Source: Octopus vulgaris
Taxonomy: Eukaryota
Length of the DNA stretch: 64,000 nucleotides
Assembly: GCA_951406725.2 (NCBI GenBank)
Contig: OX597814.1
Coordinates: 93,868,001 to 93,932,000 of the forward strand
Reading direction: 5' to 3'
The translations under genes and the position numbers were made by a program. The stretch's first letter is position 1; the number at the start of each line of letters is the position of its first letter. The notes under the pieces are model-generated. The model had not been told where the DNA came from. It did not search any database and saw only the letters and a list, made by a program, of their open reading frames with translations. Positions 1 through 64,000 of this stretch are shown piece by piece.

Positions 1-559
1 TACATTTCTACAGGGAAATATATACATTTGTGTTTATAATATACAGATGTATGTATATCAAATGTTTAAACACACAAGTGATAAACCGACATAAGCCAGA
101 GTAAATCGAAATTTAAAACGTACATGTAGTCTGTCTCTCGGTTTAAACGAAATGTACGGGAAATTTTATACTACTTTTGTGAAACAACCAAAACAATTTT
201 AATAGGTTTTTCCACGACTGGTATCACGTCATTAATCACGGGATCCAGGATTTTTAAGCTCGGACATGCACCGAATATAAGTAGGGACACGAAGTTGGCG
301 ACATCGCCGAAACTCTTTATAATAACTTCTTTCGACATTTTCGTATAATCATTCGGATTTAAGTTCATTAAAAATGCAAATATAAATAGCAGGATTCAGT
401 TATCTTGTGTTATATTAAATAAACATACACACACACATACACTGACACTACTCAGTACAGCTGCACACACAAAATTCACGCGAACACATACACACACATG
501 CAATCCCAAATCCTTCCAAACATACATTCATACATCCACCTACCCACACAACAACAGCA

Positions 560-735
560 CTGATAAGCGGGTAAGATACGACGTCAAAATGAAAGCTCTC
601 TAGATTAGGCATCAACACATGGATAGACAACAACAAAGAAACAACCACAATGCTACAGTGGTGATGAACAAGTCTGACTACTCGAAAAAACTGGCAAGTC
701 TTATAAGTGATGGTAGCTACAGCAAAGTAAATAAT
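560..735 (+). mobile_element. Decayed fragment of the N-terminal RT region of a Penelope-like element
   Basis: Manual translation gives NATVVMNKSDYSKKLASLISDGSYSKV, resembling the (DKG)-xxVVM-xxxDY motif upstream of PLE RT. Confidence 0.45.
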
Positions 736-834
736 TTGTTTTTTTCGTAAACTCTCCCTATATATATATATAGTTATGTACACGCACTCACACAGGACAC
801 CCAAGTACATACATACATGCATATATGTATATAT

Positions 835-1322
835 GTTAAAGAGACAGAACCACCTTGAAGCAACTCAAACAACGCTGAACGCATTGACTATGATAGAGAT
901 ATATAAGATTAACTTTTATCAAAATTAATATCTACAATTACTACTATTCTGAATGATATATTAAATTGAATTATTTAGACCAAATAACTTAATTTACTAT
1001 TTGACATAAATATCATGAAATTAGTATTAGCTTATCTCATTCTGTCTCGCAGAACCCCTCGGAACCTTTTGCGGAAGCCCGGTTGAGAAATGTTGCCCTA
1101 GGCCTTCAGGACACGAAATCGAAATTAGCCTTTTTGATTGTGGGTAAATGTAAATAATATCATTAACTGGATTTAGACCTAAATAATTTAATTTAATATA
1201 TGATTCAGAATAGTAATTGTAGATATTAATTTTGATAAAAGGTAATCTTATATATCACCATCGTAGATAGGGTCGTTCAGTGTTGTTTGAGTTGCTTGAA
1301 GGTGGTTCTGTCACTTAAACCT

Positions 1323-1325
<3 letters not shown>
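835..1325. repeat. Inverted repeat with ~150-bp arms, resembling outward-facing PLE-type 3' tails
   Basis: gacagaaccaccttgaagcaactcaaacaac (~843) is the reverse complement of gttgtttgagttgcttgaaggtggttctgtc (~1282-1312). Homology continues to ~985/~1178. The right arm ends in (TA)n. Confidence 0.75.
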
Positions 1326-1357
<32 letters not shown>

Positions 1358-1416
1358 ATACAGCGAGAAATTGAATTTCTCTCCACTGTGGACTCGGAAA
1401 TAATTTACCTAATATT

Positions 1417-1484
<68 letters not shown>

Positions 1485-1553
1485 ATATTGTTATATTTCG
1501 GAATGGTCATATTGCCAGTTTAAACGTACTATATATATATATATATATATATA

Positions 1554-2010
1554 GGCGCAGGAGTGGCTGTGTTGTAAGTAGCTTGTTTACCAACCACATG
1601 GTTCCGGGTTCAGTCCCACTGCGTGGCACCTTGGGCAAGTATCTTCTACTATAGCCTCGGGCCGACCAAAGCCTTGTGAGTGGATTTGGTAGACGGAAAC
1701 TGAAAGAAGCCTGTCGTATATATGTATACCAAATATATATATATATATATATCCACTACCAAATATATATATATATATATATATATATGCGTGTGTGTGT
1801 TTGTATGTGTGTGTTTGTCCCCCCAACATCGCTTAACAACCGATGCTGGTGTGTTTACGTCCCCGTCACTTAGCGGTTCGGCAAAAGAGACCGATAGAAT
1901 AAGTACTGGGCTTACAAAAGAATAAGTCCCGGGGTCGATTTGCTCGGCTAAAGGCGGTGCTCCAGCATGGCCGCAGTCAAATGACTGAAACAAGTAAAAG
2001 AGTAAAAGAG
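1554..2010 (+). mobile_element. tRNA-derived SINE (family A), full length
   Basis: A/B-box-like head (tggctgtgttg...ggttcagtccc), internal TA/TG microsatellite and tail ggcggtgctccagcatggccgcagtcaaatgactgaaac(aagtaaaag). Other copies at 15371, 15808 and 18135. Confidence 0.85.
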
Positions 2011-2478
2011 TATATATATATATATAGTCATTGTAAGCTGAGACGATAAGACGTGTTTTTACTCCTCTCTGCGCCGGTCAGCAGCAAGCTTCACAGCTAC
2101 ATTCGTCGTAATTGACCATCACATATATTCCTGTATATTTGAAACCACGCTTTTTCCCAACTCGTGAGTAGACTTTTCCTTAACCACAAACTATTTTCAT
2201 AATTTTCAAACGACCAAATATTTTCAAACACCTTCTGATAACTAAAGGATCACCCACACATTAAAAATTAGAAAAAGAGGGAAAAAAAAAAGAAAAGAAA
2301 GATAAAATAACTACAAGCTCATAATTCAAATACAAACTTCTCAGTATTACAACAAACATTCTGTACAATCAATTCTACATACTTCTCCTTAAAAAAAAAA
2401 TAATAATAATAATAATAATTAAAAGTAATCAACAAAACGAACGAACAAAATAAAATTTAATAAAACATATCAACCAGA

Positions 2479-5337
2479 ATGGCTAGCCACCAAAAATCCA
2501 ACAAAAACTGGTCTGATAATGAAGTCGACGTTCTTATCAACACATGGCATGGCCTTACCGAAACAGAGAGCATAGGTGCTTCGTGTCTGAACGAAATTGC
2601 TAAACGAACAGTTCACCATTTGCAAACTCGATCTGAACAGCAGATCCAAAATAAATTAGAACAAATCGAAGTTGCTTTTAAATTAATAAATAAACACTTC
2701 GATAAACTGAGATGTGTTTTCTCTTCGAACGCATCACCGGCGCAACAACAACAACAACAACCTCAACAACAACAAACTCAGCGGCAACAACAACAACAAC
2801 AGTTACAGCAACAACAACAACTTCAGCAGCAACAACCTCAGAGGCAACAACAACAACCTCAACAACAACAACAGGATGAACCACTCCTTGATTCATCTAC
2901 AATGGCCGATTTGCTAAATGAAACGATTGACCCCCCAGTCATCAGGGTCACACAGCAGGAAGCACCACCCCTTCCTTTCACTGCCCCAGCAGCTCAATCA
3001 TCATCATTGTCAACACCATCTCCTCTGCTTACTACTACTAGTACTACTCCCACTATATATCGACAAACATCTTTGTCTTGGAATCGACCTCCTCAATCAT
3101 TACCACCGTCAACATCTCTTCTACCTACTACTACTACTACTACTACAGCTACTACTACTAATGCTATCTCAAGGAATTTACCTCCTACAGGTCACAAAGG
3201 TCGCCAAAACTTCAAACTATCATCTACACCTTTCACAGCTCACACACACACACGCACCTACACACCCACTCGAAACCCCATCATTTGCCGATATTCTCTT
3301 CGCCATAGACTGTGCACTGATAGAGACTGCAAATTCACCCATTTACCTGGAACAAAACGCTCTATCCCCACAAACTACAACAGCAACCACCATAATACAA
3401 CATCACCACAACCACCAATATCTCAAACAAGGAATCCCCAAATCTGCCGCTATTCCCAGCGAGACAGATTGTGTTTGCACAGGGATTGCCCCTTTACCCA
3501 TCTCCCGGGGACTCGTCGGACATTTAAAGATAACCACTCACATAAAAATAGCCACGGCCACAGTCACCTGCGGTTCCCTAGACAGGAAACCACCTCTTCT
3601 TCCTCTTTTTTAGCTATAATGAATCTAGCAAAAGAACTGGAAAAAAAACATCCGAGCTATCACCCACCGCCATCCACCACTATTACCCCACTACACATGC
3701 CATTAAAAAGCAATCAAATTAACAAATCACCAAAACAATTAAAACCATCCACTCTCGCCTCAACATTTCTGCTTAATGCCCAAGGCATCAGCCCTTCCAC
3801 CAATACACAAAAATGGAAGATAAGATTCCTGGAGGACTGGGTCGAGGCCCATCCAAACCACATCCCTTTCTTCGTCCTCACTGAAACCCATCTTAGTGAC
3901 CTCCACTTGGAAGCCGAGGTGAAAGTTAAAAATTTCAAAACCATTCGTGCTGATCGTGTTGGCAGAAGAAAGGGTGGGACTGCCATTTATGTCCATGATT
4001 CATTCTCAACAGAAGCCATGAACATATTTTCGAATGGATACTGCGAAGCAGTCGCTGTATTCAGTCAAACCAACAACTTAACAGTAGTTGGGCTCTACAG
4101 ACCACCCCAAACGCCCCTACCATGCTTCAAGGAATGCCTCAACAGCATAAAGTGTTTCATTCAGCAGTGTCAACCTGACAACATTTTAATGATGGGAGAT
4201 TTCAACCTTCCCGGGGTTGACTGGTCTACAAACAGTCTGCCGCCAGGTTCTTCTCTCTCAACCCCTGACAGGGAGGCAGTGGAATCGCTTCTTGACTTCA
4301 TGGATGACTTCTTCTTGTCCCAACTGGTACTCGAACCAACGAGATGTCACAAAAACGTCTTAGACTTAATTTTCAGCAATCACACTGATACTATCCACAA
4401 TATTGCAGTGGAGAAAACCCTACTCTCCGACCATGACATGGTTCTCTGTGATCTGAGATTTCACTGGCCAAAATGCAAAACAAATGTCATCCCTCCTGTT
4501 CATCCATTTGACACTATGGATTTCCACAATGCAAACTGGGAAGCGATCAATAATGATCTTGCACAAGTCGATTGGTCCTTCACGCACACATACACACCCA
4601 CTAACATCAAAAAGTCCTGGCAGTCACTTGTAGACACCATCACGAACATATGTGCAAGACACACCCCATTAAGATCTGCAAACAAATCTAAGTGTCGAAT
4701 CCCTAGAAATAGAAAATCTCTCATAAGGAAAATTAAAAGAATCAACAAAAAGATCAACATGCTGAAATACTGTCAACAGCAACACACCAACCTGACTGCC
4801 ATCTCGTCGCTAGAGATTAAAAAACATAAACTCCAAAACAACATGATGTCTATCATCAATAGTCAGCGAAGAGCTGAAGAGGCCTGGGCCATTGAGAAGA
4901 TCAAACTCAATCCCAAAGTGTTCTTTTCATTTGCAAAAAAACACAGAGTCACTGGTTCTACTGTTGGCCCTCTGATTGATGAAAATGGTATTCTTCAAGA
5001 CAATGCCAAAACCATGGGAGAAATATTGCAGAAACAATATTGCTCTGTTTTCAGCAATCCTGATATGACTGATCTGGGCTGTATCAGTGATGTTACTCCC
5101 CAATACACTTTATCGGACATAACATTTGGCGCTCCTGATGTCTTAGCAGCAATAAAGGAAATGAAGCATAATTCAGCAGTAGGTCCCGATAGGTTCCCTG
5201 CTTGTGTCTTGAAGATGTGTCAAAACCAACTTGCACCCCCTCTAGCCAATCATTGGATGCTGGATATATACCAGAAGACCTTCTATCCCAGTCTGTTGTC
5301 CCAGTTTTCAAAAAAGGAAACAAATCGCTTGCCGTGA
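2479..5337 (+). CDS. LINE ORF1-like region (Myb/SANT-like N-terminus, polyQ, two CCCH fingers) in frame with APE endonuclease and the start of RT
   Basis: Motifs: WSDNEVDVLINTW; CRYSLRHRLCTDRDCKFTH and CRYSQRDRLCLHRDCPFTH; APE motifs LNAQGI, LTETHL, GLYRPP, MGDFN, LDLIF, SDH; GPDRFP. A frameshift occurs near 5250. Confidence 0.85.
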   Translation: MASHQKSNKNWSDNEVDVLINTWHGLTETESIGASCLNEIAKRTVHHLQTRSEQQIQNKLEQIEVAFKLINKHFDKLRCVFSSNASPAQQQQQQPQQQQTQRQQQQQQLQQQQQLQQQQPQRQQQQPQQQQQDEPLLDSSTMADLLNETIDPPVIRVTQQEAPPLPFTAPAAQSSSLSTPSPLLTTTSTTPTIYRQTSLSWNRPPQSLPPSTSLLPTTTTTTTATTTNAISRNLPPTGHKGRQNFKLSSTPFTAHTHTRTYTPTRNPIICRYSLRHRLCTDRDCKFTHLPGTKRSIPTNYNSNHHNTTSPQPPISQTRNPQICRYSQRDRLCLHRDCPFTHLPGTRRTFKDNHSHKNSHGHSHLRFPRQETTSSSSFLAIMNLAKELEKKHPSYHPPPSTTITPLHMPLKSNQINKSPKQLKPSTLASTFLLNAQGISPSTNTQKWKIRFLEDWVEAHPNHIPFFVLTETHLSDLHLEAEVKVKNFKTIRADRVGRRKGGTAIYVHDSFSTEAMNIFSNGYCEAVAVFSQTNNLTVVGLYRPPQTPLPCFKECLNSIKCFIQQCQPDNILMMGDFNLPGVDWSTNSLPPGSSLSTPDREAVESLLDFMDDFFLSQLVLEPTRCHKNVLDLIFSNHTDTIHNIAVEKTLLSDHDMVLCDLRFHWPKCKTNVIPPVHPFDTMDFHNANWEAINNDLAQVDWSFTHTYTPTNIKKSWQSLVDTITNICARHTPLRSANKSKCRIPRNRKSLIRKIKRINKKINMLKYCQQQHTNLTAISSLEIKKHKLQNNMMSIINSQRRAEEAWAIEKIKLNPKVFFSFAKKHRVTGSTVGPLIDENGILQDNAKTMGEILQKQYCSVFSNPDMTDLGCISDVTPQYTLSDITFGAPDVLAAIKEMKHNSAVGPDRFPACVLKMCQNQLAPPLANHWMLDIYQKTFYPSLLSQFSKKETNRLP

Positions 5338-6701
5338 ATTACCGTCCAATCTCACTCACCTCTCATATCATCAAGGTATTTGAGAGGGTGCTGAGATCGC
5401 GTATGACTCACTTCCTTGAGAGTCATAATATGCTGAACCCCAACCAGCATGGATTCCGTAATGGGAGAGATTGCCTGACGCAGCTACTGCATCATTTTGA
5501 TGACATTTTGAGAGCCTTGGGAGAGGGTTCCAACACTGATGTCATCTACCTTGATTTCAGCAAGGCCTTTGACAGGGTTGATCATAAGATCCTTCTGAGA
5601 AAGCTGTCCAATATTGGTGTCACTGGAAAGCTGCTGCAATGGATCAAGTGCTTCCTCTCTAACAGAACCCAACATGTTGTAGTCGAAGGAGTCAAATCCA
5701 GCCCAGCCAAAGTCAGCAGTGGTGTCCCACAAGGCACTGTGTTGGGCCCACTTCTCTTCATCATCTACATAAATGATATTACTGACACCATCAAACACAG
5801 CAACATCAGAACCTTCGCTGATGATTCCAAGCTCCAGAAGGTCATCAATAGCGTGGATGACCGAATAAACCTTCAGTCAGACCTACTAGCTGTTGTCCAA
5901 TGGGCGGAAAAGAATAACATGTTGCTAAATGAAGACAAATTCGAACTGATCCACTTTGGAAGGGAGGACGCTCTGAAACTCCCATACTCTCTTCCTTCTG
6001 GAGAAATTCTCATGGCATCCAACAACATCAGAGATCTGGGAGTAACAGTGGACAACAACATAAGCTGGGCTACACATATAAGCAGCAAAGTTGACATGGC
6101 CCGCAGAATGTGTTCCTGGATTCTCAGAACCTTCCAGTCGAGAGATTCCCACGCTATTATCCTTCTCTTCTCCACTTTTGCCCGACCCCACCTTGAATAC
6201 TGCTGTCCACTGTGGTCTCCCTACACAAAACAAAATATTATGAGAATTGAAGCTCCCCAAAGGTCAATCACAAAAAAGATAGATGGCATGTCAGACCTTG
6301 ACTACTGGGGTAGACTAGAGAAGCTGAAATTGTATTCACTCCAACGACGCCGTGAACGCTACATTATCTGTATGATGTGGAAAATATTCCATCAGCACTG
6401 TCCGAATGATGTTGGCATCACCTTCAAAATGCATCCAAGGCTTGGACCACGTGCCATCCGTCCACAACAAAAATCTAAATCGCATCACATAACGACAATA
6501 CGGCACAACTATTTCACCTCAATTGGACCCGCTCTCTTCAACATTACACCAGGACACGTCAAAAAAGAAACTGACCACACAAAATTCAAGAAGTCTTTGG
6601 ACAAATTCCTTCAAACAGTACCGGACAAACCATCCACACCCGGATATGTCTCCGCAAACAATAACTCTCTGCTCGAATGGGCCTTGGTGCCCAAATCCTG
6701 A
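5202..6701 (+). CDS. CR1-like reverse transcriptase, frameshifted continuation (true frame from ~5250)
   Basis: NYRPISLTS, YLDFSKAFDRV, GVPQGTVLGPLLF, FADD, EYCCPLWSP, RLEKLKLYSLQRRR. Confidence 0.92.
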   Translation: MCLEDVSKPTCTPSSQSLDAGYIPEDLLSQSVVPVFKKGNKSLAVNYRPISLTSHIIKVFERVLRSRMTHFLESHNMLNPNQHGFRNGRDCLTQLLHHFDDILRALGEGSNTDVIYLDFSKAFDRVDHKILLRKLSNIGVTGKLLQWIKCFLSNRTQHVVVEGVKSSPAKVSSGVPQGTVLGPLLFIIYINDITDTIKHSNIRTFADDSKLQKVINSVDDRINLQSDLLAVVQWAEKNNMLLNEDKFELIHFGREDALKLPYSLPSGEILMASNNIRDLGVTVDNNISWATHISSKVDMARRMCSWILRTFQSRDSHAIILLFSTFARPHLEYCCPLWSPYTKQNIMRIEAPQRSITKKIDGMSDLDYWGRLEKLKLYSLQRRRERYIICMMWKIFHQHCPNDVGITFKMHPRLGPRAIRPQQKSKSHHITTIRHNYFTSIGPALFNITPGHVKKETDHTKFKKSLDKFLQTVPDKPSTPGYVSANNNSLLEWALVPKS

Positions 6702-6787
6702 ACTGAAAGACTTCGCCAGGTGGTGCTATTAAGTTAGACATGGCCTGGGCCAATACTGGCCAAAAACCTTTCTAAGTTATTCTAAGT

Positions 6788-6951
<164 letters not shown>

Positions 6952-7146
6952 GCTGTAGGGAGAAATTACATACCATGCTTACATGAGAATTAACGACTTA
7001 GAGCAATTCTTTCTCAAACATTTTACACCTGCGTAACACTTGACATAAATTACACGCCTCAAGGAACCCCTGCACAAAAAATATTATATACCATATCTTT
7101 CTCATCGTAGTTCACGTGGTAAATATCCTATATACATACATACGCG

Positions 7147-7232
<86 letters not shown>

Positions 7233-8505
7233 GTATGCATATGCCCATATAATGTGCATATATACTAATATTACTATCATTAACATTAGCGTATCTCACT
7301 CTGTCTCGCAGGACTCCTCGGAATCTTTTGCGGAAGCCCTGTTGAGAAATGTTGCCCTAGGCCTTCAGTACAGGAAATCGAAATTAGTCTTTACATTGTG
7401 TGTAAATGTAAATAATATCATTTACTGGATTTTACTGCTCATTAAATACGGTTTATTAGTAAATACTTTAAATACGGTAACTGCTAGTTAAATTATTTAA
7501 CGTCAAACTTAAACTGATAAATAATCAGCAAAAGTGATGAATGAATAGTTTCGTTTTGATATTGTGAACATAAATTGAAGTAAATAATTACTGAATGTAA
7601 AGATGAAATCAATAACAATAACCAAAAAACAAACACAAATCACGTAATTGGATGCCATCAAGAAATATGGTTTAACTATTGTCAAATACGTTTAAAAAAT
7701 AGAAGCACTTAAATAATTGTATTATGATTGAAAATACTTAACTTGGATCGTTTTATATTCTCCCTTAATAAAGACTTACATCAGTAATTTTCTTGGGAAT
7801 ATAGATAGTGTTTTTAGTGTCGGTGGCAGTGGTGACAGAGGAAAAAATGATATGTCCAAGGCTGGAATAATTTCGGTAACCCGAATCAAAAACGACTTGA
7901 GGCTGAACAAAAACTACTATAACAATAATAGCAAGTAAAAAGAAGCCTCGATCTCTCAGAATGGTCTAATTGTATAGGGTCAATGGCAGTTTTCGAATTA
8001 GCTGCAAAAGATTGGAAAATATGCGTTTGAGTTTTGCGTGTGTGTATTTTTACGTGCGTATGTGTCAGTATATGTGCGTAGATGTACGCCTTAGTGGGCG
8101 TATTTATGCATTTGCGTGTGTGTAAGTGTATGCAAATAATCTTCGATACGTGAGTGACTGTAGTTTAAAGAAAGATAGGATGGGCTGCATAAGGATATAA
8201 ATAAATGATAGACTAACGCACTGAACTTCGGAACTAGCTGGAATTTGATTAAATGTGATATGCCGCTTGACGTAACAAACAGGTCACATGTTAAATTGTT
8301 TCATTGTAAAGGTAGCAGGTTGTGTATCAAACAGTTCATAACTTGTTGGTAATCTTTAAGTGTTCCTGTTCAATACTATACGTACACACACACATATATA
8401 CATGCATGAAAAGAATAAACAGGTGTGTCTCATTGTTTGAGTGTTATATACATATATATATATATATATAAAATCATCTTAGCATTTTCTATTTTTGACT
8501 TGTTT

Positions 8506-8546
<41 letters not shown>

Positions 8547-8727
8547 TAGCTAGCTAGCTAGATAGATAGATAGACAGATAACTTTTTATTGTAGCCACAC
8601 AGGGCTAAACACAGAATAAAAATGGACGAAATACAATGTAGATTTTTTTCTTTTCGAGGTGGGATGGGTGGGGCACAACCCCCCCCCTGATCAATAGGGA
8701 TCTGTGGGTTGTGTGGTGTATAAAAAG

Positions 8728-8782
<55 letters not shown>

Positions 8783-8878
8783 GTTCACAGTCTTGGAAAG
8801 TAAACCTACAAAAAAGACCAAGACAGTTCGAAAATGAACACATGAGTAAGTCGCCTTACTTCTCGTTGTCTCTTTTGG

Positions 8879-11800
8879 TTACAGATTTATGCTTGAAATA
8901 GTGTCGTCTTTCATACTGACCATTTTTGCCACTTTTACCCACTTTTTATTAAAACATTCGTTCGACAAAGCCTTCCTCTCTATTCTCATCCTCCTTTTCA
9001 AGTGGTATTTGAAAAAGTTGACGAGAGACTGACCAGAGAGGAAGGTGTTTGTTTGTAGTCCTTTCAAACGCGTCCACCACACACATTCTTTCGCCATAGC
9101 CATCAGCGTAACGAAAACCGTTTTCCCTTCCCGTTTAAAGGAAGGTGGTGGAACAATATACATGATAGACTCGGCCGATAGGCGGGCCCGACCTACACGT
9201 GACAACAGTTGTTCGACGAAGGTCCACAGCTCTGAAATATCTGGACACTGCACGAGTGTGGGCAGAACGGTTTCGTCGCTCTGACCGCATCTCGGGCAGG
9301 TCGGTCCGGTGATGGTTTTCGAACCGTGTCTGTAGCTCTTCTCTCGAACAGGTAGTGCGTCTCGATAGCACTGCCAAGCCAGGGATTTCTGGAAGTTATC
9401 CATAGGCCCCGGCACGAACGTCGTCCTGAACAGGCGGGTTAGGAATTTTTCGTCGACGCCCAGGTTTGCCCCGAGTGTGTCGTCGGACCTCCCATCCACT
9501 AGTCCTCTATAGAACGCTTTAGTCGTTTGTAAGTTGCACAAGTTTGACCCCGGTCGGCAGAGCTGCTGTAGAGCTTGGCGACACTCTCGGTGCCAATCGC
9601 CCAGTTTCGGTCTCTTCTTGATCCACGTTTGCAGTTCGGTCAGTGAGACGAGCTGCGGGAAGGCGCGCCTCAGAAACGGCGCCCACACCTGTTCACCGTC
9701 GTCGAAGAAGTTCCAGAGATGTCGCAGTATCAGCGCATGCCTGCGCATCATCAACCACGTCATGCCCAGTCCTCTATTCAACGGATGTTGACAGCAAATG
9801 GACTTCCTCACCATCGGAACGCCACCCTTCCACAGGAAGCGGAAGAATATGCGTTCCAGTTTGGTGATGGTGGCGTCGGGACAAGGTACGACGGTCAGGC
9901 GGTAATCGATGACGGATGCAATGTACGCGTTCGCCACCTCCGCCCGGCCTTTTAGAGACAGCTTTCTCTCGGCCCATGTTTGGCTGAGAGCGACCACTCT
10001 ATTCGTGATCTCGTCCCAGTTCTTATCCATTTGGAGGTCCGGACTGAACCAGACCCCGAGCAATTTAACCGGTCCGTCCGTCCAGCGTCCCGCTACTGAG
10101 CCGCAGTTGGACGGCATGGGCTTGCTTCTCCAGGTGCCGAGTAGCAAACCCACTGACTTTTCCGGGTTAACCTTCGCTCCCGTCACCGTTTCGTATTTTC
10201 TTAGTGTCTCGCCTATCATCTGGATGTGTTTGTCGCTCGACACTATGACGGTGACATCGTCCGCATATGCCGACACGCTCGTCTCGCAACCCAGTTCCCG
10301 TGAGATGCCCCTCAGTGTCGCCAACTTCCGCAGTAGCGGCTCGAGAGTCAATATATACAGAAGCGCCGACAGGTGACCGTTCACCCGAATCACCGATCGG
10401 AAGCCGCTATACAAGGCAGCGATCCAACCGCGGAAAACGGGACCGAAGCCAGCCGCCCTGAGGACGGCCGCCAAGCACCGATGGTCGACCCTATCGAAGG
10501 CTTTAGACTGATCCAAATTGATCAGCGCCCCACCCATGCCAGGATCCTTAACTACCCTGTCCACAATGTAGCGCATCAGATGGAGGTTGTCATGTATGGT
10601 TCTGCCCGGCACGGCGCATGTTTGCGCCCTGTCGACAAGTTTACCAATGACAAGCGCCAACCTTTCAGCTATTACTTTGGCCAAAATTTTCAAATCTGCG
10701 TTGAGCAGAGTGATGGGCCTGAAATTATCTATAAAATTCCCCTTGTTTGGGTCTTTCTTTAGCAACGTCACTGCACCTCGGCTCACGAAACCGGGGATTC
10801 TCCCGTTTTGTTGCCAGTTACAGTAGACTGATGCCAAGAGGTCGCCAAACAAGTCTGGCATTTTACAATACAGCTCGTAGGGTAAACCATCCAATCCAGG
10901 CGACTTATCCCTCGCGCAGCCCGCCATCGCATCCCGCACGTCAGCGGCTGTGATGGCACTTTCACAACACTCCGCTTCTCTTGCCGAGAGCCGCGGCAGG
11001 TCGGTCAAGTAGGCACTGAAATCCATCCCGCGTTCCGACCCACCACTCGCACCAAACAGTCGAGCAAATTGCTGTTGAAAGGCCTCACACATCCTTTCGG
11101 GTTCGAGTAAACTGCATCCCTGTTGATCTATTAGAGACCGAATGGTGGCTCTGTTGCCACGCTGCGCCTCCGCTACCCGGGCCTCTCGCGCAGCTTCGAT
11201 CCCTTCGTTCCTTAAGGCACGCATTTTAGCTCTGACGACGCAACCTTCGTGCTTGTCGTTGAGGTGTTGGTCGAGGGCCATCCTCGCAGCCAGCACGTTG
11301 GTTGCTCTGCCAGTGGTAAGTGACTCTTCTAGTTTCTTAACCAGGTCTCCCTCTTCTCTATTTCGATCTATCGCTAATTCCTTGCTAAACCTAATTGATT
11401 CCGATTTTATTGCCATTTTCAGGGCGTACCACCTGAAGCGGTCGTTAACGACGGCTCCCGTCAGCGCCCTCTTAATTAACTCGCTAATCCGGTTCCTGTA
11501 AACCTGTCGCGCTAAGAGCGACGTGTTCAGTTTCCAGTAACCGGGACCCTGTCTATGTGTCTTATCTAAGTCGAGCGTACACGTCACAAATTTGTGATCT
11601 GTGTAACTGACTATTTTAAATTGTGGACATCCTACACTATCCCTATCCGCTGTCCTGCATAGAATTCTATCTAGATAAGATCTCGACGATCCGACGCGGT
11701 TTGTCCAAGTCCACGTTGGCACGTTCGGATGGTCGAGTCGGAACCTGTCAGACAAATGGAAACGTCTGAGTCGGTCTTTGAGGCACTTACACCCCCTTCT

Positions 11801-12274
11801 ATTCCTATCCATTCCCACATAATCTAGATGCGTGTCCAAGGTAGCGTTCCAATCCCCTACTAACAGTAAAGGTTTAGACGTACCCAGGAAAACCTCTAGA
11901 CGCCTGAAGAAATCCGCCCGACTCGTTAAGGACGGTGCATAAACTGCCATCAGACGGAATGCACACCCATTTCTGCCATCCACGTCCAAGACAACCAGCC
12001 TACCGTCCGGGTCTAGGAATATTGTTCTTACTTTTACATTTAGACTCTTTCGAAAAAGCACCGCGGTACCTCCACCACCCATGTTCGGCAGACAAGGGGA
12101 AAAATAAATGTCAAATTGATCGCCAAACATGAACGCGAGGGCCCGCGGCTTGCTGAGTCTAGTTTCACTGATAGCTACTATATCCACGTTCAGTGACTTG
12201 ATGTCGTTTAGAAGGTAACCTTGCTTCCAAGCCGATGCCAAGCCACGCGCATTCACACAACCTAATTTAAGCAT
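8879..12274 (-). CDS. Tx1-like ORF2 (APE + RT + C-terminal Cys motif), probably non-functional
   Basis: CVNARGL, ISETRL, GDWN, GPGYWKLN, KSPGLDG, LDQSKAFDRVDH, AYADD, CPRC. The RT QG motif is missing. Confidence 0.9.
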   Translation of the reverse strand: MLKLGCVNARGLASAWKQGYLLNDIKSLNVDIVAISETRLSKPRALAFMFGDQFDIYFSPCLPNMGGGGTAVLFRKSLNVKVRTIFLDPDGRLVVLDVDGRNGCAFRLMAVYAPSLTSRADFFRRLEVFLGTSKPLLLVGDWNATLDTHLDYVGMDRNRRGCKCLKDRLRRFHLSDRFRLDHPNVPTWTWTNRVGSSRSYLDRILCRTADRDSVGCPQFKIVSYTDHKFVTCTLDLDKTHRQGPGYWKLNTSLLARQVYRNRISELIKRALTGAVVNDRFRWYALKMAIKSESIRFSKELAIDRNREEGDLVKKLEESLTTGRATNVLAARMALDQHLNDKHEGCVVRAKMRALRNEGIEAAREARVAEAQRGNRATIRSLIDQQGCSLLEPERMCEAFQQQFARLFGASGGSERGMDFSAYLTDLPRLSAREAECCESAITAADVRDAMAGCARDKSPGLDGLPYELYCKMPDLFGDLLASVYCNWQQNGRIPGFVSRGAVTLLKKDPNKGNFIDNFRPITLLNADLKILAKVIAERLALVIGKLVDRAQTCAVPGRTIHDNLHLMRYIVDRVVKDPGMGGALINLDQSKAFDRVDHRCLAAVLRAAGFGPVFRGWIAALYSGFRSVIRVNGHLSALLYILTLEPLLRKLATLRGISRELGCETSVSAYADDVTVIVSSDKHIQMIGETLRKYETVTGAKVNPEKSVGLLLGTWRSKPMPSNCGSVAGRWTDGPVKLLGVWFSPDLQMDKNWDEITNRVVALSQTWAERKLSLKGRAEVANAYIASVIDYRLTVVPCPDATITKLERIFFRFLWKGGVPMVRKSICCQHPLNRGLGMTWLMMRRHALILRHLWNFFDDGEQVWAPFLRRAFPQLVSLTELQTWIKKRPKLGDWHRECRQALQQLCRPGSNLCNLQTTKAFYRGLVDGRSDDTLGANLGVDEKFLTRLFRTTFVPGPMDNFQKSLAWQCYRDALPVREKSYRHGSKTITGPTCPRCGQSDETVLPTLVQCPDISELWTFVEQLLSRVGRARLSAESIMYIVPPPSFKREGKTVFVTLMAMAKECVWWTRLKGLQTNTFLSGQSLVNFFKYHLKRRMRIERKALSNECFNKKWVKVAKMVSMKDDTISSINL

Positions 12275-12340
12275 AATTGACGTTTACGAAAATTGTGTTT
12301 CAGACACTACATTGGAAGAGACAAGAGGCAAGAGGGAAGG

Positions 12341-13300
12341 TCACTTACTCATTTCGAAAGTTTCATTTTTTTCTTCTTCTTTTGTAGTGTCTTTGATGGG
12401 GTGTTTGTATAGCTTTTTGGAGAGGTATCGTTGAAACCTGCCTACCGCATTTGGAAATATTGTTTTCAGTGTATGGTGTTGTGTTTGTGTTATGTGTACA
12501 ATTCTTATGTGTTTCGGCGGTGTGGTGCGCGAATGATTGTTTGTCTTAAAGTCATCTTCACAGATGTCCGTGTTGGATGCAATGTAATCCATTAATTTTT
12601 TATTGTCTGTGTCTATTGCAGTTAGTTGTGTGTGTGGTTTTGCGGGTTCATTGATTTTTTTATTGTCTTGGGGGATGCTGTCCGGAGTTAAATATCTCCC
12701 TGCTTTACTTCCTTGTTTGGTGGGCTGTTTTGATCTTTTCATTTTACCCCCTGTGGCTATTTGCCATTCCGTCGAACTTTCGTCGTCCGACGAATCAGAA
12801 GGGGGTAAAGGCAAAGCATTTGCGTTAATATGTATGCTTGTAGAAATTGTTGATGTTTTGTGCGGTGTTTGTGTTGTTGTGGTGTTAGGGGTAGAAATTT
12901 CTTCTCGTCACTGTTTTCTGTCTTTTTAATTGTCGTCCTCGGTGTTGGTGTTGGTCTATCTTTTGGTTCAGCATGCTGAATTGGTTGCGGCGTCAACAGT
13001 GATTGTGTTAGTGTTGGTGTTGGTGTTGGCAACAAGGGTTTTTTCATTTGTTTTCTGATTTGTTCTTTCTTGTTTTTTCTGTACCAGAACGCACTTGGCA
13101 ATTAAATGTTCTGGGCTGCCACAGTTGTAGCATCTAGGCTTTTTGCCTTCTGCTACAACATATAGGCTTTGCCCATTTTCTAAGTGGATCCTATCAGGTA
13201 GGTTCTCGATAGAGGACGCCTCAATCTGGATGGTCACTACTATTGTTTTTCCACCCCAATTGTCGTTTCTGTATACGGTAGTCTCTAAAATATTTATATT
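12341..13300 (-). pseudogene. Frameshifted Tx1-like ORF1 remnants
   Basis: CCHC knuckle CYNCGSPEHLIAKC in ORF 12968-13363. Adjacent ORF pieces 12757-13101 and 12341-12814 lie upstream of ORF2. Confidence 0.7.
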
Positions 13301-13359
13301 TTTCAAATGGTAACAGAAATATAACAAGTAACTGCAGAATATGTGGAGATGGACAAGAA

Positions 13360-13993
13360 ACAATAAATCATGTTATCCCTGGCTGCCCAGTCCTGGCTAA
13401 CAAGGAATATATTCACAGACACGACAGAGTTGGGACCTACATACACTGGAAGCTATGCCAACATTATGGAATAACAACAGAAAAAAGATGGTATAGGCAC
13501 ACACCAGAAAAGATCACAGAAAACGAGAAAGCAACCATACTCTGGGATATGCCAATACACACAGAGAAATTAAGGCCAATAGGCCAGATGTAGTTGTCAG
13601 AGATCATGAAGAAAAAAATTGCTTTTTAATTGATGTATCAATACCAGCAGATGACAACGTTTCTCTAAAAGAAATGGAGAAACTTTCAAAATACAAAGAC
13701 CTGGAAATAGAGGTAACTAGAATGTGTAATCTAAAAACAGAAACAATTCCTATCATAGTAGGTGTATTAGGCATGATAAAAAAATATTCAGACAAATACA
13801 TAACAAAAGCACCAAGACTTACAAACACATATAACATACAGAAAATTGCACTACTAGGCACTGCACACATCCAACGCAGAACAATTTCAATACAGTAACC
13901 ATCAGAGCATCACAACAAATCACAGCACATACCCAAGGCACACAGAGCTGCACTCGGTAGTGAAGTGAAATCACGCTATAAAAATAGAACTAG

Positions 13994-13995
<2 letters not shown>
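13360..13995 (+). mobile_element. R4/Dong-like LINE 3' fragment (restriction-like endonuclease) ending in (TAA)n
   Basis: Translation includes RHDRVG, ILWDMPIHT, NRPDVVV, LIDVSIP, EKLSKYKDLEIE. The element abuts a long TAA tract. Confidence 0.85.
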
Positions 13996-14400
<405 letters not shown>

Positions 14401-14518
14401 ATATATATATATATATATAATATTAATTAGAGACAAAACCACTATTATGCAAATCAAACAAAGAAAGACTTAAGCCAATATATAAAAAAATTTATATAAA
14501 TTAAATATAATTAAAATA

Positions 14519-14570
14519 ACCACTACGATCGTTTCGTGTCAGCACTTCTATGAGACATTCTTCAGGTGGT
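14519..14570 (-). ncRNA. Minimal type I hammerhead ribozyme
   Basis: Minus strand: ACCAC CUGAAGA a-UGUC...GACA-c GAAA C GAUC G UA GUGGU. Helix I is ACCAC/GUGGU, helix III is palindromic, cleavage triplet GUA. Confidence 0.8.
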
Positions 14571-15370
14571 TTCAAAACCTAAAATATAATCAATATTTTT
14601 AAGATATAAATAATCTATATAATCTAAATAAAAATTTACTTATAAAAAACTTTATTATTAAATATGATTATATCGAAATCGACTATAATGTTAAATATTA
14701 ACTTATAAGGTAGAAAATCCATATTCTAATATCCAATTTAGTCTATATCTACTTATATAGATATTTGAAATGACTAATATATATAAATTATCAATGAAAA
14801 TATATATAAATATTATAATCAAGATCTAAAATAAACTCTATAAACGATTGTATATAATGAAAACCTAATATATTTAAACTCTCATATATAAAGATGAAAT
14901 AGCTAATTTCAAAAAACAAAAAATAAAAAATATATATACACACATGCTCATGCACATATATACATGTATGTATATAAACATATCTAAATACGTACACAAA
15001 CTCACACACACATATATATATCTATACATACACATAAACATATAGACACAGATATATTTATAATACAGCTCTATACTTCTACACATTACTTATTCATACT
15101 CCCACACACACACATACAATCACTCATTCATAAACATATACTCTCAGCATGACACTAACACAGAGGAGAAATAACATCCAGTAGCCGCAGATACTCAACC
15201 ACATACTTATAGAAATATTTCATTCTTAGTAAAATATTATTAAATACTATATACTATATATATGTAATAAACATATATATTTGCATTTTTTAGCTTTCCG
15301 TGACTATAATTAAACTCATCAAAAGAATGCCATTGTGAACATCTGAAGCGTAAGAGTTTTCAGACGTTTA

Positions 15371-15747
15371 GCTTCTTTACCAACCACATGGTTCCAGATT
15401 CAGTCCCACTGCGTGGCACCTTGGGCAAGTGTCTTCTACTATAGCCTCGGGCCGACCAAAGCCTTGTGAGTGGATTTGGAAGACGGAAACTGAAAGAAGC
15501 CCGTCGTATATATGTATATATATATGCGTGTGTGTGTTTGAGTGTCTGTGTTTGTCCCCCTAGCATTGCTTGACAACCGATGCTGGTGTGTTTATGTCCC
15601 CGTTACTTAGCGGTTCGGCAAAAGAGACCGATAGAATAAGTACTGGGCTTACAAAAGAATAAGGCCCGGGGCCGAGTTGCTCGATTAAAGGCGGTGCTCC
15701 AGCATGGCCGCAGTCAAATGACTGAAACAAGTAAAAGAGTAAAGAGT
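15371..15747 (+). mobile_element. SINE family A copy, 5' end degenerate
   Basis: High similarity to 1554-2010. Confidence 0.85.
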
Positions 15748-15807
15748 ATAGGCACACACACACTCACACACACACAAACACACACACACAGACACACATA
15801 TATATAT

Positions 15808-15969
15808 GGCACAGGAGTAGCTGGGTGATAAGTAGCTTGCTTACCAACCACATAGTTCTAGGTTCAGTCCCACTGCGTGACATCTTGGGCAAGTGTCTTC
15901 TACTATAGCCTCGGGTCGACCGTGTGAGTGGATCTTGTAGACAGATACTGAAAGAAGCCTGTCGTATAT
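15808..15969 (+). mobile_element. SINE family A head, interrupted by an insertion
   Basis: Matches 1554-1720. Confidence 0.75.
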
Positions 15970-16343
15970 CAGGGTCGTGCTACCTCGGTAGGCAAGTGCC
16001 TACCCTGAATGAAATAGAATGATAGTGACTTTTTGCCTTTATGGCAAAATATGTATCTAATTCAGTAAAATTATGAAGGTTATTCTGATTATTATGCATA
16101 AAATGCAAAATATATTTTTTTCCGTAGATTAGGTAGGCATAATTCGCCCCTACCTTTCAATCTCAGTATTAAAACCAAGTATAGAACTGCTGTAGTACAC
16201 GTGCTGCGTACATTCCTACAACAACGTGTTTTACGCGCTATTAAGACAGAAGTAAATCTACCTTCAACTCAGTCGCGAGCCTGTTTTACTACATAAACGT
16301 CACCAACTACCTACTCTGAGTTATTACTCACGGCACGTGCCTG
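15970..16343. mobile_element. Putative non-autonomous hAT-like DNA transposon
   Basis: Imperfect TIRs cagggtcgtgc / gcacgtgcctg, with a possible 6-bp TSD gtatat/gtatac. Confidence 0.4.
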
Positions 16344-16411
16344 GTATACATACATACATACATACATACATACATACATACATACATACATACATACATA
16401 CATGCATGCAT

Positions 16412-16471
<60 letters not shown>

Positions 16472-16526
16472 CTTTAGTATAGTACTTGCAAATAAAAAAT
16501 ATAAATTAAAAAATAAATGAATAGTT

Positions 16527-16571
<45 letters not shown>

Positions 16572-16574
<3 letters not shown>

Positions 16575-16951
16575 TTGCGTCAGAAATTAATTAGCACTTC
16601 TCAAATTTCTACATTAAATAGGTTAAATCAATTAACCTATGAGCTGTTCAAAACGTCTTACGCGATGAGAAAACTTAGTATGGTGTGATTTCGGTCCTTG
16701 CGAGGCGCTACCTATATCTATTAAACAAAGGAAGATTTGTCTGCATCCGCACTCCAAGTTGTTGTTGCACTGCTATGTCAACATCATAAGGCTGTAGACT
16801 CTCAAACTGCTCTGCAAACAAAGTTACGTCATCGTTCTGCGCAACAGTGAACTCGCAACAAAGCAATAGTTCGAGATATGGCCACTAGGTGACAGCACAT
16901 ACCTTGAGTGAAGAGCAAATCAAGGGTGCTAATTAATTTCTGACGGTAGTG
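16572..16951. mobile_element. Tc1/mariner-type MITE
   Basis: 26-bp TIRs cacttgcgtcagaaattaattagcac / gtgctaattaatttctgacggtagtg, embedded in (TA)n. Confidence 0.85.
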
Positions 16952-17005
16952 TATATATATATATATATATATATCAAAATAAGCAACAAGGATACCCAAA
17001 GGTAG

Positions 17006-17090
17006 TGTAGTACAATCGTTTCATGCTTCATTTAATGAAACAAGGTAAGTATTACATCAGTTTTTAAATATAGATAACTCTTCAGCCACA
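17006..17090 (-). ncRNA. Degenerate minimal hammerhead ribozyme with a long helix II loop
   Basis: Minus strand: UGUGG CUGAAGA ...GCAU GAAA C GAUU G UA CUACA. Helix I pairs but helix II is weak. Confidence 0.55.
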
Positions 17091-18134
17091 TATGGAATTT
17101 TAAAAATTAAATTGACAATGTCCATTATTATACTTATTCCATTTGCCAACATTACAAAGAGGGTAGGTATAAAGACAGAGAGGTGAATTTCATCAATAAA
17201 AACATGGTAGTAAAAGACCTTAGCTCATGGGCAGACTTTTTATCGCTGTGTTCACTTTGTTATTTTGATTTATCAATGGTGAGCGGGTTTTCTATTAAGT
17301 TCAGTGGAGACAATCAAGAATTTTTTCTATTTATAGATAGAGGAAGGGGCAGTTTAAATGGTAGAGCTATAAATCCAACCCATTTATGATGAATCAACTT
17401 TGGTACATTTGACTGAATTCTAGCTAAAGTTAGTAGGCTGAATGAAGCTAGTGGGGTAGGGAGAATAGTTTATCTTCGTCGCCACTATTATAAAGTTTCT
17501 TTTGTCACTAGTCTTTTGTACGACGGTCGTTGCTCTGACAGATATTGTTATATTCCGAAGTCGTCAATGGAATGCTTCTATCTGACATCGTACGAATCCC
17601 AGTCATACAGTGTAATTATTCGCAAAAGGTTGGATTGTTATAACAGGCTATCAACACAAGTCTACTCGTACTCTACGTACAATCATGATAATGGCCGACG
17701 TCACTTGCTTATAGTAACTGGTTCATTTCACTCGTCACTAATTCCCTATAACAGTTTTAGAGAAATATTGTTTATTTAAATACATTAATTTGTAGACATT
17801 CTCTTTTTGCTGGTCTTTTAAAAGTAAAATATCAATATAAATATCTTTAGTTTCATAGGCAGAGAGAGTGAGAGGGAGAAAGAGAAAGTGAAAGAGAGAG
17901 AGAGAGAGAGAGAGCTGTTCCGAGACGGAGACTCGTTAGAATGTTCTTCTTCTAAGAGGGATACAATATTATAAATTACTTCTTTTATCGTATCTGTGGA
18001 TTTTTTTAGTATTTGCCTTTCATTTGTGAAGCTTTGGTATGCGTGTTTATTCTTGCTCTAACTCACTCATGGCTAATATTTCACACATTTTTAAAATTAA
18101 TATAAATAATTCACATGAGTACTCTTTTTTACTA

Positions 18135-18326
18135 TTTTACTCTTTTACTTGTTTCAGTCATTTGACTGCGGCCATGCTGGAGCACCGCCTTTAGTCGAGC
18201 AAATCGACCTCGGGACTTATTCTTTGTAAGCCAAGTACTTATTCTATCGGTCTCTTTTGCCGAACCGTTAAGTGACGGGGACGTAAACACACCAGCATCG
18301 GTTGTCAAGCAATGCTAGGGGGACAA

Positions 18327-18363
<37 letters not shown>

Positions 18364-18538
18364 CATACATATATACGACAGGCTTCTTTCAGTTTCCGTC
18401 TACCAAATCCACTCACAAGGCATTGGTCGGCCCGGGGCTATAGCAGAAGACACTTGCCCAAGGTGCCACGCAGTGGGACTGAACCCGGAACCATGTGGTT
18501 GGTTAGCAAGCTACTTATCACACAGCCACTCCTGCGCC
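18135..18538 (-). mobile_element. SINE family A, full length
   Basis: Reverse complement of 1554-2010. Confidence 0.88.
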
Positions 18539-18650
18539 TAGATTATTTTCTAACATTCACTCCTGAGTCTAGATTATTTTCTAACAGCCACTCCTGAGTC
18601 TAGATTATTTTCTAACAGCCACTCCTGAGTCTAGATTATTTTCTAACATT
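18521..18650. repeat. 31-bp tandem repeat (~4 units) built from the SINE 5' junction
   Basis: Unit ctagattattttctaaca(gc/tt)cactcctgagt, which includes the SINE terminus acagccactcctg. Confidence 0.85.
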
Positions 18651-18752
18651 CTTTTGTGCTTCCATTTATTGTGCTAAATTTTGTGAAAATATAACTTTTC
18701 ACCAAACCTGTTTCACATGTAAATTATACTAGAGTTAACAGTTTTATTTTCA

Positions 18753-18829
<77 letters not shown>

Positions 18830-19864
18830 TTATCTGTCCGTCTATCTGTCTGTCTATGTATGCATTTGTATGTATCTGTCGGTCTGTCTTTCTATATATC
18901 TGTCTAGCTATTTGTCTGTTACCCGTCTGTCTATATATCAGTCTGTCTGTCTATTTATCTATGTAGAAGATGGCACTTTCTTACATCAACATTTTAAACA
19001 TTCTTTTTAACTTCAAAATAAAATCATAAAATCTCTTGATTCATAGTAAATGAAACACATTTCAGAATAAAGAAATATATTATCAGCATTCGAGGTGTTG
19101 CTCCAGCATGACCATACTCCAATGACTGAAATTAGTAAAAGGATAAAAGGAATAAATAAAATATGTCCATTTATGTTTCAAAGTTGTTTTCTAAGTGGGT
19201 CTCTAGTATCATCCTTTTATGAGTTTTGAAAGCTCACATGTACTAAATGTCAAAATAGTATTTTGGAAGACTAGGTGTTTAAAAAATCACGATTTCTTTT
19301 AAAAATAAAATATCTGAAGCAAATACATGGCTTATGTTCCAAGGCAACCCCCCCCCCCCCCATTTCTCAGGATCAAAATATGAACACGACATTGAATATG
19401 AGTGAGCAGAAATATAACCGATAATGCACCAGATCCAATATAACTCTTCTCTATATGTCTTCACTTTCTTTTGTAATTTCAATAAAAAAAATTGACATAC
19501 ACAATAAATTCTAAAAGAGAAGTACATACTATATGACTCACTATAAGTTGATATGCAAAATAAGTTATGGCGTAAAAAAACTGCTTGATTTAAAAAAAAA
19601 GTTGTTTGCAAACCAACATTTCTTTAAAAGAGACGCTGAACTATAAAAGTTTGGGAATCACTGTTGTAACCACTAGTCATAGTGTGTGAAAGAATGTCAC
19701 TCGGCTGACAGTGACTTTGGCTAAAATTATACCGATGAAGTGTGTGTAACAGTGAAGAGTGTAGTACTTATAATGCTTACCTTTTTCAGTTGTATTAGCA
19801 TCAAAATCAAAGCCTGATATTCAAAGTAAATCACTGATATAATTTAAATGTTTCATATTTGACT

Positions 19865-22386
19865 ATGCAACACGTTAAGCTGTTTCAGGTATTTTATATC
19901 TTTGCTAAAGATTTTGTCTATGTTCAATGTCAATGCCCTATCGATAACTACTGTTTAAACCTTCAATTTAGTTAATTCCATGCAGTTATCGTGGAACACG
20001 CATGATTAGTTTCTATAGAACGAAAAATTTATCATTACAGATCAATGTGGAAAACAAATACACGTAACTGTAAAATAAAAACCTTGCAGGAGAACGTCAT
20101 ACAACAAAGAAACTATCGACCCATTGAACGGTGACCTTGATAATAGCAGAAGAAAATTAATCTGAGTTTCTAATACTGAATAAAAGTCAAAGGAATTAAC
20201 GTTTATTTTTTTATTAAACTTGTCTTTGCGAGTAGCATTTCCCTTCTTTCCACGTAAAGTTAACGCGAGAAAAACAGGTACGAGTTTAGCCATAGATAGA
20301 ATGGATTCATGATCAATGGTATTTCAAATGTGGCCGACCCTAGCTTTTAGTATATCTAAGAGTACATTATTTAATGTAGCCATTTCATTTTTGAAGACCA
20401 TAAAGAGTGATGGAATTTGGGTGATATTTCTAGCCATCCATTTATCAAGAAAAACGTTCGGTCATGGCTAAAAAAATATAATAATTTGTTTTTGTACCCT
20501 AATATTTTGAATTCTATTCTGCATTTCATTTCTTGTCATAGACATCATTGATAACAACATATATATGAGGGTATATTCGGTCACCAATGTTTCATCCATA
20601 CAAAAACAGATTTGGTGCCTAAGCAAGCTACCCTTATTATCATGAATACAACCAAGGCAAGTTAAACTGCCAGATGAGAAATTTCTTAAAGGAATGGATG
20701 CATGGCCAGATTTATATACATTAACTTTATAGCGGTGGAATTTGAACTTATTGACATGGGATCCATTCAAAACAATGATATCCTTACATGATGTCAATAA
20801 CCTACTTGATTATAAGCTCCTTCCGTTACATCAACTATGAAACTAGTGGAAGTGGATAGAATTGGCTGTCTGAGAGTGTCACAGGCATAGCAGAAACCTA
20901 AGAACGGGAATCAATTAGAATAATATAGAAATTCAGTCTGTTGATTCATTATACTCAGCTTTAGTGAAGTTTGTTTTAGATTATAAATGGTACCACTAAG
21001 ATAAGTGATGCTATAAATCTAAATTCCTGCAAATAATTATCAAACTATGGGAATATTGAAACGTAGTAAAGAAGTAAGGAAATAGAGGCATAAGATGTAA
21101 AGTAATAAACATCCGAAGATTAAACTTAGATAACGATGTATAGTATAGCTAAGAGTAAGAGTAAATGGGTAATGTGATTGTGCGACGATGCAATTGTTTT
21201 AATTCCAATACAATCTCAGGTCAGACGATTTAACAAACAAGTACATCAAAGGTATTTGGAATACTTATTTATTTTGTAATCGGAAGCAAAAGCTAAAATC
21301 AATATCTACAAACCGAAGTTAATCCCAAGAGACCTACACTTGCTTAAAAATATAGTCTAAAACTTCATGTATATCATAGCAACATTGTTGTGTATAAGAA
21401 ATAAGAATCTTCCTCTTATCATAGAAATATTTTGTATTTACCTTTTTATTTCAAAACTGGAAATTTTCGACATATTAGGTAAATTACTTTCTGATTAAAT
21501 AAATAAAAAAACAAAATCCTATGCCATTCGATTGAATTGTAGGCATCTAGTATATTTACATAAGAATATTACTTCGTTTACCTTCACATGGAACCAATGT
21601 GTAGAGAAAAAATTCTTTGCAAAATTCTTTGCATTCAATTTCATGTTTATTCAAATAATTTCCGAATAAAAATGAGTTTTGAAGTATAAAATCGATTTAT
21701 ATATTTTACGTCACTTTTTATGTAGTAACATCTGATGTTAATTTTCAAATCATTGCAGGGATAATGATAAATACGACGACGGATATTCTATTCAACTGAA
21801 ATTATTTTTACACGGTTCGCACATATTCCAAATCAATTCCATTATTTGCGATTCTGACAGCGCCTGTATCATTAAGTCTATTGTTGATATCTCTAGTAGT
21901 ATTATCTGTAATCAGCTTTGAACAGCTAGTATAATTCAACAGAATGTCATGCTATGAACACCGATCAATAATCCATACGGTGAAATGCTATTCTTGAAAA
22001 ACTTTACATTTTCTTGTAAAATTCTATTAGTATTTCTCTGTATAGTTACTTTCATCTATATTCTGTTTCTTTAAACACTGAAAAATATCAAATGTATGTA
22101 TATATCATGAACGATTTTGTGTCAGAAGGTTTGAGAAAAGTCAATGAAGGGAAATGATGCAATAGGAGGCGTCTCAATATATGTGTATAGATACAATCAT
22201 AAGACTGTAAATTACATTATTTAGATAGAATGCACTTAGTTTAGAGTAAAGAATATCCCACAAGTATAGATACTACTTTATCTTCCAGAGGTAAAAATAA
22301 TTAAGTGGAACCAAATAACTATACCAATATGCTGAAAATAGGTCTTTCTGAGGAAAAGAAATATATAATGCAATTAGAATTGAATA
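19865..22386 (+). pseudogene. Heavily decayed Toll-like-receptor-like pseudogene (LRR, LRR-CT, TM, TIR-like)
   Basis: Manual translation across stops and frameshifts gives: MQHVKLFQVFYIF..QCPIDNYC; LYTLTL*RWNLNLLTWDPFKTMISL; KLEIFDILG; LFLHGSHIFQINSIICDSD..ICN..P..YGEMLFLKNFTFSC; TM KILLVFLCIVTFIYILFL; NIPQV*ILLYLPEVKIIKW; SF*GKEIYNAI. Confidence 0.5.
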
Positions 22387-22769
22387 ATGTTTTAAAGTGT
22401 TATATTATGTGCTAAAAGTAAATAGCTATCTAGAATACATGTCATAAAGATATAAAGTTATTTGGCTGCTTAATTTGAAAACATAATGGCTTAAATACTC
22501 TTTAACACGAGCATTTCTTACTTATTGTTGAATGTTAAACGTTGTTGGATTTGTATATAACCTTTGTTTTTTATTAGTGTTCCTTTACAAAAGTAATTTC
22601 TGGAAGATATTTCTTTATATCTTAATTTCCTTTTAAAAATATTCACCATGAAAAGCTAAACTACTTTATTCACATTTCGTTGATGTATTAGCGAATGTAA
22701 CATATTCTAGTGTGTACATGCAGCTATCATTGCGTGGGTGTGTTTTATATCTGTTCAAGTGGGTATAGA

Positions 22770-23105
22770 GAGCGACTAGGTTCTCCTGCTTGTGTGGCAT
22801 GGTGCAGAGTCCTGTTGCCAGACATAGGGTCTTCCAGCAGCCACTCTCTTGACCCAGGGCAGCACTACCTCCTCCAGTTACTTGATGTACACCTCCGTGT
22901 TAAGTCTGTGGCCGCGTGAGAAGAAGAATGGAGGCATAACGTCACCATCATTGGTGATCACCCCAAACACCATCAAATTGACTGGATGTTTGGTCTTTAT
23001 CACTCTCGGTACATGTCCTCAAATTGCACTGTCGTCAGATTGACGCTCAAAAACTCTGCAATATTTGTATTGGAACATCCGGCATGAATGCCAAGCAGTA
23101 CAGCA
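22770..23105 (-). mobile_element. Tc1/mariner-superfamily (maT-like) transposase fragment
   Basis: Manual translation: KTKHPVNLMVFGVITNDGDVMPPFFF...VLPWVKRVAAGRPYVWQQDSAPCHTS. Confidence 0.75.
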
Positions 23106-23596
23106 TGTCTTTTCCAAATTTTGGGCAGAGTGGTTAAATTCTAAGAAGTTCTACCACTATATAATTAGAATATGGTACTTTCCTTAGAATTTAACCAAAT
23201 GCTTTGAAATTCTAATAATCTAGGTGATAGGACTGAAACATACACGTAGGTTCTTTTATTTTATTTTACTTTTTAAGCTTTACAACTTGTAATCAATTTA
23301 TTTGGACAGTTATATTTTTAAAGACACCTTCACCTTTTTATAACATACAACTAAATTATTCATACATTCATAAATTTCTCCGTTTTCTCCCCCCCCCCAC
23401 CAATATTGATAATTTCAATAACCCGTAACATATACCAATGACTTTTGCCCTTTTTGACTGTGAATAAACCAGTGGAATATCTTGGATTATATAATGAGGA
23501 TATAACTTCCTTCAATTAACTTTATACAAACACACACATACACACACATATATAGTTGAAAAAATATTGGATATCTATACAAATCAAAATTTTTAT

Positions 23597-23993
23597 ATAT
23601 AAAAATGATGGAGGTGAAAATTGCACAGAAGTAAGTCTAAGACATTTCAATTTAAGAGGGAATTTAATAAAAGATTATATAAATAAGAATATTACAGGTT
23701 TCGATGTATTATATCATATCAAATATCAGTAAACATTTACGAAAATTTGAATAATTTCAAGTAAACAGTGTTTATCTTCTGTCTGGTTCTGACACGTTCT
23801 TGATCACCGGACAGAAGATAAACTGTTTTTATATGGAATTTTTCAAATTCTCATAAAGTTTTACTGATATTTGATAAGATGAGATACATCGAAAACGGTA
23901 ATATTTTTATTTATGTAATCTTTTATTAAATTCCCTCTTAAGCTGAAATGTCTTAGACTTACTGGTGTGCTATTTCTACCTCCATCTTTTATA
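23597..23993. repeat. ~400-bp palindrome with ~190-bp arms and an HHR motif in each arm
   Basis: agtaagtctaagacatttca...aagagggaatttaataaaagatta versus taatcttttattaaattccctcttaagctgaaatgtcttagacttact. Short central spacer near 23790-23803. Confidence 0.85.
23867..23904 (+). ncRNA. Minimal hammerhead ribozyme, U3-A8 core variant, slightly decayed
   Basis: AUAU UUGAUAA GAUG agaua CAUC GAAA ACGG UA AUAU. The other arm has CCUG, implying an ancestral palindromic CCGG. Confidence 0.6.
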
Positions 23994-23994
23994 C

Positions 23995-24026
<32 letters not shown>

Positions 24027-24061
24027 ATTTATGTATACATATACACACACATACACACACT

Positions 24062-24093
<32 letters not shown>

Positions 24094-24310
24094 CGCACAC
24101 ATATATATACAGATACATGCATGCATACATACATGTAAGTTTACATATATATTGCGTTGCTTCTCACAATTGCTATGACAATTAAAATACGATATAAGGG
24201 ATGGAGTAGGTGTTGTGGGTCATTGTAATAAACCATACAGTAAAAATGGTAGTGCTCCGGCATACTCATAATTTAACGAGTGAAGCCAGGAAAACAATAA
24301 AAGACAGATT

Positions 24311-24373
<63 letters not shown>

Positions 24374-24689
24374 CACTCGGACGCACACATACATACACAC
24401 ATTTATATTTGGTGGTGGACGTGCAGTGTTAGGCCGATGTTTGTTGGTGTCTTTTATACATATACATATATATATACATAATCAATAATAATAACGGGTA
24501 AAATTAATTCATTAACTAGTAATTAATAATTCCACCAAGTAGTATTCGGCATGTTAAAAGGACCATTTACGGTAAACTTAAACAATATTTTATAATTCTG
24601 AGTATAATTATAATTAGGGTTCAGCAAGAATTTGCTTCACCAAACATATCTTCCTCTTCAGCTGTCTGACAGTTACCGACGAGATTTCC

Positions 24690-25458
24690 CTAATACACCA
24701 GTGTGAACCTGGAACAACCGCTTAGGTTCATTTAGATCGTGTATAGATAGGATTTTCACGAGCGAAATACAGAGTAATAATGTAGGATGTCCACTTTTTA
24801 TAACAGTTGCCTATTCAGACCATAAGTTTGTAATCTGTACGGTTGACCTAGATAAGACGCGTAGGTAGGACCCGGATACTGGAAGCTAAACATGGCGTTT
24901 CTGGCACAAGGGGAATACAGGGACCGAGTCAACAAATTAGTTATGCAGAAGTTGACAGGGGAGGGGGTCGTCAACAACAGGCGGTCGGCGGCTCTCGGTT
25001 AGAGTAATATCGATAGGATTTCGCCAAGAAATAGTGTTAGAAAAAAATACGAAGTATGGTTAGTAGCTGAACTAGACGAGGCTATTTGTAGTCACACTGC
25101 AACCACCGTGCTAGCAGCGAGAACAGTATCAGACCAGTTCTTCAATGCGAAACATGTAGGTTATATTGTCGGAGCTAAGGTGCGTGCTCTAAGAAACAAA
25201 CAGATCAAAGCTGTTCGATATGCCAGCGTGGCAGTGGCGCAGCGTGGTAACAAAACCACAATTCGGTCATTGATGGACGGAGACGGACACGAGCTAAGCG
25301 ATTCCAGATAGATGTATAAGGCCTTTCGCCTGCACTTTGCTCGATTGTTCGGAGATGGTGGCGGTACGGAGATGGTGGAGGACTTCAGTCCGTAGCTCGA
25401 CGGCTTGCCGCATCTCTTGACGGCCGACGCTGAGCGCTGTGAAAGGCAGATAACTCTG
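24690..25458 (+). mobile_element. Decayed Tx1-like ORF2 fragment
   Basis: SDHKFVICTVDLDK, PGYWKLN and VGAKVRALRN are homologous to the 8879-12274 element. Confidence 0.75.
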
Positions 25459-25459
25459 C

Positions 25460-25900
25460 CTGTGGGAAATTATGGAGTAAATCTTAGGGTTTATAAATCT
25501 AACATTTTCCTATTTTTCCTTAATATCGGTTCCCATATGCTACTCATATCTGCATTCGCTCTGCAGGTATGTAGGTTATACAAAGGCGAAACATGCCGCC
25601 CCTCAAAATAAGGGTAGACGAACATCGCAAAGCTGTGACACGAGGAGATATTGATAAATCGGGTATAGCTGATCATGTATGGAAAAATGGGGACCACTTC
25701 CCCTTGTGGGATGACGTTAAAATAATAGATAGAGAACACCACCGGAAAATACGAAAACTAAAAGCAGCACATATGTTAGGACAAAAACAACCTCCTAAGC
25801 AGACCGAGTGCAGATATGAGTAGCATATGGGAACCGGTATTCAGGAAGGATAGAAAAATATTAGATTGATAAGCCCAAAAATTCACTCTATAATTTCCCG
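25460..25900 (+). mobile_element. Penelope-like GIY-YIG 3' fragment with an inverted 5' duplication
   Basis: YKGETCRP/LKIRVDEHRKAVTRGDIDKSGIADHVW. Positions 25460-25558 are the reverse complement of 25805-25900. Confidence 0.8.
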
Positions 25901-25970
25901 CGAGCATATGGCGTAGTGGTTAAGAGCACGGGCTACTAATCCCAAGAGTCCGAGTTCGATTCCAGGCAGT
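25900..25970 (+). promoter_or_regulatory. tRNA-derived internal Pol III promoter (A and B boxes)
   Basis: A box TGGCGTAGTGG (25909-25919) and B box GAGTTCGATTCC (25952-25963), with tRNA-like spacing. Confidence 0.75.
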
Positions 25971-26060
25971 GACCTGAATAATAATAATAATCATAATAAC
26001 AATAGTAATAACATCGAAAAATACCTCAGGAATGAAAAGCCAAGTTTGAAATTTCACCAA

Positions 26061-26106
26061 GACACCTGATGAAGGCTGGAGGGTATATCAGCCGAAACAT
26101 TGTGTT
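26061..26106 (+). ncRNA. Minimal hammerhead ribozyme
   Basis: GACAC CUGAUGA a GGCUG gaggguauau CAGCC GAAAC AUU GUGUU. Helix I is GACAC/GUGUU. Helix III is vestigial (ACAU, probably ancestral ACGU). Confidence 0.7.
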
Positions 26107-26494
26107 AACAACAAACAAGATGAGGACAAATATCCGTCAAATGTAAATAACAACTTTTTTATCTGTTTAAATTAGTTGGTATAAAAAGATTATTCTCTTT
26201 TACTCTTTTACTCTTATACTTGTTTCAGTCATTTGACTGCGGCCATGCTGGAGCACCGCCTTTATTGTTTAAATTAACTAATAAAAATCTTCTATATTTA
26301 TTATTTTCTACATAGCCTTGGTTTTGTTATCTCATTACGAAAAAAAAGTTTATATACACACGCCGACATATGACCAACGTTGAACTCCTTATTCGCATAA
26401 TCACCGTACCTGGAACTTAACTATGGTCTATCTATAACACTTATTCAGCATTACCTGACACCTTTGGGTCACAATGACACCATTACCTGTTATA

Positions 26495-26583
<89 letters not shown>

Positions 26584-27095
26584 TAAATAAGAAAGAGTGA
26601 AAAAACTACAGAAGGCTTGTGTTATAGGGTTAAAGAATTTTTTTAAATCGATATCTTGGAAAAATATTAAAAACTTTCGTGTATAGTAATATAGTTTTTG
26701 GAGAAATAACCGGTTTCGTCAATAGAATATCTCTATATTTAATTTATCTTTATAATTGAATTATACTCCTATTTCTATGGTATCCAACTGACGCACCTGT
26801 GAATTGGATGTTTACCACACCCATTTGAAGGATTTTTCCCTCAGTTTATATATTAAAATTTTTTTATATATCTATATATTTATAAATTCTTTTGAATTTT
26901 TACCGTATCTTGTGTATATGAATGCACCTAGATATATTGTGGAGAATTCTGACAATTTGAAACGGATTAAGTGAATATAAACACTGACCTTTGAAATTTG
27001 CTCTCTCTTTCTTAAATTTATAATCCTGAAGCTCTGTTAGAACGCTAATTAGTTGCGCAGTATAAAATGGATAATTGCACCATTTACTTCTTCAT

Positions 27096-27137
<42 letters not shown>

Positions 27138-27202
27138 TGTGTGTGTGTTTGCGTGTGTGAGTGTGTGTGTAAGTGTGTTTGAGTGTGTGTGTATGTGTGT
27201 TT

Positions 27203-27235
<33 letters not shown>

Positions 27236-27311
27236 TGTGTGTGTGTATGTGTGTGTGAGTGTGTGTGTATGTGTGTGTGAGTGTGTGCGTGTATGTATGT
27301 ATGTATGTATG

Positions 27312-27354
<43 letters not shown>

Positions 27355-27425
27355 ATATATATATGTATATATATATATATACATATACATATACATATAT
27401 ATATAAATATATATAGAGAGAGAGG

Positions 27426-27469
<44 letters not shown>

Positions 27470-27891
27470 GACTTGCTTAAAGCCTCCTAACTTTAAAGGT
27501 GTCGCGAAGGCCTAGTTGAAGGCCCAACCTTCTGAGTTCTTTTATAGGGCTGAAGGACTGCTGCAATAGGTGTATTAATCCGAGAGAGAGATATGTTAAA
27601 TAAAATCATAATTAGCTGATCCCTTTTACCCAAAGCCACGAATGTTTTCAGCAACTCCTCGTATATCGGAAATTTTGAGGCTAGCCTAGATGATGTAGTC
27701 ACATTCAGAAATTTAATCAATGCTGTTTAACAGAGTGGCTGGATTGAAGTACTAGTTTGTTGCTTTGATATATGTAGCAACTGCGACATAGTGCTGTTGA
27801 ATGACGCTATTTAAAAGATGGTTTTGCTATTTCTGTTTATAAGGGCAGAATAGGTCTACAGTATGTTGTTTATGGTACATATGTATGAAAA

Positions 27892-28122
27892 AGGCGGCGA
27901 AATCGCAGAAACGTTAACACGCGGACGAAATGCTTAGTGGTATCTCGTCTGCCGTTACGTTGTGAGTTCAAATTCCGCCGAGGTCGACTATGCCTTTCAT
28001 TCTTTTCGGGGTCGATAAATTAAGTACCAGTTACGCACTGGGGTCAATGTAATCGACTTAATCCCGTTGTCTGTCCTTGTTTGTCCACTCTGTGTTTAGC
28101 CCCTTGTGGGTAGTAAAGAAAT
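27892..28122 (+). mobile_element. tRNA-derived SINE (family B)
   Basis: Head aaggcggcga..gcagaaacgtt, B-box-like gagttcaaattcc, body gccgaggtcgactatgcctttcat. A related copy lies at 63420-63605. Confidence 0.75.
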
Positions 28123-28182
28123 TGGTACATATGCATGATGTTTGTATTCAAAACTATTAAAACTAAACATTTCATACAGTCA

Positions 28183-28507
28183 TGTGAATGCGCATAGCTC
28201 AGTGGCCAGAGTTTTTGGGCTCACAATCATGAGGTAGTGAGTTTGATTCCCGGACCGGGCTGTGTTCTTCAGCAACACACTTTATTTATCTCAGCTGTAG
28301 AAATGAGTTTCGTCGTTTCTGGTGCCAAGATGTATCGACCTTTGCTTCTCTCTTAAATAACATCGGTGGTGTAGAGTAGGAAGGTTGATATACATGGGCG
28401 ACCGCTGGTCTTCCGTAAACAGCCTTGCCCAAACTTGTGCTCCCGGGGTGGGTGGGAGTTTCTAAGTGCAATCCCATGATCATTCATGACCGAATGGAGT
28501 CTTTACC
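28183..28507 (+). mobile_element. tRNA-derived SINE (family C)
   Basis: tagctcagtgg...gagtttgattccc head and tail gtgcaatcccatgatcattcatgacc. Related copies at 62700-62930 and 63620-63958. Confidence 0.7.
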
Positions 28508-28673
28508 TATATAGTCTTCATACGAATGCTTGAATCACTAGCAAAGTGACAACAAACAGATCCCTAATTTACAGAAAGATGAATGGGAGACAGAATCAAA
28601 TTAAATTACATCAAAGTTCTGCGAGTGTGTGTGTGTGTTTCCGCCTGTGCGTGTTTGTGTGTGTGTGTGTGTA

Positions 28674-28719
<46 letters not shown>

Positions 28720-28908
28720 AGCTAGCTTATATACTTGCATGTGTTATGTGTACAATTATCACGTTTGTAATTTACGTAGCATTTGCTACTACCAAAAATT
28801 GTTTTAGAGTTACTTCCCTTACTCCTAGTGACGCTAGAACTAAGAACGCAAGACTAAAAATGGCTTTTTATCATATGGCTTTAAGAATGGCTTATTTATC
28901 ATATGCAC

Positions 28909-28981
<73 letters not shown>

Positions 28982-29819
28982 CGAGAGAGACACACACAGA
29001 CAGCATTTTATCGCATGAACTACTGATATATCTATTGTTATTTTTTCTTTTCTTTTGGATGGTTTATGGAATATATATGGAAATTGTTTAATGACAACGC
29101 TGACGTTTTAAAACTACTGAAACCTAAAAATTTTAAGCGGTGTGTGTTCGTATAGATATACATTTTAACATATTCGGGTTTGATCCCAGTAAATTACTAG
29201 GTCACCGAGTGGAGTCACTTTTGATAAAAATACAATAAGTCTGTAAATTGATTAATTACACACACACTCGAATTTCTATACAATCATATATACATTTTAA
29301 TACCCATACGCCTATGCATACATCCCAATGTTTACACAACTACGTGAAATTTACAGGATACACAACACGCATATGAAAGCACGTGTTACAAAAAATAACA
29401 AAATTTGTTTCCGAACTCTAACAGAGACAGATTGAACAATACATAAGTTTAAAACACCACAAAAAACTATGCTCGGAGATAAATCTCAGTCAAAACAAAT
29501 AAACAGATGAATACAAATCTGTTAGCCTTAAGAATCTACGTTACGAGCAATGTTCTCATTCAGGTGGTGTTGTCTCAAAAAAATTAACTCTAAACAGACA
29601 GATCCGTCCCCTAATGACAACGTCCAAGCTCATGCCACAATGATAACAAAGCAAAATACACATCGAATTTTCCGTGGCTACATTGTCATGGCCTCTCTTA
29701 TATTCCTTCTGGACTATTGGCGTACATTGGCTGGTAATATGCTATACGGTTTCACCATTTTGCCCACAGATTCTGCACTTATCACTTTCTGATTTGTTGT
29801 CTACTCTGTATTTTATGTA

Positions 29820-30397
29820 GTTTGTTCTTAGTGCTTGCTCTTGGGCAGCAAAGATTGGAGCCTTCTTTTCCGGTTTTAAATCACTTTTAGTCATCTACGG
29901 TCATCTTTTTTCTCTGTCTATCTTATCTTCAACATCCCTATGAAATTGTCCATACATTCTTTTCTTTAGCCATCTATTTTCAGTTTCATTCATTTTCAAT
30001 TGCTTGTACAGTGCTTTATCTTTGCAATCTTTCATCCTACACAAGCCTGACCTTCTTACTTCTAATAATACCGTTTCTGTGGCATTTGTACACATCATGC
30101 TATGTTATTTTCTTCTGCACTAATGCTGATTTCACATCCAGTAAGTCCTCTTCCCCTTCTTTTTCTTGGTACATATAGTGTGTCTGAATCACTATTTGGA
30201 CGGAGTGCCCCACATCTAGTTAGCAACTTGCTTGTCTTTCTGTCTAAGCTCTTTAGTTCTTCTACTGCCCATGCGATTTCCCCTGCTCCATATCCAAGGA
30301 TTGAAACCGCCCAGGTGTTAATAACTTCAATCATATTCTGTCCATTTAATTTCGACTTCAGGATCAGTCTCAGTCTGCGCAAGTAGTCCACCTTAAA

Positions 30398-30400
<3 letters not shown>
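29820..30400 (-). mobile_element. R4/Dong-like LINE fragment, 5' end at (TTA)n
   Basis: YLRRLRLILKSKLNGQNMIEVINTWAVSILGY; LYVPRKRRGRGL; KRMYGQFHR. Confidence 0.75.
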
Positions 30401-30431
<31 letters not shown>

Positions 30432-30903
30432 GTAATATTTCGGAATGGTCATATTGCCAGTTTAGCCAAAAAAACACACGCACTATATATTTGGTGTTAT
30501 TTTGCTTCAGTGATATTTATTTTTTTACATTAATCTTAATCTTATTTCGGCCAGAGTTCTTTCGTCACACTCTTGTGACCGCATCAGTGGTCCTTTGTTT
30601 TCTTCTTTCGTATTTGTGTCTCTCCTTACTAACCGTCAGCCATTTTGTATTTCTATTGTATGTCTTCATTTGCGCATTCTTATATCTCTATGTGCGTCTA
30701 TGTTTATTTAGTGTGTGTGGGGGGGATGCCTGTAATATTTGTATCTTCTGTTTATATACATTCATGTAATTTGTATTTTGTTTTTGTTGTTGCTTTTGTT
30801 CTAATTTTGTTCATGTGTTTACATCCACCCATTATTATCATTACATATGCTTGTATGTATGTATAACAACAATATTAGTAATAATAATAATAAATCTAAT
30901 CCC

Positions 30904-30935
<32 letters not shown>

Positions 30936-32008
30936 TATACATATACACATATATATACATATATACATATGTATACATACATAGATATATATACATATAT
31001 ATAGTTATTCATTTCTATTTGTTTATTTATCTGTGTATTTATTTATTATGTTTTCGGGATCCTCTATCGTCATATGTTGTGGTGTGTGCTATTACTCCAT
31101 TCTAGTTTTCTATTCAGGCTAGGTTTATGTTCTATTATATGTGTAGCTTCTGTAATTTGTCTAATTGTTGCATCTGTTCTATGTGTGGACAATATCTTAA
31201 TCTCTATGTTATTGATTGATCCCCCGTGTTCCTGTTCGGCGTGTTGGTACAGAATCGATGAGCTTTTACCTTCCTTGAGTTGTCTCCATTGTCCATTCAC
31301 CCGCTCTCCTATGCTTCTTGCCGTTTCCCCTACGTATGTTATTGCCTTGTTACTGCATCGTCCCTCTATACATCTTATACTATAGACTACATTTCTGGCT
31401 TTACAGTTTGTTTGTGGGCTAAATCTACATACAGTGCAATAGTTATCCGTACAGAGGGTTCTACTAAAAAGGATAGGTTCTACCAATTATAGATTTGATA
31501 AGGTTGCCTGGCTTTTCAACAACCTTAATTCTTAGTTTAAGTTTATCTAGGATCCTTCTAAAGCGGTACGCCAGTTCACCTCCAGGGGTGGTGTCAACGA
31601 ACATGACACTCTGGTATTTATGGCTATCATACCAAGAGTTGGCCTTCCCTATTTTCTTTTTTGTCCTTTCTATATTGTTCCATGACTTGTTCCTGTAGAG
31701 TAGGCAAATCCCATTCCTATCATTACATAATATATTATCAAATTTCTTCATGGCTCCTTTGTATACTCTGATCCTTTCTTTATGGCTGTAACCTGAGAAC
31801 TGCATGCGGTGAATGAAATACTGTATGTGTCTCTTTAATTCTGTAGGCTCGCACATGCGTGACACATTTCTCATTATTCTGACGAGGTCTGCCATCAAAA
31901 CATTGAACTTGGCATTGCCCGCAATGGCTGAGTTCCGGTGGATCAGGTATTTTGAGGCCATAGGTTTTGCATAGTATGAATGAAGGATTTGGGTTTTATT
32001 TTTCACAA
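30432..32008 (-). mobile_element. 5'-truncated Naiad-type Penelope-like element (RT thumb + GIY-YIG with CCHH motif)
   Basis: ORFs 31464-32006 and 31070-31486 give VVYSIRCIEGRC...YVGETARSIGER...ILYQHAEQEH...RQITEA...LNRK. Confidence 0.8.
30549..30593 (-). ncRNA. Variant hammerhead motif in the 3' region of the Naiad-like PLE
   Basis: Minus strand: GGACCA CUGAUGC g GUCAC aagagu GUGAC GAAA GAAC UC UGGCC. It has a non-canonical C at position 9. Confidence 0.55.
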
Positions 32009-32014
32009 TTTATT

Positions 32015-32055
<41 letters not shown>

Positions 32056-32059
32056 TATT

Positions 32060-34830
32060 ATTATTCATATACCATGAGCAGATAAGGCTGTTGGAAGAGA
32101 GTAGAATTCTAATATTGGGCTACAAGGGCCAAGAACCCCGCTGTCGGGTTACAGCAAGTAACCTTAGATGCCAAAAACCCTTTTGAGTATCCTAGTTGTC
32201 CCTAGCACTGTTTTCTGAAGCTGTACAAAACTAGGTTTTTTGCCTGTTTCTTCTATCCATCTGTTCAGATATTTAGGGATAGTTCGCAATGCACCTATAA
32301 TTAGTGGGATACATTTAACCCGCACTTTCCATAGTCACTATAATTCAATAGCTAGTTTCTGTTTCTTCGCTATTTTCTATACTTCTCATATTAATTTTTT
32401 CATCATTTGGGAATGTGAGTCAATTATCTGGTAAATTTTATTCTCTTTATCTACTACTAGCAAATTATTCTGTGAGTCTATTACTCTGTCAGTCTGAATT
32501 TTAAAGCCCTACAACATATTGTACTTCTTATTTTCTAGTACTCTACTAGGTTTATGTGTATTCCATTTATCAGGATGTTCAAATCCTAGCGTTCTTCAAA
32601 GTTCCCAGTGGGTTCCTCTCGGTAGATTGTCATGCCTTTTCTTGCATTTTTCTGCGCCAGCATGCTACATTAACTAAGTATATGAGTAATGCTTTGCTCC
32701 CTCTTTTAATTTGCATAATCTACATTGGGAATCTACTTGGCTTTTGTCTATTTTGGCTTTTATTCAATTAGTCCTTAATGTTTGATCTTGTGCGGCCACT
32801 AACAAGCTTTCTTTCTCCCTCTTCAGCTTTCCCTTCTGCAGCCATAATCATGTCTCACTACTAATTGCTAAAACTATCTTTGGGAATCTACCAAGCAACG
32901 CCTTCTCCTGCCAGTTATAATTTCTGTTCTTTTTTGTGGTTTTTAATTTTGTTTGGTATTTTTGGTTTCCCTGTCTTGCTGTGGCTCTAGCAACTTTTAA
33001 TATATTTGCTTCATTGTTACCTACATCGGAGCCTATATCTACACTAGCTAACTCCATGCATTCTTCCACTGATATTAGCCCCCTTCCACCTTCCTTTTTA
33101 GGTAAGCATAATCTTGATACTCCTGCCCCTGGGTGGAATCCTCCATTCATATTGAGTTCTTTCCTAGTTATTCTGTCTAGCTTTGTTAATTCAGTCTCTC
33201 TCCAATCTACAAAGTAATGATACTGCCCAAGTGTTTACAGCCTTCTTTAGATTCGGACCGTTTAGGCTTGACTTCATTAGCTTCCTCACTCTTCTGATGT
33301 ACTCTTTCTTAATTTTCGTTTTCATTTCTCTAGTTAGTACTCTGTCAGATCCTAATACTCCTAGATACTTATAACTCTCTCCTCCTTCCAATGATTTTAA
33401 TGTCTGGCCATCTGGTAATTGGATGCCTTCGCTGTTCACTATCCGTCCCTTTCTCATGACTAATATTACAGACTGATCTATGCCAAATTCCATGCCTATA
33501 TCTTTGCTGTAGAGACTTACAGTCTGTATTAAGGGATCTATCTCTTTTTCATTCTTATTAAAAAGTTTCAGATCATCCATGTAGAGCACCTGGTTAATTT
33601 TTCCTTTAGTATTTCTGAACTGATACCTTACCTTTGCCTTCCTTAATACTAAACTGTGGGTGATCAAACATAAGACAAATATTAAAGGGGATAACGAGTA
33701 CCTATGGAAATTTCTTCTCTTGTTATTAACTTTCCTTAAGACTGTGTCCCCTGAGTATATATCTTTCAATTTCTTTATGCTAAAGCTAATTAATTATCTT
33801 ATGTTGTTCTGCTATACTGAATATTCTCGAACATTCACTTATCTATGAATGTAGAATAATGTCATAGGCTTTGGTATAATCTATCCATGCTATTGTTAGG
33901 TTTTTCTTTCTAGCTTTTATTTCATCTAGAACTGCTTTGTCTACGTATAATAGACCATGCGTTCCTCTAACCTTCTTCCTGCAACCTTTCTGTTCCTCTA
34001 GTAGTAAATTCTGGTTGTCAGGATGCTCGTAAATGCCTTCTGGTAGCATTATTAACAGCTTCCACACTAATGGTAGGCAACTGATTGTTCTATAATTGCT
34101 AGCTGTATTGCCCTTGCTTTTATCTTTCGTAAGGAAAACGATTCTCTCTCTAGTCATCTAATCTGGCATTATTCCTCGATTAAGGCAACCCTGAAGTTGT
34201 TCCCACAGCCTCTCATTTAAACTAATAAATTTCTTTAACCAGTACTCTTGAACTAAATCTGGTCTGGCGATTTTCCAATTTGGCATGTTTCCTAAAACTT
34301 TATTCATTAATGCAATACTTAGTCTTATATCTAGCTGCTTTTTGTTCACTACTTCTTCCTTCACTTTCTTTAACCATACTGCGTCTCCATTATGATTGAC
34401 TGGCTTATCCCAAATATTACCCACGAACTTTCTATCTTCTTCTGCATTAGGTTTTCCATCTTAAGTACTTTCTCCTCTCCTGTTTATTTGGTTATAAAAC
34501 CTCTTCTGGTCTGTTTCAAATAACCTATTCTGTTGATACTGATCTATTCTTTTCTGATATCTGGAAAGTTTATCTGCTATTGCTATGATATGCTGTTTCA
34601 ACTCTTCTATAACTGTCTCAAATCCTTTCCCTTTGACTAAGCAACTTTTCTCAAGAGAAAATTTAAATCGTGCGTTTCCTAATAGCTTGTTCAGTTTCTG
34701 GACTTCTATTCTACTCAAATCATATCTTAAAGTCTTCACTTTATTTTGTAATATACATACTGTATGGGATTATTCCTGCATGTTTTTTTGGGGAGTGTTG
34801 CATAGCAGTGTGTGTAGATCATAAATCACC
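32060..34830 (-). mobile_element. Decayed R4/Dong-like LINE (RT and C-terminal region)
   Basis: ORF fragments contain QNRLFETDQKRFY, SNYRTISCLP, EEQKGCRK, WIDYTKAYD, YMDDLKLF, YKYLG, LPKKEGGRGL. Confidence 0.8.
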
Positions 34831-35173
34831 CATTTCATAATATTCATAGTTATAGGTGCATCGTTCTCTTTTTTCTTGGTTTGGTTTTGTGATGGATCCG
34901 TCATTACAGCGTTTCTTTTTTGACAGAACACTGCCCATGGACATGTGGTGATGTTTCTTTCGTATTTATAATTATTTTTGTTGCATAAGCGAAAGACCGA
35001 GAAGAATCAGCAATGTGCATATATAGAAAGGACTTGTATAGATATGTGAACATATGTAATTAAAATTTTACTCAGACTATTGCAGTTTTCATGTAGAGTT
35101 ATAGAGTTATTGCAGTTCATGTTTACATTTTCACGCACATGTTGTGGTGGTGCATCTGATGGAAGCTATTATA

Positions 35174-35216
<43 letters not shown>

Positions 35217-35251
35217 AAAACTCTTTCAGTTGCTTTAGATGGCTTACATTA

Positions 35252-35320
<69 letters not shown>

Positions 35321-35325
<5 letters not shown>

Positions 35326-35684
35326 TAGTTTTATTTTTATTTTTATAGCGTGCTTTCACTTCACTACCGAGCGCAGCTCTGTGTGCCTTGGGTATGTGCT
35401 GTGATTTGTTGTGATGCTCTGATGGTTATTGTATGGAAAGTGTTCTGCGTAGGATGTGTGCAGTGCCTAGTAGTGCAATTTTCTGTATGTTATATGTGTT
35501 TTTAATCCTGGTGTTTTTGTTATGTATTTGTCTGAATATTTTTTTATCATGCCTAATGCACCTACTATGATAGGAATTGTTTCTGTTTTCAGATTCCACA
35601 TTCTAGTTACCTCTATTTCCAGGTCTTTGTATTTTGAGAGTTTCTCCATTTCTTTTAGAGACGCGTTGTCATCAGCCGGTATTG

Positions 35685-35685
<1 letters not shown>
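35321..35685 (-). mobile_element. R4/Dong-like LINE 3' fragment flanked by (TTA)n on both sides
   Basis: Near-identical to 13636-13995 on the opposite strand. Confidence 0.85.
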
Positions 35686-35728
<43 letters not shown>

Positions 35729-35739
35729 CATCATTATCA

Positions 35740-35781
<42 letters not shown>

Positions 35782-35782
<1 letters not shown>

Positions 35783-36032
35783 GAACCACTCCTTGATTCA
35801 TCTACAATGGCCGATTTGTTAAACGAAACGATTGACCCCCCAGTCACCAGGGTCTCACAGCAGGAAGCACCATCCCTTCCTTTTACTGCCCAAGTAGCTC
35901 AATCATCATCACTGTCAACATCATCTCTTCTGCCTATTACTACTATTACTACAAACACTATCAAACCAAAAACATCTTTGTCTACCGCTACCTCATGTAA
36001 TCAATCATCATCACTGTCGACATCTCTTCTGC

Positions 36033-36099
<67 letters not shown>

Positions 36100-37926
36100 A
36101 ACTGCTGCTGCTGCTGCTGCTGCTACCTCAAGGAATCTACCTCCTATTACTTGTCCAAGAACTCTACCTCCCACCGGTCACAAAGGTCGCGAAAACCTTA
36201 ACAAACTATCATCCACACCTCTCACAACTCACACACGCACCTACACACCCACTCGAAACCCCATCATTTGCCGTTATTCTCTCCGCCATAGATTATGCAC
36301 TGATAGAGACTGCAAATTCACACATTTACCTGGGACAAAACGCTCTATCTCCACAAACCACAACAGCCACCACCATAATAATACTCTATTACAACACCAC
36401 CACAACCACCAATATCTCAAACAAGGAATCCCCAAATCTGCCGCTATTCCCAGCGAGACAGATTGTGTTTGCACAGGGATTGTCCCTTTACCCATCTCCC
36501 GGGGACTCGTCGGACAAATGATAATAAAAATAAAAATAAAAAAACCTACGACTCATATAGAAATAACTACTCATATAAAAATAACCACAATCATAGTCAT
36601 TTACAGTTTCCTAGACAGGAACCTTCTTCTTCCCTCTTTTTTAGCTATAATGAATCTAGCAAAAGAACTGGAAAAAAACATCCGAGCTATCACCCACCAC
36701 CATCCACCACTATCACTACACTGCATATGCCATTAAAAAGCAATCAAATAAACAAAACACCAAAACAATTAAAACCATCCACTCTCGCCTCAACATTTTT
36801 GCTTAACGCCCAAGGCATCAGCCCTTCCTCCAATACTCAAAAATGGAAGATAAAATTCCTGGAGGACTGGGTCAATGCCCATCCAAGCCACATCCCTTTC
36901 TTCGTCCTCACTGAAACCCATCTTAGTAACCTCCACTTTGAAGCCGAGGTGAAAGTGAAAAATTTCAAAGCCATTCGTGCAGATCGTGCTGGCAGAAGAA
37001 AGGGTGGGACTGCCATTTATGTTCATGATTCATTCTCAACAGAGGCTATGAACATATTTTCTAATGGATACTGCAAAGCAGTCGCTGTATTCAGTCAAAC
37101 CAACAACTTAACAGTAGTTGGGCTCTACAGACCACCCCAAACGCCCCTACCATGCTTCAAGGAATGCCTCAACAACATAAAAGTTTTCATTCAGCAGTAT
37201 CAACCTGACAACATCTTAATGATGGGAGACTTCAACCTTCCCGGGGTTGACTGGTCTACAAACAGTCTGCCGCCAGGTTCTTCTCTCTCAACCCCCGACA
37301 GGGAGGCAGTGGAATCGCTTCTTGGCTTCATGGATGATTTCTTCCTGTCCCAACTGGTGCTCGAAACAACGAGATGTCACAAAAAACGTCCTAGACTTAA
37401 TTTTCAGCAATCACACTGATACTATCCACAATATTGCAGTGGAGAAAACTCTACTCTCTGATCATTACATGGTTCTCTGTGATCTGAGATTTCACCAGCC
37501 AAAATGCAAAACAAATGTCATCCCTCCTGTTTATCCATTTGACACTATGGGTTTCCACAATGCAAACTGGGAAGCGATCAGTAATGATCTTGCACAAGTC
37601 GATTGGTCGTTCACGCACACATACACACCCACTAACATCAAAAACATCAAAAAGTCCTGGCAGTCATTTGTAGACACCATTACAAACATATGTGCAAAAC
37701 ACACCCCATTAAGATCTGCAAACAAATCTAAGTGCAAAATCCCTAGAACTAGAAAAACTTTCATCAGGAAAATTAAAAGAATTAACAAAAAAATCAACAA
37801 GCTGAAATACTGTCAACAGCAACACACCAACCTGACTGCCATCTCATCGCTAGAGATTAAAAAAACATACACTCCAAAACAACATGATGTCTATCATCAA
37901 TAGTCAGAAAAGAGCTGAAGAGGCCT
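35782..37926 (+). mobile_element. Second, truncated and frameshifted copy of the CR1-like LINE at 2027-6790
   Basis: Colinear with 2876-4885 (CCCH fingers, APE). ORF pieces are 35522-36736, 36463-37419 and 37247-37903. Confidence 0.9.
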
Positions 37927-37929
37927 CAC

Positions 37930-38516
37930 AATATTAATCATATCAAAGGGAAATGGAATTTAATTAAAATTAAAATATTTAATCAAAATTTACATTTCCA
38001 GTGGTCTAACGTGCAAAAAAAAATTAGTCAAGAAGACTATATATTAGTCATACGATATAGTGCATATTTATACACATAAGTAATCCACTTTACGTGAAAT
38101 TCAACACATTACAAAGAACAGCTAGGTTCTGTAAACCACAAAATTAACGGATAAAATTCGACAGGAATAAATTTGGAAATGAAAAACATTTACCATCTAG
38201 TACTCGGGACCAAATTGGTTTCTGATCTTCTTTTAGCAAGTCAGGGGGAACTCACAAGGTCTGATCTTCTTCAGCAAGGTACAACCTAGGGTTAAACATA
38301 TTCAACAGGAGACAAACAAGGCTACTTGTCTCGTGTTCATACGAACTAACTTTTCAAATTTTCTGCGCAATCGCAGTCCAATCGCTGGCTACAATAAAAA
38401 CCGCCAACTTTAACCAAAAATTATCCAAAAAACTTACATTATTTAATCATATCAAAGGGAAAAGGAATTTAATTAAAATTAAAATATTTAATCAAAAATT
38501 ACATTTCCAGTGGTCC
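37930..38516. repeat. ~510-bp unit bounded by ~75-bp direct repeats
   Basis: ttaatcatatcaaagggaaa.ggaatttaattaaaattaaaatatttaatcaaaa.ttacatttccagtggtc occurs at ~37934 and ~38443. Confidence 0.75.
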
Positions 38517-38851
38517 TTAAAATACTAACTCACAGAAGCACAGAAAGATACGCGGATGGAAATAATCTAGTGTGAAAAACAGCATGTCGCATATGGTTAA
38601 GTTGAAAGGATATTTCTTTGACATCCGGTATTTTGCAAATCCAAGAGTATTCAAGGAGTAATTGGTGCGTTGATCGGTATAATGCTGGTGATAAAGATGA
38701 AACGAATGAATAGTTCGATATATAATAACTTGCGGTATCATATGATATGATACAGTAAGGTGTTTTTATAACTTAACACCTCTTCAGGTAATCTTCTTTT
38801 GGGAAGAATATTTGAAAATACAATGATTAATGTTCTGGTGCACTGATATAT

Positions 38852-39829
38852 TTAAGGTTTGCATGATGGAGAGGTTGTTCTGTGTAGAATATCTATCTCA
38901 TTTGTTTCTCGATTGCTTTTAGTATAAAAAGGGACACACCATACATAACCCCAACGCGTTCTGAAGGATTTTTTATTAGCTCGGATGATAGCATCGTTAC
39001 AGTATTTATTAGGATGCCCCCATCCTGCACCATTACCGTCTCTTGTTGTTTGATGAACAGCAGTCAGAGTGTGTGTAGTATCGATAATTGTTATATTTTG
39101 AGAATTTGCAAAATAGATCAACCAATTATCATACTTAATACGTCCAACAACGAAATCTAAGACTTGATGCCAAGGAAAGTGTTGATTTGTAATAAAATAA
39201 TCTATTGCTATGCCTTTCATCAAATGTCCGCTTTGAGCTATCTGAGGAATATCAGAAGTCAGAACGTATTTACGATTTGTAAAGTTTACATTTGTTCTTT
39301 GACCAACTATTAGTATAGGTTTATTTTGTGGTATCTTTTTCTTAATAGATTTCAGCGTATTGATAAGACTCTCATCGAAAAGAAGATCAGCATTTGCATA
39401 GCCATAAAAGTCGTAATCAGTAAAAGACGCAAGCACTTCAAGAATCATCGCTTTTAAAACTGGTATTTGACCGCAGGCAACTTTTGTAACATTCTGTATC
39501 TTCCAATTTTTTCTTAAATACTTATCCAGCCGACTGCTACTTACATTATCCGTGGGTATCGCTGATCTATATAATACAGGTTGTAATAATAATGGCCAAT
39601 TCCCCCATAAATGGGCTGTATTTTCATAAACTGGAAGTTTTTCTGGTGATAATTTCCACGTTGTGATAAGGACTAATAAAAACTTGGTTTCTCGCAACTG
39701 ATTAACGAGGCTTCTCTGTCTGTGTAATAGGCGCTCTTTTAAGTGTTTGTCTGTCAAAAGTATCCCCACAAACAAGAAGATTGTGATACTACCCATAATA
39801 AGATATTTTTTTCGAAGGAGCATGCCCAT
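38852..39829 (-). CDS. Uncharacterised type II membrane protein with a GT-A-like (glycosyltransferase-like) domain
   Basis: Intact 325-aa ORF with an N-terminal TM (YLIMGSITIFLFVGILL) after a basic tail. Motifs: YGYANADLLF, LIVGQRTN, IDYFIT, DFVVGRIKYDNWL, VHQT. A splice acceptor (ttttatttcag) lies immediately before the ATG. Confidence 0.75.
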   Translation of the reverse strand: MGMLLRKKYLIMGSITIFLFVGILLTDKHLKERLLHRQRSLVNQLRETKFLLVLITTWKLSPEKLPVYENTAHLWGNWPLLLQPVLYRSAIPTDNVSSSRLDKYLRKNWKIQNVTKVACGQIPVLKAMILEVLASFTDYDFYGYANADLLFDESLINTLKSIKKKIPQNKPILIVGQRTNVNFTNRKYVLTSDIPQIAQSGHLMKGIAIDYFITNQHFPWHQVLDFVVGRIKYDNWLIYFANSQNITIIDTTHTLTAVHQTTRDGNGAGWGHPNKYCNDAIIRANKKSFRTRWGYVWCVPFYTKSNRETNEIDILHRTTSPSCKP

Positions 39830-40023
39830 CTGAAATAAAAAAAATAATTAATATTAATATTAAATTTATTGATCATATGGATTTTTTCTATTAGCTTAAA
39901 TTTATCAAGTTTTAAAATTGAGTGGAAATTTGATGTATTAATGTAATTTTTCACACTGAATCTCAGGGCATAATAGTTTTGATCCAGAAATATATATATA
40001 TATACATGTATATATACACATCC

Positions 40024-40062
<39 letters not shown>

Positions 40063-40064
<2 letters not shown>

Positions 40065-41283
40065 CGAGGGGCGTTCAATAAGTAATGCCCCTGACCCACT
40101 TCCCATAGCAGTAGAGCAACGAAACTTGGCACAGTTATTAGTCTTTTTCTACATAGGAACCACCCAGAGTTACGCATTTCTCCCATTGCTTGATGCAGCT
40201 CTGGAGACCGTTTTTGTAGAAGACCCCAGCTTGGTCCTCCAACCACGACGTGACATCAGAAATCAAGGCTGCATCATCTGGGAAACGCTTTCCTTTCAAA
40301 AACAACTTCATGGCTGGGAAGAGGTGAAAATCAGAGGGTGCAAGGTCAGGAGAGTAGGGGGATGGGGGAGGAGTTCATAGCCACATGCCTGTGTTTCTGA
40401 TCTGGCGACACGCGAGTTGTAGACCGGAGCTTTGTCCTGCAGGAGGAGGATGCCTTTGCTGATCTTGCCTCGCCTCTTGATTTTGATAACTTCTCTTAAT
40501 TTCATCAAAAGTGAAGCATAATAGGCTCCTGTAAATGTGGTACCCTTTGCCAGGAAATCTGTCATCACTACTCCGTCCTGGTCCCAGAAGACTGTGAGCA
40601 CGACCTTGCCAGCGGAGGGCTGCACCCTTGCCTTCTTTGGAGGAGGTGAGTCACGGTGCTTCCACTGCTTTGACTGGGATTTGGTCTCTGGATCATAGTG
40701 ATGGACCCAGGTTTCATCCTGTGTAATCAGTCTTTTGAAAAAGTTTGACTCATCTTCTTGGTACGTCTCCAAATTCACCCTCGAGCACTCGACGAGTTCT
40801 TGCTTCTGGAAAGGTGTGAGCAACCTGGGAATCCATCTGGCAGACACCTTTTGCATATGCAAATGGTCATGAATGATAGTTTCCACAGACCCGGTGCTAA
40901 TCTTGACCTCATGGGCTATTTGGCGAATAATTATGCGTCGATCTTCCAAAATGGCAGCCTCAACTTGACGGACAGATGCCTCATCAATGGCAGAAGGGGC
41001 GACCAGATCTGGGAGCTGTTTCCACAGAGTTCCGACCATGTTTGAATTCACGATGCCAGCGTTTTACAAGGTCATATGATGGGGCATCATCACCATAAGT
41101 TACTTCCATTTCATCAAAAGTCTCCCGTGGTGTGCGTCCTTTCAAATACAAAAACCGGATCACTGCTCGACACTCAACAGGCTCCATTTCTCACTTGACT
41201 CTGTTCAAACACCTGTAAATCAGAAACCACAATTAATTCAGAGCTGTAATTTGCCACTTACTCTATAGAGATATAAATATATA
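40063..41283 (-). mobile_element. Mariner element with a frameshifted DD34D-type transposase
   Basis: TACGAGGG terminus. ORFs 40984-41187 and 40308-41051 give RAVIRFLYLKG, RWIPRLLT, ITQDETWVHHYDPE, VFWDQDG, LLQDKA, LPHPP. The other end is interrupted. Confidence 0.9.
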
Positions 41284-41285
41284 TA

Positions 41286-41640
41286 CAGTTGCGGCCAAAA
41301 TGTTCAGAATGGCATTCTTTTCATCAGAAAAGTAGGTATAAGTTTTTATCAAAGTTGTTTTATTCTTTATAATTTTCACAGACAATAAATACAATATTAT
41401 TTGTTATTGCCTGAGGTTTTGGTGTAATTTGAGAGTACAATACAAAAGTTATGGATGATTTAGTGATTTACTGCAAAACCTATGGCGGCCAAAATGATCA
41501 GAACGGTTGCTTTTACTCCGTGTTTTAGTATATTTAACCGGTGATGTCTAATGTTTTGAATTTGTTTACGTGACGGTTCGTTTACTATACATTAGTAAGA
41601 ATATCTGCAGTGTACTTTGTTAATATAATGCCACTTACTC
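41286..41640 (+). mobile_element. Left end of a Tc1-like IR/DR element
   Basis: TA-CAGTTGCGGCCAAAATGTTCAGAATGG, with an inner direct repeat GCGGCCAAAATGATCAGAACGG at ~41485. Confidence 0.6.
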
Positions 41641-41699
41641 CGTTACCAATTCGTCAGTAGCTTATTATACACACATATATATACATATACATATATGTA

Positions 41700-42032
41700 A
41701 TTTTGAAGATTTGGAAGCGGAAAACATTTTTTTAAATTGAGGAAGGGGAAAAAAGAAATTTACAATGTTTTTTTCAGAAAAATAATAACACATATATACA
41801 AAAAAAAAATAATAAATATGTATACCAATACATTATAATGTCTTAAGCTTTTAGTGTTCAATATTAGTCCATGGAAAAACTTATTTGAAAGTACTTTCAA
41901 ACAAGGAGCAAAGTGTAAAATCAAGACCAACTTCTCCTGTTCCTCCGAGAACCTCATCTACGTTCTCACATGCGCCAGTTTATCCCCTTCCTCAATTTAA
42001 AAAAAAATTTTCCCCTTCCAAATCTTGAAAAT
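41700..42032 (+). mobile_element. PLE GIY-YIG remnant between ~55-bp inverted repeats
   Basis: 41893-41976 encodes TFKQGAKCKIKTNFSCSSENLIYVLTCA, as in 54748-55203. The inverted repeat is 41701-41750 versus 41983-42031. Confidence 0.65.
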
Positions 42033-42180
42033 TTGCCTTGCAATGAAAGCCGGTTTGATTTTATTTTTCTTTTCTACTCTTTCATACACCCATTTTTATT
42101 AAAATTTACTCTCAATTTAGCATTCTGCCTTATTATAATTTTTCCTCTCTTATATATATGTATAAATACACACACACACA

Positions 42181-42242
<62 letters not shown>

Positions 42243-42347
42243 AATTCAGGGTGAGTACTTGATAATTGTAAGAACCTGTATATACCGTTTGGTGGTGTAG
42301 GTGGTGGAGTAAATTAATCAAAATAAAAACATGATGCCAAGGATTCA

Positions 42348-42423
42348 GCGGTACATATGTTTCGGGCCTTCATTAGACGGGTTTATAACAATGCATAATG
42401 TGTCTATGGCCTTCTTCAACCGC
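42348..42423 (-). ncRNA. Hammerhead motif, left-arm copy with an uncompensated C3U change
   Basis: GCGG UUGAAGA aGGCC...GGCCc GAAA C AUAU G UA CCGC. Confidence 0.6.
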
Positions 42424-45400
42424 GCACAACTACTACCTCAAGGACATGTATTACATCAAAAATTCTACGTTGGGGATGCAAATCCTCTCATTCGCGTACG
42501 ACATAATGCGGCAACAGCATAAAAATGAAGCGTCCATCTCGTCCTTCTCTCAATGTAGAATGAGGAAGTTTGGATGTTGAGGTAATATAAATAAATGAAT
42601 AAATAAATATATACATATATAAATACAGACAGACGTGAAGGAACCTGGTAATAAGAGCAAATAGGGATAAAGATGGAGGGCGAGAATTCAGAACGAAGGA
42701 TAAAAAAATATATAAAAAGTGTAAGTATAGAAAAATATAAAAATGTAGAGTATAAAGATATAAAGAGATATAAAAAAATATAAACAAATATAAATGAATA
42801 TAAAGGTATAAAGTTATAAAAAAATTAAAAATTTAAAAAATAAAAATATTATCAGAAGTATAAAGGGTATAAGAGTGTAGGAATGTAAAAGAATATAAGG
42901 ATAAGGGATATATAGTAGTTACGGTCCAAACATGGTGGTCAGGAAAATGACGAATTCTGGTTGTAGAAGCCTTGGGTGTCATAAATCAACCGGGGCGTCT
43001 GGGGACCTAGTGTATTGTAAATTAGAGTTGTTGAGCCGCTTATCTAGTTCTTCGTAACGTATTAAGTGGTCATCATGTACATACGTACACGCATGGATAC
43101 ATACACCCATATACACGCGCACATATACGCACGCATACGCAACTACACGCATACAAGCATACATAGTACTCTCGTGTAAACATATACAGATATATATGGA
43201 AAAAGGCGCATGTAGTTGGGTACACGAACCGACGCGCACACGTACGTACATACATACACTCACATGCGTTCATATAGGCACACTCGCACTTACACGCATG
43301 TACAAAACGAAGTGAATCTCTATGCGTGTGGGCAGGAATATGTATACACCTGCACTCGCGTCCACCCCCACGCACATGGGGGAGTAGATCCCTATGCCTA
43401 TACACAAAGGCATGCATATGCACAGACACAGGTATAACAAAAGGATCCGTTCTTGCACACGGGTAAGATACGGAGTCATAGTGGGTACATTAGGTAGACA
43501 TGAACGTAAGAAACTTGCGGGCAAAAGATTTTAACAGAATATGCATATATATACACGGACAATATACATATACATATATATATATATACACACACACACA
43601 TACGCATATATATATACACACATATATGTATATATATATATGTATATATATACATATACACATATATACACATATACATACACACACATACCCACACCCA
43701 TACCCGCACACGCAAATATATATATGTGTGCATACATACACATCCACGTGTACATACATACACGCATATATACATACACACGGACCCACGCACACGTATC
43801 CACACGCACACACACACACATCTGTGTGTCTATACGTGCGTGTGCATATACACTTACATACACATACACAGACACACACACATATAGGTATAGATATAAG
43901 ATATTAAAAGATGTATAAAAAATGTATATAAGAAATCTACAAAAGCATGTAAAAAAACGGACCCACGCACACGTATCTACACGCACACACACATACATCT
44001 GTGTGTCTATACGTGCGTGTACACATACACTTACATACACATACACAGACACACACACATATAGGTATAGATATAAGATATTAAAAGATGTATAAAAAAT
44101 GTATATAAGAAATCTACAAAAGCATGTAAAAAAAAAATTATTAAAAAAGTATAACGGGGGGGGGGGGTACACATATAAATACAGATATTTACTCATACAT
44201 ACACATACACATATATACATATACATACATACACAGACACACGTATAATCATAAAGCGGATACATAGATAAGTAAATAAGGAAAAAAGCTAAAAATAGAC
44301 ATATATAGAGATATAAATTGATAAAATAGGGGTAAACATAGGAGTAAGAATAAGGGTAAGAATAAAAATTAGAAATAAAAATAAGAAATAAAATATAAAA
44401 ATTAAAGTAAAGAATAAAAATAAAAATAAGAATAAAGATAAAATAAAATAAAGTGTTAAAGGTGACCACGTAGGGGCGGGCGGGGTATGTGTGTATATGT
44501 GTATATATATACATATATATACATATATATATATACATATATGTGTGTATATATATATGCGTATGTGTGTGTGTGTATATATATATATATATGTATATTG
44601 TCCGTGTATATATATGCATATTCTGTTAAAATCTTTTGCCCGCAAGTTTCTTACGTTCATGTCTACCTAATGTACCCACTATGACTCCGTATCTTACCCG
44701 TGTGCAAGAACGGATCCTTTTGTTATACCTGTGTCTGTGCATATGCATGCCTTTGTGTATAGGCATAGGGATCTACTCCCCCATGTGCGTGGGGGTGGAC
44801 GCGAGTGCAGGTGTATACATATTCCTGCCCACACGCATAGAGATTCACTTCGTTTTGTACATGCGTGTAAGTGCGAGTGTGCCTATATGAACGCATGTGA
44901 GTGTATGTATGTACGTACGTGTGCGCGTCGGTTCGTGTACCCAACTACATGCGCCTTTTTCCATATATATCTGTATATGTTTACACGAGAGTACTATGTA
45001 TGCTTGTATGCGTGTAGTTGCGTATGCGTGCGTATATATGCGCGTGTATATGGGTGTATGTATCCATGCGTGTACGTATGTACATGATGACCACTTAATA
45101 CGTTACGAAGAACTAGATAAGCGGCTCAACAACTCTAATTTACCATACACTAGGTCCCCAGACGCCCCGGTTGATTTATGACACCCAAGGCTTCTACAAC
45201 CAGAATTCGTCATTTTCCTGACCACCATGTTTGGTCCGTAACTACTATATATCCCTTATCCTTATATTCTTTTACATTCCTACACTCTTATACCCTTTAT
45301 ACTTCTGATAATTTTTTATTTTTTAAATTTTTTAAATTTTAAAATTTTAAAATTTTTTTATAACTTTATACCTTTATATTCATTTATATCTGTTTATATT

Positions 45401-45755
45401 TTTTTTATATCTCTTTATATCTTTATACTCTACATTTTTATATTTTTCTATACTTACACTTTTTATATATTTTTTTATCCTTCGTCCTGAATTCTCCCCC
45501 CTCCATCTTTATCCCTATTTGCTCTTATTACCAGGTTCCTTCACGTCTGTCTGTATTTATATATGTATATATTTATTTATTCATTTATTTTAATTACCTC
45601 AACATCCAAACTTCCTCATTCTACATTGAGAGAAGGACGAGATGGACGCTTCATTTTTATGCTGTTGCCGCATTATGTCGTACGCGAATGAGAGGATTTG
45701 CATCCCAAACGTAGAATTTTTGATGTAATACATGTCCTTGAGGTAGTAGTTGTGC

Positions 45756-45833
45756 GCGGCTGAAGAAGGCCATAGAGACACATTATGCATTGTTATAAAT
45801 CCGTCTAATAAAGGCCCGAAACATATGTACCGC
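45756..45833 (+). ncRNA. Minimal hammerhead ribozyme, right-arm copy
   Basis: GCGG CUGAAGA aGGCC...GGCCc GAAA C AUAU G UA CCGC. Helix III is the palindrome ACAUAUGU. Confidence 0.8.
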
Positions 45834-45866
45834 TGAATCCTTGGCATCATGTTTTTACTTTAATCA

Positions 45867-45954
<88 letters not shown>

Positions 45955-45956
<2 letters not shown>

Positions 45957-47392
45957 GACCTCACACATCAGCATGGTCATGGAACGAATAGTCAGAAGGA
46001 AGCTGATCACCTTCCTTGAAGAGAATGACTTGCTGGCCGACACCCAACATGGTTTCCGACCAGGGAGAAGCTGTTTAACTCAGCTCCTACAACACTATGA
46101 CTGGGTGCTGAAACGGCTGCTCAACCACTCAAATGTGGAAGTGATATATCTCGACTTTGCAAAGGCCTTTGATAAAGTCGATCATGGAATGATATGTCAC
46201 AAACTGCGTGATCTCAACATAGTTGGAAAACTGGGAGAATGGCTTCATGACTTTCTGAAGGATAGAAGTCAGGTGGTAGTAGCCAATGGGGCCACCTCCA
46301 TTAACACACAAATAGTGAGCGGTGTTCCGCAGGGCACTGTTCTGGGACTACTACTGTTCATAATGGCCCTCTCAGACATGCCCTCAGCCACGCAGAGAGC
46401 CACGATCACAAGTTATGCAGATGATACAAAAGTTTCACAGGCAATACAGAACCCTGAGGACACTAAACACCTGCAATGTGAGCTGGACGAAATATACAAG
46501 TGGGCTGAAAAGAATAGCATGCAGTTCAATGCTGGAAAGTTTCAAGCTTTATACTATCAGCATGCAAAACTGAATGCAATACCCAATGAATACACTGGAC
46601 CCGGAGGGATTGCAATCCCAGAGGCACAATCAGTGCGTGACCTGGGTATTCACATGAGTGATGACGCGACCTTTCATGTACATGTTGCTAAACTGACAAT
46701 GAAATGTAGACGGCTGGCTGGATGGATTCTTAGAACCTTTAGAACAAGAGAACAAGAAACCATGATGGTCCTCTGGAAGACACTTGTCCTAAGCCACTTT
46801 GACTATTGCTCTCAGCTATGGTCACCATCCAGTGTCAAGTTGATCACAGAACTTGAGGCAATCCAACGAAGCTACACAAAGAAGATAGCCTCTATGCAGA
46901 ATGTAAGCTACTGGGAAAGACTCAAGAGATTAAAATTATATTCCCTGGAGCGTAGGCGGGAAAGATATGCCATAATATACATCTGGAAGATCCTAGAGGG
47001 AAGTGTCCTGAACTTTGGCATCGAGAGTTACGCAAATGCCAGAACTGGGCGCCACTGCGTGGTGCCTAGGACTCCAAACCTGCCATCAAGATTCTGTGAT
47101 AGCCTGGGCTTCCGAGGCCCACAGCTCTTCAATATCCTCCCGAAGAACCTGAGAGACCTGCATGGGGTGGATACAGATGTCTTTAAAATGAAGCTGGATC
47201 TCTTCCTGTCAGGTGTCCCAGATGAACCAACTTCACGGCAGGAGGGGCAGATGAGGGCAGCTGCATCGAACTCTCTCATGCACCAAATAGCAGTTGCTAG
47301 AAAGCCTCCATGAAGTGAAACCAAGTAGCAACACCAAATGGCGGTGCCCCAGCATGGCCACAGCTCATAAGCTGAAACTAGAATCAATCAAT

Positions 47393-47395
<3 letters not shown>
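45955..47395 (+). mobile_element. 5'-truncated CR1-like LINE (second family): RT and 3'UTR
   Basis: From LTSHIS: QHGFRPGRSC, YLDFAKAFDKV, GVPQGTVLG, YADD, DYCSQLWSP. Tail ggcggtgccccagcatggcc...ctgaaac(aatc)n. (TA)n on both sides. Confidence 0.9.
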
Positions 47396-47434
<39 letters not shown>

Positions 47435-47435
47435 G

Positions 47436-47726
47436 TGGAGGCGCAATGGCCCAGTGGTTAGGGAAGCGGACTCGCGATCGCAGGATCGCAGTTTCGATTC
47501 CCAGACCGGGCGTTGTGAATGTTTATTGAGCGAAAACACCTAAAAGCTTCACGACGCTCCGGCAGGGGTTGGTGATCCCTGCTGTACTCTTTCACCACTC
47601 TTTCTTCTGTTGGCCTGCTCGCTTAGCCAACGGGGTGGCGTCATTCGAAGGCTAAAACAATGCGAACGCATTGTGACCAGCGATGTGTAACAATATCTGA
47701 TGGTCTGGTCGGTCACGGTGATCACG

Positions 47727-47730
<4 letters not shown>
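47436..47730 (+). mobile_element. tRNA-derived SINE (family D)
   Basis: tggcccagtgg A box, gtttcgattccc B box and a (cacggtgat)2 tail, inside (TA)n. Confidence 0.75.
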
Positions 47731-47772
<42 letters not shown>

Positions 47773-48030
47773 TATTCAGATATACACCTTCATGTATATA
47801 TGTATATATAGCTATATAGTTATATATATATATATGATTGATGATTTTGATGATTTTCCAGTTTCAGCTAATGTCCTTGAGGTAGTAGTATATAATTAAG
47901 AGAAATAATCTCTATGAAATAATTCAATTGATAGTGAAAGATATTATCTATATTGAATCGTGTAGAAAAATTTAAATATGTTATGATAAATATAATTCTA
48001 AAAATCACTAAATTAAATAAACATTAAATT

Positions 48031-48138
48031 GACTACGCGCGTTTCATGACTAGATCTCGATGACAATAAAAGTGATACGATTAAAATTCATTCGATTTAA
48101 AATTAATTACATTTAAAAATATAGCCACTCTTCAGGTC
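48031..48138 (-). ncRNA. Minimal hammerhead ribozyme with a long helix II insert
   Basis: Minus strand: GAC CUGAAGA GUGGCUA [~70 nt] UAGUCAU GAAA C GCGC G UA GUC. Helix II has 7 bp and helix III is palindromic. Confidence 0.8.
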
Positions 48139-48521
48139 TAAAATAATAAAATAAATGTATTTTAAGATATAATAATTATAGAAATATGCGTATCATAACA
48201 ATAAATAATAGAATAACATGTGACAATATTGATGAAAAATATAATCATAACTTATATTATTGAAGAATACCAGTTAGCTGAAATTTTAAACGTTAAACTC
48301 AGAACCTAGCGTTGCTAAGAAATTTATCACGTGAAAACATGACGTAAATAATAACTATAGAATAAATAAATAGAAATATGTATGTTAGCTGTTAAAATAA
48401 CAATATGTATTTTAGCTGTGAAAATAAGAAATAAACTAGATGTAATATACCATTAATGGAGAAATTCTAAATTCTCAATAGGATACATTCGAAGGAATTC
48501 AAGGAAGGAGAGGAAGCGGAG

Positions 48522-48620
48522 AAAGAAGAAGAAGAAGAAGAAGAAGAAGAAGAAGAAGAAGAAGAAGAAGAAGAAGAAGAAGAAGAAGAAGAAGAAGAAG
48601 AAGAAGAAGAAGAAGAAGAA
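48522..48620. repeat. (GAA)n microsatellite
   Basis: Seen directly. Confidence 0.95.
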
Positions 48621-48989
48621 AACAAAAGAAAAATATAATCAGCAATTCAACCGAGAGCGGCGACTACTACAGACCAACGACCAAAAAAGACTGCTAGAAG
48701 AGAAAGAGGAAAAAAGGCATAATAGCCGTTTATACTAAAGATTCCGAACTAAACAGAGACAGTCATTGATAAAGACTGCACAAAAAATTGACGAAATTTC
48801 GGATAAATTTACCAACTATAGTATGTATGAAGTCTCAAATAAGACTCATAGAATTTTACAGAACAAATATCGTAAGACAGTATTTCCAATGAGAATGGAC
48901 TTTAATAAGTTCTATATTTCATGGATTACCGCCCCGATCTCGCGAGAAAAATTCAAATTGAAAAGGAAAATCATATTTATGGCTATTCA

Positions 48990-49797
48990 CAATGGTCTTT
49001 TGAATGTATGTGGCCTGATGTCGAACTGGAAGCAGGGACACTTCCTAAACGACATCAGTTTACGGGATTTAGATGTAATTGTTGCTACAGAAACCTGGTT
49101 GAGAGAGCCAAGAGATCTGCTCACCCTCCTGGACGGCTACGGGAATTAGTTACTTCAGATGGTGGTACGTCCTAAAACGAGCCATAAAATATGAGTCTAT
49201 TAGATAAAGCATAGGTCTAGTTAAAAGGGAACGTAAGAAAAGAAATGGTCTAGTTAAGAATTTAGAGGAAGTCCTCAGGACTGGCAAGGCGTACAATTGG
49301 CTGTGAAGGAATCAAGGCCACTGGATGGGCCCGAGCGGCGGAAGCTCAACGTTGAAATAACTCCACTATTCGGTCTATGGTGAATCATCAAGGTGTATTC
49401 GTAAAGGAACTCGAGGAGATGTGTGAGGCCTTTCAGGAGTAATTCGCCTGGCTGTTCGGGGGTGGCGCCTGGCCGGATGGTAGAGAATACCTTGAGGACT
49501 TCCTTGCCGGTTTACCGCGCATCTCAGGGCCGCATGCGGAGTCTTGTGAAGGGCCGATCATGCATGGGGAGGTGATTGAGGCTATGGCGGACTGTCGGCG
49601 TGAGTAAGTTGCTGGGACTGGATGGTCTTCTCAACGAGCTGTATAAGTGTATGCCAGACTTGTTCGGGTACCTACTGGCCAATGTGTACGTGAACTGGTA
49701 ACAGACTGGGTTTATTCCCAGATCTGTACGGCGGGGAATGGTGACACTGGTCAGAAAGGACCCGGACAAGGACTGTTTAGATAATTTCAGGCTCATA
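48990..49797 (+). mobile_element. Decayed Tx1-like ORF2 pieces
   Basis: LNVCGLMSNWKQGHFLNDI...VATETWL, and the MPDLFG..LANVYVNW..KDPDK region are homologous to 8879-12274. Confidence 0.7.
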
Positions 49798-49955
49798 GGA
49801 AGATTCGTCCGAGAAAATATCATTCCTCCACTGCTCGAGGGACCAATTCTGTAGGTTTTACTCCACTCTAAACGCTTTGCAACGTTTGATTTTGAAAGTG
49901 GTGCTTTTCTGATTGCAGTCCTCCCGCGAAATCCGGCTTTGTGCAGCTCCCTGTT
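49798..49955 (-). mobile_element. Tc1 transposase fragment
   Basis: RELHKAGFRGRTAIRKAPLSKSNVAKRLEW, followed by an IFS-D-like motif. Confidence 0.65.
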
Positions 49956-50029
49956 TAATTCATGTGAAGGAATACAACAGGGACGGTAAGACAAATGATT
50001 TGTAAAGAGTCAGCTTTGTATTCTTATTT

Positions 50030-52360
50030 ATACGTCACTGGCACCAAACGCGTGACTCCAAGTCACCAAATGCTTTTGCTGACCTTTGAATACGCAGCTG
50101 TATTTCTGTATCAAGATTTCCATAATTTTGAACAGATCTTCCAAGGTAGATGAACGAATCAACAACCTCAAATAACTTTCCCTTAATGAAATTTTAGTGT
50201 CCGTGGTTACAAACAGGACCACGCGCCGGTTGATGCATTACGACTGTTGATGGTCAAGCCAAAATCACCATAACCCGAGCCATCGTCAGCGTACAAATGT
50301 TCCATAATAAGTGAAGTAAAAACCTTGGTTTTCAATTTCAGGCTGGTCAGATTAAAAACATTCCCTGTTGTTCGATATTTTATGTAAATACCCTCCTCAG
50401 AGTTTTGAAAAGCATGTGACAACACAAAGAGGGTGAGTGCAGCAAGGTCTACTTGATTTAATCCAGTTTCCACTGCAAAAGATTCAGAGAGTCTATCACA
50501 AATTTAACTCTAGCTTTCATATCTTGATGCAAAGCTCTGATCATGTTTACAAATTTTTGTGGGCAACCTATTTTTCTTACAATTAGCCACAGTGCATTTC
50601 GATTAACAGTATCGAGTGCTTTGCTCAAATCAACAAAGCAATGATATAGAGCACTTTTCTTGTAATTGTCTAACAGTAAATATACAATCAGCTTTGTCCC
50701 TGGAGGAACGAAAACCACACTTAGACCCAGACAATATATTTGGAACTGTAAACGTATTTAAACGTTCTAACAAAATGCAGGCAAGTACTTTTCCAATCAC
50801 AGACAAAGGCGAAATCCCACGAAAACTACCACACAGATTCTTTGACCCCAATTTATACAAGGAGACTAAAATGGCATCAATCCAATCTTGAGGAACTATC
50901 TCAGTTCTCCAAAAGTGACAAATGAATATATTCAAGAGTTCAAATTATTTTGTCACCCCCATATTTCAAGACTTCTGCACAGATTCATCACGCCCTGGAG
51001 ACATATTGTTATTCGATTTATTCACAGTTAAATAAAGCTTATTTAGAGTTGGTTCAAAAGTCATCTCTTCTATAACTGGAAGGTGTTCAATTTTTTCTAC
51101 CGTCCTCATGTCAACGGTTGATGGTCTATTCAAAAGTGCGGAATAATATTCTACCAAACGCTTAGAAGAGATGTCAGAAGAAAACGTCCATTTGATGTTC
51201 TCACTGGAGCTATTGAAGTCGATTTTGGGCCATATACCTCCTTAATATAAAAGTACAAACCGTTGACATCATTTCTGTGAGCTGCTTCTGTTTCCCTTTT
51301 GCTCTATCATTCCACCATTCCTGTTTAATTTTCCTTAGAGCAGTCTGCAATTTCCTTTTCAGCTTTCTGTAAGTTTCGTTTGAGTTGAGATTCAAGGACT
51401 GAGAAAGAAGTGTATTGCCTAAGTTTTGTTTATTCTAAAAGTAGATCATAAATTTCTGCTGATCTATCTGAGAACCAGTCACTGGACTTATGTGATTCTA
51501 ATCCCACTGATGAACTTGCAGTCTGAAATACTTTTGTTTTGAAATCTACCCATCAATTGTTTGGGTCAAGTTTGATACTTTCTATAGCATCGTGGAATTT
51601 TTGCAAGTTGCTTGATAATTTAAAGTTAGCAACATTTAACTTTTTGGATACTTTAGGACCAGACTGTCGATTTTTAGGCATTATCGTAAAATCTATTTTT
51701 CACGCACTAGATGATGGTCATACCAGCTCTCTGCCCCTCTCATTGCGTGAACGCTGGAAACGTCTTTCATATCACGTTTTCTGATAAGAATATAATCTGT
51801 GAGATGCCAGTGCTTAGATCTTGGGTGCATCCAAGTGGTTTTATATATATTTTTCTCCTTAAACAGAGTGTTGGTGACAAACAGATTATTCTCAGTACGA
51901 AACGTTTGAAGAGCTACTCCATTTTTATTGCATTTTCTAATCCCATATCGACCTAAAACAAGCCATGAAACATAGTCCTTTCCAACGCTTGCGCTGAAAT
52001 CTCCCTTTATTACCAGCTAGTCAGAAATTGGTACTTTTCTCAATAATTGTGCTAGATCATCATAAAACTGTCCTACAGTTTCATCAGACTGGGACATTGT
52101 TGGTGTATAAATACTGATAACGGTAAGAAATCCACCTTTTATCAGTTTAAAACGGCATGACATGATCCGTTCAGATTTACAACTTGGAAACTCAGCAATG
52201 GAGGATACTAATGTATTCTTGAGAGCAAACTCCACACCATATTCTCTTACGCTGTCCTTTAGGTAGGCCTCTCCAAAAGATAATATATTCATAAGTAGGT
52301 TAATTTACTTGACCTTCACCAGAGAGACGAGTTTCAGAGATCGTAACTATATCAAGACCG
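50030..52360 (-). mobile_element. Decayed RTE-clade LINE (APE + RT)
   Basis: ISIYTPTM..FYDDL, VPQDWIDAILVSLYK, FRGISPLSVIGKV, FTVRQLQEKC, FVDLSKALDTV, GCPQKFVNMIRALH, LYADD. Confidence 0.8.
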
Positions 52361-52369
52361 AACACAACC

Positions 52370-52645
52370 CCGGTCTGATCTAAATGCTCTGAATCAATGG
52401 GCAGGCAAAAGCAAAATGCAACTAAACTAGGGAAAATTTGAGCTGATGCATTTTGGAAGAAAGTCTATAATATAACAGCCATACTCCCTTCCTTCAGGGG
52501 AACCGCTCATAGCATCTAATAATATCAAAGATCTAGTTGTAATTGTTGATAACAATTTCAGTTAGAGAGCCTACATCAACAGTAAGCTCGATATAGCTCG
52601 TAGGATTAGCTCCTGGATCTTAAGAACCTTCCGGTCCAGAGAAAA
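52370..52645 (+). mobile_element. Decayed CR1-like RT fragment
   Basis: KFELMHFGRK, PYSLPSGE, SNNIKDL and SWILRTFRSR are homologous to 5870-6145. Confidence 0.7.
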
Positions 52646-53013
52646 GGTGAAAAAACGGTATGGACGATTTGTTTTGGAGTCTAATAATACCATGGAGGCC
52701 TATGAAGATTTACAAACATACTTTCCCAATGATACTCGGTTTACCTACCATTATAAACAATACCAAATGTTTTTTTCTCAAACCTTTTATAATGTGATAC
52801 AAGACTTTGGTGTAGCAATTGCACGCGGCTGAAGAAGGCTTTTGATCTATCTGTTATATCGATTATGCATTGATGTAAGAATAAGTTGTTCTATAAAGCC
52901 CGATGTATTTCATTTGATACATATATCCTATCACCTATGCTACTAGCTGGCATATACAGGTGCTTACATTTATTAAGTATTCGCCCTGAATTTATTGTAC
53001 CTAACTTACATAC

Positions 53014-53053
<40 letters not shown>

Positions 53054-53272
53054 ATATATACATGCATATATGCGTACAGGACGACAAGGAATGTGCAACA
53101 AACGAGAAACGCCAACATAAAAACAAAAACATGGAAAACTTTTGTCGAACATTGAAAGAAACAAATAGAGAAACGAGACAGGCAAAATAAAGAAGAGCCC
53201 CTCCATCAGTTTTCCCCTGTTTTATCAACATATATATATATACATATATATATACACACACATATATATACA

Positions 53273-53304
<32 letters not shown>

Positions 53305-53406
53305 CATATATACACACATATATACACTTATATATATATAGATATTTATACATATATATATATATGTATATACATACATATATACATATGTGCATGTATA
53401 TATATA

Positions 53407-53473
<67 letters not shown>

Positions 53474-53509
53474 CTATTTATTTATTTATATTCATATATA
53501 TGTATGCAG

Positions 53510-53930
53510 TAATATACATCTGGAAAATCCTGTAGGGTCTTGTCCCGAAATTTGGCATTGAAAGTTACCCCAACAACAGAACGGGCGCCACTGCATGGTG
53601 CCAAAGATCCCAACTTCACCATCAAAATACAGGACCAGATACTGCAACAGCTTGGGTTTCAGGGGATCACAGCTCTTCAATATCCTTCCTAAATGCCTGA
53701 GAGACCTGCATCGTGTGGATATGGGTTTCTCTCAAACTAAACTGGATCTCTTCTTGCCAGGGTGTTCCAAATAAACCTAACTCTCGGCAGGAAACATAGA
53801 TGCGGGCAGCGGCGTTGAACCCCCTTGTTGACCAAGTGCCACGTATCAGAGGTAGTTTCACATACTAGTGTAGCTCATACAGCGGTGGTGCTCCAGCATG
53901 GCCGCAGCTTTCGAGCTGAAACATTTTTAG
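53510..53930 (+). mobile_element. CR1-like LINE 3' fragment related to 45955-47395
   Basis: Nucleotide similarity to 46973-47380, including the tail ggtgctccagcatggccgcagctttcgagctgaaac. Confidence 0.8.
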
Positions 53931-54042
53931 GATTTATATATATATATATATATAGCAAGGAAAAATTGTAAAAATGCAGAATGCTAGATTGAAAGAAAAT
54001 TTTAATGAAATGAGAAATTGAAAAAATATATAAATATATATT

Positions 54043-54084
54043 TATTCAAACCGGTTTTCGTCATAGTGTGACTTATCAAGAATA
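54043..54084 (-). ncRNA. Minimal hammerhead ribozyme, U3-A8 variant
   Basis: UAUUC UUGAUAA GUCA cacua UGAC GAAA ACCGGU UU GAAUA. Confidence 0.75.
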
Positions 54085-54747
54085 GTTATGTAACAAAAGT
54101 TTTTTTAAAAATGAGAAAGGGGAAAAAAGTTGCATTGTTTTTGCAAAAGAATAATAATAAATATGTACAAAAATTTAAAAATAAGTACTCCGATACATTG
54201 TGAGTTCGTTGTGTATCTTGAGTTTAATGATTGTTCACGAAAAAGTTACCTTGAGGTATTAGGATCCGATGGGATTAAGACCATGTGTTGTTTGGTTTAA
54301 TTAAGGATGTTGGCAAAAACAGGAAGTAGTAATAATTGTGGTTCTTCTGTTCCTGTGTTGTGAATAAGGGGAGACAACTCTTTTGAGTTCTTCAATTTTT
54401 GTTTCACAAAATCCCCTGTAATCAAGGCTGCTAATAAACCCCAAATTATAAAATTATCATTTTAGCTTCATTTGTATTATCTTTTTTTATATAATTGTTT
54501 GTTAACTTAACTTTCAGATTTTAACACTTTATTTATATTATTTTCTAATTATATAAATTTGCATAGACCAATTTATAATTACATTTCAGATTGTTATATC
54601 ATATATAATAAAAATGATGGTAATAACAACAATAGTAAAAATGATATTTAAAGAATATAAGTTTTAGCTTGAAGTGATGAATCTATGGTATCCTAATATA
54701 TTTGTGTGAGTCCATCCTTGAAGAATGAGGTAGAAAAGGAAGTTTGA

Positions 54748-55203
54748 TCAACGAGGAGTTTGTATATTAAGTTGTGTTTGGAATTTTTCAATAAAGAGAT
54801 TCTCCTTGTTAATTCTCTCCTGTGTGGTGATCCCGTCTTTACATTGGTAGAAGGGGAATATATAGAATTTAGGATTTAAGTCTTTAGCGCATGAGTCTAT
54901 GTGGTCACTCAGTGGAATTTGTCGGTATTCCGGGAGTTTTATTTGTTCTTTATGCACCGCTACTCGTTTACGTAACGGGAGACTCGTTTGTCCAACATAA
55001 TTATGTTGGCAACCAGCGCATGTGAGAACGTAGATAAGGTTCTCGGAGGAACAGGAGAAGTTAGTCTTGATTTTAAACTTCGTACCTTGTTTGAAGGTAA
55101 ATTCAGAGCCTTCAAGTAGGAGGGGGCAGGTACCACAGTTTGGGCGTACACATTTTTTTACTGCTGGGGGTGGATGTGGTGTGTGAAGTTTGGCATTTGT
55201 CAA
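54748..55203 (-). CDS. PLE GIY-YIG endonuclease C-terminal fragment
   Basis: CVRPNCGTC...FSCSSENLIYVLTCAGCQHNYVGQT..LRKR..H..RINKENLFI..LN. Confidence 0.8.
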   Translation of the reverse strand: MTNAKLHTPHPPPAVKKCVRPNCGTCPLLLEGSEFTFKQGTKFKIKTNFSCSSENLIYVLTCAGCQHNYVGQTSLPLRKRVAVHKEQIKLPEYRQIPLSDHIDSCAKDLNPKFYIFPFYQCKDGITTQERINKENLFIEKFQTQLNIQTPR

Positions 55204-56234
55204 GAGTTTTTTTTAAAGATTTGTGTTGCCTTTTACATTTGAGGATTTTGTGTGTATTTATAATGTTTTTCATTTTTGGGTCTGTTGACAGTAGACTGAG
55301 GTTTTGTATGATTGTGGTGTATGCTTCGATATTTTTGGGGTTGTGGGTGGAAATGTATGGAAGTATTTTGAGGTTGTGTGTGGTGTTAGGTTGGGTAGTT
55401 TTCAGTGTAATGTTATCTAGTTCTTTGGCGCGTTTTATTCCATACTCTATAAGGGTGGAGGGATATTGGCGTTGTAATAGTGTTTTTTTGAGGTCTTGAA
55501 GGCGTATTTCTCGTGATTTGGGATCCGAGACAATGGTGCATACCCTTCAATTTGGCTAAAAGGGTATGCACCATTACGTAAACGAGTAGCGGTGTATAAA
55601 GAACAAAATAAATCTCCCGGAATACCGACAAATTCCACTGAGTGACCACATAGACTCATGCGCTAAAGACTTAAACCCCAAATTCTATATATTCCCCTTC
55701 TACCAATGTAAAGACGGGATCACCACACAGGAGAGAATTAACAAGGAGAATCTCTTTATTGAAAAATTCCAAACAACACATGGTCTTAATCCCATCGGAT
55801 CCTAATACCTCAAGGTAACTTTTTCCTAATACCTCAAGGTAAGTCATTGTTATATGCTTAAAAGAAACGTACCTTTTAGAGAAGAAAATAAAGGTGAGAG
55901 CTATTGTATTGGATATCCGTATAATGTGAGAGCAGAAATTGAAAGAAGATATATGAAATGGACGTGTGTATGTGTCTTTTTCTAGGTCATTTGGAGTGAT
56001 TTTTGCAATCAGCACGAGCTGATTTGTATTTACCTCTGAAGGGGTGGGAAGAGGAACTTTTGAAGTTGTCGTGAATGCGAAAGAGACATAGTATGAGTGA
56101 TACACAACGAACTCACAATGTATCGGAGTACTTATTTTTTTAATTTTTGTACATATTTATCATTATTCTTTTGCAAAAAACAATGCAACTTTTTTTCCCC
56201 TTTCTCATTTTTAAAAAAACTTTTGTTACATAAC

Positions 56235-56276
56235 TATTCTTGATAAGTCACACTATGACGAAAACCGGTTTGAATA
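56235..56276 (+). ncRNA. Minimal hammerhead ribozyme, U3-A8 variant (inverted copy)
   Basis: Identical motif to 54043-54084 on the opposite strand. Confidence 0.75.
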
Positions 56277-56409
56277 AATATATATTTATATATTTTTTCA
56301 ATTTCTCATTTCATTAAAATTTTCTTCAATCTAGCATTCTACATTTTTACAATTTTTCCTTGCTTATCATTTCTCCACGTGCGGTCAACACAACCCCACC
56401 ATTTATTGA

Positions 56410-56479
<70 letters not shown>

Positions 56480-56588
56480 AACCTATATCTAGATATGTAT
56501 ATATATACATATATACTGTTTTGGGACCATTATATATATATATATATATATCATACTTATATATGTATGCACATATTATATATATACA

Positions 56589-56650
<62 letters not shown>

Positions 56651-57017
56651 CATATATATTATATATAAGCCCAGTCTCACCCGGTCTGTTTGGATAATTT
56701 GGGTGTGATCGTTTTCGGTTAGGCATAATCTATAGCAGCGTTTCATTTCGGGTCCCCTGTTTCGATTAGAGGCTCCAGCTGTATGAAAATTTCTCCCTCC
56801 CCCCGGTCGGAAAATAGCTTCAGGAGTTGTGAAAAAAGAATTTGTAGGTAGTCTGTTTCTGAGAGCTATGGTATTGGACCTCTGTCTAATCATTAAAATA
56901 TTATTTAATTATGAACATAGAAAAAAGTTATACATTATTCCCTATTTTTGTAAGCAGTTGTATCCATAAAAATTTTATTTGCATATAGCAGAAATTGAAA
57001 GGAGATATGTGAAATTG

Positions 57018-57074
<57 letters not shown>

Positions 57075-57554
57075 TGTGCATGCGTGCTTGCGTGTGTGTA
57101 TGTGAGAGAGAAAGAGGGTGAGAAAAGAGAGATAGACTGAGTGAAATGAAAATATATACGCAGAAAACAGCTCCAGGAGTTGTGAAGAAAGAATTTGTAC
57201 GCAGTTTGTTTCTGAGAACTATTCTATTGGACCTCTGTCTAATCACGTCTTTTTAGGAACACACACATACATAGAAAATGTTTTTTGAAATGCCAATCTG
57301 TGAATGAAAATGTTCAGGCGTCTACATGGTAGGTAGACCCGAGAGAAATAGCAGCCAAATCTTTAACAGTTAGAAAATGTTTGGCATTTCAATCATCACC
57401 AAAAAATGAAACTGTAAGAATTTAAAGGGAAATTGTATGTAAGAAGTAAAGCAGAAATGATTTTTAACTGTACTGCCAAAGTTCAGCAACTTAATAGCAT
57501 ATGTATCCAGTTTAAGAAAAGTGAAGATAAAAGGTAAAGTGGAGAAGTATGGAA

Positions 57555-57815
57555 GAAGTCATTGTTATATGCTTAAAAGAAACGTACCTTTTAGAGAAGA
57601 AAATAAAGGTGAGAGCTATTGTATTGGACATCCGTATAATGTGAGAGCAGAAATTGAAAGAAGAATTATGAAATGGACGTGTGTATGTGTCTTTTTCTAG
57701 GTCATTTGGAGTGATTTTTGTAATCAGCACGAGCTTATTTGTATTTACCTCTGGAGGGGTGGAAAGAGGAACTTTTGAAGTTGTCGTGAATGCGAAAGAG
57801 ACATAGTATGAGTGA
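57555..57815. repeat. Duplicate of 55841-56100, with a partial inverted copy near 58068-58128
   Basis: The ORF track shows the same KITPNDLEKDTYTRPFH...YVSFKHITMT peptide at 55671-56105 and 57512-57730. Confidence 0.7.
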
Positions 57816-58599
57816 AGTTGGCGTGAACCGGAAGAATTGATGTGCGTGTGTGTGTGTGAGAGAGCGTGTGTGTGTTTGAGAAGGAGTGTATGTGTGTGAG
57901 AGAGAGAGAGAGAGAGTGTGTGTATGTGTGTGTTTGAGAGAGAGAGAGAGAGAGAGTGTGTGTATGTGTGTCTATGATGGGGTGTGCGATATGGACGAGA
58001 GATTTAACTGAAATTTTGTTATTAACTTGTCGTGAGAGAATGTGTGAGTGAGTAACAGAGAATAATACCCACCCCTCCAGAGATAAATACAAACCAGCTC
58101 GTGCTGACTGCAAAAATCACACCAAATACATATACACAAGTACACACAATCATATAGACACACTCATAAATATACGTATAATCTTAAATTATATACTCAT
58201 ATATGCTTATCCACTTCTACATACATATGTACTATTACACACATACACACACTCACACACACACGCACACACACATACATACATATGTATAAACATACAT
58301 ACGCACACACACATACATACATAAATATGACACAGTATTCAAGGGCAACGGTTAAAAATCGAACATGCATTATATTAACCTATCTGCTCTTTATTTTTTA
58401 AAATTTTATATATGCATAAACGCATACATATACAATACATACATACATCCATACATATTCATATGTGCATGCATATGCATTTTTTTTATAGCACTACACA
58501 CGCACATACGTATCAAACAACGTACGCTCATACGGTTATATATAACTGCACATATGTGGTTTAGCACCAGGCATTTCAACATGTATGTAAGGGTTACAT

Positions 58600-60195
58600 G
58601 TAAACAAGAGAGAGGGGTGGTTATAGAATGGTCCTCCTGAATGGGATCTGGATGTTACTTCATTCGGATTTTCGGTTGAGAGTAGGTTTGTATTCTTGTA
58701 TACAAACAGCTTCTGTGACCTGTCTCAACATTGCATCGGTGGGATGTGTTGATAGGATGTTTAACTTAAGTTTCCCTAAGGATCCCTTGTGGCAGTCTAC
58801 AGCATGCTGATAGAAGATGGAGTTTGGTTTCCTTTCAATGTAGTTGTCCAGGTGTTCTTTGAACCTATCATTGATACTCCTAGAAGTCTCACCTATGTAT
58901 GACTCTGGGTTAGTTGCGCAACCTCCTTCTTGGCACTCAATTTGGTATACCGTGCCCTTGGTTTTGCAGTTCACATGTGGGTTTGTCGAACATACTGCAC
59001 AATTACTTTGACACGTGATTCTATCAAATGGATATGATCTACATAATGCAGATTTGATAGTCCTAACTGTCTTTTCTACAACCTTGATTTTAAGGCCAGT
59101 AGTGCGCAGGATTTTCTTGAATGCCTCACTTAGCTCGTTCTTAGGTGTGGCGTCAACGAACATTACCCCGTGAAATTTCCTGTTATCATACCAAGTATCG
59201 TTTCTCTTCCTTTTGTTGGTGTCTCTCTCCAACCTATTCCAAACTTGTTGCGGTATAGGGGGCATATACCGTTTTCGTCGTCCCTTAGAATGCGTTCGAA
59301 TCTTGCTTTCGCTCTTTTGTACACTCTGACTCTATCGTCTTGTGTGTATCCGGAGCGTTGCATTCGGAATATGTAGTGCTGGATGTGTTGTTGTCGTTCT
59401 TGTGGTTGGCATAGTGGGGATACATTCCTCATTACTCTAACTAAGTCTGCCACTAGGATGTTGAGTTTGGTAGTACTCGACATAGCTGAGTCACTACGGA
59501 TTACTAGTGGATTAGCCATCGGCTTCTGATAGTGTGAGTGGAGTATACAGGGTTTAATAGTTCCATTAACCATAGTATCTTCTATCCATAGCTCAGTATC
59601 TAGGACGGGTAATCGTTTACTGGGGTGTTTAGAGGGGTAGTCTATGGTAACTTTTATACTGCTGTGGATAGAGTCAGCTATGTGTTGTATAGATGTCATC
59701 ACCTGTTCTTCACTTAGTAGAGAGTCCATAACTGTGTCTGTATTATAACATTTCACGACAAGGTTAATGTCGTCGACGTAACGAGAGTACATAGCTAAGT
59801 GAATGTTACGGGTTGCTAGGCACTGTTTAAAATGTCTGTCCCACCATACCATGAAGAGGTTTGCAACGTCACCGGCGATCTCTACTCCAAAAGCACCGCC
59901 TTTTGTCTGCTTAAACAGTTTGTTGTCAAACCTAAAAATATGGGTTTTAAGTGTAATTCTCAGGCTGACACCGATAGCATGTGTGATAGTAGTTCTGATG
60001 TCGTGTGCATCTGAAGGTGGGTAGTCTGGCTTCGTCCAGCCCTGCCAGCGCTCACAGTGAGTCTTTCTGTATGCTGAGGTAATGGTAGGTGGTCTACCTC
60101 GTTTGTTACGGGTGGGACAAGCATACAGAAGGTTATCGTGTGACAGGTATTCATTGGTACACGTCAGGGCCAGGAAGAGCCCTAGTTCATATACA
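58600..60195 (-). mobile_element. 5'-truncated Naiad-type PLE (RT + CCHH GIY-YIG), frameshifted
   Basis: GGAFGVEIAGDVANLFM, YSRYVDDI, LPVLD; TVYQIECQEGGC..YIGETSRS..R..EH..FYQHAVDCH. Confidence 0.85.
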
Positions 60196-60198
60196 TAG

Positions 60199-60235
<37 letters not shown>

Positions 60236-60237
<2 letters not shown>

Positions 60238-62588
60238 AAGGGTGAAAAGGAACACACGAGTTGATATATATGAAAAAACAAGTAAAAAATAGAAAATGCT
60301 AAAATAATTTTATAGTGAACATTTCAGTACCGGTTTCGGTCATTTTGAGACCTTTTCAACTGTAACGATTAAATAATTAAATTTAGAAAAATTAGAAGAA
60401 AAGTTTTTTTAAAACAATATTTCTATAGTAGTGTTCAGATTTAAGTGGCATTCTGCCTTTCTCTGACTCCCTTGTTTGCACTTGTGTGTTCGAGGTAGTT
60501 GTGAGTTCTTGGTAGGGTAGTAGAGGGAAGGCTGGTGAGGAAAGGGGGGTGGGAGAATCTGGGAGTGCCCTGATGGTCGTATTTTGAATGGTCAGTGGCG
60601 GCTGGCAGTCTCAGTTCAATTCAGGAGAATATTTATATCGACAGGCTTGTTTATAGAATTAGCGTAGGTGTTATACTAAAAAACATTAGTGACAAACTTA
60701 AGGGGTAGGGGGTGGAGAAGAAGAAGAAGAAGAAGAAGAAGAAGGAGAAGGAGAAGGAGAAGATGATGGTGATGGTGGTGATGATTATGACGACGATGAT
60801 GATGATAACGATGATGATGAAGAAGAAGAAGAAGAAGAAGAAGGTGGAGAAGGAGAAGATGGTGGTGATGATGGTGGCGATGATGATGACGCCGATGCTG
60901 ATGATAACGATGATGATGAAGAAGAAGAAGAAGAAAAAAACAGAGAAGGGAGAATATGAATGGGTGTAAATATAGCTATGAAGGGGCTGATTAGTAATGG
61001 ATTCTATGGAGTGTAGTATTTGTGTGTGTATATATATTTTTTTCTTTTATTCTAAAGTTGAGGTATATTAATTGTTTGTCGTAGACCCGTTAAGAAGTGG
61101 CTTGTATTTTGTAATAAAGAGATTTTCTTTACTTATTCTTTGTCTCGAGGTTGTATCGTCCCTAAATTGGTAGAGGGGGAAAATTCTGAAGTTTGGTGTT
61201 TTTTTGTTGGCGCAAGTATCTATGTGTTGGCTAAAAGCTATTTTTCTGTTTTGGGGAATTTTTATCTGGGATCTGTGCAGGGCCATTCGTTTACGCAAAC
61301 CATTTTTTGTTTGGCCTATGTACTGCTCTTGACACCCGGAGCAGGTTAGTGAGTATATTAGGTTCTCCGAAGCACATGTGAAGTTGCTTTTCACTGTAAA
61401 CCGTTGTCCCTGTTTGAAGGAGAACTCAGAACCCTCGATTAGATAGTCGCATATCCCGCAATTGGGTCTTCCACATTTTTTTACTGTCGGCTTCTGTGTT
61501 GAAGAGTGAATTCGGGCTTGTGTAAGGAGACTTTTCATGGATCTAGGCTGTCTTTTGCTTTTTATGATCGTGTGTGTTTGGAGGATTGTGTTCATTCTGT
61601 GGTCTTTTTTAGGAGGGGTATGTTGTGGAGGATGGTGTCGAAGGCTTCGTTATTGAGAGGGTTGTGTGTGGAGATGTATGGTAAGGCTTTTGGTTGTAAG
61701 TTTTTCTTTGATTTGGGATGTCTCAGTTCCTTGATGTTAAGTTGAAGGGCACGTTGAATGCACTTGTCAATAAGTGAAGGTGGATAGTTCCTGGTGATTA
61801 GGGTATCTTTTAGTTCTTGTAGTCGTGTGTCTCTGGTGTTTGCGTTAGAGACTATAGTGCATATCCTTTTTGCTAGATTGAAGGGGATATTCATCCTGGT
61901 GTGTCTGGGGTGGCATGAATTGAATGGAAGATATTGCTTAGAGTCTGTAGGCTTATAGTATATGTCTGTTTCTATTATATTATTAGCTTTCTTAATGAGG
62001 ATATCGAGGAAGGGGAGTTGTTGTTGGCTATATTCCATCGTGAATTGGATGTTTACGTCCAGTCCGTTTAAAATTTTCTGGAATTCTATGAGTTTTTCTA
62101 TATTTTTATGCCAAAGGATGAAACAGTCATCTAGATATCTCTTCCAGTTGTTTTCTATGTAGATGGAGAAAGGGCTGCCATATCTTTCTAGAACCTTACG
62201 ATACAGACTGATCTCTAGGTATCCTATGACTAGGTTGGCAAAGGAGGGGGCCATTCGTGTACCCATCGCAGTCCCCGATTTTTGTCGGTAGAAGTTGTCA
62301 TTGAAGGCGAAGAAGTTATTTTCCAGGATGAATTTAACCCCTTCTATCACAAATTCTTTTTTGATGCGGTGTGGTAGTTCGTTGGCGTGATTCTCTAGCC
62401 AGAATTGGATTACCTCTAGTCCTAGGTTGTGGGGGATATTGGAGTAGAGGTTGACTACATCGAAGGATACCAGTATGGTGTTTTTGTTTATAGTATTCGG
62501 TAGGTGATTGAGCATATCTAAGTCGTCCCTTATATAGCTTTTGACATGTTTGAGGAGTGGTTTTAACAGGGTGTCTAAAAAGTTTTTT
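60236..62588 (-). mobile_element. 5'-truncated Neptune-like PLE (RT + GIY-YIG + HHR-bearing 3'UTR) between (TA)n tracts
   Basis: ORF 61592-62515: LVSFDVVNLYSNI, GTAMGTRMAPSFANL, WKRYLDDCF, LPFLD, IYYKPTD. ORF 61068-61595: CGRPNCGIC, LIYSLTCSGC..YIGQT. Confidence 0.9.
60325..60362 (-). ncRNA. Minimal hammerhead ribozyme, U3-A8 variant, in a PLE 3'UTR
   Basis: Minus strand: CAG UUGAAAA GGUC ucaaaau GACC GAAA CCGG UA CUG. Confidence 0.72.
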
Positions 62589-62699
62589 CATATATATATA
62601 TATATATATATAAATATATTATAAATCATATACTATATTATATATACATCATATATTGTATTATATATATATACATATTGTAAGTTTTTTTATGGAAAA

Positions 62700-62930
62700 C
62701 TAGCTGTCATTCATCCATAACAGCGTCCCTTCTCCAAGCGAACAATGCTGTCCATGGGAAAGGCAAAGGCGGATACATCTTTGCACCAGTAACGTCGCAA
62801 CCCATTTCTACACTTGAGTGAAATAAAGTGTCTGGTGAGGAACACAACACTCAGCGCTCTCCGAGAATCGAATTCACAACCTCACGATCGTAAACTCGAT
62901 GTTCTAAGCACTGAGGCATGCGCCTTCACT
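62700..62930 (-). mobile_element. SINE family C-related partial copy
   Basis: Similar to 28183-28340 and 63760-63958. Confidence 0.6.
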
Positions 62931-63419
62931 ATATATATATATATATATAATACAAGGAAACAAGCTCTTATAGGAATGGAAACATCCAGCTGGTTAACTT
63001 GTTTAATGCCCAGTGTAGTTTCTAAAATACAAATGGGTATATATACAATATACAATAATAAAAGTAAATTCGAGAGTTAAATTGATGAATTAAATCCATT
63101 CATTGAAGCCAGTACCGTATTCTAATTCAATATCGGTGGAATGAACCAAGTAATAGAATTAAGGAAAAATAATAAATAAATAAACTATTTATTGCGCTGA
63201 CTCTTTTGTTTTTGTGGAGGTTTCCTACGCACTTACTCAATAATTGCATTTTTTGTATATTATCTTTTTGTGGTACTTGGCTTGTTTATTATTATATTAA
63301 CTTTCGCTTACATTTCTATTGACAAAAACATTTTAACAACACAATAAATTTCACATGATGAAATCGAAACAAAGCCCATTGATATTAGAAACTGCTTATA
63401 ATAATAATTATAATAATAA

Positions 63420-63605
63420 TCCTTTCTGCTATAGGTACAAGGCCTGAAATTTTGGGGAGGGGACTAGCAGGTTACATCGACCCAAGTTCTCATCTCGAAA
63501 GGATAAAAAGTAAAGTCGACCTCGGCGGAATTTGAACTCACAACGTAGCGACGGGCAAAAAACCGCTACGCATTTCGTCCAGCGTGCTCACAATTCTGAC
63601 ATCTC
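63420..63605 (-). mobile_element. SINE with a family B head and a different tail ending in (TAA)n
   Basis: gtcgacctcggcggaatttgaactcacaacgta is the reverse complement of the 27955-27988 body. Confidence 0.7.
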
Positions 63606-63619
63606 TTAAATATAATATA

Positions 63620-63958
63620 AAGACCCCCTTTGATCATGAATGTCCATGGGATTACACATAGAAATTTCCCCTCCGAGGCACAAGTCCGAGCAAGACTGTT
63701 TGTTTGTGGAAGATCAGCAGTCACACATGCATATCAGTCTCCCCACTCCATGCTACCGATGTTGTCCAAAGGAAAAGCAAAAGCCGATATAGCTTGTCGC
63801 CAGTGACGTCACAACTGATTTCTACAGCTGAGTGAACTTAGGCAACGTGAAATAAAGTGTTTTGCTCCAGAAACCAACACGGAGCCCGGTCCAGGAATCG
63901 AGCTAACTACTTCGTCATTGTGAGCCCGACGCTCAAACCACTGAACCATATACATTCA
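63620..63958 (-). mobile_element. SINE family C, full length
   Basis: Reverse complement similar to 28183-28507. Confidence 0.7.
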
Positions 63959-63965
63959 CAATAAT

Positions 63966-63998
<33 letters not shown>

Positions 63999-64000
63999 AA

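Follow-up and report, generated by a model that had tools for sequence, protein, structure and literature searches.

Penelope-like elements (PLEs) such as Penelope and Poseidon_Ac have a single ORF with RT and GIY-YIG domains, a pLTR and an ORF start that overlaps a hammerhead (PMC11167929), and the family characterized here has all these features in common with them. Two internal RT starts and a tail have been described for Poseidon_Ac in the same paper. The PLE promoters studied so far are Pol II-like, and the internal promoters of Drosophila virilis Penelope and of Chlamys-3 are intron-associated (PMC2377424, PMC8557442). For TRIMp3 elements it was proposed that the promoter came from insertion of a SINE into the repeat (PMC10886601). 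In the window, i.e. the whole stretch of 64,000 nt of Octopus vulgaris DNA (contig OX597814.1) analysed here, a PLE remnant runs into tRNA-type promoter boxes and a hammerhead motif.

Parts of the locus and of its family

The 3' end of the PLE ORF, namely a frameshifted C-terminal part of GIY-YIG, occupies window positions 25562-25872 on the plus strand, with the family stop codon at 25870-25872. A 24-nt spacer (25873-25896) leads from the stop codon to the tRNA-derived head (25897-25976), in which tRNA position 1 falls at 25902, the A box at 25909-25919 and the B box at 25952-25963. On the same strand there follow a (TAA)n tract (25977-26009), which varies in length among copies and is often struck by other elements; a 'body' (26010-26060) made of a 5' leader and the first ORF codons, with the ATG at 26032-26034; a minimal type I hammerhead motif within the N-terminal ORF codons (26061-26106; descriptor from PMC4209133); and an AC-rich tail (26107-26150) that stops at the first of the two 3'-end clusters of the family. 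Helix I of the hammerhead consists of 26061-26065 and 26102-26106 and helix II of 26074-26078 and 26089-26093, the core lies at 26066-26072 and its GAAA at 26094-26097, and the cut is predicted after 26101. The sequence-only reading of this DNA had listed the GIY-YIG remnant, both boxes, the TAA tract, the body and the hammerhead, and all of them are present as described there. Absent from that reading was an inverted piece of 108 bp in front of the insertion (25457-25564, minus strand), which belongs to the same insertion, comprises the ORF end, the spacer and the first 10 nt of the head, and is 90% identical to the family monomer.

From 25562 to 26150 the window copy is 91% identical to the family at DNA level; at protein level the remnant has only 43% identity to residues 736-834 of the family protein, due to the frameshifts. 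The A+B-box pattern matched once in the window versus 0.1 times per shuffled window, and the minimal-hammerhead descriptor matched once (core at 26066, cut after 26101) versus 0.0 times, with 40 dinucleotide shuffles in each case. We characterized the window copy as a worn, 5'-truncated retrotransposon of the Penelope/Poseidon type. Its host is a decayed element (24663-25445) that is 65% like window positions 10959-11754 and is LINE-like by translation. Elsewhere in the window, 42310-43674 and 44486-45871 form an inverted pair of 1.4 kb with 96% identity.

A second copy of body and hammerhead had been claimed at 14270-14400. The copy is indeed there (14254-14398, plus strand, 84%), starting in a TAA tract, but it has no hammerhead, since a 16-nt deletion has taken away the GAAA core together with the 3' strand of helix II. 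No head was found upstream of it. The stretch at 13300-14270 contains the 3' end of a REL-type LINE, which we take to be Dong/R4-like, with an extended TAA tract behind it. Other headless copies (L161, L224, L233) likewise have this LINE end in front of their TAA tract, which marks the tract as an insertion hot spot.

A majority consensus with a depth of at least 25 gave a monomer of 2,650 nt (2.65 kb) with a single open frame of 835 codons, in the order head, (TAA)n, ATG, hammerhead, tail, RT, GIY-YIG, stop, 24 nt and next head. Between the stop of the 835-aa ORF and the head there are 24 nt, and the ORF starts anew 69 nt ahead of the predicted ribozyme cut; in coordinates that start with the head, the ATG falls at 119, the hammerhead core at 153 and the cut after 188, so that the 'body' and the ribozyme are the first codons of the ORF. 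The sequence-only reading was to be dropped if tRNA head and hammerhead proved unlinked in other copies. In 29 of the 30 best GIY-YIG matches, the window copy included, the locus runs into the head and/or the body at one common junction; thus, the head is not a chance insertion. Locus L126, extended by upstream walking, has the structure pLTR-ORF-pLTR, and L104 also gave evidence of a partial tandem or pLTR. With a relative of 55% identity as query, all 30 matched loci belonged to the family of the window copy, and in this strict first look none of the 30 represented a headless sister family. The earlier suggestion of a PLE with a promoter-type head inside its pLTR is therefore well founded as far as anatomy goes, by the 29 of 30 loci, the consensus and the search with the relative; for Pol III promoter function the support is indirect, coming from the pile-up of 5' ends and the step in motif counts described below.

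Judging by domain order and by the layout of ORF and ribozyme, the family is a Penelope-like element of the Penelope/Poseidon type. It has a single ORF with RT plus GIY-YIG at its C terminus, a hammerhead in the pLTR, pLTRs in partial tandem, inverted 5' copies and a 30-40-nt tail. Pfam RVT_1 scored 27.7 bits on the consensus ORF, just below the cut-off of 29.6; the homologues listed (at least 120) carry RT and/or PF26215/PF28514 domains, in some cases also PF01541. The relatives P0003 and P0163, of ~55% identity, share the N-terminal peptide encoded by the ribozyme. The unit was found in contigs of five organisms. At the spacer-head junction we saw 37 A-box-carrying loose ends in one organism, and gapped records span the junction in two others; the cross-species reference, L043, is without part of the A box, which weakened this comparison. 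Eight distant relatives from metagenomes were 34-42% identical, and in the two of them that reach the ORF end the short remaining sequence contained no head.

The family is old, since all of the 15 best ORF-linked loci are 91-93% identical to the consensus; its mean non-CpG divergence is ~4%. At the first 3'-end cluster (monomer 229-250) a 9-nt unit occurs once to four times in tandem without breaking the frame, both in linked and in solo copies (e.g. L265, L280), possibly as a result of slippage at an RT start.

The consensus following the ribozyme core had been predicted as GAAACGUU, which is correct for the family; the window copy has a G-to-A change within it. The core is kept in 62 of 80 gap-free copies, 31 of which also keep the helix III palindrome, broken in the window copy. 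Hammerhead variation within this one family is mostly CpG decay, with the sole recurrent core variant at the free position N7, and the minimum-energy folds of monomer and dimer differ from the active fold.

Copy numbers and ends of the short units

Counting copies with and without upstream PLE sequence, as had been proposed, we obtained exact matches to the tail motif (10,112), the B-box region (4,243), the A-box head (3,743) and a spacer motif 33 nt upstream (806), with 0 for controls. Heads thus outnumber the upstream motif by 3,743 to 806, short head-to-tail units being more numerous than ORF-linked ones, and the spacer pattern, with the fewest matches, was the shortest of the motifs. Candidates from a DNA search, which skips very common words, gave no such step (3,218 for the unit versus 2,906 for GIY-YIG). 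The short head-to-tail units are likely to number tens of thousands.

Ends were determined in samples drawn from one contig, within its first 22 Mb. For the tail-selected sample we took, by position and not by score, the surroundings of the first tail matches listed (90 loci), and dropped repeats and matches <600 nt from a locus edge, which left 97 copies; the counts are not all independent, owing to inverted pairs and to at least one triplicated insertion (L211-L213). In positions counted from the head, 23 of the 97 copies have 5' ends at 99-198, 29 in the TAA tract, eight at 24-77, 29 at -13 to +23, one at -20 and seven beyond -100. Hence 37 copies reach the head, and 29 of these 37 stop at -13 to +23. 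The rate of 5' ends there is 0.021 per nt, versus 0.0033 just downstream and at most 0.0015 upstream. The pile-up in the TAA tract (29/74) is equal in size to that at the head, and two of the copies ending in the tract have a head or head remnant past it.

A sample of 67 heads from position-ordered loci gave a similar picture: 43 end at -3 to +9 (at least one of these, L252, being by eye a linked copy that has suffered a deletion), 15 fold back as palindromes around the first 5 nt of the head, two end at -20 and seven are ORF-linked, while no 5' end was observed between -4 and -19. This distribution is a wall, as would be expected of a template end. Among 30 position-ordered heads, 25 were without the upstream spacer and five had it (three of the five being one triplicated insertion); 19 of the 25 spacer-less heads have an inverted neighbour. 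The body lies downstream of 27 of the 30 heads, by eye directly so in 22. A different body behind the same head was also considered and rejected, as the four heads that lack a body within 600 nt have no downstream sequence in common. Of the 97 tail-selected copies, 49 have inverted neighbours.

The 3' ends of the 97 copies fall into two clusters, at 237-247 (n = 50) and 269-281 (n = 39), so that 89 of the 97 end 49-93 nt beyond the predicted cut. As a tail-selected sample cannot reveal 3' ends at the cut, head-selected copies were also inspected by eye; none of the 22 with a contiguous body ended at the cut. We thus ruled out the hammerhead cut as the 3' end of the units.

Transcription and mobilization

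The tRNA origin of the head is judged from the boxes and from alignment to the tRNA genes of the genome: the best score was 62 (tRNA-Arg), versus a maximum of 48 in 300 shuffles, tRNA-Arg being the best within a comparison set of 7 amino-acid types among 40 genes in 30 loci. ARAGORN and Rfam, run on the window unit, reported no tRNA and no hammerhead, even at E up to 10. In the family consensus both A and B boxes are intact at tRNA spacing. A run of four T is the usual Pol III terminator. The sense strand of the 2,650-nt monomer has no TTTT, with 2.9 expected from a synonymous-codon shuffle (P 0.03) and 2.5 from a dinucleotide shuffle (P 0.05). The young headless PLE of the same genome has 16 in 3,982 nt, its ORF 6 versus 5.3 expected, and in 10.3 kb from seven distant relatives there are 46, versus about 41 expected. 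The missing T runs are suggestive, being consistent with Pol III transcription; runs of four G are missing too (2.7 expected, P 0.05), so the gap may be one of general composition. RNA-seq reads from three runs of one organism (9,241, 6,853 and 6,369) fall about equally on both strands without a pile-up and have no bearing on Pol III.

We consider it fairly probable that the pLTR head serves as an internal Pol III promoter and that the PLE RT copies the short RNAs into SINE-like units. The pLTR of an ancestral PLE would have acquired a tRNA-plus-(TAA)n retrocopy in a single event. Transcription would begin about 10-13 nt before the A box, in the window copy near 25896-25900; the wall at about -1 is 13 nt in front of the A box, and on tRNA genes Pol III starts at this place. 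We infer that the two 3'-end clusters are RT start sites, and RT would start at one of these tail sites, as has been described for Poseidon_Ac in vitro. From the last tail it would produce ORF-bearing, randomly truncated copies like that of the window; from the first tail, or on a short RNA that starts at any of the heads, it would reach the RNA 5' end and leave a solo unit. At the template end the cDNA would fold back on a terminal repeat of GCCC/GGGC type and prime the inverted neighbour, fold-back on these terminal inverted four bases accounting for the palindromic copies. The hammerhead would not set insertion ends, and Pol II read-through mRNA may supply the ORF protein. A bolder version, in which Pol III makes the whole 2.65-kb template from the captured tRNA promoter and the end repeat doubles as a SINE moved by Penelope RT, we hold to be doubtful; it would explain why the sense strand has no TTTT.

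One could argue that the head is a passenger and not a promoter, Pol II reading the element from upstream and the 5' pile-up arising by stalling or snap-back of RT at a junction hairpin. Such stalling could give the same pile-up, as the junction is the strongest local hairpin: in the consensus, the spacer forms it with the first 15 nt of the head, and at -11.6 kcal/mol the junction holds the most stable 32-nt window in 1,200 nt (-900 to +300); in the window copy the hairpin has decayed. The equal pile-up in the TAA tract tells us that local sequence alone makes 5'-end spikes, and known PLE promoters are, as mentioned, Pol II-like. However, the ends sit in the 3' arm and loop of the hairpin and go no further than about -1. 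In each of the 15 sampled fold-backs the inverted head is at least as good a match as the spacer, while snap-back should be easier after more of the 5' arm has been copied. Also, two further hairpins, of -9.4 kcal/mol at +20 and of -8.4 kcal/mol at +161, fall where the hazard of 5' ends is low, and in the consensus both boxes are preserved at tRNA spacing. We regard this explanation as unlikely. Still less probable is that the short units form a true SINE family with masters of its own, transcribed by Pol III, moved in trans by the PLE protein and evolving separately. The copies do carry an A/B-box head at the 5' end, as tRNA-derived SINEs do, 25 of the 30 position-ordered heads are without an upstream ORF, and every solo unit contains both RT start sites along with the promoter boxes; in a few solos the distance from the consensus is 0.6-1.2%, less than in any linked copy (1.4% or more). 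Nevertheless, no diagnostic site was found between 84 solo and 23 ORF-linked copies, and mean non-CpG ages are the same (4.1% versus 4.4%). Position 242 appeared diagnostic (p 0.004) and lost this status on retest (6/19 versus 14/43, p 1.0), and the number of tail repeats was rejected as a solo diagnostic since solo and linked copies are alike. As solo and linked copies agree in sequence and mean age (107 copies), with no lineage detectable apart from the autonomous partner, we did not file the short unit as a SINE family of its own. Nor is there a LINE-type 3' end with target-site duplications: the 3' end is the PLE tail, and no duplication was seen by eye in nine non-inverted solos. Poseidon_Ac, moreover, is described as needing RNA past the tail for protein binding, and solo units are without such RNA (PMC11167929).

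Very improbable, finally, is a retrozyme-like unit in which hammerhead cleavage sets the RNA ends, or a chance nested insertion. The 5' ends at the predicted cut (positions 188-191) are in weak excess, 7 versus 2.4 expected (Poisson p 0.011, post hoc, with 2 internal deletions dropped), and a few tandem body-and-tail runs exist. Yet the excess, on which we place no weight, was picked after looking and coincides with a palindrome, the 3' ends lie well past the cut, copies are mostly single or inverted and not the tandem units bounded by the hammerhead cut that define non-LTR retrozymes, and a chance insertion would not recur at the same junction in 29 of 30 loci. The runs, at L166 and L190/L191, are headless tandems of body, hammerhead and tail with a period of ~220-250 nt; we characterized them as retrozyme-like arrays derived from the pLTR of the family. 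As to the other suggestion of the sequence-only reading, a SINE/retrozyme-like family mobilised by the PLE enzyme with a self-cleaved 3' end, mobilisation agrees with the presence of inverted neighbours and with the pair of 3'-end clusters; the self-cleaved end is refuted, and the separate family is not supported.

Relation to other elements

The window contains a fragment of a second, very young PLE family without a tRNA head (61600-62580, minus strand; L321-L350). The best 40 of its 2,889 candidates are ~100% identical, the open frame has 784 aa, and tandem arrays with a ~4.4-kb period are found on C9. This family is likely to be still active; its clade is presumably Neptune-like. In its pLTR (L344 ~175-230, minus strand) we noticed by eye a candidate hammerhead in which the core has the U3-A8 variant and helix III is palindromic; the U3-A8 variant was reported for Schistosoma (PMC4209133).

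With >10,000 copies, the tRNA-headed family offers a genomic read-out of the PLE mechanism, that is, of internal RT starts and of fold-back priming at the template 5' end. In genome annotation its short units would be filed as tRNA SINEs though they are the ends of a PLE. If the whole element is indeed made by Pol III, a SINE was born inside its autonomous partner and is moved by Penelope RT, not by a LINE. A PLE with a tRNA-derived pLTR promoter was not found in the literature searched, including passages of PMC8557442, PMC6765202, PMC7229834, PMC3531059, PMC8969392 and PMC13282606. The short unit may already have a name in Repbase, Dfam, SINEBase, Ohshima and Okada 1994, Ferbeyre 1998 or the supplements of other papers. 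The octopus retroposons of Ohshima and Okada 1994 are tRNA-derived short repeats, probably of the same animal group, and one of the three families could be the solo unit.

Beyond ORF and pLTR organization, Poseidon_Ac resembles our family in having two 3'-end sites about 30-40 nt apart and 5' truncation with inverted neighbours (PMC11167929). The pLTR of the family, however, starts with a tRNA-derived A/B-box head and (TAA)n, the head occupying the site at which PLEs have their promoter, whereas in Penelope the internal promoter is TATA-less and overlaps an intron (PMC2377424). The minimal hammerheads of PLE pLTRs have in common with ours a 5-bp helix I, an extra nucleotide before helix II, G10.1-C11.1, a palindromic 15.2-16.2 and thousands of single copies; they differ in helix II, of 7-8 bp versus 5 bp in the family, and in the part of the paper at hand no Pol III head is described for them (PMC4209133). 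Animal non-LTR retrozymes are likewise short hammerhead repeats from PLE pLTRs, but they form tandem arrays cut at each unit, while the units of our family are mostly single or in inverted pairs and have a tRNA head (PMC7229834; bioRxiv 10.64898/2026.07.22.740005).

In design, Sm-alpha and TRIMp3 come nearest to our family. In the schistosome Sm-alpha and Sj-alpha repeats, as in our family, a Pol III-type promoter is followed by a hammerhead in a short repeat (review PMC6765202). These repeats are arranged in tandem, do not code for protein and are processed by the ribozyme, whereas the unit of our family belongs to an autonomous element, supplying its end repeat and the start of its coding sequence, and has ends that are not set by the cut. 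If our reading is correct, it gives a concrete route from a pLTR to a SINE-like, ribozyme-bearing repeat such as Sm-alpha. The TRIMp3 elements (Cassandra, Helenus, Ajax) share with the family a Pol III promoter derived from a small RNA in the terminal repeat; in contrast to a protein-coding PLE, they are LTR elements that are non-autonomous and possess PBS, PPT and TSDs (PMC10886601). A coding PLE with a tRNA head would thus extend the TRIMp3-type design, Pol III promoter in the terminal repeat, to an autonomous element.
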